The notes beneath the pieces were generated by a model. It saw only the letters and a list, made by a program, of their open reading frames with translations, had not been told where the DNA came from and did no database searches. The translations under genes and the position numbers were made by a program. DNA of 64,000 nucleotides from Lytechinus pictus (lineage: Eukaryota), in the NCBI RefSeq assembly GCF_037042905.1, contig NC_087259.1, forward strand, positions 22,010,001-22,074,000, given 5' to 3'. Below, piece by piece: positions 1 through 64,000 of the stretch. Each line of letters opens with the position of its first letter. Position 1 is the first letter of the stretch.

Positions 1-217
1 CGAAGATCGCTTCCCGAAGAACGGTTGTGTCCTCACTTACGCTAAAACCAGTTAAACGAGGCAAAGCGATCTTAAAAACTACATCGCGAGGTGGTTTTCC
101 AAACTGGTTTGGAAGATCGCTTCCAAGACCGCTTTGACCGTTCTCACTACGCGTTAAACTAGTTTCCACTAAACTAGTTTCCAGTAAACTAGTTTTAGGA
201 ACGTAGTGAGAACAGCC
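1..217. mobile_element. Right end of a palindromic MITE (PIF/Harbinger-like terminus)
   Basis: Inverted repeats gttctcactacg / cgtagtgagaac; repeated taaactagttt; ends gagaacagcct. Confidence 0.5.
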
Positions 218-271
218 TCTTAAAGTATATCGAAGTGGTTTGTTGGATACTACTTAGGCCTACATGACCAA

Positions 272-399
272 TGGCCCAGTCACATTTCCCTTACGGCGGG
301 TCAAACACATCCGTTAAGACTTTTTTGTACCATCTACACATTAATAAAACGGCTGTTTTCGACTCGCCATACGCCGCGGTAGGGGAAATGTGACTGCAG
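272..399. mobile_element. Small MITE
   Basis: TIR cagtcacatttccc / gggaaatgtgactg. Confidence 0.55.
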
Positions 400-436
400 C
401 ATCAGGAACATGAAAAGTGCCTTTTGCATTATCATG

Positions 437-780
437 CGAGAGTGAAAGCAAGAAAAGAATGAAAGAAAGGAAGAAATATGGAATGACAGAAAGAATGAAA
501 AGAGAAGAGGAGAGGAAGGGAACCAAAAAATATAAGGAAAGAAAGAAGAAAGGAAATAAAAGGAAAGTAAGAAAAGGAAGGAAGGGAAGAAAAAAAATGA
601 ACAGAGAGAGAGAAAGGATCAGGAAAGAAAGCTAGGAAAGATTTGAAATAAGATAGAACAAAAAAAAGCAAGCAGGAAGGATAGAAGAAAGGATGAAGAA
701 AAAAGATAGAAAAGAAAGAAAATGAACGAAAGAAAGCAATAAAGAAAGAAATGAAGAAAGGATTAAAGAGGAAAAAAATT
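437..780. repeat. GA-rich low-complexity tract
   Basis: Purine-rich (GAAA/GGAA) sequence. Confidence 0.85.
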
Positions 781-2124
781 AACCTTCAAGCAAACAAAAC
801 AAATGTAATCATCTAACAAAAAATCTTACAGATATTTGTCTTTTTTATGATATATTTAAAAATTGTTAGAAAACTAAAATGTTTTAGAAACAAATAAAAT
901 TTGAAGGTGAAACATTGTCAAACTTTAATAAAATGAACATCGCGGCATCACACCATCTCTATCTCTATTTGTCTTGTCTTCTTGTTATCGGTGCGAACAC
1001 GAAAAGACTCATTTTCACTCAAAACAAAAGCTGAAACAACTAGATCGATCTAGTAATGAAAACTCGATAACTTGCTTCTACGACTACATCACCAAATCAT
1101 TAATCTGAGGATCCATATATGTTTAAATTTCCTGCCGATTTTGTGATTATTTTGTTGGAAAAACTGTTAATCATGTGAGATTGTTCACTTTGATTCAGAG
1201 TTTGCAAATCTCCTCCGATCATGCAAGCCTGCCACACACCACACAGGCAGGCAGGCCAAGCCACGTGCGGCAGCTGGTACATGTACACTGTATGCTAACT
1301 TTGCGTGTGTGTGTGTGTGTCTGTGTGTAGATCCCAGAAAATCACGGAAAATGACTTGCAGTTTGAATTGATCTGAGTTATTTTTTAACTTTGTTTTTTT
1401 TTCTCTCTCTCTCTTCTGTATTTTTGCGTGAAATATGGGAGAACTTTGTAAACTTTAAGCATAATTACTTAATAGCGATTTGCATGAAAAAAATTACGAT
1501 ACAATTTTGTAGATTACTTCCCTGACAACCTGCGTGCCAATATTCGGCGGGAGAAATTTTGCATTTTTTTAGTAAATACAAAGGGCAAATTTAAGCTCTT
1601 TAACTACATTCGACTTTGAATGATTTATTGTTCTCCATCATAAAAGACCACAAATAGTAGAGGGGGATTTGATATTATGCCCCCCTTTCCAAAAAGTGAG
1701 GGACACGTCCCCCTCGGGTTCCCGCCCATGAAGAAGGGAAAATAAGAGTAAAGAATAAAGTATTCAAAGAAGTTTCAATCCAATTCAATTACATTTTATT
1801 TTCATCTGATTGACATTTTATCAAATTCCACATGAAATATAAAAAATGTTGAAATAAAACAATTAATGTAGTAGGCCTATACAATATGTAAATAAGATTT
1901 ATGAAAGAAGGCGTAACCCCCCCCCCCCCCCCCGAAAGTAAAATAAAAAATTGTTTACATGAATGAAATGAGAATTATTATCAAATATTACCCATGAAAA
2001 CTAGAGCTTATTTCCAAAAGGAGTTCTTCAGAAAATCTGAAGTTGGCAGAAAAATTGCAAATATATATTCTACGTCTTCTAGTCACTTTTTCTCAATGCA
2101 TATCACACATTTTCACATTTCTTT

Positions 2125-2765
2125 TTGCCATTTTATGCAATGCACTTCGTACTACCCATTCGCCCTTTTCTTTTTTTTCTAACTTTTTTGCTGTTTCATG
2201 CTCTCACCTCTTACTACTCAGCTGCCCTTTTCTCTCCGTTGTCCCGCCACTTTCTCTCCCTTTCATGCAATGCACTCCCTGGGACCCATTCACAATTTTC
2301 TCTCCGTTTATGCACTGCACGCCTTAAACCCATTCGCCCTTTTGTCTCCGTTTTCTCACCCTTTTTTCTCCGTTTTATGCAACGCGCGCCTTACTACCCA
2401 TTCGCCCTTTTGTCTCCGTTTTCTCGCCCTTTTCTCTCCGTTTATTAGCCGTTTTCTTTCAGTATCTTCACTCCTCTAACAGGATCCTCGTCCTCATCAT
2501 TCGCCGTTTTCTCGCCGTTTTCATGGGGAAATCAATAGCTCCGCTAATATCAAACAATCATGGCACTCCATAATAATTCAAGATTTATGTAAGAAACCTA
2601 ATGTAGCCGTTTTTTGGCCGTTTTTTCTCCAAAAATTCTCCCTTTCTTCGCCCTTTTCTAGCCGTTTTCAAAACGGCGAAAAAACTGCAACTTTGAATTT
2701 CCCATAGGTTATAACACACAAAACGGCGAAAAAAGGGCGAAAAAACTGCAGTGGCTCACTGTGTG
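2125..2765. repeat. Degenerate repeat array (acccattcgcccttt / tctccgtttt), probably subterminal repeats of a DNA transposon
   Basis: Motif recurs near 2153, 2328 and 2396, with inverted copies (aaaacggcgaaaaaa) near 2670-2745. Confidence 0.55.
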
Positions 2766-3171
2766 AACGTATGACCGGAAATATAAACATCCTCTCCAAT
2801 TGTCAGCGGAAAGCTTTGATGACGCTTGGTTTATAGATTTCCATGACAAATATGAATTCTCTGTGACCAAGAACAACATAAATTCTGCCAAAATCTAGGC
2901 TAGTTTGGTCTTTTTGGACTTTTGGAAATTGGAGAGTAAAACAAAAGTTTTTTTTTATTGGAGAGTAAAAAAAACCCTAAAAATTGTCTTCTTGGCCTGG
3001 GTTGGGCCTGTCTGTCCTGTGGGCTTACATTTAGAATCCAATGTCATGTGATTATAATGTCTGGTTTGTGTGATGCCTTGTTTTAACATTAAAGTTTACA
3101 GTTAATATCCATGCTCGATTATTAATATGAGTCATTATTGGTTATTGAATATTGCCTATTGGATTGTAAAG

Positions 3172-3291
3172 TACTCCCTGCTTTAGACCAAAAGCTTCGG
3201 TCTCTGTTATGTTGGTTGTTCCGCTGAACTACGTTGGCTCCACTCACAAAATACAGAGACCGAAGTTCTAGCGCGATCTGTACAGGGGACT
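3172..3291. mobile_element. Short hairpin element / MITE
   Basis: cttcggtctctgt ... acagagaccgaag inverted pair. Confidence 0.5.
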
Positions 3292-5317
3292 CAATGGCCA
3301 TATGTTTATGTACTTAAGCTCGGATAAAAAGGGGAAGTGAAGTTGCGCGACAGCCGAAGTAAGTCACTGTTTTTCCCCTTTTAAGTTTATTTTTCCCCGT
3401 TTTGGTGCATTTCAGGCCAAAACGGAATAATAATCTCTATTTTGGTTCAATTCTTTTTCAATATTTTTATGAAATAAAGACAAAAATCGATGTGCCCCGT
3501 CGGGGGGATTTTGCATTGTTCACCCCCTAATGGTGGCTGCACGATAGCGAGCCGTCTGTGTATGAGGAGAAATAAAAAAAATTGAAAAATGTTGAAAAAC
3601 TCCTCGAAACAGACGGCTGCCAGCTGTCTATCCCTGCCTGTGCTGTGCCTGCGCTGTAAATAGATAAAAATTGAGATGATACTGCCTGACCTGACGCTTT
3701 TTCCTAATTAAAATCTGAGCACACATTTCTCTGACTCTGGAAAAACAAACTACTAAATTCCACTTTCCTGGCCGCTGATATTCCCTCACAAACTTTTATT
3801 AGGATTATCCGATCCGGTCTACTTTAATTGGTCTTTTTAATAATGATTAAATATTCATCTCTGATTGAATAATTATGCTATCTTTGATTTTATTTGCATG
3901 GATATTAATTCTCTTCAATATACTCATTTTCCCAATATAGTCATAAATCTACTGAATAAGCTGTTATTTTCGCATAGATCTACATATTTTTTTTGCGAAT
4001 CGCAGGGGTATTGACATTTTTGCGGGTTGTTGAATTTGTGATTTGAAGATGTACCAAACACAGCATTTTAGAGAAGCAAAAGTAGTGCAAAACATGTGCA
4101 AAATGTGCTTCTCAAAGGCCCATGATGACGTGTCTTTTGTACATAGATATGTCCCGGTAAAAAACAGTCACAACTGTTAAAAAAGTGGCTTAATTATCAC
4201 TTTTTTGTACCTTGGATCTGAAAATTCATCATGTCACAGTTTAATCTGTGCAAAGCAATCTTTGGAAGTTGTGTTTTGTTAGATTCATTTTTTTTAAAGT
4301 TGGTTTTAGTGCAATGTTGAATTTTGTGAACAAAATCTTACACCTCTAAAACCTTTGGTCATGTGACTTATGAATATAAATGAGTATGCAAATAGCTGTC
4401 AATGAACCTGTGTATAGAGTCAATCAGATGACAAGGAATTGAAATCAAATTTATTCATGGAAAATACATTGTAATATTACAGTGAGTGAATAAATCTTGA
4501 TAAATATATGTAAGAAAATGATTTAGGTTCTGATTTTTATTTGAAAAATAAAAAGTGAAATTTTAGCTAACTTTTTAAATTATTAATTGTACTATCTCAA
4601 ACTTATTTTTGTACATATATAGGACAGGTGCATATCTCAACTATTTCACCACACAAGATGTTTGCATTAGCAATGCTTTGCTGTTGGGGACATTGGCACT
4701 GATTTCTAAATGTGTCAATATTTTGCATGTTGTTAAATTTGCAGCCGAACGGCAAATCACGAAATCTGCGAAAATAACAGCTTATACAGTATTCTATGTT
4801 TTTAATCATATCAATTATCATTTTTCTTTTTATGAATGTATTCTCTTTAATATCTTTGTCTTTTTTCATCTATTCAATATTGTCTTTTAAGTTTATTTGT
4901 CTCTTTAACATGTCTATGACATCTATGTATTTTTTTAATGTTTATATTTTCAGTCTTTTTTTTCATTGATTTATTCAGCTCTTCAAATTAAATATGATAT
5001 TCCTCTATTTCATTATTCATCTTTTGAGTATGTTTAGCTTTGTATTTTATTCTTCTTTTCATTGTTACACCCATTTTGTACCATATGTTCATTTGTCTCC
5101 TTATAAAATAATATTGAAGTGATTAATAAAATTCAAAAATCATATTGAAAAGGTAATAAAGAAATAGATCTAGGCCAAATATTAAAGAGATGGATGTATG
5201 TAAATAATATGTTAAAAAGAAAAGCATGGAAAAGAGGAGCATTAAGTATATTGTCGAATCTGAACAATAATTCAGACCTTTAAAAAAGTTTTATAGATGA
5301 TGTTTGTTACTAACTAG

Positions 5318-5413
<96 letters not shown>

Positions 5414-5530
5414 TAAAGAACTTTATCATTGCTGTGGACTGGTTCAGACTCAAGAGATGCACATTACATCTTATCTCTATTTCAATTAAATAAATCAGTC
5501 ATGAAATGATGTAATTCTCTCTTCTTACAG

Positions 5531-5752
5531 CTCCAAAAATTCCAGCAGAAGCGCACCCCATCCAACACACCTAGTGGGGGCCCATCTTCAAAAAGCGCAA
5601 AAACAAAAACTGGGAAGGTCAAGGCTGGCAGTAGACCAGAGAGTCCTTTACCACGTCAAGTCCAAACTGAACCAGCCAGTCAAAGGTTAACTGACCACCA
5701 GGCCAAGCAAGATGAGGTGGCGGCTAGTGCAAGTTTTATCTCACAAACACCG
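5531..5752 (+). CDS. GOLGA2: GOLGA2 exon (LQKFQQKR...SQTP)
   Basis: ttacag acceptor, gtatgt donor, 74 codons; resembles GM130 N-terminal LxxYQQ segment. Confidence 0.85.
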
Positions 5753-8700
5753 GTATGTTGCTCTATATTATTCTGAATAAATGAGGCTAAATGTCGAATG
5801 GGCTCTTGTAAAAACTTGAAGTTAGTGCATATTTGCAAGATTGAAATGATTGTGTATCGGTATATATTTTTAACCTTTTACAACATGTATCTTATTGATT
5901 AAGTTTTTTTTAGCTCATCAGATGAGCTTATGCCATGGCGTGTCGTCTGTCCACAATTTCAAAATGCTTCTTCTTCATTGTTTCAAGTCCGATTTCAAAT
6001 TCTGTTTGCTTTATATGATAGCACTAGGTGAGGGATTCAAAATTTCTACACAGAATTTAGAAACTCATTAAATATGCTAATTCATGCACATTTTTCAAAA
6101 TTTGCTAAAAAATGCTTCTCCTTTATTATTGGACCAATTCTGTTTTTTTTTCTTCCTTCTGATAGAGCTTCATGAGGTACACCAAACTTCGACACAGAAT
6201 TTAGAAATTTTGACTAGATTAAATTTTAAGCTAATTTATGTGAAATTAATTCATGCGTATTTTTAAAAATTCACATAAAGTGCTTCTTCTTCGTTTGTTG
6301 ACCGATTTTGATTTTTTTTCTTCCATCTGGTAGAGCTTCATGAGGTTCTTATTCACCTCTACACAGAATTTTGACATTTTGAGTATGAAATTTTTTAAAT
6401 GCTGATTTATGCAAAATTTATTCATTAATCACAGAAAATGCCTCTTCTTTATTTGTTGACCGATTTTGATTTTTTTTCTTCCATCTGGTAGAACTTCATG
6501 AGGTTCACCAAACTTCTACACAGAATTTTGAAATTTTGACTAGAAAATTATTTATGCTAATTTATGCAAAATTTATAATTTTGCTGCATTATTTTTTTAA
6601 CACTAATCAAGACTTCTTACAAAAGTAAGTATTCGTGAAAAGTATAATCATATGTTTAAACATTATGAATCTGCCAAAGAAGGGGGATATGGGATATATA
6701 TAATTTTGTTCACAACTTGTCATGACTTTGAGGTGAATGTTCAGATATTACCAATGCTGTTTATACTTACATGTTCATCCTAACTTTGATCAATTAAATG
6801 ATGATTTTTTTCTTATAGCATGAGAAAGATACAAACTCAAATGGGCTTCCACCATTGAGGTAAGTTAATTTCAGTTTGGTGTTATATGCAAGATTTGTAC
6901 ATGTACAATCCATATTGCACTTAAGCATTTTGCATATATTCATCTAATTTGTCAACTATCTAAAATGAAAAAAAAAATACTGATACTGGTTGTAAGTTTT
7001 AAACATGGATGATATTTACTTTCAAGAGCAAAGTTGGTAGAGTAATATAGCAAATTGCAAATCCATCTTAAAAAATGTTTCATACTGTTCTCACAATAGC
7101 TTTATATGGTTATGTATATGCATATAATGTAGTAATAAACTAGAATAGTCATTACTTTTGAGAGAAAGTTAAAAATACAAATCCATTTTTGAATAACTTT
7201 GACAGTAAGCCATTGTCATCAACGGAGAGTCTGAGACAGATGTCCCGTCAGCTGAATGGTCTCATGGCAGATGTAAGTTTTCAGCTTTTTAAAATCAAAT
7301 CTAACAAATGTACAAAGATTTGATTTAACAAACTCCTTTTTCTCACTGTCTAGTGTTACTGGATTGTGCAATATTTTCTCAGTGGCTTTTCTGAGTGGGC
7401 TTGCATGCTTCTGGGCAAGCAATCTTTTACTCTCTACTTCTTTTCTGTAATTTTTTAAAACTTTTTCAATTATACAGTGTTCTTATGTTTTTGTATACTA
7501 TTCAATTTTCTGTTTTATGGCTGAAAAAATAATTATTATAATCATAAACAATTTTCATTTTTCCTAGTGGTTTGGATTATCTTTGATTATATACATGTAG
7601 TTTGCATAAAAGTTGTATGGTTCAGTGTTAAGAACATGTACAAATTATTTAAGTTTGTTTTTGCAATTTTGATAAAGTCATAAAACAGGAATATATGATA
7701 GTTTTACTCTGTACCGTAATGGAATACAGGTAGGCAATGGAAGAATCCCCCTTCCTTCCAACTTTCTGCAAGTATCTATATATAATACAGTTATGATACA
7801 GTATTGTGATTTATTCAATAAAGCTATATTATCAGGGCCATGTAACGTTAAAAAAACCAACCTTCAATTGTAGTGCAAAAATTGCAATAACAAAGAAAAA
7901 CTGCAATCATTTGTATCATTAAAGTAATTGTTAGTGTATTTATGGCAAGCCATTAACAATTAATTATAATCATTTATAAAAATCATACCCCTTAGGGTTA
8001 TACCTCTAGTTGTATTTGAAAAGAATTTAAAAAAATGTTTACTTATCTTTAGCATCTTGTTCACAATTCACAGGTAATAACATTTTACTGGCACATTCCT
8101 AAAATAAGTGAATAATGATATGAATTTTGATAATTTAGTTTAATGGCCTATTGATTTATTTTTCCTTTTTGAATTTAGACATCACTTGTTAATGGTGAAA
8201 TTGGATCAGGAACAAACGGAATGTCTGATTTAGAGGTGAGAATAACAATTAATTCAGACCTGTCCTTATATTACCCTCCTGTGATGTGTTGTACCATCTT
8301 TCTTTTCAGTCTTATTTTAAATTTCTTTTTTGTTTCTGTGTTGATGCTCACATGAATTATCCTATTAATTGATCAAGAAAGTGATAATATTTGTTATCAC
8401 TTTTTATTCATTGACAGAGACTTCCCCTTATCTGTTGTTTGTAATAAGTAATTATTAATCCCGAACTCAGCCACATGCCCCATATGTTAATAATATATCT
8501 TATGTTGGGCATATGCAGTTTGGATAGACATAATATTCCTCACATCATTACATGTACATAATTTGATAGACTACATATGTACAATATATAGTTTTGTGTT
8601 ATATAACCAATGTCATAAGTCAGATACATCAACTTCACATACTTTGAATCTCTTTCTCTTCCATCCACTTTTTCTCCCCGCCCCTCTCNNNNNNNNNNNN

Positions 8701-11700
8701 NNNNNNNNNNNNNNNNNNNNNNNNNNNNNNNNNNNNNNNNNNNNNNNNNNNNNNNNNNNNNNNNNNNNNNNNNNNNNNNNNNNNNNNNNNNNNNNNNNNN
8801 NNNNNNNNNNNNNNNNNNNNNNNNNNNNNNNNNNNNNNNNNNNNNNNNNNNNNNNNNNNNNNNNNNNNNNNNNNNNNNNNNNNNNNNNNNNNNNNNNNNN
8901 NNNNNNNNNNNNNNNNNNNNNNNNNNNNNNNNNNNNNNNNNNNNNNNNNNNNNNNNNNNNNNNNNNNNNNNNNNNNNNNNNNNNNNNNNNNNNNNNNNNN
9001 NNNNNNNNNNNNNNNNNNNNNNNNNNNNNNNNNNNNNNNNTTTCTCTTTTTTCTCCCTTTCTCAATCCCTGCCCCTTTCTCCCTATTCCCATCTCTCCTT
9101 TTCTATATAGATTCGCAACCAGGAACTAGCAGCAGAGGTGGATCACCAAACCCAGGCCAATAAGAGACTATTGCTGGAGGCAGAACAATTGGTGAATATT
9201 TATATAATATTGACTGGCCTTGAGGGGAACATCAAATATGTCGCCCGCAACAGAATCATATTGGCCCGAGTCTTTAGACAAGGACAACATGGTTCTTTTA
9301 AGGGCAACATATTGATGTTTCCCGAAAGAAGAGCCAGTCAATATTATTATTATTACCTAAGCCTGTACAATGTGTAATTCAAGCTATTATTTGGAACAAT
9401 TCACAGGCCTGTTTGCTTATCACTACTTCTGATTTCAGGTTTTTCACGAACTTAGTGAAGTAACCCTTAAGCAATTGTGACGTAAATTGTTACCTTGCAG
9501 TTGCGCATCATGCATGGCGTGCACATATTCACTTAACGCATTAGCAGAAATATGGCCAATGTCTTATGGGCAAATCCCGGGGAGGGCTACATGGCAAATT
9601 GAAAGTAACGAGTGAAATATGACTTTTATTTATCTGCTAAAATGCCTTGTATAAGTAATAATAGATAATATCCATCTTCTTATTTCAGACTTTTCTTTTA
9701 ATATCTTGATCCTGCTTCATTAAACCTCTTAACCTCTCAATATTTGATTGTCATCTCTTGCATACATTTCAAACTGAAACGATTGACTTTAAAAAAAAAG
9801 TTAAATCCAATTTGAAGTTATTACCGGGTACATATTTCTACATCCTTAATTTATTTAAGTTATTCATATTGTTTTCATATAATTCTTAATAAATTCCCTT
9901 TACTTGCTTGCTAGACACTGTTTTGCTTACATGTATGTTTTGTAAAAATATATCTCATTTGGCCTTACTTTATGAATGAAGTTACCTGATGAATAATTCT
10001 GAATTCTTTTAAATATGGTATACTGGACCGCAGATCTGGAATACTGTGAATGTTTCCCTTTTTACGTGCTCAACTGTTTCTTCATTAACATTCAAACTCA
10101 TAAAGATCATTATTACCTCATGCCTAATTTGAACTCAAACTCGTCTTATATCTTATATTCATGTTTTCAATTATTATTATTTTAACTGAGACGATGGATG
10201 TTCTTTTGTGTGTGCTGATGTTGGTGATGTGTCAAGATGGGTGGGTGTGTTTGTGTGTGTTTAATTTCTTTTTTCTTCTTCATCTGATACATGTATGTAC
10301 ATGTATTTTTATTACTTCATGTTTAAGCGACTTCTTATTTTCAAGTGTTATTTTATTTTGCCTTCCTTGTCTTGTAATGATACTTTTATTTATGAATGTA
10401 CAATTTGATGATGTTTTGTTTTTAATGATTTTCAAGAATAAATTGAATTGAAATTATTATATGATGGTTGGTTACATTTTTAAATTTACTTTTGATTTAT
10501 AGAAACAACAGTGCATAAGGTTACAGGACACTATTGAAAAGGTAAATCATCTATTTTATTTTTCTTGTATATTCTAATAAACATCATATATTCCCTTCCC
10601 ATTTGTTCACATGGATATTTTATAAATCTCTATCAACTTGCATTCATATCAAATAAATGATTATCTGCCAAGTATCTGTCAAAATTTTTCTAGTTTATCT
10701 GGAATTCGGTCTTCGTATTCAATTTATTTTATGGTTTTTATCAGTAGTTAATTCTGAAATTTCTGAAATGTAAGACTTCATACTATTTCCTGTATAAATG
10801 TTCATTTTGGTATTGCATTTATTTTACACTTGATAAATCTCAATGTATTGTATCACATGCTATTTTTATCTCATTTATGCAGAAATTGAATTTTTATATC
10901 AAAACGTTGAGCACTTACAAAGCCTACCTTTGAAGAAAAGTATTAGCCTCAATTTGTTAGGGCACAGCATGAAAAATGCAACTTTTTTTATATTGTTCTG
11001 CTTGCAAAAGTGGATATAACTCCTATTAGAGTCAAAACTGTCTGATTATTGAATGTTTTTCTGTTTAATTTTTTGAAGGAGAGGAACGACTTTGCTCACC
11101 AAGCACATAAAGAACAGAGCGCCCTCAAGGAGCAGCTTCAAGTTCACATTCAGACGATCGGTATTCTGGTCTCGGAGAAGACTGATCTTCAGAGCGCACT
11201 GGGCCAGATTCAAACAGGTTTCAAACAAAAATCTGATGAGGTTGAGAATCTAGCAAGTCGTCTTCAAGTTTCCAGACAACGTGTAGCTGAACTAGAGAGA
11301 GGACTGGCCAGTGCTACAAACTCATCTTCTCAATACCAGAAGGTATGTACCATCTACCAGCATTCAAAGCCGTGTATTAATTTTGTGAACTGAATTTTTA
11401 AAAAGATCAATTCAGGATGAAATATTTATGTGGATAGCTTGCTGATAAGAAGCAATAAAACCAACACAAGGTTTGTTTGAAATACTTTTGATAGATGGGT
11501 TATAAAAAGGCATTTTGGAATACCAAGTGCCAAGAATACACACACAAACGGGCCATTTTTCATGAAGTAAATATAACTGTGTGTGAACGTCTCTTTGCCT
11601 CTCACTGTATACATGTTACTATACTATTCAAGTAATGAAGAAAAGAGAGGAGGGGAAAAAACGGGGTAAAATACAAAGGAAAATATAAGAATTTAAAAGA

Positions 11701-14700
11701 GAGAAGTCTGAATCATATAACTCTATATTACTCCTGTAATTCAACGTGGGGAAAAAAATATGTCACTTTTAGATCATCTTCCCCTTTCAATATACCCTGA
11801 CATCTTCCCAGATAATAAGAGTTGATTGTTTTCTTTATACCTTGATTCATCATCATATATTTACAAGATATTTACAAATGTTTTTTTTCTTTCAGACAAG
11901 CAAAGAATTAGACAAGGAGAGAGATTCACTGAAATTAGATGTATATAAATTGAGGTAGGTTGTGATTATGATATAATTATGATAATGATAATATTATATA
12001 AATGATGCACAGGTATGAGTATGTAAGTGGGCAATGCAGCACACTCGGAGGAATTTTCAGTGTACGACAAGCACGGGGTACCTGCGCCGAGTGCTTATAC
12101 ACCGCACTGTGAATACCCAACATGCCAGCTATGCCATTAACATTGCAAATTTAAGCCTGTGCATCATTTGTTTTATAAGATGGAACAACAGCATGAATTC
12201 ATTGTGGAAAGTTTGTTAGAATCCCTCAAAATTGTATAGGACTGCACAGACGATTAGATCACATCTGCCTTATCTCATGACATCACAGGATTATTTACTC
12301 TCGAGTAAGCGCAGGAAAATCCATGCCATTGCTTGTTCTAAGAAAGAATGCAAATTTCTGATCGCATCTCAGTTTTTACGTGCTAAAAGTAAAATGATTC
12401 ACCTAAAATTATGATAGCCGTAAGTTAGTGAGTCTATAAATTGTTACTTATTTGGAGACTGGCTTTTTTCATTAAACTTGTAATCAATAATAAATGCTAT
12501 AAGTTCACTTGCTAATCAAATTGCACTATTTCAGGAGCTTATAAATATAAATCCTACCTTGCCACTGATAGAAAATAATATGAAAATGTTCCCTTTAGTA
12601 AGTTAGAAATGTTTACGTACACTCTTTTCCTGTCGCAGGAAAGGAAATGATGAGTTAAGTCAGCAAAACTCAGAATTGTCAAGTCAGCTACGAGCAAAGG
12701 TGAGTGTTTTTAAAAAGTTTTGATGGGGAAATCTTGTTTGTGACAAGTCGTCAAAATTTGAAATATAACAGCAGCCATATTGATATTGCGACCAGTTATA
12801 TGCTTATTGGTACTATACAACTGTAAAAATGTGACTATCTGAAAGAATTTATAGTGTAGGTATGACAAATTGGTGACAAAGATGTAAAGATATATGGGTA
12901 AAACACTCAGAGACAGTGATGATTTCTATGTTATTGATCAGAGTAAATAATATGTCCATTTATATAGCGCAGTTACTAATACTATGTGCAGATACTCAAC
13001 TGCGCTTTGATACTTGGTATCATATTATTACCCCAGCTGTAGCTGAGCCACCATATTAATAGGCGCTAAAGCATTCAAGGAAAAATCCTACTGGGTACCC
13101 ATTCACCTCGCCTGGGTCGAGTGCAGCACAATGTGGATAAATTTCTTGGCGAAGGAAATTTCGCCATGGCTGGGATTCGGACCCACGATCCTCTGTTTCA
13201 AAGTCCGGAGACTAATCCACTGGGCCACAACACTTCACATATAGTTATTCCAATGATTTGATTATGATTACCATTTTTCAGATATTACTGTTGTATATTT
13301 GTTGGCATTATTATTATAATAATCATTATTTTTTGTTATCATCATCCTCATAATCATCATCCTCGTTTATATCATTATGGCCTTCATCATCATCATGATC
13401 ATGATGTTTGATATACAGTTTTGGAAACAATAATTAGACCACTTCCCTACTAAGTTCCCATGCAGTATGATCTGATAATTATTTCCCAAGCTTTATGCTC
13501 TTTATCATTATTATTAGTAGAAGAAGAATTATAATTATCATTATTCTCTTTCATTAGTCCACAGAGAATGAGCAGTTGGGCCAGGTACTAGGCCAGCTTC
13601 AAGAGAGGCTGAACCTTGCCGAGCTTCAGGTCCAGCAGCTGACCGCTCAGACTGGTCAGTCTCAGGACACCCAACTCACTATCAGCAGATTGCAGGAAGA
13701 AAAAGCAGATGCAGACAGGAAGTTAGCCCAGGTAACTTTTCATTATCAAGTGGTGAAGTCCTTAACATAAAGTTGAAGCTTTTGATCTCAACACAATGAT
13801 TTAAAAAAAAAACTACCTCGAAATTCACCTCAAAAGTCACCAGGCCGAATCGGGTCACTGCGGTCATTGCTGATGAAGGCTGCAGTTAGCAGCCAAAAAT
13901 TTTGTGGTAATTCTTTTGAAATATTTTCTTTTGTGTTGAGATCAAAGCTTCAACTTAATGTTATTTTCAACCAACACAGAAGAACTTTCATAATCTTTTG
14001 GTGAAGACCATCATCAAAACAGCCGTGTGTGTGTTCGCTTGTTCGTCTTGTACATCCACATTTCTTAAAGAGGAATCTATCCCAAATGAAAATTTGTTTT
14101 TAAAGGAAAAAGAAAAATCAGACAAGTTGACACGTGAAAGTTTGAACAACATCAGACAAATAATAAGAAAGTTATGAATTTTTAAAAGTATATATTGGCT
14201 ATCACTATACCCTGGAGACTTTGGAAATGTCATAAGCTGATGTTAATCTGTCATCAATTTAGTAGGAGCATATTGCAGTGATAATTTTATCCTCCAAGTC
14301 TTGTTTAAGATGGCTTTTGCCGCATCACTTAGTTTCCTTTATTTATACTTTGTAGTTGTTTCTGAACCACATTTCTCCAGGGATAGATTACGAAAAGAAA
14401 AATTTTGTAGAATATCCGCTGTTCCATATTCTAAATCCTAGTTTATTGAATTTCTTTCCAGTATGTGCAGTCAGTAGAGCAACTGACGGCAGAACGCCAG
14501 AATCTCCACCAGCAATATCAACAACATTCCTTACAGTATCAGGACCACATTCAGCAAATTACTGCTCAGGTAGGTCAAAGGTCAATCAATCTATACATAC
14601 ATTGTTCATCGATATAAAAAAAACTGGATAGAGCTTGTTGTATGTTGCTGCTCACACAACCTTGGAGCTACAGGAAAAGTACTCAATTGACGTGACGCAA

Positions 14701-17700
14701 TTAACAGTATATGGGACCACACCAATGCATAAGAAACATCACACACACTCAAGAGTGCGCGCTTGAGTGTTTGGAGTACTTAATCTTTTCCTTTCACCTC
14801 CAAAGAACATGTTGTTGCTCCAGTTTGTTATATCAATGTTATTGTTATGAAGAAATATTCTTGATCTATGATATGTGCTCTGTCATTGCATTGATTAATG
14901 CATTGATTGACTTTTTAGTTTTTTTTAATTTGTAAAATGAATTATTCATAATGAATTTATATTTCGTTAAAAACTATTGTAGTTTGAAAACTAGCCGAAT
15001 TATCCCTAAATGAACCTGGAATTTCTCGCATTGATAATGATTATTAATTTGATTAAATAAATAGGTTATTTAATGGTGAAAAGATATTTTGTCTGTTTTG
15101 TGAAGGATGCTTTACATTTTTTTTATTTTTTAGAATGAATCTTTGACAAAGGAGAAGACACATCTTTTATCAATACAAGAAGAGTTGCATCATCAGATTA
15201 ACATCCTGGAAGAAAGTCAAGGTGAGGGAATTTTAGAATGCGTTTAAGAGAATAAATTCTGTATGAACACATTAACTTACTGTGTTATTCATTTTGTTCA
15301 TAAGATTATCTCCTAAGTTGTTTCTGGTTTGTTTGTTTTAAGCCCTGCGGTGTATTCTTTTATTGTGATCATGATGATGGTGTAGTAGTATCAGTAGTAG
15401 TAATTGTTCTTATGATAGTGATTACAATAATGAATATGATTATAATAATGATGATGGTGTAGTAGTATCAGTAGTAGTAATTGTTCTTATGACAGTGATT
15501 ATAATAATGAATATGATTATAATAATGATGATGATGATGGTGTAGTAGTATCAGTAGTAGTAATTGTTCTTATGACAGTGATTATAATAATTATGATGAT
15601 GATGGTGGTGTAGTAGTATCAGTAGTAGTAATTGTTCTTATGACAGTGATTATAATAATGATGATGATTATAATAATGATAATAATGATGATGATGATGG
15701 TGTAGTAGTATCAGTAGTAGTAATTGTTCTTATGACAGTGATTATAATAATGATGATGATTATAATAATGATAATAATGATGATGATGATGGTGTAGTAG
15801 TATCAGTAGTAGTAATTGTTCTTATGACAGTGATTATAATAATGATGATGATTATAATGATGATGATGATGGTGTAGTAGTATTAGTAGTAGTAATTGTT
15901 CTTATGACAGTGATTATAATAATGATGATGATTATAATAATGATGATGATGATGGTGTAGTAGTATCAGTAGTAGTAATTGTTCTTATGACAGTGATTAT
16001 AATAATGATGATGATGATGGTGGTGTAGTAGTATCAGTAGTAGTAATTGTTCTTATGACAGTGATTATAATAATGATGATGATTATAATAATGATAATAA
16101 TGATGATGATGATGGTGTAATAGTATCAGTAGTAGTAATTGTTCTTATGACAGTGATTATAATAATGATGATGATTATAATAATGATGATGATGATGGTG
16201 TAGTAGTATTAGTAGTAGTAATTGTTCTTATGACAGTGATTATAATAATGATGATGATTATAATATGATGATGATGGTGTAGTAGTATCAGTAGTAGTAA
16301 TTGTTCTTATGACAGTGATTATAATAATGATGATGATGATGGTGGTGTAGTAGTATCAGTAGTAGTAATTGTTCTTATGACAGTGATTATAATAATGATG
16401 ATGATTATAATAATGATAATAATGATGATGATGATGGTGTAGACATGTAGTAGTATCAGTAGTAGTAATTGTTCTTATGACAGTGATTATAATAATGATG
16501 ATGATTATAATAATGATGATGATGATGGTGTAGTAGTATTAGTAGTAGTAATTGTTCTTATGACAGTGATTATAATAATGATGATGATTATAATGATGAT
16601 GATGATGGTGTAGTAGTATCAGTAGTAGTAATTGTTCTTATGACAGTGATTATAATAATGATGATGATTATAATAATGATGATGATGCTGGTGTAGTAGT
16701 ATCAGTAGTAGTAATTGGTCTTATGACAGTGATTATAATAATGAATATGATTATAATAATGATGATGATGATGGTGTAGTAGTATCAGTAGTAGTAATTG
16801 TTCTTATGACAGTGATTATAATAATGATGATGATTATAATAATGATGATGATGATGGTGTAGTAGTATCAGTAGTAGTAATTGTTCTTATGACAGTGATT
16901 ATGATAATGATGATGATTATAATAATGATGATGATGATGGTGTAGTAGTATCAGTAGTAGTAATTGTTCTTATGACAGTGATTATGATAATGATGATGAT
17001 GATGGTGTAGTAGTATCAGTAGTAGTAATTGGTCTCATGACAGTGATTATAATAATGAATATGATTATAATAATGATGATGATGATGGTGTAGTAGTATT
17101 AGTAGTAGTAATTGTTCTTATGACAGTGATTATAATAATGAATATGATTATTATAATGATGATGATGATGGTGTAGTAGTATTAGTAGTAGTAATTGTTC
17201 TTATGACAGTGATTATAATAATGAATATGATTATAATAATGATGATGATGATGGTGTAGTAGTATTAGTAGTAGTAATTGTTCTTATGACAGTGATTATA
17301 ATAATGAATATGATTATAATAATGATGATAATGATATTACCTTTGGGAATAACCCTTATTAGGCCTTTGGCCTTTGTCAATTCCCACCACATTATGATTC
17401 CAAACTGAATATGTTTCATTTTAATGTTTTTTATTGTATATATCTATCTGCATATGAATTTGTACTTGTGTTTTTAATCAGATGTGGAAATAAATTTGAA
17501 TTGAATTGAAAAAAATTGAATATTTGTAGTGATATTAAAAATGATGCTGATAATGGTAATGTAGTAATAAGGATAATGATAATTAAAATAATCAAGATAA
17601 CGGTAGCAACAACAAAAATGTTGCTATCTCTGACAACTATATCGGCATTAGTAATTGTGACTTGTTCTGATTCTGACAAGATGTGATGTTATTTCTTGCA

Positions 17701-20700
17701 GCCGAGCAGATGAATGATGATGTAAGTGTGAGCAGTGTTAGCCAGGAAGAAGTCATCAGGCTGGAACAAAGACTAGCTACGGTGACAGAAGAAAAAGAAG
17801 TAATGCATTCCCAGTATCAAGCTTTGGTAAGTCAATCCTGGAATGTTTGTCTCCCCAGTTGAATGCTGGTATTTTGTGATTATAAATAATAATGAAAATT
17901 ACTACAAGTGTTATGATAATGGTGATAATGATAATATTTTGAATTCTACATGAAACCATTATGTCATCGTTAAATGTAATCTGGAAAGTATACTTCTAAT
18001 TTTTGAGTACTTTCTCACCTTTCACAGACCTATTCTTGTACTTGAATTTCTTTTATTAAATCTATTTAGTATCACTGTAGAGTTGACTTTAATTAAGGGT
18101 TGTTGTATATTGGGTACTTTTTAGTCTGGGTTACTGTCATGATTGTTAACATCATACTCATTATCATCACCATCACCAACGTCATCACTACCAACATCAT
18201 TATCATCATCACCAACATCTTTATCATCATCATCCATCTTCAATCATCATTATCACTCTCATTATCATCATCATAAACATCATCATAATGATAATCATTA
18301 TCATTGTCGTCATCATATCACCATCGTCATCATCATTGTTATCAGCAGCAGCACCATCATCATAATCATCACTATCATCATCATCATCATAAAAATCATA
18401 ATAATCATCATCATCATCGTCTCATCATCATCATCATCATCGTCTCATCATCATTAACATCATCATAATCATTATCTTCATTTTTATCAGCAGCAGCACC
18501 ATTATCACCATCGTCTTCATCATTATCTTCATCTTATCTATATTATTATTTTTCTCCCTTGAACGTTATGTAGGTGACAGACAATGCCAACCTGAGCCGG
18601 CTCCACCAGGAGAAAGAGGACGAGGTGGAGGAGTTAAGCAGGGAGCTGAGGAGATTCAAAGAGGAGTCCGTAGACAAGGGCTCCCTCTTGGAAGGGATCC
18701 AGAGTGATAAGGCAACCATCAGCAGGGCATTGGCACAAAACAAACAACTCAAAATTCAATTGGAAGAACTTCAGACTGTATTTGTTAAAATGGTGAGAAA
18801 GGAGTATATACTACAAATTGACCTCTCAGAATGAATATGATAGAATGATATTAAAAAAAATATATATTTTTAAAAAATCAATGAGTTTGCAATAATGAAT
18901 ATATTGAAATTGGTAGTAATAGTTGATACTTGAAATATGTATTGTTATTGAATGATAATGATAATAATAATAGAAAGGAAATATTGTATTAAGTGGAAGT
19001 AATAAAGATTCAAATGAAATTTTAAATTCTTATCCATTGAAATTGAAAATAAAAGTGTATGGTAAAGTCAATGCCATATTATGGGAATAATGAGAGACAT
19101 TATGTGTAAGGGTTTTACAAAACATTTTTATATTGTTGAATGTATAAATGTAAATAATTATTATTAATATTACAGAGCCAGGATAACATGGAGCTTACAA
19201 CCCAGCTACAGTCTGAACAGCATGTTGGTAATGAACTAGGGTCAAGGCTAGGTCAACAAGAAAGTGAACTTGAGGAGACAAGGTCGAAGGTCAGCATCCC
19301 ATTTGATCATTAAATTTGGCGGAATAAATGGAAATATGTCAATTTTTGTCTCGCCTGCATAGCAGAGCGAGACTATAGGCGCCGCTTTTCCGACGGCGGC
19401 GGCGGCGGCGTCAACATCAAATCTTAACCTAAGGTTAAGTTTTTGAAATGACATCATAACTTAGAAAGTATATGGACCTAGTTCATGAAACTTGGACATA
19501 AGGTTAATCAAGTATTACTAAACATCCTGCCTGAGTTTCAGGTCACATGACCAAGGTCAAAGGTCATTTAGGGTCAATGAACTTTGACCATGTTGGGAGA
19601 ATTATTTTCAAAATCTTAACCGAAGGTTAAGTTTTTGAAATGACATCATAACTTAGAAAGTATATGGACCTAGTTCATGTAACTTAGGCATAAGGTTAAT
19701 CAAGTATTAGTGAACATCCTTTCAGGTCACGTGACCAAGGTCAAAGGTCATTTAGGGTCAATGAACTTTGGTCAAGTTGGGGGTATTTGTTGAATTACTA
19801 TCATAACTTTGAAAATTTATGGATCTAGTTCATGAAACTTGGACATAAGTTTAATCAAGTATTAGCAAACATCATGTGCGAGTTTCAGGTCACATGACCA
19901 TGGTCAATGGTCATTTAAGGTCAATGAAATTTGGCCGTGTTGGGGGTATTTGTTAAATTACCATCCTAACTCTGAAAGTTTACGGATTTAGTTCATAAAA
20001 CTTGGACATAAGAGTAATCAAGTATCACTGAACATCCTGTACGAGTTTCAGGTCACATGACCATGGTCAAAGGTCATTAAAGGTCAATGAACTTTGGCCG
20101 TGTTGGGGGTATTTGTTAAATTACCATCCTAACTCTGAAAGTTTATGGATCTAGTTCATAAAACTTGGGATATAAGAGTAATCAAGTATCACTGAACATC
20201 CCCTGTGAGTTTCAGGTCACAAAACCAAGGTCAAAGGTCAGTTAAGGTCAATAAACTTAGGCCATGTTGGGGTAATTGTTGAATTGCCATCATAACTTTG
20301 AAAGTTTATAGATAGAGTGATTGAAATGTGGACATGGATGTAGTTGACAAGTCTTAAGTCACCGTTCAAATGTCATTTATGGTCAATGAACGTGGTATTA
20401 TGTCATTATATGAATGGAGTTTTTGTGAATGATTATTTTATAGTAGTTTTCAAAGTTAGCACTGCTGCTATATTAAATCGCGTAATGCAGGCGAGACTGC
20501 CAGAGGCGTTCCACTTGTTTTCTTTCTTTCTTTTTTTTGCAAAGATTTGTTGTTACTATGATATATTTATGAAATCAAAATTTCATTGTAAACTCTTAAC
20601 ATGCCATTGTCGCCAATAAGTCACATAAATCCAACAGAGTTACAATTCTGAAGTAGAGTTAATGCATATTTATACAGGTCGTCTGCAATCTTGCGAGTCA

Positions 20701-23700
20701 TAAACTTATGAGAAGGCATGTTTATCTCTCTTGTTGATTAATGTTGTGATATATAATTGAATTTTGCTTCCCTTTTGGTGCGACTGTTATGTGAATTAAC
20801 TTGAATTGAAAATAATGAGATTGTATTCAGTAAATTACATTTATAATTTATTACATCAAATTTATGTGTAGTAAATGTTTATTAATATTCTGAATATATA
20901 TTTAAGATGTATTAGCAAAATGGTATGGAATTACAAGTTTGTTTGCCTAATGAACAGTTTGCCTCTCTAGGGCCTTTGGGGTATGAAACCTCATTTAAAT
21001 GATAGCCATCAAATGACTATAATGACTATATAATGACTATAAAGGAAGCAGTTCTCAACAGCCAATCAAAATCAGGGATTTTTTGGGAGTTACTACAATA
21101 GTAGCTCTTATAAGGTGGGACTCCTGTAGTTTATAATTTGTAGATGTTAATTTTGTATGGAAAATCACTCTGCAGTCTGCTTGACGTGCCTTTGTACTTG
21201 CTCTTTATCCCACAGCTTGAATCTACTGAGCGAGAGTTAGAGAATGCAAAGACTCAGACGTATGAGCTTAACAAACAGCTTATGCAGCATGTGACACTGG
21301 CGGACAGAGCACAGCACTTTGAAGCTCAAGGAGGAGTCAATGAATCTCTCCGGACGGATCTTGTTCAAGCTCAGGTAGGGACAATATAAGATATAGATAT
21401 TATAATTATTTGTCTATTACATGGTAATTTCCTTATTGTGGTAATTTTTTGCCCTGACAACAAAACTTAAATTTTGTCTGTTCTTAAACAATCCATTTTA
21501 GGAGCAGCTTCAGACTCTGAGCAGTGAAAATAGCCAGCTTAGAGTAAGGATTGCTAACTTAGAGAGCTACCAACGATCATCATCAGACAATACAGATGGC
21601 GATGGTCAAAAGATGGGAAGAGAAGACATGGTAAGCATGAAGCACTTGATATTTTACCTTCAAGACAGAGAAGAAGAGAGACAGAGAGAAACAAGAGATT
21701 GAAAAGGCCAAATTAAATTTCTGTGGTATAATAGTTTGATGAAAGAATGATGTATCTATCATGGAAGTCCGTTATAGCAAATTTTATGTAGATCTGCTAC
21801 ATCAGAAATACTTCTGATTGTCCAGTTGGTTTTCAATCAAATAATCCTACCATAATATGCAAATAATGAGCTCTAGGCATTGGGAACCGGACCAAGCACC
21901 CTATCGTAATAACAATGATAATACATAAGGTTTATATATCACTGTTTCCATCTTAGTGATGTTCTCAAAGTGCTTAAGAGCCAGTTTTCAAACAAAATAC
22001 ATTCCAGGTTCAAAACTTTAATAATAAATAAATTGACGACACTCTGACACCAAGTAGTAACATACCATATTTGAATTCTGTCTTTGCAGGTTGATTCCTT
22101 GTCAGCAGCCATTAGACAACTTGAAATGGAGAGAGACAATCTCAAACAATCCTTAGATGATCAACAAGAGGAATATAAACATCTACTCAAGGAAACAGAT
22201 AAACTCAGATATGATAGCTTTGGTAAGCAAAAAAAAAGGGAATTTGGATGAATAGTAAATTTACCCATTAAATTTTCAAGTTGATTTTTCAAATTCATTT
22301 GCACATGCTGTACCTTCAGATGCCACATTCCATCCGTAATACTTCAAATATCAATTGTTTCCAAATTGCTCTAAAACCCCATTTGTTTAAATTTGCCTTC
22401 AAGTTGTTTCCTCTCATTGTCATTATTGTGTTTCTTTTATCCGTCATCTTTTCCTGCTCCATGTAATCTTTCTTATTTCCTTTTCTTAGCGCCTTGAGCG
22501 CACGATCAATGTGGATTTGGCGCTTTAGAAATAGTCTGTATTATTACCTGTATCAGACATCTGAGCTGTAATTTACAAAACAGTATTGCCCTACATTTCC
22601 TGAATATCGGAAAGGGATAGGTATATTGCTCGGTCTCTATGCGCGTATTGACTTTGCATGCAGAGACAACGCAAAATATACCTTTGTATTTTCCCTGGTC
22701 TCACATCCGGGCATTTGAGGATGCATAGAAAGAGATACGCTTCATAATGATCTGCGCAGCAACAATATACGTCATAGTAACACTGGATTCGGGCGCTGGA
22801 TATGTGTCTTATAATTACAAGTATATCATAATGGTAAAGTGCAGAGCCTGGCCTCTGATATAAACATGACACAGAAGAACCATATTCTTGAAAGAAATAT
22901 CTCAATTTCACGATTTTTGCTCTAGATGTCTGATTTGGATGATAATAAAAATATTGAAAAATATATTTTCTTTCGGGGAACATGAAATATATCGCGCTTA
23001 AAAGAACCATATTGCTCTCGTCTAAAGACTCGGGCCAATATTATTCTTTTGTGGGCAATATATTTGATGTTCCCCTCAAGGCCAGTCAATATCATACAAT
23101 TATTATTATTATTACAATGATTGTAATAATAATAGTTTTTATATAGTGCATTTCAGACCTGTAAGGACTCTCTATGTGCTTTACAGAAATAAATGATACA
23201 TTACAAATTAGAACATGTTTCATATCATGTTTCATATGAATTCAGATGGCTCAAGGGTGCAGAGTCCTGTCACCCAGGAGGCTTACGAGACCCTGGAGCT
23301 AGCCATGGAGAAACTCCAGGAGAAGTTTGTCCATGAGATGAGAGTCAGGGCGGAGCTTGATGACAGGATCCAGGAGCTGGAGCATGTGAATCTCCAGCTG
23401 GCCGGAGAAACAGAGACTATAGGTGAGTTCAGTCTTATGTCTAACGGTTCAAGGCATTCTTAGAAGTGTGAAAGCATGTCCAGACATGCTGTGATGAACT
23501 GAGTTTGAACTTTTTTATTCTTTTGGACTCTGTTTTCTTGACTTGAAAAAAAAATTGTGTCACCTGAAAGATGGATTGTAGGGCATTATGGATAAAGTAA
23601 GAATTTATTGACTTGCCTTATGATTCATCTTGATTATTTATTTATTTGAGAAAAAGCATAAATGAGTTCAATTTCAATGATTCAGTAACCTATTCTAAGA

Positions 23701-26700
23701 TTTTCCACTAGCATATAATATATTTGTTTAGTTATAAGAATAATGTTGTAGTTTCCGTTGCCAGGTTGTGGCATTCAAGTCCTACATGTATTCATTAATG
23801 TGTGAATTTCTTGTCATAAAGAATTTAAATTTCATATACTTACAGGTAAAAAATTCTTGTTTTTTCTTTATATACAGAGAATGAAAAAAAAATGGGAAAG
23901 TGTTGTAATGTGCTTTATAGAGTGATTGAGGTTTTCATTTTTGTTACAATGTCAGTGCAGAGTATACCATAAATGTAGGCTACAGATATGCATTGCTTAT
24001 TGACTTTTGCTTGCTCTGATATAGCAACAGTCTGGCTACATTTTTCATTTTGGAAGCCATCCCCGCCTAAAATAGCATAGGCTGAAAAAAAATACAGGGC
24101 TTTATAATGGAACAGATCTACATATCAAAACACGACATCTTCATTTTCTTGCAAAAAAAGTAAACACATCGTATTGCAGCAAAAGTTGAACAATTGGATG
24201 ACTTTCACAATATGATATGCCAATCTTTTTTGCTAAAATTAATAATTATGATTTATATTATTCAACATGCATATATGTAGCCTATGTTACAAATTGTATT
24301 CAAAATGCAAATATTGTTATGCTAATGTTGTTCAACATACATTTTTTCCTACAATTCAAATTTTATTCAAAATGCTAAACATTCATCAACCTACCTTAAA
24401 TCTTACAATTCAAATTTTATTCAAAATGCCAATTTTATTATGCTAATGTTATTTGACATACTTATCTTACGATACATATCTTATTCATATCTGTAGGAGA
24501 ATACATTACCTTGTATCACAACCAGAGGGATATCATGAAGAGAAGACAGGATGATAGGGAACGTTTTGTTGCTACTTTAGCAAGAGAAAAGGAAGATATG
24601 GAGGTAAGAAGGAATTCTAGATTAAAACAATTGGGAGGGGCTTCATAACCACATGATGAAATTCTATTCTAAAGGAATATTTGTCATCAGTGGCATGTCA
24701 TATCTACTAACTGGTACAAAATATGGAAGACAAAAAATAAATATTTCTAAAGAGCAGGAAAAAATTGAGAGGAAGAGTCTGGTGAAAATGAGAAAATCAG
24801 GATATGAATGTAAAAATAGAATAACAAACAGATGACCAGACCCCACGCCCCCCCCCCCCCCAAAAAAAAAGGCATATATTGATAATTTTTATTCTAGGCA
24901 TGAATGTAAAAATCCATTACTTATAAATATTTTAAGACATTATTTTAGTAAAAGTATGTGACCTTACATTTAATTGAATTTCAAAAATGTAATTAAAGTC
25001 AACTCTGAATACAAGGTAATCATAATAATGTATCAACAAGGAATATTATATTTTTTTACTGTTCTGTTATCAGGATAACTAGCCACGAATCATTAAGGGC
25101 GAAATCACAAAATTAGTCTGCATTGCTTATTTTTCAAAAGAATTGCTGGTATAAGTATGTTGTCATTTGACAACTGCACCTGCATACACAGTGAGAAGAA
25201 TCACCAGATAAACCCCTTTTCTGTTTGTGGGCTGTGTTTAAACTCTTTTATAGCTGTCTTGACACCCTTTTAAAGATTGCTACAAAATGTCACAAAAATG
25301 CATAGTTTTCTGATTATACCCATAAATCACTACAGAATGACGGAAAAAATGCATATTTCTTTTCCAATTGGAAATATTACATTTAATGGCTTCAAAGAAA
25401 AACAATAACGAAAACAAAAAAAATTTGGAAATTGATTGTGAGATAAATCAGTAAGCAATGATCATATAGGTTATTAGACTAGTGCATTGATTCACCTTGT
25501 ACTCAATGTAATCTGGATAATTAATTAATACCTGAATGAGTGCTAATCACTTTGGACTTATCAACCCCAAAGTTCAAACTTAGATCACAATGATGTAGAT
25601 AAGTTTACAGGCAACAACATCCAGGTTTTTCAAGTGGCACTCCACCCCAATGATCAAGTTGATTTGAATAAAATTTGGTAAAACTGAACAAACAAACAAA
25701 GTGAACATTTCATCAAAATCAGAGGTCAAAGTAACATCATTTATTTATCATCGCCTTTTTAGAAAAAAACATTTACAAGGTGATCTTCGAGCCATTGTTG
25801 AATGAGTTATCAAGACAAGATATTATTGTAAAAAAACCCCAAGATTACCATATTTTGGAAATATGGATACTTCCTCTTTGCATATATGACTTGACACCTT
25901 ATATAGTTATTTCATCGTTATTATTTTTATATTGTTATAATCATGATCATTTTTATCTTATGTCAAGTCCTGGTTCCATAGATAAATCAAATGCACACAT
26001 AGATTTTAATTCTGATCATATGGTAGTTTGCATAGAGAATCATTCAAGCATAATCCAAATAATTAATTGCTGTGAGACAATCATTTTGAGAGATATTCTT
26101 TAAAATCAAGGTGGATTGTTAGAAAACCTGACAAAGCTTAAGAAGCCAAACACAACATATGTTTAACCAAATAGTACTGGTATCAGCAATATGAATAAGC
26201 ACATTTTATGATGTAGGCATTTGTTTTATATTACCATTTGAAAAAAAAAAACCTGTTTAATGTTGTAATTCCTCTATTAGTCTACTAATATCAATTCAAT
26301 TTTCAATTTGAATATTTTTCCACATCTGATTATAAAGACATGTACAAATTCATATGCAGATAGATGAATACAATAATAAAACATTAAAAATAAAATGAAA
26401 CATATTCAGTTCATAATCATAATGTGGCGGGAATTGACAAAGGCTGAAGGTAATTAAATGGACATAAAATGTTTCTTAAATATACATACATTTTTAAAAA
26501 ATAACATGTTTAAAATAGTTTATATAAAGCAACAAAAAATACACACTTACACATGGCATTCAGAAATATAAATAGAATAACAAAAAGATGACCAGACCCA
26601 CCCCCCCCCCAAAAAAAAAGGCATATATTGATAACTTTTTTTCTAGGCTTCAATTTCAATTAGATATTTCTTCATTTCTGTTTTTGAAGTTCTGAGCAAT

Positions 26701-29700
26701 TACTCATATTCTTTCCAAATAATTTGGCAAGTAATATTTTTGTATACATACATGTAAAAAACACTTCATAGTTGATTTGGTTAGTTCATTATATCCTATT
26801 TGAATGTGATTATCACCATCTTACCACCAGGAAAATATTAGTGTCTATTTTTTTTTATTTTTTTTTTTGTCTATTTTTTTTTTTTTTTTTTTTGGGGGGG
26901 AGGCTTCTTTTCACAACCAACTGCCTAAATCTACAACATTGGATAAGCTTTAACATTGTAGTGAATGGGGATTTTCCAGGCCACTTTTTTTTCTAGGGCT
27001 CCATAGAGCATTTCTGAGGCAAAAATCACCCCAAACCGCCACATATATTTTCCCCTGATTACAACATTTGTGCCCTGTTACCTTAAAGATTAAATTGATT
27101 GTAAAGCATAACTATTGTTCAAGTTCATGTCAAGAATCAGTTGTAAATACATGTATCTAGTATATCTCTTTTTTGTTACATTCCCTGGAAATTATCTCTT
27201 CCTCTCTCTCTCTCTCTCTTTGGCATAGCAAAGCCAACTTCAGAAACCTTGCTGTCTATTAAAGCAGATACTCGGGAAGTAACTTTTGCAGCGCTATGCT
27301 CATCATGATCATGGGCCCATTTCATGAATACTTTTCATAACAACGAATGCACAGTTTCTATAACAGGTTTATGATCAGCCAATCAAATTGATAGATTTCA
27401 ATAGCTTTTAACTGTTCTGCAAATTTGTTATGATAACAAGTTTTATGAAATGGACCCTGAATAAATTAAAAGGAAATAATCAATGAAAATCCTGAGCAAT
27501 TCTCAGTCATGCTCTTCCGTTCTTTCTCTTTTCAGACCAAACTGACCCAGCTTCAGAACCTTGTGGTTCAGTTACTTCAAGAGAAACAGCATCTGCACCC
27601 CTACGCTCATCAGAATGACATCAAGAATGCCCTCAGTCCGCCCCGAGATCCCAGGAACGCTTTTAAGATTGAACATGCGGAAGAAGCTGAAGAAAAGATG
27701 GAGCAGTCGTCCCAGGAACAAACCACCCAAAATGGTAATACTCAATTTATTTCTTGATATAGTAGTAATCAGTAAAAGTTAAAAAAAATAGTGTAAGAGT
27801 TATAAAGTTTAGCAAAAAACAGATTTGCATTGGACTAATACATGAAATCACGTTTTTAGCAAGCTTTGATCTGACATGCGTTAACCTAATGTTGAGAACT
27901 GTTTGAACCGCATACATGTACCTGGGTGTAGCGAAGTTGGTTGCAAAAGTTGTGTAATACTTGAATCTAAAAAGTAAACAAATGACATGGCGCGAAACTT
28001 TCATATTACATTTTTTTTTGCAAAAAAATTGCACACTCAAAAGCATGTATGGGACTACACTGATCATTCAAACCAATTCAACTGTGATTTGTAATACTAG
28101 TATTATGAATGTGAGGACATTTAAATAATTTTTTTTTTCATTGGGACCATCTCTTCTTCTTTTAAAAATAACATCCTGGGAAGTATTCAAGAATATGCAA
28201 CAGTTATTTTACCTTCTCAAAAACTGTACTAAATCTTTGAATGTCCTCATATCTCATAACCTTCTACACTGATAACACCCTTGCCTATCTGAGGTTCAAC
28301 GATCACATCGTCAGAATCAACAATTCATCACAAGATCAAAAGAATTCCCTGACATGTTTGTTCAAGATATTAGAAGAGGTTACACAGTGGATTGACAGCC
28401 CTACAAGACCCTCTGTGTGTGCATTGTCAACCTGACTCCTTGGTCAAACTTTTAGTCAACGCACTTGTGATATTTACCTGTAATTCTTATTAGATTTTTT
28501 AGATTTCATTCTCATGTAATCAGTCATATATGTTTTCATGGATATGGTAGTTATTAAAATTTTATTTTGTATCACTTTATTTCAATATTCATAAAGGATC
28601 AGATCACACATAAGATAAAACAATTACATAGTAGTTTACAGTGTTTCATCAACATTTTCATCCGACAAGTTGTCAGATCTGACATCTTTCTCTGATGTTG
28701 ATTGGCTGAGAGGTACTGTTACTATGGTAACTGTCGGATAAGATGGGACTTGTCGGATAAAACGTCCGACAAGTCCTTTCATGAAACGCCCCCCTGGTCC
28801 TGGCTTATTACCTGCCGAGGCAGGACATACAGTATAGAACATAATGCAAGATACAAAAGAGAACAGAATAATATATCATAGCAAAGATCTTGGTTGCGAT
28901 TAATCTCGTAATAAATTCTTATATTCTATAGTCAAAATTATTAGTAATAATGTAGTAGTTGTTCTTTGTTACTAAGAATAGAAAATTGTAATTCTTATTT
29001 ATCAAACTTAACCGAAAGATATCTATAATTCTCATTGAATCAGTCATGTATTTTTTCATGGTATCATCAAGTATGATTCTCGATTAAAGACTAAAGATAG
29101 AGAAGGCGATTTTAGTTCTTAGAATAACCTGAATTCCATCAAAAAATGAATGAACTAGATATTCTAAATAAATTGAAAATTTAGTGCACCTTTGGTCTGG
29201 CTTGTGGTTCAAAAAATCTTGCTTTTCATTTAAATTTAATTACTCTCAATTTATGTTTATTTGCAAGCTATAGTTCATGATTCATTTTGTACATTGAAAA
29301 ATGGACACTATAAAAATGAACATCAAAATATAATAACATGCATCTCCATTCTACTTTAATTCAATACGAAAAAAAACCAGTCATATGGCTACAGGTGATT
29401 AGTAAATAAGTACAAAAATTATAGTTTTGGGTTATCATGTATTATTTTATCTCAGAGATAATTTTGATTCAACACCAATTAAGAAGTATATCAATCTAAC
29501 TAACATAAGCAAAGCTGTTCTTCAAGGAGACAGATTGATTCTAAAATGTCAATACCAATAATTAGTTCCCCCAAAGTCTAAAATTGTCCTTGTAAGTTAA
29601 AAAAAAGTAACTGAAAATTGTTACTTCATTCCTTGGACATGAGGGAGAACAGATACCAAATAGCATGTTTTATCTCCAATTTATCTTGAACTTTATATTT

Positions 29701-30017
29701 CTTTGCTTGATATTTTGAAATCTGTGAAATAATATTACATTACTGTATTTTTTCACTCTCTATTGATAGATATGGACTGGCCATCATCCTCTGAGAGCGG
29801 TGACGGAACGTTTGAGGAAGTCTCGCTAGCCGATGACCGTTACCAGACCGCCTTGCCTTCACCGGAACAGCTTCCTCGCAGCGAGCACACCGCTCAGCAG
29901 ATCATTCAACTTCTACAGGACATGGGGTCTTCGGCAGCCACCATTGATCGGAGTACCATCTTAGATAGGGACTTCATGCCGTGCAAGTATTGTTCGGACG
30001 TTCTCATTCATGTATGA
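5531..30017 (+). CDS. GOLGA2: Golgin subfamily A member 2 (GM130), spliced; 22 visible coding exons, 956 aa, first coding exon not located
   Basis: Exons 5531-5752, 6819-6859, 7206-7272, 8179-8235, 9111-9191, 10503-10541, 11079-11342, 11896-11954, 12639-12699, 13558-13731, 14462-14569, 15134-15221, 17702-17826, 18574-18792, 19176-19289, 21216-21374, 21502-21630, 22090-22222, 23246-23422, 24497-24603, 27536-27734, 29770-30017. All have AG/GT boundaries and compatible phases (2871 nt). GM130 motifs: [85 protein letters not shown]. Confidence 0.95.
5904..6585 (+). mobile_element. Helentron-type non-autonomous element with about 150-165-bp internal tandem units
   Basis: T-run then agctcatc-agatgagct hairpin start; repeated unit gcttcatgaggt...acacagaattt. 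Confidence 0.55.
6819..6859 (+). CDS. GOLGA2: GOLGA2 exon ([13 protein letters not shown])
   Basis: tatag acceptor, gtaagt donor; 41 nt, phase-2 end needed by the next exon. Confidence 0.75.
7206..7272 (+). CDS. GOLGA2: GOLGA2 exon ([22 protein letters not shown])
   Basis: Conserved GM130 motif; gacag/gtaagt. Confidence 0.92.
8179..8235 (+). CDS. GOLGA2: GOLGA2 exon (TSLVNGE...SDLE)
   Basis: tttag/gtgag, 19 codons. Confidence 0.88.
8689..9040. other. Assembly gap (352 N) flanked by CT-rich sequence
   Basis: N run. Confidence 1.
9111..9191 (+). CDS. GOLGA2: GOLGA2 exon ([10 protein letters not shown]...EQL)
   Basis: tatag/gtgaat, 27 codons. Confidence 0.88.
9200..9670 (+). mobile_element. 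Interspersed repeat with palindromic end (possibly Crypton-like non-autonomous)
   Basis: aatattgactggc...gccagtcaatatt hairpin; reverse-complement copy at about 22960-23100. Confidence 0.5.
10503..10541 (+). CDS. GOLGA2: GOLGA2 exon ([13 protein letters not shown])
   Basis: ttatag/gtaaat, 13 codons. Confidence 0.82.
11079..11342 (+). CDS. GOLGA2: GOLGA2 exon ([17 protein letters not shown])
   Basis: Hallmark GM130 motif; 88 codons. Confidence 0.96.
11896..11954 (+). CDS. GOLGA2: GOLGA2 exon ([19 protein letters not shown])
   Basis: ttcag/gtaggt; phase 2. Confidence 0.9.
12639..12699 (+). CDS. GOLGA2: GOLGA2 exon ([20 protein letters not shown])
   Basis: cgcag/gtgagt; restores phase 0. Confidence 0.9.
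12950..13236 (-). mobile_element. tRNA-derived SINE
   Basis: On - strand: A box TGGCCCAGTGG, B box GGTCCGAATCC, body tgctgcactcgacccagg...gaatgggtacc shared with the copy at 54806. Confidence 0.8.
13558..13731 (+). CDS. GOLGA2: GOLGA2 coiled-coil exon
   Basis: attag/gtaact, 58 codons. Confidence 0.9.
13763..13962. mobile_element. Foldback MITE
   Basis: About 32-bp TIR aagttgaagctt(t)tgatctcaacacaa / ttgtgttgagatcaaagcttcaactt. Confidence 0.7.
14462..14569 (+). CDS. GOLGA2: GOLGA2 exon ([13 protein letters not shown]...)
   Basis: ttccag/gtaggt, 36 codons. Confidence 0.9.
15134..15221 (+). CDS. GOLGA2: GOLGA2 exon (NESLTKEK...)
   Basis: tttag/gtgagg; phase 1. Confidence 0.87.
15370..17335. 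repeat. Minisatellite, about 24 units of 65-92 bp
   Basis: Core ggtgtagtagtatcagtagtagtaattgttcttatgacagtgattataataat plus variable (GAT)n. Confidence 0.95.
17702..17826 (+). CDS. GOLGA2: GOLGA2 exon (EQMNDDV...YQAL)
   Basis: ttgcag/gtaagt; restores phase 0. Confidence 0.87.
18150..18545. repeat. Degenerate (CAT)n microsatellite
   Basis: Direct reading. Confidence 0.9.
18574..18792 (+). CDS. GOLGA2: GOLGA2 exon ([16 protein letters not shown])
   Basis: Conserved GM130 motif; 73 codons. Confidence 0.95.
19176..19289 (+). CDS. GOLGA2: GOLGA2 exon ([14 protein letters not shown])
   Basis: tacag/gtcagc; conserved motif. Confidence 0.93.
19343..20520 (+). mobile_element. Helentron-type non-autonomous element with five about 163-184-bp tandem units
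   Basis: T-rich ends, subterminal IR gtctcgcctgca / tgcaggcgagac, (GGC)n microsatellite; units anchored at 19562, 19746, 19909, 20072, 20236. Confidence 0.8.
21216..21374 (+). CDS. GOLGA2: GOLGA2 coiled-coil exon
   Basis: cacag/gtaggg, 53 codons. Confidence 0.9.
21502..21630 (+). CDS. GOLGA2: GOLGA2 exon ([14 protein letters not shown]...)
   Basis: tttag/gtaagc, 43 codons. Confidence 0.88.
22090..22222 (+). CDS. GOLGA2: GOLGA2 exon ([16 protein letters not shown]...)
   Basis: ttgcag/gtaagc; phase 1. Confidence 0.9.
22545..23100 (-). mobile_element. Second, inverted copy of the 9200 repeat family
   Basis: tctaaagactcgggccaatat...gatgttcccctcaaggccagtcaatat is the reverse complement of about 9207-9280. 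The left boundary is approximate. Confidence 0.5.
23246..23422 (+). CDS. GOLGA2: GOLGA2 exon (AMEKLQEKF...GETETI)
   Basis: ttcag/gtgagt; conserved motif. Confidence 0.95.
24497..24603 (+). CDS. GOLGA2: GOLGA2 exon ([10 protein letters not shown]...)
   Basis: tgtag/gtaaga; conserved motif. Confidence 0.95.
27313..27457. mobile_element. About 150-bp MITE family C
   Basis: gggcccatttcatgaa ... tttatgaaatggaccc. Confidence 0.7.
27536..27734 (+). CDS. GOLGA2: GOLGA2 exon ([14 protein letters not shown]...)
   Basis: ttcag/gtaata; phase 1. Confidence 0.9.
29770..30017 (+). CDS. GOLGA2: GOLGA2 last coding exon (GM130 C-terminal domain, ...[12 protein letters not shown])
   Basis: gatag acceptor; TAQQIIQLL motif; TGA at 30015-30017. 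Confidence 0.93.
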
Positions 30018-30320
30018 TGGCATGACTGGCCGACCATAGTTCAGATGTTCTCATCCATGTATGATGGCATGACTGGCCGACCATAGTTCAGATGTTCTCA
30101 TCCATGTATGATGGCATGACTGGCCGACCATAGTTCAGATGTTCTCATTCATGTATGATGGCATGACTGGCCGACCATAGTTCAGATGTTCTCATCCATG
30201 TATGATGGCGTGACTGGCCGACCATAGTTAAGACATTCTCACGTATGTATTATGGCATGACTGGCCAACCATAAATCAGATGTTCTCATCCATGTATGAT
30301 GGTGTGACTGCCCGACCATA
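29992..30320 (+). repeat. 47-bp tandem repeat x7 overlapping the GOLGA2 stop codon
   Basis: ttctca recurs at 30001, 30048, 30095, 30142, 30189, 30236, 30283. Confidence 0.95.
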
Positions 30321-30639
30321 TCACCTTCCATCCATATCTAAGAGCTTTATTCACTAGTGTTGTAGCTAGCCTTTTGGCTTCAGCATGGAGTCTGATGCTA
30401 TCCAGTAGCTTTTGAAGTGAAATCAAGGTGTGGATATGTTCGCAACTGTTTTTGAATTTTTAACTACTGTTGATGGACAATCCCAATCCTGCAAGACTGT
30501 CTTGGATGGAGATTAATTGCCAAACAAGTATTATTTCAGTTGTCTTTATTTGGTCCATAGTGGTATAACATCGTGAGCTACATTCATGAATCCATTTGCC
30601 AAATGCAAGATTTTCATGGTGATCCAAATTTGCACTATT

Positions 30640-30971
30640 TTTTTTCTCACCTGCATAGCAGAGCAAGACTATTATAGTCGATTTATTGATGGTGAAACAT
30701 TTTGAAATGTCATAACTCTGAAAGTAAATTGATCTATTTCATGAAACTTGAACCTGAGGGTAGTCAAGTAATACTTGTCATCTTGACTGAGTTTCAGGTC
30801 ACATGATCAAAGTCAAAGGTCATTAGAGGTCAATGAACTAAGTATTTATTTTATTTTCAAATGAATGTTGTTTAGGGGGGGATTATTCATCTTAGCTATT
30901 TGCAATGTCAGCTCTACTGCTATATTAAATTATGTAATGCAGGCGAGACTGCCAGAGGTGTCCTACTTGTT
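30640..30971 (+). mobile_element. Short one-unit copy of the 19343 family, downstream of the GOLGA2 stop
   Basis: tctcacctgcatagcagagcaagact ... tgcaggcgagactgccagagg. Confidence 0.78.
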
Positions 30972-32381
30972 GTATTACATGCACCTGTTATTCTTTTAAA
31001 AGCTTAGATAGAATCTGCTTCCACGTACAATTGATTGCAGTTTCACTGCTTTAATCTACAGTGGGTTTTTTTTTAATTCAATATCAAGCTTTTTAAGTTA
31101 AAGTGCCTGTTCTTAAAGACCACTTCTCACTTATGTGGTCCTTATTGGCAGATTTCATAGTTATAGTGTACAAGGCAGATTTGGCAAATCCAGGATTTCC
31201 TCCAAAAGCAGACACACCATTCCATGTTTCTGTTTCAAAAGTTTTTCAGGTTACAAATTTTAAACATATACCATTAAATTATTCTCAGCCAAAACTATTA
31301 ATATGCTCTCCATTGGTATGATACATGTATTTACAAAACATTGTCTAACTGATTCTGTTTTAATTAATCACTAAAGTGGCAATGGGTAATTCTCATTGCT
31401 TTCTACCATTTTCTTACTCATAAAAGGTTTATACAATATGGAAGCAGCTGTTGAATGATAATAAAATGAATTGAAATTTGCTATGAATTCAGATATGTAT
31501 TCTAGGGAATATATTTTATATTTGATTAGTTTGATATTATCATTGGATTGCTTGTGCAGTGTTGATAACAGTCAAAATTTATAGTCACTTAATAGTATCA
31601 TGTTCAACAATGTTGATTAACTATTAGTATGTATGGAATTAAATGTTGAGTACCAGTACATATATGTCTTGTTCCTTATGAATGAAGTATGGTGTGCTTT
31701 TACAGCAGTGAATTATCTGTTTTGGATAATCGGGTCTCATAATATTCTCTGTTATAGAGATAAAAATATATTAAGTCATACATTTGCACACTTTCAGAAC
31801 AGGGATGACGTTAATGGTTATTTCGTTGATCACAGTGACATGACACTCTCCAAATTGGCAGTGTTCATTGCTTTCATTTATTGCTTCTGTGTTCTCATCT
31901 CTCAAAACAGATCCCGAGAATATTGTCATAAGTTTAGAGTGTACAATTTCTAAAAACAACCCCAAAACATTAACATTAATTTGTGGATTTTAAAGTTTAT
32001 TTATGATGTGGTATGGTACTTTTTCTGCAACAAAGTATGTTTCACTTTTTGAAATGAAAATCGATATTGCAACACAGCTTTGGGAGGTTTCAAACAACCT
32101 GTTATTATTGCATCATTGGAGATTTTACCTACAAGTATTGCAAAAGGTAAAACATGTCATTTCTGAAACGTGGTAACAGTTCAGAAAAATCTAGTTCATT
32201 TATCTACATGTACTGTATGCTTTGTATGAACTATTTATTTAATATAGAGATATAGTGCCTTATTTCACTGGACTCATTTGACAAAAGTGCAGGGCCATGA
32301 TTCGTTAACCTTGCAATCAATAGCAAGATCCGAAATACTGTTATGATCTACTGAAATGTTGCGATTTGATTGGTCAAGACC

Positions 32382-32531
32382 TGGGTTCTGTTTCATAAAA
32401 CTTGTCATGATAACAAATTTGCAATAACAGTTAAAAAGCTACTGAAATCCTTCAATCTGATTGGCTAATAGTAAATTTGTTATAGAAATTGTGCATTTGT
32501 TATTGTAACAAGTCTTTATGAAACGGGACCC
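32382..32531. mobile_element. About 150-bp MITE family C
   Basis: gggttctgtttcataaa ... tttatgaaacgggaccc. Confidence 0.7.
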
Positions 32532-35500
32532 AGATTTGTCATAGATTTTAATATTCACTGATGGAAAATAATTTAGATTTGATTTGATTTTTGATTTGAT
32601 TTGATTTATTTTTTCTTCTGCATTCATACCAATGATATACAATACAATTTTCATTGCGTAACAAACATAATATATCAGTAATTGATTTTGGTATTAATCA
32701 TAAAGAAAAAAATACAAGCTAACATGTCAATAATACATTTTGTATAGGGAACAAAATTTAAATTTTATATTCTGTATCACATAGAAGAGGGTATTCAAAA
32801 AGCCTTTGGTTTCATCGTCAAATGAAATAATGAGTATAATAAAGGACATGTTACAAGAAAGATACCTCCTAAAATCTTATATTTTGTGGTGATTCCCCCA
32901 ATTATGTAAATTAAAACAAAGCAGGTCCTGCCAAACATATTTTTAGAAAATGTTTCTTCTTTGTTACCTCCTTCCAAATATTGAATTGGGTGAAAATGGC
33001 AGGATTTAATCTTCGTACATAGCTTTCTAATATGCAATCACCAAACTTTCAAAGAAAATTTGAAGAATTTTCAATTAGAGCAATTCAAATAATAGCAAAA
33101 ATGCCACTAAATTTCATATACATGAAAATTCAAATTTTGATCAAGAATCAGGTAGATAGTAGTGATAAAATTGACTACTCTTTTTTTAACACTTTTCTGT
33201 TAAAGTGATATTTCCATAATTAACATTAGTTAACTCTTAGCAAACCTTTAGACAAACTTCTTTGACTGCATGGCTATTTGTTGACCACTTTTATGAGGCA
33301 TTTTCCCTGCACTGAGTCAATGTTATGCTACATACAGGGTACTTACTTTCTCGAAACATTACTTTGAATAGGCATAAATGAGTCAAATTTCGTCAACATA
33401 CAATTTTCATACCCGATTTCCGTTTGTACACTGTGAAGGTATTAAAAAGGTATCTTAGTTCCTATTTTGTAATTTATCTTTATTTTATCCACATTTACAT
33501 CTATGTTTTTATCATTTTTGCTTTCATACATGTATTTCTGACCATGATGTTATGTTCTGAAACGAAATGTGGATTCATACATTTATATGTAATGTATGTT
33601 TGGTTTGTTATGCAAAATTATTTAACTTAACTTTGTATCATCAATATCTTTTGATACATTCCAGAAATCTAGAACCTCAAATTCTGAAGATGGTATTTTC
33701 AAAAAATTCAAATGAAATCAAATTTGTAGAGGAAAGTAATATAAATTTAATTAATTGCTTGTTGGAATTGTTAACATTATTACTTGGAAATGAATGTGTG
33801 AAAATACTCAATTGATGATAAATTTACATAGACTCCAAAGATACAATTAATTCTTATTTGCTAAGATCCAGACAATGTAAAGTGTATATTTATTCCCTTG
33901 TTTTATCTCTGTTTTCGTAGAAATAATTGTAACAAAGACTGGTTATTTATTTAGAGTTACTCTTATCCTCTGAAAATTGACACCAAGTATTCATGGGTAT
34001 GAGACTAGCCACAAAATTTAGTAAATCATATCCCTTGGCATTTAAGTTAATTAGTATTTAAAAAGATTTTGGTTCTAAATTTCTTGTTCCTTGTACCTTG
34101 ATAAAGATAAAATAATGAGATAATTTTTTTCTTTGTTTCTATTTATTTCATGAATATATTTTATTATTTACTGTATTTTGCAATATTCTTTAAATGGTAA
34201 TAACATGGTGTTTTGATATAAAGCATATATTTTTGTTAAATTGAGATTGCTTTCCACGAATACGAATTATTTTATTGTACAGCTAATTTGGAAAAAGAAT
34301 CATAAGATTATTATTTCATGGAGGAAAATGCTCTAATTTAAAGGAAGACAAATCAGTGATAGTAACACAAATTTCATGAATTAATATCCATAATGCATTT
34401 CTTCCTTTTCCTTTCTTTCTCTTATCTTTTATATCAAACTTTAAATATGATCTAATTTCTATCCTCTCTATTGCTGTCTCTATACTAATTTAACATCTTT
34501 GACTTAATTTATACATTCAGTATTAATTATTTTGCATCTGTTCTATATTGTCTTGCAATTCCTCCTATGTTATTTCAATCTAAATCATTTCTCATGTAAT
34601 CCATCTTTATTAAAGAATGTGCCAATAGTTCTATGCCAGATGAATTGATTCCTCAAAAATGAATTTTTTGTGTTATCAAATACAATTTAATTCCCAGTTG
34701 CACAAAGAAGGAAAATTGGTGTATAAATCCTAATATTTAAAATTAAAACTTGTTTATTGATGATAAATATGGTTAGTCCTTCTTAAAGGGACTGTTATTC
34801 CATCTATTGAATTTTAATATGATGAAAAAGTTTAATTTTCATGTAATATTGAAAGACAGTTCTCAGTTGTTTTTTTTTTGTGTTTTTTAAATTTCATTTG
34901 TGAAGAATGATGATTTTATTGGATCTTTTCTTTTATAATGCAATGAATGTTGCAATGTGTAAGTAACATCAGTGTAAGAAGTTACCATTTGTATCAAAGG
35001 CTATTGTGTGGAAAAAATATTGCATGTAATTGCATGATCATCTCTATTGCCACCTCTCTTTATCTCCCTCTCCCTCCCTTCATCTTTCCCCCTCTCTCTC
35101 TGTCCTTCTTTGTCTGTCTGCCTGTCTGTCCCTCTGTCTCTCATTGTCTATCTGATTCTCTGTCTCTTTATCTGTATCTCCCTCTTCTTTCCTCTCCTTA
35201 ACTGCAATGTTTCTCAATACCAGTCATATTAGCTATCATGTTCGCTGTATAAAGTGTACATACAAATTTTATCATATAAAATGAAGAGGTCAACAAACAA
35301 TGTAATATTTTGCTGAGCCTTAGATTATGTATCTTATTCATATTAGTTGAAATATTTTTTGCTAGTAACTTGCGCAAGGTATCTGATTATTGCAGACACT
35401 TGACTACTCTCAATCTCTTGATTAAAAAAAAATTAATATACAAACTTCTTTTCTGTCTACAAGTTCATTATTTAATGTTTATTTATTCCCAGTGTTCCCA

Positions 35501-37985
35501 GTTCAATTACATTATTTTTCAGCATTTATAACAAATATCACCTTATCATAATCCTTTAAGGGTCAAGTCCATCCAAATATGTTGATAAGAATAAGTAGAG
35601 GAAATCAAACATAGCATATGCAATATGATGTAAATTTTGTGCCATAGATTAATGATTGACAGCTTACTGTAATATAAAATACTAAATTGATTAAGAACCA
35701 ATACATAACTTGGAATCATATTTACAGTATTTTAAATTTAATCCTTCATTTGTTTGGGCTATTTGCATTGTTCTTGATGGTAGCCTTGTGTTGTCATTCG
35801 ATATATAAAACAGACCATAATCGTTTAGCAAACCCGAATTTGACCTTCATTTAGTGGTGTTCCAATTACAGTTTCAGTCATTTACCCCTAGCATTTTGCA
35901 CAAAATCGGTACATTCTAGCTTCTAAAAAGACCAATTTTGTTACAGTACAATTTTTCTCAACCATCCATATTTTCGTAATCTCAAGTACTTTTTTAAGCA
36001 AAAAAAAATAGACAATTGCAGTATATAGGAACCTAGAAAAGAAACGCCTATCTTTTATGTATTTTCAAGCTCAAAAAACATTTTTGTTTATGTCAAGTGC
36101 AAGCTCATGAAAATAAATTTTTTTTTTCCGAAATCGTGTATATTTGATACAAATTTTGACATGAAATTTCAATCGATTATGGTCATATTTGATAGCCTGA
36201 CAAAACAGGGAATTCATGCATTTCCCCATAATTGTTTGTCAAACTTTGGGAATTAAATATATGGATAAATTCACGACAGTTAATCTTGAATAAATCAAAT
36301 CAAGAAGATCATAATGATTTTTATGTATGCCCGTCTGTCAAATTCTGTCAAATTTTCATTCATTTTGGGGAATTTTTGATGAAATTCCGGTATATAAATT
36401 AAACGCAATATGGGACCATGATTGTATAAGCAACAATCTCCCGTGCTAAACCCAATTTGGTCGAGAGATGGACTTAGGTTATTCTTATATTCCTATACTT
36501 AATTACAATTTTGACATCCATCTCCACATTGGTGGTGGGGGTGGCAGCCCCCCCCCCCTTGACCAAAGCACTCGAATCATTCGATGTCTTAATAAGGTCA
36601 ACTTTGTTGATACCGTCCTTGTCTCACATCTGTTCTTCATTCGATGCCATTTAATGTAAATTTTTGGGACTTGTTCTTGAGCCTTGACCACCAATAGTGC
36701 TTGAAATGGGTCTACCGGTTTATGTTTTGGCTGGATTTCAAATTATATAGACTTTTAATTATAAAACAATGATCAGCTTTATCAGATCACATGCATGCTT
36801 TGGGATAAGGCCAAGGCAAATATTATCTCCGGTTCAAACGCTCCATGGTCCAAACTTGATTTAACAATCAGTAGAACAATTAATATTTATTCCCGCACAC
36901 ATCGTTCCTTCGAAAGAAATACTTTAAAAAGTAACACTCAAAACGTAAACAACATAATTTTATCGCCTTCAACTTTAAAAGTTTAACGTCGACGGTCACT
37001 GACTTAATTATTCACGGAATACCAATTAATCAATTTAGGTATATAAAACGGTAATCAATATATACTTCAATAAAAAATAGCAAACCTACTATACCTTTGA
37101 CTTTGTCATGCTCTTCGCCTACAGGTTTCGAATATTTGTTTTTCTGAGCAAACAAGATCAGAAAATAAGACAAGCATAATACAAAAAATTAAGAATTAAT
37201 ATTCAAACATTTGTCTTACTGGAAAAGTGTATTGGAGTAACTTCTCAAGCGGGGGGGGGGGGGTAACTTTGTAATTATCTACAAATTCATAACAGCCTCT
37301 GTTTCATATTTGTTAATTGTTATATATTTCATCCACACTTTGGGAATCAAATGAGATAAAACATCATGGCAAAACGGGGCAGCGGCAGTTCATGAATTCC
37401 GAGGGGCGGGGGCTCAATAAAAGCATCACTGGGAAAAGATTATTTTATTGCCTACAAAATATTTGATGATCTTGAAATCGGTGGCAATGAAAACATTTGT
37501 ACGACTGTGTTGAAATATATACCAATGAGAGTATTATGTTCATATCAGATGACGAATAGTAGAGAAGGTGACTTTGTGAGGGCTGAAGATATAATTCGAG
37601 GATTGCACAACATCGTAAAAACGTACTATGCCTACCAGATACTACAAAGATTTGCATACAATGCTCTGTCATTTAGCATAGAATGGCCTCAAGTGTAAAC
37701 ACAAGTTCGGTTTTTTCACTGTTTCTGAACTCACGATGGTTCTTTGAATGCATATGTAGCCTTTTGTAACCCCCCTTCTGTGTTTCATTCTACTCTCGGT
37801 TTGCAAGAACTTACTTATCCATTGGAGCAAAGAAATTAGATGGATTTTAAGAGAAGACAATTTACTGTCAAAGTCAAAACGTTTTGTTAAAACATGCCCT
37901 CAACACTCCCAGCTGATCTTACGCTCGAGTGCAAACCACAAGAAAACAAAGAATATTAGTGCGTTGACCGTATATACAGGGCCAT

Positions 37986-38071
37986 CCAATCGGAAGCGCG
38001 TTTCGCCTTGATAGCGACACATTCGACCAATCAGAAGGTACGATACGTAATCGCCTTTGCTATCGATAAAA
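37986..38071 (+). promoter_or_regulatory. Putative proximal promoter of the 145-aa gene
   Basis: CCAAT at 37986 and 38027, GATA site near 38009, and TATA-like GATAAAA near 38065, about 75 nt before the ATG; locally CpG-rich. Confidence 0.5.
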
Positions 38072-38143
38072 GTCCTCAGCAGACGACAGAGTGAAGTCAA
38101 TCCATTTTCTCGCAAATAATCAGTTAGACTCCATCCTGCCATC

Positions 38144-38200
38144 ATGAAGGTTTCTATGATCATCGCTTGCTTGGCCATTGTGCCTTTCATCGTAGCCCAG
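38144..38200 (+). CDS. Secreted-protein exon 1 (signal peptide)
   Basis: MKVSMIIACLAIVPFIVAQ; CAG|gtaatt donor. Confidence 0.82.
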
Positions 38201-40739
38201 GTAATTATAATCTCTTTCACCCTTCTATTTCCTTTCTCGTATTAATGAAATTAATTCAGGTTTAAATACACATTCAGAACGATTTATTATATCAATTTTA
38301 CCACGACAAATTATTAAAAAATTAAGTAATATTGGAATTGCGGCATTGTCTTCAACTGTAGTTTTTGTTTGTCAATATCGGACCACGTGAACAAATATCT
38401 CACGTAACCATACAAAAATGACTCCATTGTGTTCCTTATACAATGTTCTATGTATTTTGTTTCGTTTTGCTTGTAAACATTGTAATAAGATTTTTATCAT
38501 TATCCATTGCATTTTTTACATTGTATTTGTATGAATATTATCAGATTATTTTCCATATTTTATCATATCAATTTATGAATTCATCTATGGGAATCCTTCA
38601 CACTGTTTATCATTAAGAATCATTTTATTTCAGCGAATGTTCTGCATTATGATTAATAAATGCACCTACCTGCATGTGAAGGGACTCTCTTTAAATGCAG
38701 ACCGGGTTGGCTTGGATGGGGCGGTCTTAACTTTAGAAACAAAACAACAACAACAACATCTCTAATTTCACTTTCTTGATTAAGGCTGCTCCTGTAGTCG
38801 AGGAGGAGGAGGCATACGATCCCTTTGCATATATCGCCAACTTATTCAAGGAAAAGACCCAGCAGGCCTTGGACTTAGTGCAGGAGGGCCATGCTAAAGT
38901 GAACGAATTGTTTACCAGCTTAGAGATACCAGCCATCCCGGGCGAGGACCAGTACCCATCTGCTGAACAACTCAATGCAGAGTTGGTTGCCCTAACTGAG
39001 AATATTGATGCCCTGTCTGAGCAAATCAAAGAACGCATTCAGACTGCCATTGATGGGTATGTTTTACAGCGTAAAAACGTTGTTTAAGATTTTAAGAACG
39101 TTGTTTAAACCAGTCACTGCAACAACTATTGTGTAAAGCTTTAAACAAGTTGTTTAAAGTTTGTTTAAACAATTTGTTAAGCTTTAAAAAAGTTGTTTAA
39201 AAGGTTTAAACAATTAAACAAAAGTTTAAACAATTGTTCAACAGTTTTAATTACTTTTTGTTAGAGTGACTGGTTTAAACAACGTGCTATTTCTTTTACC
39301 GTTTACAATGTATACATGTTTCAATCCGGAAAAAAAAGTTAGGCGAGCCAATGAGGGCGTGTCCCAAGTAAATGATGATTTCTTGACTATTCGAAGAAAA
39401 TGAAGTGATATATTTCATAGAATGTGTTTGGATTTACAAAATAAATCCTAATAATTGATTGTTCTTGAAATTTTTTTTTCTCTCTCTCTCGCTACGATCA
39501 CGCATGAATTATAAATTTGAGGAGGTTTCAGATCACAGTCACCCTTATTCTAGCAGCTAGATGTCGTTGATATTTTTGGGTATCGATATGTCCGTTTTTG
39601 CATGAGAGTTTATATTATAATTTATTTATTTTTGTTTTAGAGACAATTATATTCCGAGGAAAATAATCACTTTGTCGCTCGTTAATAGAGTTTTAAACGG
39701 TGATGTGACAAAGTGCTACCATGCAAAGAGTATAACATTCGGAAGATAATGAGCGAAAATGTATCGCTTATTAGATATCTTTGGCTTATTATATATTTTT
39801 TTTACGTATGTTTATTCCACAAAGTTCCATATTTTTATCGGTAAGATGTTTTGGGAAGCATATGAGAGGGGCAAACATGCACTAGTAGGGCATATATAAC
39901 AGTGAACAAAATGTTTGATTAGACAACGGTTTGGCTCTCGTCTGTTTTGGTGACAAATTCTCACTTCCTGTACAACTCTATATCGAACAGATATATCATG
40001 ATAAATCTACAATATTATCTACTTATACATTTTAAATGATATATATTTCATCACATCAGTTCATTAATCCCATTACATTTAAATTAACTTACATCATAAT
40101 ATACGAGCCAGCACAGCGAGTGAGAAAAATAAGCATTTCTTAATTATGGAATGGATTTTTAAATCTATTATCGAGATTAAGTTTACACTACGATAAGCAT
40201 TTGTCATCAAATTAATAAAAAAGAAAAAGCTTCGTGGTCCATAGTTGAATCTTAAAGACCCAATAGAGAAATGAGACCATGACATTGGGTTACAGCGTAC
40301 ACTCGTTAGGTCTCTAGGGGAGAATGGGGTAGAATCAAGGTCATAAAACACACATGAAATGACAGAATGGGTTTTATTTGTCAAATTCGTTCTGCGTCTG
40401 TTTAGATTTTCTGTTAATCAATGTTGAACATTCGTTCTTAAATTTTTTTTGCTGATTCTGAATTTTTAAGATTATATATATGAGATAAGAAAGAATGAAA
40501 GAAAGAAACATTTTGAAGAAAAAACTGTAGATCTAACGTATAATCGCGACAGAAGATAATATTTGCAACAAATCCCGTAAATATAATCAATGATATTTGT
40601 TAATCTTAATTTCTTTTTCATTTTATTTAGACTCAACTTTGACCAATTTGACTTAGACGGTGAACCCGAACCCGATAGTGAGCCAGAACCAGACAGCGAG
40701 CCAGAACCAGAACAACCTAGATGGTCTTGGCCTTGGTGA
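38144..40739 (+). CDS. Uncharacterised 145-aa secreted acidic amphipathic-helix protein (apolipoprotein-like architecture), 3 exons
   Basis: Exons 38144-38200, 38785-39056 and 40631-40739 join in frame: MKVSMIIACLAIVPFIVAQ|AAPVVEEEEAYDPFAYIANLFKEKTQQALDLVQEGHAKVNELFTSLEIPAIPGEDQYPSAEQLNAELVALTENIDALSEQIKERIQTAIDG|LNFDQFDLDGEPEPDSEPEPDSEPEPEQPRWSWPW*. ATG in gccatcATG context; signal-peptide-like N-terminus. Confidence 0.85.
38785..39056 (+). CDS. Secreted-protein exon 2 (two amphipathic helices)
   Basis: ttaag acceptor, GG|gtatgt donor; open frame with coding-like composition. Confidence 0.87.
39066..39303. mobile_element. Foldback element with many gtttaaac palindromes
   Basis: cgttgtttaaaccagtcact / agtgactggtttaaacaacg. 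Confidence 0.65.
40631..40739 (+). CDS. Secreted-protein exon 3 (EPEPDS repeats, PRWSWPW*)
   Basis: Strong polypyrimidine tract and tttag; phase matches exon 2. Confidence 0.8.
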
Positions 40740-40946
40740 TTCCATCTTTAGGGATTAGGTCCTTAGATGCCACCTCTAATAATTTAATTGAATAGCATGC
40801 GCCTCATTGACAGTTTGGTCCAGATTCTCGCGGAGATAACTACAACAAACATGTTCATCGCGATCGACCCTCATGAATCACATTTTGTTGTCTGCTTGTT
40901 ACAAAGAGGGAATTATACAATCACCATGCCTTATTTTGACATATTT

Positions 40947-41165
40947 CACAGTAAAAACGCTGTTTAAGATTTTATACAACGCTGTTTACTATATGAACCT
41001 TACAGTATTTGTTTAACCGTTTAAACAATTATGTTTAATTTATTGAAGATTAGATACTGAAAATTAAACTTTCTTGCTTAAGATTTAAACACTTGTTTAA
41101 ACTGTTTAAACAATTACTGTAAGGTTCATATAGTAAACAGCGTTGTATAATTTTTTTTTACTGTG
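40947..41165. mobile_element. Foldback MITE related to the 39066 element
   Basis: cacagtaaaaa ... tttttactgtg termini; long IR acaacgctgtttactatatgaaccttacagta. Confidence 0.72.
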
Positions 41166-41819
41166 TACGTATAAAACATAAATTTGTGACGCCACAGGGT
41201 AAATGTCTTTTAATGATGATAAAAGTTTGATCGCCATGTTAGCTATTTTGGAAGAAGATTATTTATTACGGATAGTGAAATTTGATAAAATATGATAATG
41301 TATTTGGTAATAAATTTTGTTTAAATTTCCACACCCCTGTCTGAATTTGTCTGAAACTTTTAAGAGTCGGCAGTCAAACATTAAGATTCGACTTGATTCT
41401 GAGAATGAGTATAATGCTGATACAGATTTGCCGGTGGATTTGTCTTTGATTGAAATGTGGATTTCGGGTTCTTTTGCTGATACCAATACGAGAGAGCTTT
41501 AGCACCGCGACGCACAGCGCTTTCAAGAACATAGAAAATGTATTCAATGCCCTTCATTTCAAATGGCAACAAAGAAGTCTTTGTCGATAATTGGTGAATC
41601 AAATCAGCAGTTTCGTCCTGGACCCTTGACAAACGATGCAATTATTTGTCAGCTCCGAAACTCAGGATGAAACTGCTGTTCCGGTTCACCATTTTTTGAC
41701 AAAGACCTACCAGCTGTCCATTGTAATTTGACAGGCATTTTCATTACATTTACTTTGTTCTTGAATGTGTCGTGTGTCGTGGAAGCAAAACCTCCCTATT
41801 CATTTGTATTAATCATCCA

Positions 41820-42095
41820 GGGCCCTGTCTTACAAAGAGTTACGATTGATCCGATCAATCGTGACTCCGCTATGGAAATCCATCAATGTCATAATTTTTT
41901 CTGTAGGAAATATGCACAATGTCCTTTGTAAACAAAAAGAAGCACATGTGAATTTTCAAGAAAACAATGAATGCATGAATATACATCATACTTAGGAAAT
42001 ATTATGAACAAACATGAATAATACATGTTGACGTTGCTGGCCGTCCATAGTTGCGATTGATCGGATCAATCGTAACTCTTTGCAAGATGAGGCCC
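41820..42095. mobile_element. MITE family B (PIF/Harbinger-like)
   Basis: gggccctgtcttacaaagagttacgattgatcc ... ggatcaatcgtaactctttgcaagatgaggccc. Confidence 0.75.
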
Positions 42096-42236
42096 TGATT
42101 GACTATTATGATCATGAGTGAATGTGTGGATGCATGGTGAGTGGTTATGTTGGTGGATGGAAAGTGGTGGGTGATTGGGTGTTGATAGGTGCCGGATGGT
42201 TTGGCCGAGTTGATGTTGGGTGAGGTTGGGTGGGGT

Positions 42237-43749
42237 CATGGGCGGAAATCCCAGGGGACAGGGGGGACGCGTCCCCCTACCATTTTGGAAAGGGGGGGGG
42301 GGACATAATATCAAATATCCCCCTACTATTTGTGGTCTTTTATTATGGAAAAAATACATAACTCAAAATCGAAATTATACACATGTATTCTAAAATTTCG
42401 AAATATATTTAAACAGATAGTTTTTGTTAAGAACTTGGATAGGAAAAGAAAAGGCATACCGGCCCGACTATTCTCGAACTCGCATCTAGCCCTATATGCC
42501 AGCCAAAGACTGATGGCATTGATGACATCGATGGCCATTGTCAATGTCATAACTAATAAAAATGAAAAAAAGAAAATCACCTCTGGATACTTATAAGTAA
42601 ATTTAGTGCATAGATGGTAGACGAGAATGTTCCATACCAGTAAAAAAATACCTTTCTTTGTTAAACCAATTCATTTTCCCTTTATTCCAAATTTATTTAG
42701 AATATATCTTCATTGTTCGCATACTCAGTAAAAAGAATAGCTTTCATGAGTTATGGTTAATCCTTCACAGTGAATTTTAACTATGTTTAATCCCCCAAAA
42801 TTTGTTTTTAAATACTCTATTATTGAGACTTTTATATTCCATTTTTACACAAAATTCCTACCGTGGGAGGGGTCATCATAGTTAGATCAAGGGGGCGAAG
42901 CGGCGGCCCGCCCCCTATTGGCGGCGCAAAATTAGAAGGTGAGGAGAAAAATAAAAAGAAAGATAGGACGAGGAAGAAAATTAAATGATGGAAAGGAGGG
43001 GAATAATTGGAAAAAAGAAAACTTTCAGGTCATAGTACAAAAATAAAAAAAATTCGCTCGCGCTTTGCATTAATACGCAGCCATATCTTTATTTCAAAAC
43101 GTGCTTAGAAATTTTTTCACTTTTTAGATCGAAATATATAAAATCAAATAATTTATTTAGGAAGATATCCATCTTTTTCATAAGTTGTAGGTTTAAATCT
43201 TTAAAAAAATTTGCTTGCGCTTTACGCTCACATTGCTTATTGAGATAAACTGCTTTTTCTTTATTTCAAAAGTGCTTAAAAGATCCAGTTTTCAGATCTG
43301 AATATAAAAAAATAATTTCGCGCTCGCATCAGTAATATCGTTGAGTCAGATACTACCCTGTTTATTGCTATAAGGTAAAAAGAAAATGACTTTTTTGGTC
43401 GGAAAAAAAAAAAATCAGGATATATTATACGCTTCGCGCTCACATTAATTAAAATTTAGTTAAATAGCTAACCTGTCCTTCATTTTAAAATATACTAATA
43501 ACACCAATCATTTAGGCCGGAAATGACATATCTTCAGCACACACTTAGCGCTTGAATCTAATATTGTTTAGTAAAATTCCTATCCTGTTCATGATTTGAA
43601 AAAGTGTTCAGATTTTCCACAGCAGTTTTAGGTTGGAAAATACAAACTTTCATATATATATATATATGTTTGAGTTATTAATTCTGTAGAACATAAACAC
43701 GGAAAACTCAATTGTGTCCCCCTACCTTCAAGGAGAGATTTCCGCCCAT
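42237..43749. mobile_element. 1.5-kb non-autonomous DNA transposon (hAT-like ends)
   Basis: TIR catgggcggaaatc / gatttccgcccat; internal gctcgcgct-type motifs; splits a GT/GG-rich tract. Confidence 0.65.
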
Positions 43750-45848
43750 TGGGGGTGGGGGTTGGGTATGTGAGTTGTTGATCAGTGTGTGAATGAAAGT
43801 TGAGTGGGTGGGTTAGTGTGAGTCTTGATATGATAATGGACACAGCCAATGATCTTACTCTTGCAGTCTCGCAAAATGTTTTCAAAATGCATCCCCATAA
43901 TAAAAACACATAAATACCTGTCCTAAATAAAAGTTTAACTTTTATTAGAATGTATACAATGTTATAATGTAAGCAATATACACATATGTAAATGTACATA
44001 AAGTATCAATAAATTCCCCATCAACAGTACAACATAGCATTACACCAATCACCATACACATCCAAAACCACTGATAATGTTTCAGGCAGTCAAGTGTCAA
44101 ATTTTCACCGAAAAATTGGACACATAAAATTTTGCTATTTCATATCCTAACTTAATTTAGGAAAAAAATCATCCAATATCAAATTGAACAATAACTAATG
44201 ATCAGAAGTCTATGGCATAAAAAAAATACTTTCTGTATCTGATTAATATTTGTGTATTGAGAGGTTCAGTATTGTGTCTGTTTGGTATGAATTTAATTTA
44301 CGATTTGTAAAACCGGCTTTGATTTTGAGTACTAAAATAATTTTTATACATCATTCAATATTCCATTCCAGAGTCTTGTTTTGAAACCTCAAACTGAACA
44401 CAACACAATATTCAGTGACAGAATATAAACTTTGCAATAGCTTTTACAGTGTTAAAACTAATAAGATAATCCATTAATTTTGGTTAAAAAGTGATCTTTA
44501 GCACATAGGAATTCCATGTTAAATACTTTACACATATTTTAGAACCCAAAAAATGAAATAAAAAGGTGATGTTAACAAAAATGGGATAAAAAAATCTTAA
44601 GTAGATGCCTGAAGATGGTAATTACCATCAAACATCCTTCAAATGTTTTGGGTTGTTTTTTACCCCATAACATTAAGATAGCCTCTGGAATATCCAAACA
44701 CACTGTTGCTAGCAAAATATGGTGTTCCAGTTGGCTTTCCATAAATCCATATTCTTTGTATAGTCATTTGTAACATATGGAAAGCTGTATACAAATAATG
44801 CATGCAGCCGAGTGCGTAAGTGGAAATGCAGAGCACGCGAGGTTTCTTTGGATAGGTGCCGCACCGTGCACGAGCCGCTGGCGGCGAGTGCCCAGTGTGC
44901 ACCATCTGAAGAAACCGAGCTTTCTCTGCATTTACTTTTACGCACGACAGAGCAAGTGCATTATTTGTTTTATAAAATAGCAACACAGAAACAAATTCTT
45001 AAAAAGTTACAGTACAGTTTTGTTGGACTAATTCTCCCAGGACTTCTACCGCACTGGTTTGCTTGAGCGTGCAATGTCAATTTTCGTTGCGCACCTTTTG
45101 CACTGCCGTGCAGTGCACCAAAAAAGTTGGATGTCATTTGATGTGTATTGGCCAATCGCGATGCTTGACATAATACACCTATTTTATAATATTGAATAAC
45201 TGCCATGCTTGCTATTGTGTTTGAGTCTCTTCTCAGTCATTATGTAGGTTTATTTTGATAATATATGCATTAAAGAAATACTATCATCATAATCCACAAT
45301 CAGGGTAATGTAACAAAAGACCAAGTATATGGATAAGATATATGACATATCATAGTCCATGAAGTTACTTGACACACAACAAAACATCATTTTGCTGTTG
45401 GTGCTGATTATATCTATACTAGCTCAAAACTTAATCACAAAACCATTTAAAAAAAAACTTAATATTATCCAGAATCCCATCTTAACAGATAAATACAGTC
45501 AAAAGACAAAATGATGAAATTTTGGGTATGAAAAAATATAAGAAATAATTTTCATTAAAAAATCTTGCAATGTAAACCCCCAAACGTACCGATAAACTAA
45601 GTCCACATGCTATAAAAAATAACCAATTACAATTCTCAAAGAAATGATTTCCTGCTCACCCTTTTCTTCAACATGTATAGCACCTACAACTCCTGTATAA
45701 TCAAGGCACATCAAAGTAAAATGGTTTCTGCTCACACAAACACTTATTTGGCAAGGATAGCTTTGAAGATCAGAGATTATCAAGTAATTGAAACTTATTC
45801 AACAATGACTAAAATCTCCTTCAGTTCATATCCAACTATGGAAATATA

Positions 45849-46668
45849 CAGTGCGTCCCACAAAAAATGAAACCGAGAATTATCGACAATTTGTCATAAC
45901 TTAATCGCAATTACAATAGACAAATGACCTACCATTTTAAAGCTTAGAATCTCCTCTTTCATCTGAAATTACTTAAATTATTTCTCATTCACGCATGAGT
46001 GGGCAAAAACAATTTGAAAAGGGGATACCAAAAAGCCACTTGGCGGGCCGTATCTGGGTTTCAAAAAGAAAACCACATTTTTAAAAAGTTCAATATCTGC
46101 TCTTTAATTTGATACCTAAATTACAGAAAATGGTCAAGAAATAACAAAGTTCTGGTTATTTGAAATAAGGCTTGAATTTCAATAATTTCATAAAATGAAG
46201 AGGTTTTACAGGCTAGCGTTCAAACTCACTCGACACTCCGTTTTATTGACGATCAGCCATGCATTAAGTCTTTTGTTACCGTGCGATAAGCTTCAGTGGG
46301 AAACCGGTGAAAACATGTTTATTTAATAAAATTATGGAAATACAAGCATTGTTTCAAGGGATCGTAACTTTTTTACTACTTGACCATTTTCTATGATTTA
46401 GGTATCAAAGAAAAGAGAAGATATTGAACTTTTTAGTCATGTGATTTTCTTTTTGAAATTCAGATACCCCCCGCCAAATGAGTATTTGGCATCCTTTCTT
46501 CGAATTGTCTTTGCTCAATCATGCGTGAATGAGGAATAATCTAAGTAATACCAGATGAAAGAGGAGATTCTAAGCTTTACATTGGTAGGTCATTTGTCTA
46601 TTTTATTTATGATTAAGTTATGATAAATCATCGCTAAATCTCGGTTTTGTTTTTTCTGGGACGCACTG
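45849..46668. mobile_element. Tc1/mariner-type non-autonomous element, 820 bp
   Basis: TA target duplication; CAGTGCGTCCCA / TGGGACGCACTG ends; long imperfect TIRs. Confidence 0.85.
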
Positions 46669-46771
46669 TATATATATTTAAAACAGTGAACAAAATAGCC
46701 AGGGAAACTTGCGTAAGTTGACTTCCTGTAAGTCCAAATTTTGCCCATGTCAAAGCAATGTTTTAGACCCA

Positions 46772-46918
46772 AGGCCCATTTCATAAATCTTGTAATGATA
46801 ACAAATTCACAATAACAGTTTTAAGCTACTGAAATCATTCGATTTGATTGGCTGATAGTAAAATTGTTATAGAAATTGTGCATTTGTTATTATAAAAAAT
46901 CTTTATGAAATGGGACCC
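46772..46918. mobile_element. About 150-bp MITE family C
   Basis: ggcccatttcataaa ... tttatgaaatgggaccc; body matches the 32382 copy. Confidence 0.7.
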
Positions 46919-49900
46919 AAATTAGAAAAAAAAGGTGATATATACCTCGTTTAAGTTGAATTTCTCCTATTCAACTAAAGCAAAGTTACCTGTTTTAAAT
47001 ACATACATCCAAACTAGGGTGTAGAGGGGGTCTGAATGAATATACTCCTTTAAAGATGTTCCGCTAAATCTAAAATCTAAATAAAAATGCAAATATACAT
47101 ATTTCAGTAATGAAAATGAACAAATATATGTGTTTTGATACCCTCAATAATGACTACCGGTACTATAACTAATTTTGTGCTACAGTTGGAGTTTAAAAGA
47201 GTAAATATCTTGCAACTAGCAGAAAGACCTGAAATTTGAAGGAAAAACAAAAGGTTTTCTTCAATAAACAAAATACATGAACTATTACTTGATGATGATG
47301 AGAGTGAGCAATATTGATATGAAATTAAATACTGAATATTAACCTAGTACAGAGCATATGTAGACATCTACCAACTCAAGTTACTTAACCACAACATAAA
47401 TAGCAACAATAACTTGTTCTTTTTGAAAAATAAATTTGTTGATTATACATTATATGTAGCACAATCAATGATTATTTTCGTAAAATAAGAATCTGAAATC
47501 GTCCATTCTTTTTAAAAACAGAACAAGAAAATTTAAATCAGATGCAAGGTTATTACACAGGTGAATTAATGTCAACATCACTATTCTTGATACAACAACC
47601 CAGGAATACATAAAATGACTTACTTCAGACAGGTGTCATTGAATAATGCCTATCATTAATGGATGCTTTGTAAATCCTTAAGATGAACATATACAATGTA
47701 TGTATGTTACCATAGTTTCCATCGATAACAAAGTTGAAATAAATATGATATGTATCTTCTGTGCAAAGGGGATGTTTAAAGTTATTGAATAGGGTCAGTT
47801 AACAATTATGTCAGTGAATGAAGAGCTTGGATAAAAATAATTCCATAATCATCAGTTACAAATAAATGTATGAATACAGAAAATATCAAAATGTTGGACA
47901 AATCATGCAACGAAGGGCCCAACAACATGTGATATTCATACCTTGCAACAACAACAAAAAACGTAGTCCAAATTACATGTATAGTTATGGATGATTGTTT
48001 CTATGAAGTATATAAAATATGACATAATAATGGTGGGTCATTCAGAGATACATGTATAAGATCATAAGCAATAAGCAAACCCTGAGTAATATATTTTATT
48101 ACCAAAGGAACATCTAGAGAATGTGAACATATCACACACCTTGATAGCTTACGCAACACTGAAGCATTAGTTATGTCATTGGTTAAGCATGTAGTATGTA
48201 AATGGCCTTGTTCACACTTTGTCACTATGAGTTGTGTAGCATGTGAAGTTTGTCATCACTTGTGAATAGGGGCACCGCTAGGGAATTTTGATGTGGGGGG
48301 GGGGGCAATCTTTCTTTTTTTCTTTCTTCCTTATCATCCCTCTTCTTTTTCCTCCTCTTTCTTTACTAATCGAAAACTAATAAGGGTGGGTAGTTTGTGA
48401 AATAACCCCATCCCCCCATATCACTGCACTGCTTACGAATGACTCTTACATTTCATGTTTGTTGTATTTTTAAAAGTACATTGCAAACATATATTCCTAA
48501 TAAGAACTGAAACATACAAAACAGTTCCAAACGTTTTTTAAACCAACAATCTTCTTTCTTTGCTTCCTATCCATCCCGCTTTTTTCCTCCTTTTTTTACT
48601 CATTGAAAAACCATAGGGGGATGGTGGTCAACACCCCTTCCCCCACCCCATGGCCCTGCCCTGCTTGCTAACGACTGAAACATTTCATGTACAAATATTG
48701 TCATATGTTTTATTTAAAGTACATTACATATATAGTTTGCTGATAAGAATTGAAACATACAACACGGTTCCAAATGTTTTTTTTCTTTGCTATTCATAAA
48801 TATCTCGCTAATTGCATGATGTCAGTACATGTAGATACCCATGAACATGACCAAGCACTGTTAATTTCATCTGTTTCATGTCTCTCTAAACTGCATCGAC
48901 ATCTGATAACTGACAATAAGTAAATAAAACACAACTTACTATAATGGAAGCACTGCAGTAAAACAGATAAAAATTCATCTTGATATTTGTGTAATCATCA
49001 TAATGTCAACCAGTTGACTAAAATATTCCCAAAATTTCATAGTCATGATATAGGGATCACCAGTGCCCCATTTCATAATGCTTATTTATCAATATTGAAT
49101 CATCAGCCTGTCAACAGAACCTAGCTATTCATTGTCTGATGGCTAATTCAGCCATTGAAATTGTGTATTATGATACCAATTTATATGAAAAAGATATGGA
49201 TCCCTTTAATCAACAGTTCCAATGATGTTCACACTAAAATCCTTGTTAATTGTGTATGACACATGAACACCACATCAAAAAGTATTGTATTTCAGGACTG
49301 AGCAATACAATTTCTCATATACATATTACTATTCAATATCATGTTGGCACGATTTGAAGCCTATCTATTTCCCTTTAAATTTACATTGATGCTCCATTCC
49401 CAACAATTAAATAATCATGGAACACGCATATGATCGTGAGCCAAAATCTAAAGCAATATGCAAAGTTCATGAAACAAACGAATGTTCCCCCAATCGGCAA
49501 AAACCAATGCATTTTTAGCAACAATGATCTTTTCATTAGTCCCACATACAGATCCAACATGCATTTTACAATAAAGCAATCTTTACAAATCATCAATGTA
49601 AAGGGGAATAAAAAGAAATTTCAATCATACAGAAAGCAAGTGTGATGATAGAGTAATAAGAGAAATATAATTTCTTAACCTGAATTGCAAACCTTTGGAG
49701 GGGTATAATAACTAACAATATAACAAATTAACCTTGAGCCAGATTGCAATTCTAATATAGCTCATTCATGATTTACAACATATAATTCATTCAACAAATC
49801 AAATATTCTTCATAAATAATTCGTACAAAATAATTTATACATCTGGAAACAAAATTCATCACCTTTAATACAAACATGTCTGAATCAGCAGGAAGAAGCA

Positions 49901-50915
49901 ATAGTAAATTTGCATCAATTTGTCAAATTGTTCTCTAATTACTTTGGTGGAACCTCATTCACATTTGACTGCACTAGTGCAAGAATGCACTGAACAACAA
50001 GTTTTGTGCATAGCATAGCACAGTCAGGTACCATATGCACTAAGAGCCTCATATCCTTTCATAAATTTGGTAAGTTTGACAGAAACTATGGCTTGTGCAT
50101 TGCTGAAATGATTGCACCAATTTGCTGATGTCGACCAGCGAGCAGAATAATTGGGCAAAAATCACCATTTATGTGGCAAAACATCTGTCAGCCAATCAGC
50201 TTTCATGATTTCAGTAGATTATCACCATAGTTGTGATGTGATATAAATTGGGTTCCAGAAGAAACTGATGAAACTTTACAAGGGCACTGTATAAATTCCT
50301 CTCAGTCAAAATGAACAATATTTCTTCACAGGCTAGCTTCAATAATCGTTACCAAGCACATGTTAACAATTAAGAGATAGATAGCCCTCACATGAATTGG
50401 TTTCAAAATCCAAAGGAAAAAAAAAGCAAAAGAAAGGCCAATGAAAATGAGATGAGATTAAACAAACTTCCAAGTTTATTACACATGTCCTTCACAGGCA
50501 TGTGTAGTAGCTACAGGAAATTAACATCAAAATTTTAAATTTGTGCAATGCCCTTGCAAACTTTAAGCAGTTTCTTTTGGAACCCAGTTTATATTAAAAC
50601 AATTTACGAAAGATTGCCTGGATGCACTTTGCCGGCGGTGGAGCTCATAATGGAAATCATCACATGTCCGATTCCCTGTCATGGCATTTGATAGGCTTAT
50701 TGCACAGAGTTTGATCTTGACTAAAACAAAACCAAACGCAACTCCCAAATGCATGATTTTGATTGGTTGAAAATCAAGTACACTTGGAATTCTGGAGTTG
50801 CGTTTGTGATACTCTTTGTGATACCAGCCCTTGATTAGACATCACCATCATACCATGACATGAGCAAATAAGGCTTCAAAATCTTCTTACCAACATAATT
50901 TCATTCATACTACAA

Positions 50916-51266
50916 TTATTGCACTTGATTACCTCGACCATCTCTCACCGGTAGCGGATGAGCCTCAGTGTTGAATACATATTTATCTAGCGGTATTAAG
51001 TTCGGGTCATCGCTGAATATAAGGAATAAATACTTTAACGTTTCACCTAAAAAGAAGCTCTCCATTTTATCCCTCATGTTGACGTTATCAGGGTTTTTGA
51101 CATTACCGATGGACGAGTAGCCACCGCCTGGTATCTTGGTGTACTTCTCAAAGGCTTGGAAGATTTTCCAGGCCCACTCCCTGTAGAAGTTTTGTCCCGT
51201 GATGCGGTAGAGGTAGAAGAAGCTCTCGATGGTCTCTGGTCTGAGCAGGTTGTGTGTGTCTGCAGG
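50916..51266 (-). CDS. MAN1B1: MAN1B1 last coding exon
   Basis: [11 protein letters not shown]...[19 protein letters not shown]; stop at 50918-50916. Confidence 0.96.
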
Positions 51267-54200
51267 CTGTTAAGGTGAAGACAAAAAGAAAGAGTAAGGA
51301 TAATGAAGGGATTCTTAATCCTACATACAATGGGTGATTTCAAGTTCAGTGTTGGTGTTAAAAGCATACTTACAATTGCCTTCCATAGCTCAAACACCTA
51401 ATCAAAGTTTTTAAAAATGGTCCAAAATCACATACTTGATAGTTGAATTCCACATGAGACTTGGCTGAAGACCAGTCTTCTTTTATTTTTTGTTATGTGC
51501 TGATGTAAAATCTGTCCAAAACTAACACCCAAAACGTCAACACCGCTCTTGATATCACCCATTGATGAGTATCATTAGATCTTGATAAAACATATGAATA
51601 ATACTATCAACTTCAACTTTACCTTGGGGAACAATAAAATTTAATATTATCATTACTGTAGGCGATAGTTTAAACCACTGCCCTGTAAATCAGTCAATTT
51701 TGATATACTCTACTTTGGCATATAGTGTTGTAGGTATATGTCATCTATATGCCTGCCAAATTACCCAATTAAAACTACTTGATTTCAGCATGTAAAGTGC
51801 TAGCCATATCTACAGACAGAATTCACACCATTTTATTACTAGATGAGCAATAATTAATTTCCCACTACCATCATTTGGCATATTTTTCTTAGCAATAAAA
51901 AATATACATGCTTTTCACTTTTTGGGATTAATAAAAAGCACTTCAGATAACTTTTGATAAAGTTCAAAACTGGAGTTATCTTTAAACTGCACATGCATGA
52001 ATCCCCCCTCTCCCTGAAGTAAAGGCATTCACTAAGAGCACTGCATTAAAGAGTTTTGTCAGTTATTCGATTTCATTGGCTGACACTAAACTTGCTGAAG
52101 TAATTGCGCATTTGTTATCATAATTAGTTTTCATGAAACAGGACCCTGATGACAGGACCTACCTTGATGATAAGATCCTCTTTGACCCCAGGCAAAGTAT
52201 TAAAGTAGGTGATCTCGGGTGCCAGGAAGGTGGGCATCTGAGCATACATCTGGAAGCAGGTATGGGCAACCTCTTGGGCTAGCTCCAGGTGAGACTCTGG
52301 TAGCCCGTTGAAATGACCAAGGGCTAGTGTACCAGGAAAGAAGCAGGCCAGCTCGTCCTAAAAAGAGGAATAAAAGTGTAATGAGAGTAAAGGTAGTGAG
52401 AATTCCCTACAAAACGATCAGGGCTACATTTATTTAAGGCCATAAAAGGCCATGCGGTAGAATCCCTTATGATAAGTCTCCATGCCCCTCTCACTGGCCT
52501 CATTTTTTGCCTTTTTGAATTTTCTATCTGTGTTTTGTCATAATAATGTGCTCCATAGAAAAGTATCCTTCCCTCAAAAAAAATTACAGGCCTAAAAATC
52601 GGTAGAACATTATAAAACCTGATAAATATTCTTGCCTTGGAGCAGATAGGCGGAACAACCTATGATGTGGAATATATAACTTCAAATGAAATTAATGATA
52701 GAGCTCAATAAAAACAAAATTAAATATTACATATTCAAGGTGCTTTACATATGCTAGGACATGTCTTGTCCCGAGTCTAATTTCTGTAATGGGTAACTCC
52801 CGTAGAAACTCAGCAGGCCAAGCTGGTATTAGACCAATTACATAGAAAATATTTTAGTCTAAGTTGATCAGGCATAGTGGCTGACCTTACAGACGACAAA
52901 AATAACTCTAGGGTCTGTTTATCAATGTGGAGACAATGGCAGAGCAGGGGTTCAAACTCACAACCTTACAATCATGAGTCCAATAACCAATAGACCACAC
53001 AACAAAAGTGTGTCAATTCTATAACACCTATTCTATGGGTTGTCAACTTGAGAAAATGCTCTTAAAGGGGAATGAAACCCTTGGAACACGTAGGCTTGTG
53101 TTGAAACAGAAAAATCAAAGAATAAGAACAAAGAAAGTTTGAGAAAAATCGGACTGATAATGAGAAAGTTATGAGCATTTGAATATTGCAATCGCTAATG
53201 CTATGGAGATCCTCCCATTGGCAATGCGACAAGGATGTGTGATGTCACATGTGAACAACTTTCCTTTGATGGACTATAAAATACCCCCAAAATGTCTCTT
53301 TTTGCTTTTTCTTATGGTGATACAAACTCTTAATCCATGATGTATTCTTTAAAAATCTGTATTACATGCCCTCCTATAGAAAGAACACATGATCTACTGA
53401 TAGATGTGATAAAAGAGGCAGTTTAAGTGAAATATATACTAAAGTAATGGGAGAGTTGTTCACAAGTGACATCACACATCTTTGTCGCATTGCCAATGTG
53501 AGGATCTCCATAGCTTTAGTGATCGCAATATTCAAATGCTCATAACTTTCTCATTATTTGTCCGATTTTTCTCAAACTTTTGTTGTTCTGTTTCTTTGAT
53601 TTTTCTGTTTTCACACAAGCCTACGTGTTCCAAGGGTTTCATTCTCCTTTAATAACTCACCATCTTAGGAGTAAATGAATCTCTATGAAGCTCTCCGATG
53701 AATGTCAGTTTGTTGGGTTCTGATTGTCCCAAGAGTTTCTTCTTGATACCTTCTACTGCTGCCGAGTACTCATCAAGGAATCTGAAATCAACACATTCAT
53801 AATATACCTACTCGTCACCGAATTCAAAAAAAAAAAAAAATTACTTGAAAACCCCATATTTGTCAATATGATGTTTGAAATACAGTGTACTCAATGAAAA
53901 AGCTGTTACAACAGCCAGTTTGCTTGCAATGGACCATTATCATCATCATCTTGATAGATTGGTTGATAACCATGTACTCAAAATGATTACAAATCTCATT
54001 TAGATACAATACAGTACATTATGTTTTGATCACTTTCTTTGAAATGATATTGCAATTCACATATTCGTAAATTGACCTCTTCAGCCTGTGCTGAAGGCCA
54101 ATATTTATATCAATACATAAAATAAACAAATAAAAAATATACAAATAAACACTAGCTTTCCTTGGATCTCACTTGTAGATTTAATAATTTAATCCTAATT

Positions 54201-57200
54201 GTTGCCTGTGCTTGGGATTAACTAATCCTTCAAATTTTCAAGTTACTATCACTCGCGGTGTGTGCTCTTCAGGAAAAAGCTGTAAACCACCTTAGGAAAA
54301 GTAGGCATCTCGTAGTAATGAGAATTGTTGGTGAATATGAAACATACAAATTATTCATATACTCTCCTCAAACGAACTTACATTTTTTCTGATTTGCTCG
54401 TCTGTAACCACTGTTTGAGTAAATATTCATAGTAGCTATCAGCTCGTGCACCCAGGGTCAAGATAGAGTTGGGCCGGAATTGACCAGAGTTGGCATTTAT
54501 AAAGATTGGTACCAGACCTTCTTTCTTTGGCAAATTGTGTAGGTGCATCATTACCTGTTTAAGAAAAGGATATAGAACTGAAATACATGTATTTATCTAA
54601 GTGCTCTAATCTCATCAATGCGTATTCTGAACTCAGGTTCAATTCAAACTCTGGGCCCCGTCTTTCAAAGAGATTGTAACTCTATGTTTATCCATCAGTG
54701 TCATAAATTATTCAACAGGAAACTTGCAAAATGTCCTATGTAATCAAAGGAGAACACACCAGATTGTCCAGAAATCAATGAATTTATGGATATACATTCA
54801 TATCTGACTTTGAGACAGAGGGTCGTGGGTTCGAATTCCAGCCATGGCGTAATTTCCTTCAGCAAGAAATTTATCCACACTGTGCTGCACTCAACCCAGG
54901 TGAGGTGAATGGGTACCCGGTAGCAGGGTGCAACATAAGCGCTTGCCCGATTGCCCGGGGCAAGTAAAAGTTAGAGTCGGGCAAGTGTTTTGAAGCAAAG
55001 ACAAAAACTGCTTGCCCGAATCAGGCAAGCAAAATTCTCCTATGGAAATTATATTTTAGAAAGATTCCCCATATTTCACCATCAAAATATAGAAAAGAAA
55101 AAGAGACAAAAAAAGCAATATCATTAATTTCTTCTTTCGAATTGCAAAACACACAGCTCAGAGACGTACACACACACACAGAATCAATGGCAGTCTAGCA
55201 TACCTAGCTAGCGCCTAGTCCACGCAGCCGATGCATGCAGTTAAGTTTATGGTTTCTACAGAGTACGGTGCTGCAAGAACGAAGTTTGCTCTGGAAGAAA
55301 TCTCCCACAGAACTGTCAAAATTCACATTTCTTACCAATGAAAATTCTTGTAGTGTCCATATTTGATATTGGTGAATTTTCTTCTTTATTTATGACTGGA
55401 TAGTTTGAGCTTTCTTCCTCTCTATTTTCTTTCTTTCTGCCTATCTTTCCTTCTTTTGAATCTCTCTTTATTTCTTTAAATTTCCTTCCTTCTTCTGTTA
55501 ATTTTTCTGTTACTATAGCTGTCTTTCTTTTTGTCATTCTTTTCTTTCTATCTTTTTTTCTTTCTTCCTTCCATCCAACCTTTGTTTACCTATTTCTTTA
55601 ATCCTTCCTTCTTTTTCCCCTTCCTTTCATTCTTTCTTACTGTCTTCCTTCCTTCCGTCCATCCATTCTTTACCTTTTCTTCCTGTCTTTTTTTCTTCCT
55701 TACTTTCTTCATCCCTTTCATTCTTTCCTTTCTTTATTTCTTTCCTTCATTCCTTCCTTTCTTTTTGTCTTTCATTCTTTCTTTCTCCTTCCTTCCTTTC
55801 TTTCCTTCTTTCTTTATTTCTGTCTTTCGTTCTTTTGATCTTTCTTTTTTCCATCCATCCTTTCTTTTCTTCCTTATTTTTTCTTTCTGCCTTCCTTCAT
55901 TCTTTCTGTCTTGTATCTATCTTTTCTTTTTTTCTTTTTTTCCCTTCCTTCCATCTATCCTTATACCTTTTCTTTCTTCCTTCTTTCCTTTCTCTCATTT
56001 TCTTTCTTTCCCTTTTTTCTTTCTTTTTTTCCTTTTATTCATTCCTTTCTTTCCTTCCTTTCTCTTCCTCTCAGTTTTTTTCTATTTTTTTTTTCTCTCT
56101 TTTTTCTTTCCATCCTCCTTTCCCTTCTTTCTTCCTTTCTTTCCATCTTTCTCTTTCCCGCAGCCATTCTCTCTCTTTCTTTATTTATTCATTTTTTCTT
56201 TCTTCCTTCCTTTATTTCTTCGTCCTTTCTGTCTTTCTTCTTACTTTTTTCTTTCATTCTCTCCCCCTCTCTTATTTTTTTTCTCTGGTTATTTTCAGTG
56301 ATTTCCCCTTTTTTATTGTGTGTCCTAGTCCCCTCCAAAATATATGGAAAATATATGAGATTAGGAAATTAACTAAAGAGCATATTTACCATATATGTTG
56401 TCATGATGTTCAAGATAAATGAAAATCATTAAAAAAAAGATATACAACTACAAGGTACATCAGTAGTCATGTTGAAAAATGTTTTTTTTAAGCCGTCAAT
56501 GGTATGGTATGTAAAACTACAGTATAAGGCTATAACTTGTTTTGAAGCAATAAAACTTTGTTTTGAAGGATTTTTTCGGGCAAGTGAAATCTATATTCGG
56601 GCAAGTATTTTCCAACTTTTTGAAAATTTACTTGCCCGACTGGGCAAGTGCTTCAAAAAAGTTATGTAGCACCCTGCCCGGTAGGAAGAAATTCTTTGAA
56701 TGCTTTGAGCACCTAGGCAGCCCAGCTAAAGCCGGGGTAATAATAATAGCAGGGCCCGCTGGGAGAACAGTTTTCAGAACTGATGTGGCTTCCCTGGGTA
56801 AATATACCTATATTATTATTATTATCTAGAAATAGTTTTGAACAAACATGCATTTTATATGTTGACTTTGCTGGCTTTCCATAGTTGTGATTGATCGGAT
56901 CAATCGCAACTCTGGTCTGAAGTTGTGGTTTCACTATGGATAGCCAAGTGTGACACAAATATCTAACAGTAGAGGTTCAACATCTCAGCTCATTCGACAG
57001 TCAAATCATTAATAATTTCTGGCATTGATAGTAAAATAATTTTCTTCAACTATCAAAGTATAAGAAAGGGGCAAAGTTAAACTGAGAAACATACAATATA
57101 CTTTTAACATTTTTGTCCCAAGTTAAATGAGACTTCAGAATACAGGATATTTAATTCAGATTTGTGAATTATCATTACATTTCCAGTTGGGTAGAATCAA

Positions 57201-60200
57201 AGTGTTTGTACAGCGTTTAAACCATTAAAAGGCATAAACGCTTTCCAATATCGACATCATTTGACTGTATAGGGGGGGGGAACCTTCACCAAAAGATGCC
57301 AAAAATTCACATTTCACATCCTTACATTCATGAAAAAGTCATTTATTTTCCATATTTCATTGAAATTCTTTTGATTCGGGAACTGACAAAATAAAAGATA
57401 TTCCCCTCTTTCTTGACTGTGAAAGATCAACGTCTCTAAGCACTTTACAGACATTTTATTAACCTGGTCATCGGATCCTGGTATGCCCGACACACACTTT
57501 ATGCAATTTTGCTCACTCCCTGGGGAGCATTCCAGCAAGACTTTTCAAACTCAATTTCATTTCGTTAGTGTCAAATCATCTGACCTTATCAACAGCTTGC
57601 TTGTACTTTGGATCACCAGTAGTAAATGAGAGATCACGGAACTCAAGTTGAATAGTACTGACTTCAGAGACGGAGCTGTCAGGTCCCCATCGCGGTGCGT
57701 GTGCATTACCTGTATGCAAGTTGACATCTGAGAAGGGTACAGCTGATTTACTCTGGAAACAACGCAGCAGGCTGTCGCCTAGTCCTACCTGTTAGACAAC
57801 GACACAATATATTTAAGTCTTAGCAAAATAAAATTACAACTCTTTTTTTTTAGTTTTGTGTTACATTGTGCCAATTGGCAACTTTGGCATATAAAGAATT
57901 AAATGCAAAAGACATTGAAAGATTTCTTCTTCTACGACGACATTCAACCATTAAAAGAGTTCAAAATATTTAGGATACATAACTATAAAACATAATTCAT
58001 CATTTGAACCAAGCCTGTTTGGGGGTTCGACTAAACCCCCTAAAATTTTCAAAAGCTAGAAAAAAAACTAGGGGTGGGAAAGGACAAGAGAAGGGAAGAG
58101 AAAGGATAAAGCCCCTAATTGAAAACCCTGACTATGGGGCTGTGAACTGATATGATTTGATTTATCATGGTGGTAAAATTAGTTATATTATCTTAGAGAA
58201 GTAGACCCTTCACAAAAACACAAATTTTTCAGTGAAACTTTTTACTGAAAGATTTCTTTTACTAAAGAATAATCATAGAATAGAGAAGACATGACATAAT
58301 AATTCAATTCTTCTGACCTTCAAACAATTGATCATAAATTAATAAATGATATAATCAACACCAATTGTAAGTATATTGTACAAGTGTTAACAAGAATTAC
58401 AATTGATTGCAGCGATTGACTGTATCTTTGATGTAACATGATCCTATACTTACAGCTTTTTGAAGAAACATATCATCACCAGTGAGATGGTAGGTACTGA
58501 GAAAGCTCCCTAAAACTCGGATTGTTGTCTCAAATAAATTAACATCTTTGTTAGGAGTTACGCTCATCTGTGCTATATGATCCCTAGCCTCTTGAAACTC
58601 TGGAAACAAAAATAAATGTACACCTTGATTAGAAATCTGGACTGGACTATTGCACTCATTGTTTCCCAACTGTCAGCCATGGTCAAGAAACATTAAGTTC
58701 TAAGAGAGTGGGTTACAGGTTGTACTCACCATCGGTCAAACCCATGATGACCATTGTATCCAAACCAACAACCATGGTCAAGAAACATTAATTTCTAAGA
58801 GAGTGGGTTACAGGTTGTACTCACCATCGGTCAAACCCATGATGACCATTGTATCCAGACTGTCCACCATGGTCAAGCTAAGAGTGAACCATTCACTCCA
58901 TTTTTTGCTGATTGGTTTGAGTTCATCATGCCCCCAAGCATGAGCCTTGTAAGCTTTCCAGGCATGTTTGAAGGCATCCACCACGGCACGCTGACGATCA
59001 TTCTTTGCACCTACAAGGAAAGACAAGCTTCAAATCTTTATCTTGTACTGATTTATAATTTCTCCAGGGATAATATGTGTGGCAATTCTGTAAAATGTTT
59101 TTTTTTGTGTGTTCAACTCCCATTTCTGTCCATACTTCCTTTATCTCATGTACCTCTTCTACAGGGTTCCCAGCTTTTCCAGAAAATAAAATTCCCTGAT
59201 GAAGTTTAGAAATTCCCTGACGATAATAATGATTTAAACCCATTCTCAGTTTTGCATGTTTCCTAAGTTGTTGCAGTGAATTACAAGAAAAAAACCCACT
59301 AAAATAACACCATATTCATTCAATGGATGCTGTTTTGATATGCAACAAAATACAACAGAGTCTGACTGACTAACGTGCTTTCGACTTTTGGGCCGATCAA
59401 AATTCCCTGATTTTTCCGTCATTTGAGGCATTTTCCCCTGATTTGAGGTATTTTAAAAATCAAATTCCCTGATTTTTCCTTGACTGGAAAAAAGTATAAT
59501 AATTTTTCCTGATTTCCCTGATTGGCTGGGAACCCTGTTCTACCTTTTTTACAATAATGATGATAACATATGCAATTGGTAAGGCGCCATATCCATCTTG
59601 CTATCCCAGATCTCTCATGGGAGGGAATTCCAGAAAAACATGACACCTTTCCAAATGAATTGTAGAACAGGGACAAATCATTTTAAGAAGCTCCCTCACA
59701 TTAAATTTTTCTTGCATTGCCTCTGAGTGCACAGCTAATGAGAACAAAGATCATGAATCAATAAGATGGTTCCATTAGAGGAAAATAGCAAAATAAAAAA
59801 TAACAAAGATCATGATTCAATAAGATGGCTCCCTAAGAGGAAAATAGCAATTAAACCAACATATTCATAAGTTTTCATAGGAAGAAATTCAACACAATTT
59901 GGATGCTTCTGTAACAGCTGGGCCCGTCTTACAAAGAGTTGCGATTGATCCAATCAACCACAACTACGGAAAGCCAGCAACTTCAACATTTAAAATACAT
60001 GTTTGTTTAAAAATATTTTCTAGATATGATGTATATTCATACATTCACATTTTTGATTAAAATTCAGTGTGCTTCTCTTTGTTTACAAATTACATTTTGC
60101 CACTTTCCTGAAGAAAAAATTGATGGATTTCCATATACTTGAGGTTGATTGGATCAATCATAACTCTTTGTAAGACGGGGCCCTGGTGTCAGTCACACAG

Positions 60201-62903
60201 AGTAGAACAAGATTTATGACACCTCCCTCCTCCCAAAAAAAAATAATTAAAATGAAATCCTGAATAAAACGAGGTTATCAAATAACTAGCAAATATAAAT
60301 TACGATGGAAAATGGAACAAAAATAGAGTAGAAGATTTATGACCAGCAGAAGTTATGTAATGCCACTGGAAATTCCACATATTGCCTAACATCTCACTTT
60401 CCCCCACCAGACAAGTTGCTTGGGTTAAGCAGGCATGGCTGCAGAATTGCTTGCTGGTACATCAAGTTTACTTTCCCCAAAAGAAGTCTCTATTGCTGGT
60501 AATTCCAATGCTTTTTACAAAGTATGGGGTCCCCAAGAATGCCGACACATATGAATTTAATTGCAAATGTGCAATTGCAAATTTCCTGTTGCATGTCACA
60601 TTTGCTCAAAGCAACCTGTATTAACCAATCAGAATTTATGTTTCAATAATATCACTGTATTACATGACGGTGGAGAGATTTAAAAGCATCTACTTACCAT
60701 ACATTGAATGAGGATCATTATTGCCAAGGTTTCTTTCCTCATTGTCTGGAAAAGGTATCACTACTTCTTTCTCATCATTCTCCTACACAGGTAAAACACA
60801 ACAGTAAACAAATACATAATGAATATCAGTTTACTATCATGCAAATACTTTTACATTTTTTGAATAAAAAAAAGGTTATGAATTATTTGTTAATACATAT
60901 GTTCATGTTTGTTGGTGTCAAAATATTAACTAATGGTTTCAAATCTACTATTGCAACCTTATTGCATCTAATTTACTTTTAAAACATTAATTCCACCTCT
61001 TTGTTGTTTTTTAAAATAGTCTTGGGGTGAAAATATGATATTATGTTGGTTTTAAAAGAAACAGAATTAAAAACTGTTTGAACAGTTTCTGCAAAAACCC
61101 ACAAGAATTTCAATAGTACTGAAATGTAAGCCTTTAAAATCACTAGAAACTGAAATATTTGCTGTCAAACTTATACTCCCAATAATTCATCCTTATGGTT
61201 AAATCATTTTGAAAAGAAATGTGAAATACAAGATAAGAGAAAGTCTGGTCGATATGATTTTAAAAATTTTGTTTGATAAAAATGTCTGAGATTTAACCTT
61301 AAAGAAATCACACTATTGTTCTGTTTGTTAATCTTATTTTGAAAATTGTATGGTGCCATAATTTAATAAATATCAATAATACTGTTAATGAGTTACCACA
61401 CAACACCAAATAAAGGAAACAATAACAATGATTATATCAACTAACTTGCCTTGCAAAAGCTACAAAATCAAATAAGATTTTGGCTAGGAAAGCTCAAATC
61501 ATTTGTACCTGTCATTTATGACCTAATTCATAACTAATTAAAAAAGCAAATAAGATCCAAATGTGATAGCTTCAGAAACATATTCCATGCACAAATGAAG
61601 AAAAATATATGCCAGGTACCACTACGGAAGTACTTCCTCCAAATAAAATCAAAATCTTGAATAATTTAAACTAAACACATGCTACCAAATCGAAGAAAGG
61701 CCCGTCCTTTAGTTAATGGGAGAGCAATCAATGAAGTGATTTGTGAGTGACTTTCACCATTAACTGCCATGAGCTATTGGAATTCTCATATTTGATTGGC
61801 TAAGAGCAAATCAGTGAAAATCAGTGACAAATCTGTTCATGAAACCCATCCCTGAATGCATGCACTACTTTACCTACACCGCCCCCATCATGCTAAAATA
61901 AGCAGATTCAGCCAAACGATAAAAGATGGACAAAGAGCCACAGATGGACACCAATTTTTTTTTATCCAACAATTTTGTGTTACCCCTAGGGCACCCTCGG
62001 CGGCGCCCACGTCCGAACGATCTATATCATATTCTTCTCCATCATCATTGTTGTCATCGCTGATGTTGTCTGCTATGTACACATCATCCTCATTATTCCT
62101 CACCCCTTCCTTGACTACGTCCGGTGGGACTTGGATACCGAGATGGGGCAAGACCCTCTCTCCGTCTGCAATATCTGTGTCCTCGTCTCTGATTGGTTGG
62201 TTCATCTCTGCGGGGTCTCCATCATCTGTATCCCGATCTCTGATTGGCTGGCCTCCCAATTTGGGTGGACCCCTCTTCCCTGGCCTACCCTGTAATGTTA
62301 ACCATAGTAATATAATTAAATAGGTAATCAATTATTTAATTAATTCAAGAATTGATCAATTAATTCAATGATTTATTCTTTTTAATTCAATTGTATTGTA
62401 TTATTTCCCACTCTCAATCTTTTATATTTACAATAATGATACAGTAGCACGAATGCACGATATAATCACTTTTCAAGTAACATGTAAAAAGATACACAAT
62501 ACAATAAACAATAATAAAAACAAAATAAGAATTATGTACATGTATGTACAAATGAATGAATGAACGAACAAACGAATGAATGATTTGACCCAAAAAGGAT
62601 AACAGAACACTATTACCTTCGAGATACAACTGACCAAAAAGTAATACTCACCTTGAAACCTTTGTCCTTCTCCAGCTCATCTCCTACTCCTGGGTTGAAA
62701 TCATCATTGACAGGATCATGCCCCTCCTGCCCCCCTCCTCCGATTCCTAGCCAATCTTTCCTTGCAAGGGTATTGTTGTCTAATCCTCTGTCCTTGGTTT
62801 CATCAAGCACAAAATGTCTGAAAACAACAAAGCTGGCAAGAACACCGATAAGAAGTATCACCATGACAACCTTCCTCTGGAGACGAGATAACCTCCTCCA
62901 TAT
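50916..62903 (-). CDS. MAN1B1: ER mannosyl-oligosaccharide 1,2-alpha-mannosidase (GH47), spliced; 10 visible exons, 650 aa, first exon not located
   Basis: Exons 62903-62652, 62289-61984, 61892-61874, 59010-58825, 58599-58454, 57788-57585, 54554-54382, 53781-53661, 52357-52163, 51266-50916 (1953 nt, phase-consistent). Motifs: WRRLSRLQR plus transmembrane segment, [60 protein letters not shown]. Confidence 0.96.
52163..52357 (-). CDS. MAN1B1: MAN1B1 exon ([14 protein letters not shown]...LAPEI)
   Basis: GH47 motif; 65 codons. Confidence 0.95.
53066..53648. mobile_element. TTAA-target foldback element (Kolobok-like), about 200-bp TIRs
   Basis: TTAA|agggga...tctcct|TTAA; arms nearly mirror each other. 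Confidence 0.8.
53661..53781 (-). CDS. MAN1B1: MAN1B1 exon (FLDEY...FTPKM)
   Basis: 121 nt, phase-compatible. Confidence 0.93.
54382..54554 (-). CDS. MAN1B1: MAN1B1 exon ([15 protein letters not shown])
   Basis: GH47 motif. Confidence 0.95.
54924..56676. mobile_element. hAT-type non-autonomous transposon, 1753 bp
   Basis: TIR cagggtgc / gcaccctg; perfect 8-bp TSD cccggtag (54916-54923 and 56677-56684); subterminal cttgcccg repeats. Confidence 0.88.
55400..56290. repeat. CT-rich low-complexity tract
   Basis: (CTTT/CCTT)n-like. Confidence 0.9.
57585..57788 (-). CDS. MAN1B1: MAN1B1 exon (VPFSDVNL...IQLEF)
   Basis: GH47 motif; 68 codons. Confidence 0.95.
58454..58599 (-). CDS. MAN1B1: MAN1B1 exon ([12 protein letters not shown])
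   Basis: GH47 motif. Confidence 0.95.
58669..58877. repeat. 95-bp tandem duplication spanning a MAN1B1 splice donor
   Basis: ccatggtcaag at 58677, 58772 and 58867. Confidence 0.9.
58825..59010 (-). CDS. MAN1B1: MAN1B1 exon ([21 protein letters not shown])
   Basis: GH47 N-terminal motif. Confidence 0.95.
59162..59537. mobile_element. MITE with CAGGGTTCCCA TIRs and a 5-bp TSD (hAT-like ends)
   Basis: ttcta|cagggttcccagc ... gctgggaaccctg|ttcta; internal aaattccctga repeats. Confidence 0.75.
59920..60183. mobile_element. MITE family B, inverted copy
   Basis: ggcccgtcttacaaagagtt ... aactctttgtaagacggggccc. Confidence 0.78.
61874..61892 (-). CDS. MAN1B1: MAN1B1 19-nt microexon (HDGGGV+G)
   Basis: ttttag|CATGATGGGGGCGGTGTAG|gtaaag; supplies the phase 0 to phase 1 shift needed by the next exon. 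Confidence 0.72.
61984..62289 (-). CDS. MAN1B1: MAN1B1 acidic stem exon
   Basis: cag acceptor, gtaac donor; 102 codons. Confidence 0.85.
62652..62903 (-). CDS. MAN1B1: MAN1B1 exon (cytosolic tail end and transmembrane anchor)
   Basis: [28 protein letters not shown]...; 84 codons. Confidence 0.9.
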
Positions 62904-64000
62904 CTACAGAGAAAAATATGAAGATGCAGGAATCAATAGATTTTACAACAAAAAGATTTATAAATCAATCATTAAAGTTGAATTAAGAAGGGGGTGAGTT
63001 TCCATAAATATAGGTTCTACATACAATATATAGTATATATAAGTTGTTCAAACACATAGCATGTCACAATAATCCTCTGCCATCTCGATATTTTGCTTTG
63101 AAAGTCTATGAAATTAGCCACCTGTCAGAGCCCGAGAGACGAGTGTACAGAAAAGTCACTCGGAGTGTGACGTCACCGGGGGGAATTTAGTATAAGAGGT
63201 GCCTGAATGTCATACAGAAATGCTATGCAGAGAGAGAAATATATTTTACAATTTTTTTTCAAAGCAACTCAAATCAAACAAATAGGACTGATATGTACAA
63301 ATCTTTACTTTCCCTGTATAAAAAACAGTATGAATAACCACCATGAACTCTTCAATCATGATGTAAGATAGCAAACAGTGAGTTATTGAATGATATTTTC
63401 ACTATTTCTCATTTATTTTTATCACGATGTTCAATCAAGTGAGTAGCTGGAAAGTAATTCCGGCGGCTAGCTCAGCGCGCGCTGAACGCATAATACTAGT
63501 ACACACAACACCCGTACCCAGGCATTGAGTGTACTGTTATGGTCTGGTATGTCGACTTTAATAGTTCATGGCCGTGCAGCGATCCCCTGGCGTTTTTTCT
63601 TCTTTTCTTTTGTCTTTGACTCCACTTTTATATCCTCTGGATCATTTCCACTCATAGCTCATTCCACATAACAATCTTGAACCAAACGTATAGTATTCTT
63701 TCTCGGCCTTCTGAGTTGTTTTCTATATTTAATTACGCTAGGGGTCACCGTCACACATACAAACGCAATTCGGAAGTGAGTTGAAGACAGAAAGATATAT
63801 AGTAATTAGTATACATCTCTATGGTTGAAGACAACAAGAACGGTACGGTAGCTCGACAGCTAGCTGCGCCGGAGCGGGCGGCCGGTCGGCACAAAGCAAT
63901 TCCGCAACCAACTGTGTTTTTTTGCAAGAGCCGCGTCACACGCGGATAAATATGTCATAATAACACGTCTGCTACGTTATCGACTGGTGAGAAGATCTCG

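Follow-up and report, generated by a model that had tools for sequence, protein, structure and literature searches.

The small exchangeable apolipoproteins, among them ApoC-I (PF04691), ApoA-II and type-4 antifreeze (PF04711), ApoC-II/III and apoLp-III (PF07464), are small, secreted and cysteine-poor proteins whose amphipathic helices are broken by prolines. In vertebrate apolipoprotein genes the signal peptide is also encoded on an exon of its own, a resemblance to the gene described here that is non-specific. We know of no earlier protein of the exchangeable apolipoprotein type in an echinoderm. A preliminary description of a 64,000-nucleotide stretch of the Lytechinus pictus genome (contig NC_087259.1, positions 22,010,001 to 22,074,000; hereafter the window, whose numbering is used throughout) drew attention to a gene for a protein with such features and proposed that it transports or binds lipid. 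The locus is almost certainly a genuine three-exon protein-coding gene with a secreted product. Its likeness to apolipoproteins is a matter of physics, not of ancestry.

Gene structure and transcription

The gene lies on the + strand and consists of three exons, 38144-38200, 38785-39056 and 40631-40739, which are separated by GT-AG introns and join into a coding sequence of 438 nt for a product of 145 residues. Exon 1 comprises the 19 codons of the signal peptide, on an exon of its own as had been proposed, and ends at the phase-0 donor CAG/gtaatt. Intron 1 (38201-38784, 584 nt) runs to the acceptor ttaag, followed by the 272 nt of exon 2, which encode an acidic N-terminus, helix 1, the conserved loop LPxIPGExxY and helix 2 before the phase-2 donor GATGG/gtatgt. 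Intron 2 (39057-40630, 1574 nt) ends with the acceptor tttag. Exon 3 encodes LNFDQFDLDG, EPEPDS repeats and the C-terminal PRWSWPW, and closes with a TGA stop at 40737-40739. Exons, frames and junctions agree with the preliminary description, and the product is collinear without gaps with that of L. variegatus LOC121429222, whose gene has the same three-exon layout. The gene was called hidden, which holds with regard to an ORF track only; models of it already exist in related genomes as uncharacterized LOC entries.

Homologous mRNAs are spliced and polyadenylated, as seen from intronless poly(A) JGI contigs with AATAAA (L003 and L004). The alignment of mRNA contigs of another echinoid to the window breaks exactly at 38201, the donor of exon 1, and these contigs start at about 38108-38112. 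Further, the length of the L. variegatus transcript (878 nt) equals the sum of its three exons and UTRs.

Upstream, alignment with other echinoids delimits a conserved proximal promoter or cis-regulatory module (37860-38055, + strand), in which two invariant CCAAT boxes, an E-box CAGCTG, an AACAAAG Sox/TCF-like site and GATA-like sites are candidate motifs. Over the 300 nt preceding the ATG, identity to L. variegatus reaches 96.3%, compared with about 85% for the introns, and the promoter region can be aligned block-wise to S. purpuratus and a third echinoid. The 5' UTR (38056-38143, + strand) has its start mapped from the annotated L. variegatus transcript (gene span: PMC13200730 Table S2). 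The inferred 3' UTR (40740-41331, + strand) has a conserved AATAAA at 41309 and is interrupted in the window copy by a MITE-like insertion of ~225 nt (40945-41169) that is missing in L. variegatus. An ATTAAA is also present at 41063. A palindromic MITE-like element also lies in intron 2, at about 39064-39290.

Orthologues and conservation

By sequence and genomic context, LOC121429222 of L. variegatus and LOC582117 of S. purpuratus (SPU_025419 / WHL22.19105) are orthologues of the gene. The protein of LOC121429222, "uncharacterized" in RefSeq, is identical to the window protein at 125 of 145 positions (86%) in an ungapped alignment, and that of LOC582117 at about 52%. Intron positions and phases are common to all three genes, and exon 1 of S. 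purpuratus also measures 57 nt. The upstream neighbour is GM130/GOLGA2 in both L. variegatus and S. purpuratus; on the downstream side, L. variegatus has GH47. Full-length collinearity, introns and genomic neighbours thus place the gene in the echinoid LOC121429222 / SPU_025419 orphan family.

Compared with L. variegatus, exons 1 and 3 are 96.5% and 97% identical at the nucleotide level, and intron 1 shows 83% identity and 10 gap events against a 566-nt counterpart. Overall, exons differ at 7.5% of sites and introns at 15.2%, and no indels occur in the exons, where about 9.5 would be expected at the intron rate over equal length (P about 7e-5 and 8e-7 for these contrasts). As exons diverge less than introns and are free of indels, their conservation goes beyond chance. 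With omega at 0.2-0.45 and about 50% identity between Lytechinus and Strongylocentrotus, the family evolves fast yet under purifying selection. Across lineages, H55, N59, D60, P68, I70-G72, Y76, R103, Q105 and D109 are invariant, and the sole indel within helix 2 amounts to 7 residues, or two helical turns, so that the hydrophobic face stays in phase.

The family was expected to be lineage-restricted, and this was borne out: among 1.84 billion representatives searched with HMMER, only echinoid relatives were found, and a metagenome scan matched just the two JGI contigs already in hand. Four long repeat proteins, P0003 (HYR_4C/PKD), P0005 (Elusimicrobia), P0007 (HAMP-array chemoreceptor) and P0008, were rejected as relatives because they share 27-35% identity over repeated segments and repetition inflates HMMER E-values.

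Protein chain and predicted helices

The signal peptide is followed by two predicted helices with a Pro-rich loop and then by a tail that is rich in EP and has Trp as its last residue. In agreement with the acidic, cysteine-free and secreted-type chain first described, the mature protein has no Cys, 31 D+E (25% of the chain) against 6 K+R, a pI of 4.05 and a net charge of about -25. For part of the searches and models, the exon-2 sequence and the 86%-identical L. variegatus orthologue took the place of the spliced window protein. AF2 predicts helices at 32-64 and 79-109, again with the Pro-rich loop between two amphipathic helices that had been proposed. Confidence in these models is low (pLDDT 59 for the single sequence and 51 for a 5-sequence alignment), so the packing of the helices into a hairpin is a prediction only.

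The preliminary description had taken an 11/3 periodicity as the hallmark of an apolipoprotein-like helix 2. The residues cited for it (L4/I15/I26 and L11/I22/L33) are present. However, L8, L18 and I30 are hydrophobic too, which makes the pattern an ordinary 3.6-residue stripe. The hydrophobic pattern repeats best at 3.62 residues in single sequences, and family means give 3.58 and 3.70, values inseparable from a plain alpha-helix (3.6), and the proposed hallmark falls away. Tandem 11/22-residue repeats punctuated by Pro are absent from the chain, whose two helices span about 33 and 31 residues and are joined by a single Pro-rich loop. There is a weak internal repeat of a ~14-17-residue motif (BLASTP E 0.001; hhalign P 0.0018, probability 15%), and each helix carries one copy of the motif hydrophobic-K-E-K/R-x-Q-x-A-hydrophobic-D.

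The segregation of charges is class-A-like, with K/R at the polar/non-polar interface and D/E in the middle of the polar face. D/E sit 32-61 degrees farther than K/R from the hydrophobic centre in all three lineages (permutation p 0.002-0.03), in a test that draws on few K/R residues and on lineages that are not independent. In each helix, large hydrophobic residues account for about 30-39%, a share that comes closer to that of packed helical proteins than to what a broad lipid-binding face would have. Further, a HeliQuest-type discriminant stays <0.68 almost everywhere, owing to low mean helix hydrophobicity and a negative net charge in every strongly amphipathic 18-mer.

Searches for known families and folds

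The preliminary description did not recognise the protein as any named family. In Pfam, nothing rose above the cut-off, whether the query was the window exon, the protein of L. variegatus or S. purpuratus, or any of all five family members. Matches to EzrA, NPV_P10 and DUF948 were set aside as noise of the coiled-coil type. The best apolipoprotein matches in Pfam were sub-threshold, namely ApoC-I with E 0.11 (in two of the five family members) and ApoLp-III with E 0.18 (12.3 bits, where 36.3 are required). When the family profile was searched against PDB sequences, nothing significant emerged, with ApoA-I at E 0.3, and Foldseek found no match below E 0.8 in Swiss-Prot AFDB or PDB. Membership in any apolipoprotein family finds no support in these Pfam, PDB and fold searches. 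For three queries, the nearest named ESM-Atlas clusters were ApoA-II/AFP4, ApoC-I, ApoC-II/III and apoLp-III, at scores of 0.62-0.75 that lie below those reached by shuffled proteins and are rated as leads only.

Expression

In control 2-dpf plutei of L. variegatus the transcript stands at FPKM 235-340, and with axitinib the value rises to as much as 1098 (PMC13200730 Tables S2, S4, S6). In larval scRNA-seq of S. purpuratus, supplementary file 1 lists the gene as an 'aboral ectoderm' marker (logFC 1.02; 66% vs 46% of cells; PMC8683087). Expression is thus abundant in pluteus larvae. As far as these supplementary data go, the only expression data found, it is enriched in the aboral-ectoderm cluster but not confined to it, as the background is broad. 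The earlier guess at a site of action, in coelomic fluid, gut or egg, finds no backing in these tables.

Searches of the literature with LOC, XP, SPU and WHL identifiers gave nothing relevant in main texts, the useful mentions being in supplementary tables, and main texts likewise held nothing relevant on sea urchins and exchangeable apolipoproteins. No protein-level evidence and no published function were found. A gene that is among the more abundant pluteus transcripts (FPKM in the hundreds, L. variegatus) and has a tightly conserved promoter encodes a protein with no recognised domain, and its orthologues already lie unremarked in the RNA-seq and single-cell tables of the two main model urchins.

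Possible modes of action

Our preferred explanation, which we advance only tentatively as a whole, is that of a real gene for an interface-active secreted protein. A leader of 19-20 residues would be cleaved, probably between VA and Q, to leave an N-terminal Gln, and the resulting acidic protein of ~14 kDa would be secreted from the larval epithelium. The two helices are predicted to pack their narrow hydrophobic stripes together in an antiparallel hairpin, and hairpins may pair into a four-helix bundle. Like a small exchangeable apolipoprotein, this hairpin could open where it meets lipid or another hydrophobic surface. The acidic tail, rich in EP, would serve as an extended, solubilising and cation-binding spacer, the aromatic residues at both ends may be interfacial anchors, and the conserved loop Tyr with its acidic flanks is a candidate sulfation site. 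The protein would then act at the larval extracellular surface or in fluid.

An actual role in binding lipid or a hydrophobic surface is somewhat doubtful. What stands of the lipid-binding reading is the amphipathic helices with their class-A charge pattern and, as leads, the apolipoprotein-type ESM neighbours; family and fold matches are wanting. An ectodermal or broad expression is, moreover, unexpected for a lipid-transport protein. Further, the invariant polar residues and the loop suggest a defined fold or a protein partner over generic surface activity. The more specific form of the proposal, an echinoid-own class-A helical hairpin that is secreted by the larval epithelium, coats lipid or hydrophobic surfaces and evolved de novo or beyond recognisable homology, is unlikely. 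The strict earlier reading, an echinoid exchangeable apolipoprotein carried on lipoprotein or yolk particles for lipid transport in coelomic fluid, gut or egg, is decidedly unlikely: amphipathic helices, class-A charges, ESM neighbours and the non-specific separate signal-peptide exon speak for it, but homology is lacking, there are only two helices with no 11/22-mer array, the net charge is strongly negative, and the only cell-type assignment found in the supplementary data is the aboral-ectoderm cluster on its broad background.

In the first of several alternatives lipid would have no role, and the protein would belong to the larval extracellular matrix (hyaline layer, apical coat or blastocoel matrix) as a structural part or a binder of cations. 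A soluble helical hairpin or four-helix bundle would be seated on an acidic tail with Ca2+/Mg2+ or basic matrix components as its ligands. Although rather unlikely, this would account for aboral-ectoderm enrichment and a very abundant larval mRNA, for 25% D+E, a pI of about 4 and an EP-rich tail resembling extended spacers of the procyclin type, and for hydrophobic stripes that are narrow and polar residues that do not vary, as is usual where helices pack into a fold; the top, non-significant fold matches are dimerising helical hairpins as well. It leaves the placement of K/R at the interface unexplained, however, and the chain has no matrix-type domain, cross-linking Cys or polymerisation repeats, nor was the protein found in any protein-level detection. 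Known Tyr sulfation sites are flanked by acidic residues, and a quite improbable alternative makes the conserved acidic loop LPxIPGE(D/E)xY the active part of a secreted ligand, decoy or inhibitor, probably Tyr-sulfated and docking on the basic site of a receptor or protease, with helices that only scaffold or dimerise. Nothing else in the mature chain is as well conserved as the loop (P68, I70, P71, G72 and Y76 are invariant in three lineages), acidic residues adjoin its Tyr in all orthologues, and fast evolution elsewhere (omega 0.2-0.45) fits an interaction protein; on the other hand, L. variegatus has a single acidic residue (D at -2) within the three residues before the Tyr, and the likeness to sulfated acidic tails is a putative one.

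Some antimicrobial-peptide precursors combine a conserved leader and an acidic spacer with a variable C-terminus. The highly conserved leader, acidic spacer and variable aromatic C-terminus of the family (PRWSWPW, PTWSWPW, AKWYQW, FLAWF(D/N)) recall this arrangement, in which leader and acidic pro-region would carry an indolicidin-like, Trp-rich C-terminal peptide. Such a precursor is highly improbable, as no conserved basic processing site precedes the tail, the helical middle is conserved and no disposable pro-piece, and the net charge of the tail is +1 at most and neutral or acidic in two lineages (R->T in L. variegatus; a terminal D/N in the third lineage). A biomineral matrix protein of spicule, test or spine, with an acidic tail that binds calcium carbonate, is barely credible. 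An acidic, secreted product speaks for it, as does the response of the mRNA to axitinib and K02288, perturbers of skeletogenesis, but the mRNA goes up and not down when skeletogenic signalling is blocked. Further, the gene is missing where enrichment in primary mesenchyme cells, which form the skeleton, is tabulated (PMC13200730 Tables S7-S10), and it did not turn up in the supplements searched from proteome studies of spicule matrix and of test and spine (PMC2909932, PMC2527298). That the locus is non-functional, a chance ORF or in decay, has a negligible probability: the lack of a known domain is the sole point in its favour, and spliced transcripts and conservation refute it.

If the helices of our preferred interface-active protein bind lipid, this would be a case of convergence among exchangeable apolipoproteins. 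The echinoid class-A hairpin of the more specific proposal would, as far as we know, join vertebrate apoA/C/E and insect apoLp-III as a third solution of independent origin. If they do not, the protein is an ordinary fast-evolving orphan secreted protein.

Comparison with known systems

The window protein is like the exchangeable apolipoproteins in its basic interface residues and acidic polar face, and these are also its nearest ESM clusters, albeit below noise level. It lacks significant similarity to them in sequence, profile or fold and differs in having two helices only, a narrower hydrophobic face, a far more negative charge and a long acidic EP tail, while the expression of the urchin gene is ectodermal or broad. 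The hydrophobic-ligand-binding proteins of cestodes (Taeniidae antigen, PF05596), also small, secreted and helical, are weak ESM neighbours with a score below noise and no sequence match. Hairpins of the WXG100 / ESAT-6 type (about 90 residues) are the top fold matches, with E about 1 and a TM below 0.5, and the model behind them has low confidence; they are bacterial, the urchin protein has no WXG motif, and the likeness is one of shared geometry only. The acidic, E-P-rich tail recalls the EP repeats of trypanosome procyclin (PF05887, PARP) in composition only (E 0.0027, 18 bits against a cut-off of 100). LOC121429222 and LOC582117 / LOC115929328, by comparison, are alike in their length of 145 residues, three exons, intron phases and the neighbour GM130/GOLGA2. 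Within this family, the Lytechinus lineage has the seven additional residues in helix 2 and lacks the N-terminal W-rich ETDP segment, the aromatic C-terminal tails differ among orthologues, and the window copy is set apart by the MITE-like insertion in its 3' UTR.

Gene structure and conservation

The plus-strand region at 38144-40739 reads as a eukaryotic gene, and it is a real, conserved, highly expressed and echinoid-restricted orphan encoding a secreted, acidic two-helix protein. Exon 1 (38144-38200) encodes 19 residues and ends at the donor CAG/gtaatt, exon 2 (38785-39056) lies between the acceptor ttaag/ and the donor GG/gtatgt, and exon 3 (40631-40739) follows the acceptor tttag/ and terminates with TGA. 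Splicing gives a CDS of 438 nt and a product of 145 aa. Searched by word index, exon 2 returned a single protein, LOC121429222 of Lytechinus variegatus (RefSeq 'uncharacterized protein', 145 aa), identical to the window model at 125 of 145 residues, ungapped from Met1 through the last Trp; its gene has three matching exons (CDS 57, 272 and 109 nt). Exons, junctions and this collinear protein agree, bearing out the three-exon model of the preliminary description. The gene is already known, in that the relatives' annotations carry it as 'uncharacterized'.

Flanks and introns are 83-89% identical to L. variegatus and dS is 0.14, and the window genome is closely related to that species. In the exons 7.5% of sites are substituted and there are zero indels, versus 15.2% of sites in the introns, which also have gap events at 0.022 per nt. 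At intron rates, the probability of zero indels in 438 nt is ~7e-5 and that of 33 or fewer substitutions in the CDS ~8e-7; the exons are conserved above the intron and flank background by more than chance. Omega is 0.45 against L. variegatus; comparisons with more distant relatives, in which dS is saturated, give 0.22-0.37.

Relatives were sought by HMMER among 1.84 billion cluster representatives. The sole credible relatives recovered were S. purpuratus LOC582117 and LOC115929328 (145 aa, ~52% identical), two proteins of 153/154 aa encoded on JGI contigs from another echinoid, and a piece of exon 2 from a Logan genomic contig. Long prokaryote-type repeat proteins also matched and were rejected, their scores arising from repetition. 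No sea-star, sea-cucumber, crinoid or other non-echinoid animal relative was present among these representatives; within the libraries searched, the family is restricted to echinoids. The S. purpuratus pair is 98% identical to each other and may represent either a recent duplication or two assembly haplotypes. Exon 1 and the aligned position and phase of intron 2 are the same in the S. purpuratus gene, which also has GOLGA2 (GM130) upstream. In L. variegatus the upstream neighbour is GOLGA2 and the downstream one a GH47 mannosidase, with both flanks alignable to the window.

Transcription and upstream region

Three lines of evidence establish that the gene is expressed: poly(A) mRNA contigs, L. 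variegatus RNA tables and an S. purpuratus marker table. The two JGI contigs are spliced mRNAs, since the homologous ORF is uninterrupted, the 3' end has AATAAA followed by a poly(A) run, and the alignment to the window breaks off at 38201, the exon 1 donor. LOC121429222 appears in Tables S2, S4 and S6 of Douglas and Ettensohn 2026 (PMC13200730), where its 878-nt transcript equals the three exons plus an 88-nt 5' UTR and a 352-nt 3' UTR. In DMSO-treated 2-dpf plutei its FPKM is 235-340, versus 427-553 under the BMP-receptor inhibitor K02288 (log2FC 0.85, adjusted p 0.086) and 988-1098 when VEGFR is inhibited by axitinib (log2FC 1.88, adjusted p 4e-19). In the portion of supplementary file 1 of Paganos et al. 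2021 (PMC8683087) used here, LOC582117 (WHL22.19105, SPU_025419) marks the 'aboral ectoderm' cluster in S. purpuratus larvae at 3 dpf (logFC 1.02). Detection in 65.9% of cluster cells versus 46.3% of other cells indicates, within that portion, broad and ectodermally enriched expression, and does not bear out the coelomic fluid, gut or egg proposed previously.

Over the 300 nt preceding the ATG, identity to L. variegatus is 96%, and blocks of this stretch are alignable to S. purpuratus and the JGI species; it is a conserved promoter module. The block at 37860-38143 is conserved above the CDS level; two CCAAT boxes, CAGCTG, AACAAAG and GATA-like sites are predicted in it from sequence, making it a candidate cis-regulatory module immediately usable in reporter tests. 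One spliced poly(A) contig (JGI Ga0314680_10159285, L003:60-446) reaches ~380 nt upstream of the ATG across the homologue of this block, which would fit an alternative start further upstream, or read-through transcription, in the JGI species.

Other features of the window

Two MITE-like copies, both palindromic and A/T-rich with internal repeats of the GTTTAAAC type, accompany the gene. The first (39064-39290) lies in intron 2, adjoins the exon 2 donor and also occurs in L. variegatus. The second (40945-41169), in the presumed 3' UTR, has arms 91% complementary and contributes ATTAAA at 41063; the L. variegatus locus lacks this copy, which is therefore a lineage-specific insertion. Repeated sequence also occurs at 30083-30226/30177-30320 and 30700-30842. 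Just beyond the GM130 3' end, a short segment gives two alignments to one L. variegatus stretch and looks like a local tandem duplication. A ~140-nt unit matches a five-copy array on the opposite strand by the L. variegatus GH47 gene, resembling a dispersed repeat family. The F/S/L/P-rich overlapping pseudo-ORFs in three frames at 55531-56422 were rejected as a gene and arise from a long polypyrimidine/CT-rich low-complexity tract. A run of N at ~8700-9040, visible as X-runs in the ORF list, is an assembly gap or masked stretch.

Protein features and possible roles

The anatomy proposed previously, a signal peptide followed by an acidic, Cys-free chain with two helices, proved right. Conservation is highest in the leader, MKVSMII.CLA.VPF.VAQ, which by the -3/-1 rule would be cleaved at VA/Q or AQA/A. 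The mature chain of ~126 aa has zero Cys, 31 D+E versus 6 K+R and a pI of 4.05; read directly, it contains no N-x-S/T site. In the AF2 models the helices span 32-64 and 79-109 and the tail is disordered, at low confidence (pLDDT 59 and 51). K41, K43, Q45, D49, H55, N59, D60, P68, I70, P71, G72, Y76, A84, L96, R103, Q105, I108 and D109 are invariant in three lineages, which also retain the acidic PE-rich tail and terminal aromatic cluster. Both helices share the motif hydrophobic-K-E-K/R-x-Q-x-A-hydrophobic-D, and this repeat (BLASTP E 0.001; hhalign P 0.0018, probability only 15%) may reflect an internal duplication.

The polar positions and the loop that never vary suggest a particular fold or binding partner, which counts against the apolipoprotein reading. 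A helical protein that belongs to the extracellular matrix or binds cations, or a ligand acting via the conserved acidic Tyr loop, fits about as well as a lipid-surface protein. A biomineral matrix protein is unlikely: LOC121429222 is missing from the PMC13200730 tables that list genes with enriched expression in the skeleton-forming primary mesenchyme cells, its mRNA goes up under block of skeletogenic signalling, and the protein is absent from the spicule and test/spine proteome supplements searched. The Trp-rich antimicrobial-peptide precursor proposed separately for the C-terminal tail is likewise improbable, as the tail has neither a conserved basic residue nor a processing site.

Comparison with exchangeable apolipoproteins

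The apolipoprotein label given in the preliminary description is a tentative analogy, backed to some degree by physicochemical properties and not by homology. Pfam, PDB-sequence and Foldseek searches gave no significant match, in agreement with the earlier remark that no named family was recognised; together with the other counter-points, this leaves membership of a known apolipoprotein family unsupported. ESM-Atlas was queried with the full-length L. variegatus protein, with the helical part of its mature chain and with the S. purpuratus protein. In all three cases the nearest named clusters were ApoA-II/AFP4, ApoC-I, ApoC-II/III, apoLp-III and cestode lipid-binding antigens, but these are leads only because the scores (0.62-0.75) are lower than shuffled proteins attain. 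Nor does the 11-residue recurrence serve as an apolipoprotein sign, since any 3.6-residue stripe yields the same spacing. Narrow hydrophobic faces, a low mean hydrophobicity and a net negative charge on all strongly amphipathic 18-mers also speak against the analogy. The protein may nonetheless work like an apolipoprotein, at less than even odds.

In favour of the analogy, besides the ESM-Atlas neighbours, are the amphipathicity and the charge pattern. Both helices are amphipathic (muH 0.48-0.67 in the best 18-mers, per sequence), with family-mean periods of 3.58 and 3.70 (permutation p ~0.01), and the sole indel within helix 2, of 7 residues, keeps the hydrophobic face in phase. Further, K/R lie 80-114 degrees and D/E 113-161 degrees from the hydrophobic centre (p 0.002-0.03 per lineage), the charge arrangement of class-A helices, with K/R nearer the hydrophobic centre and D/E further from it.
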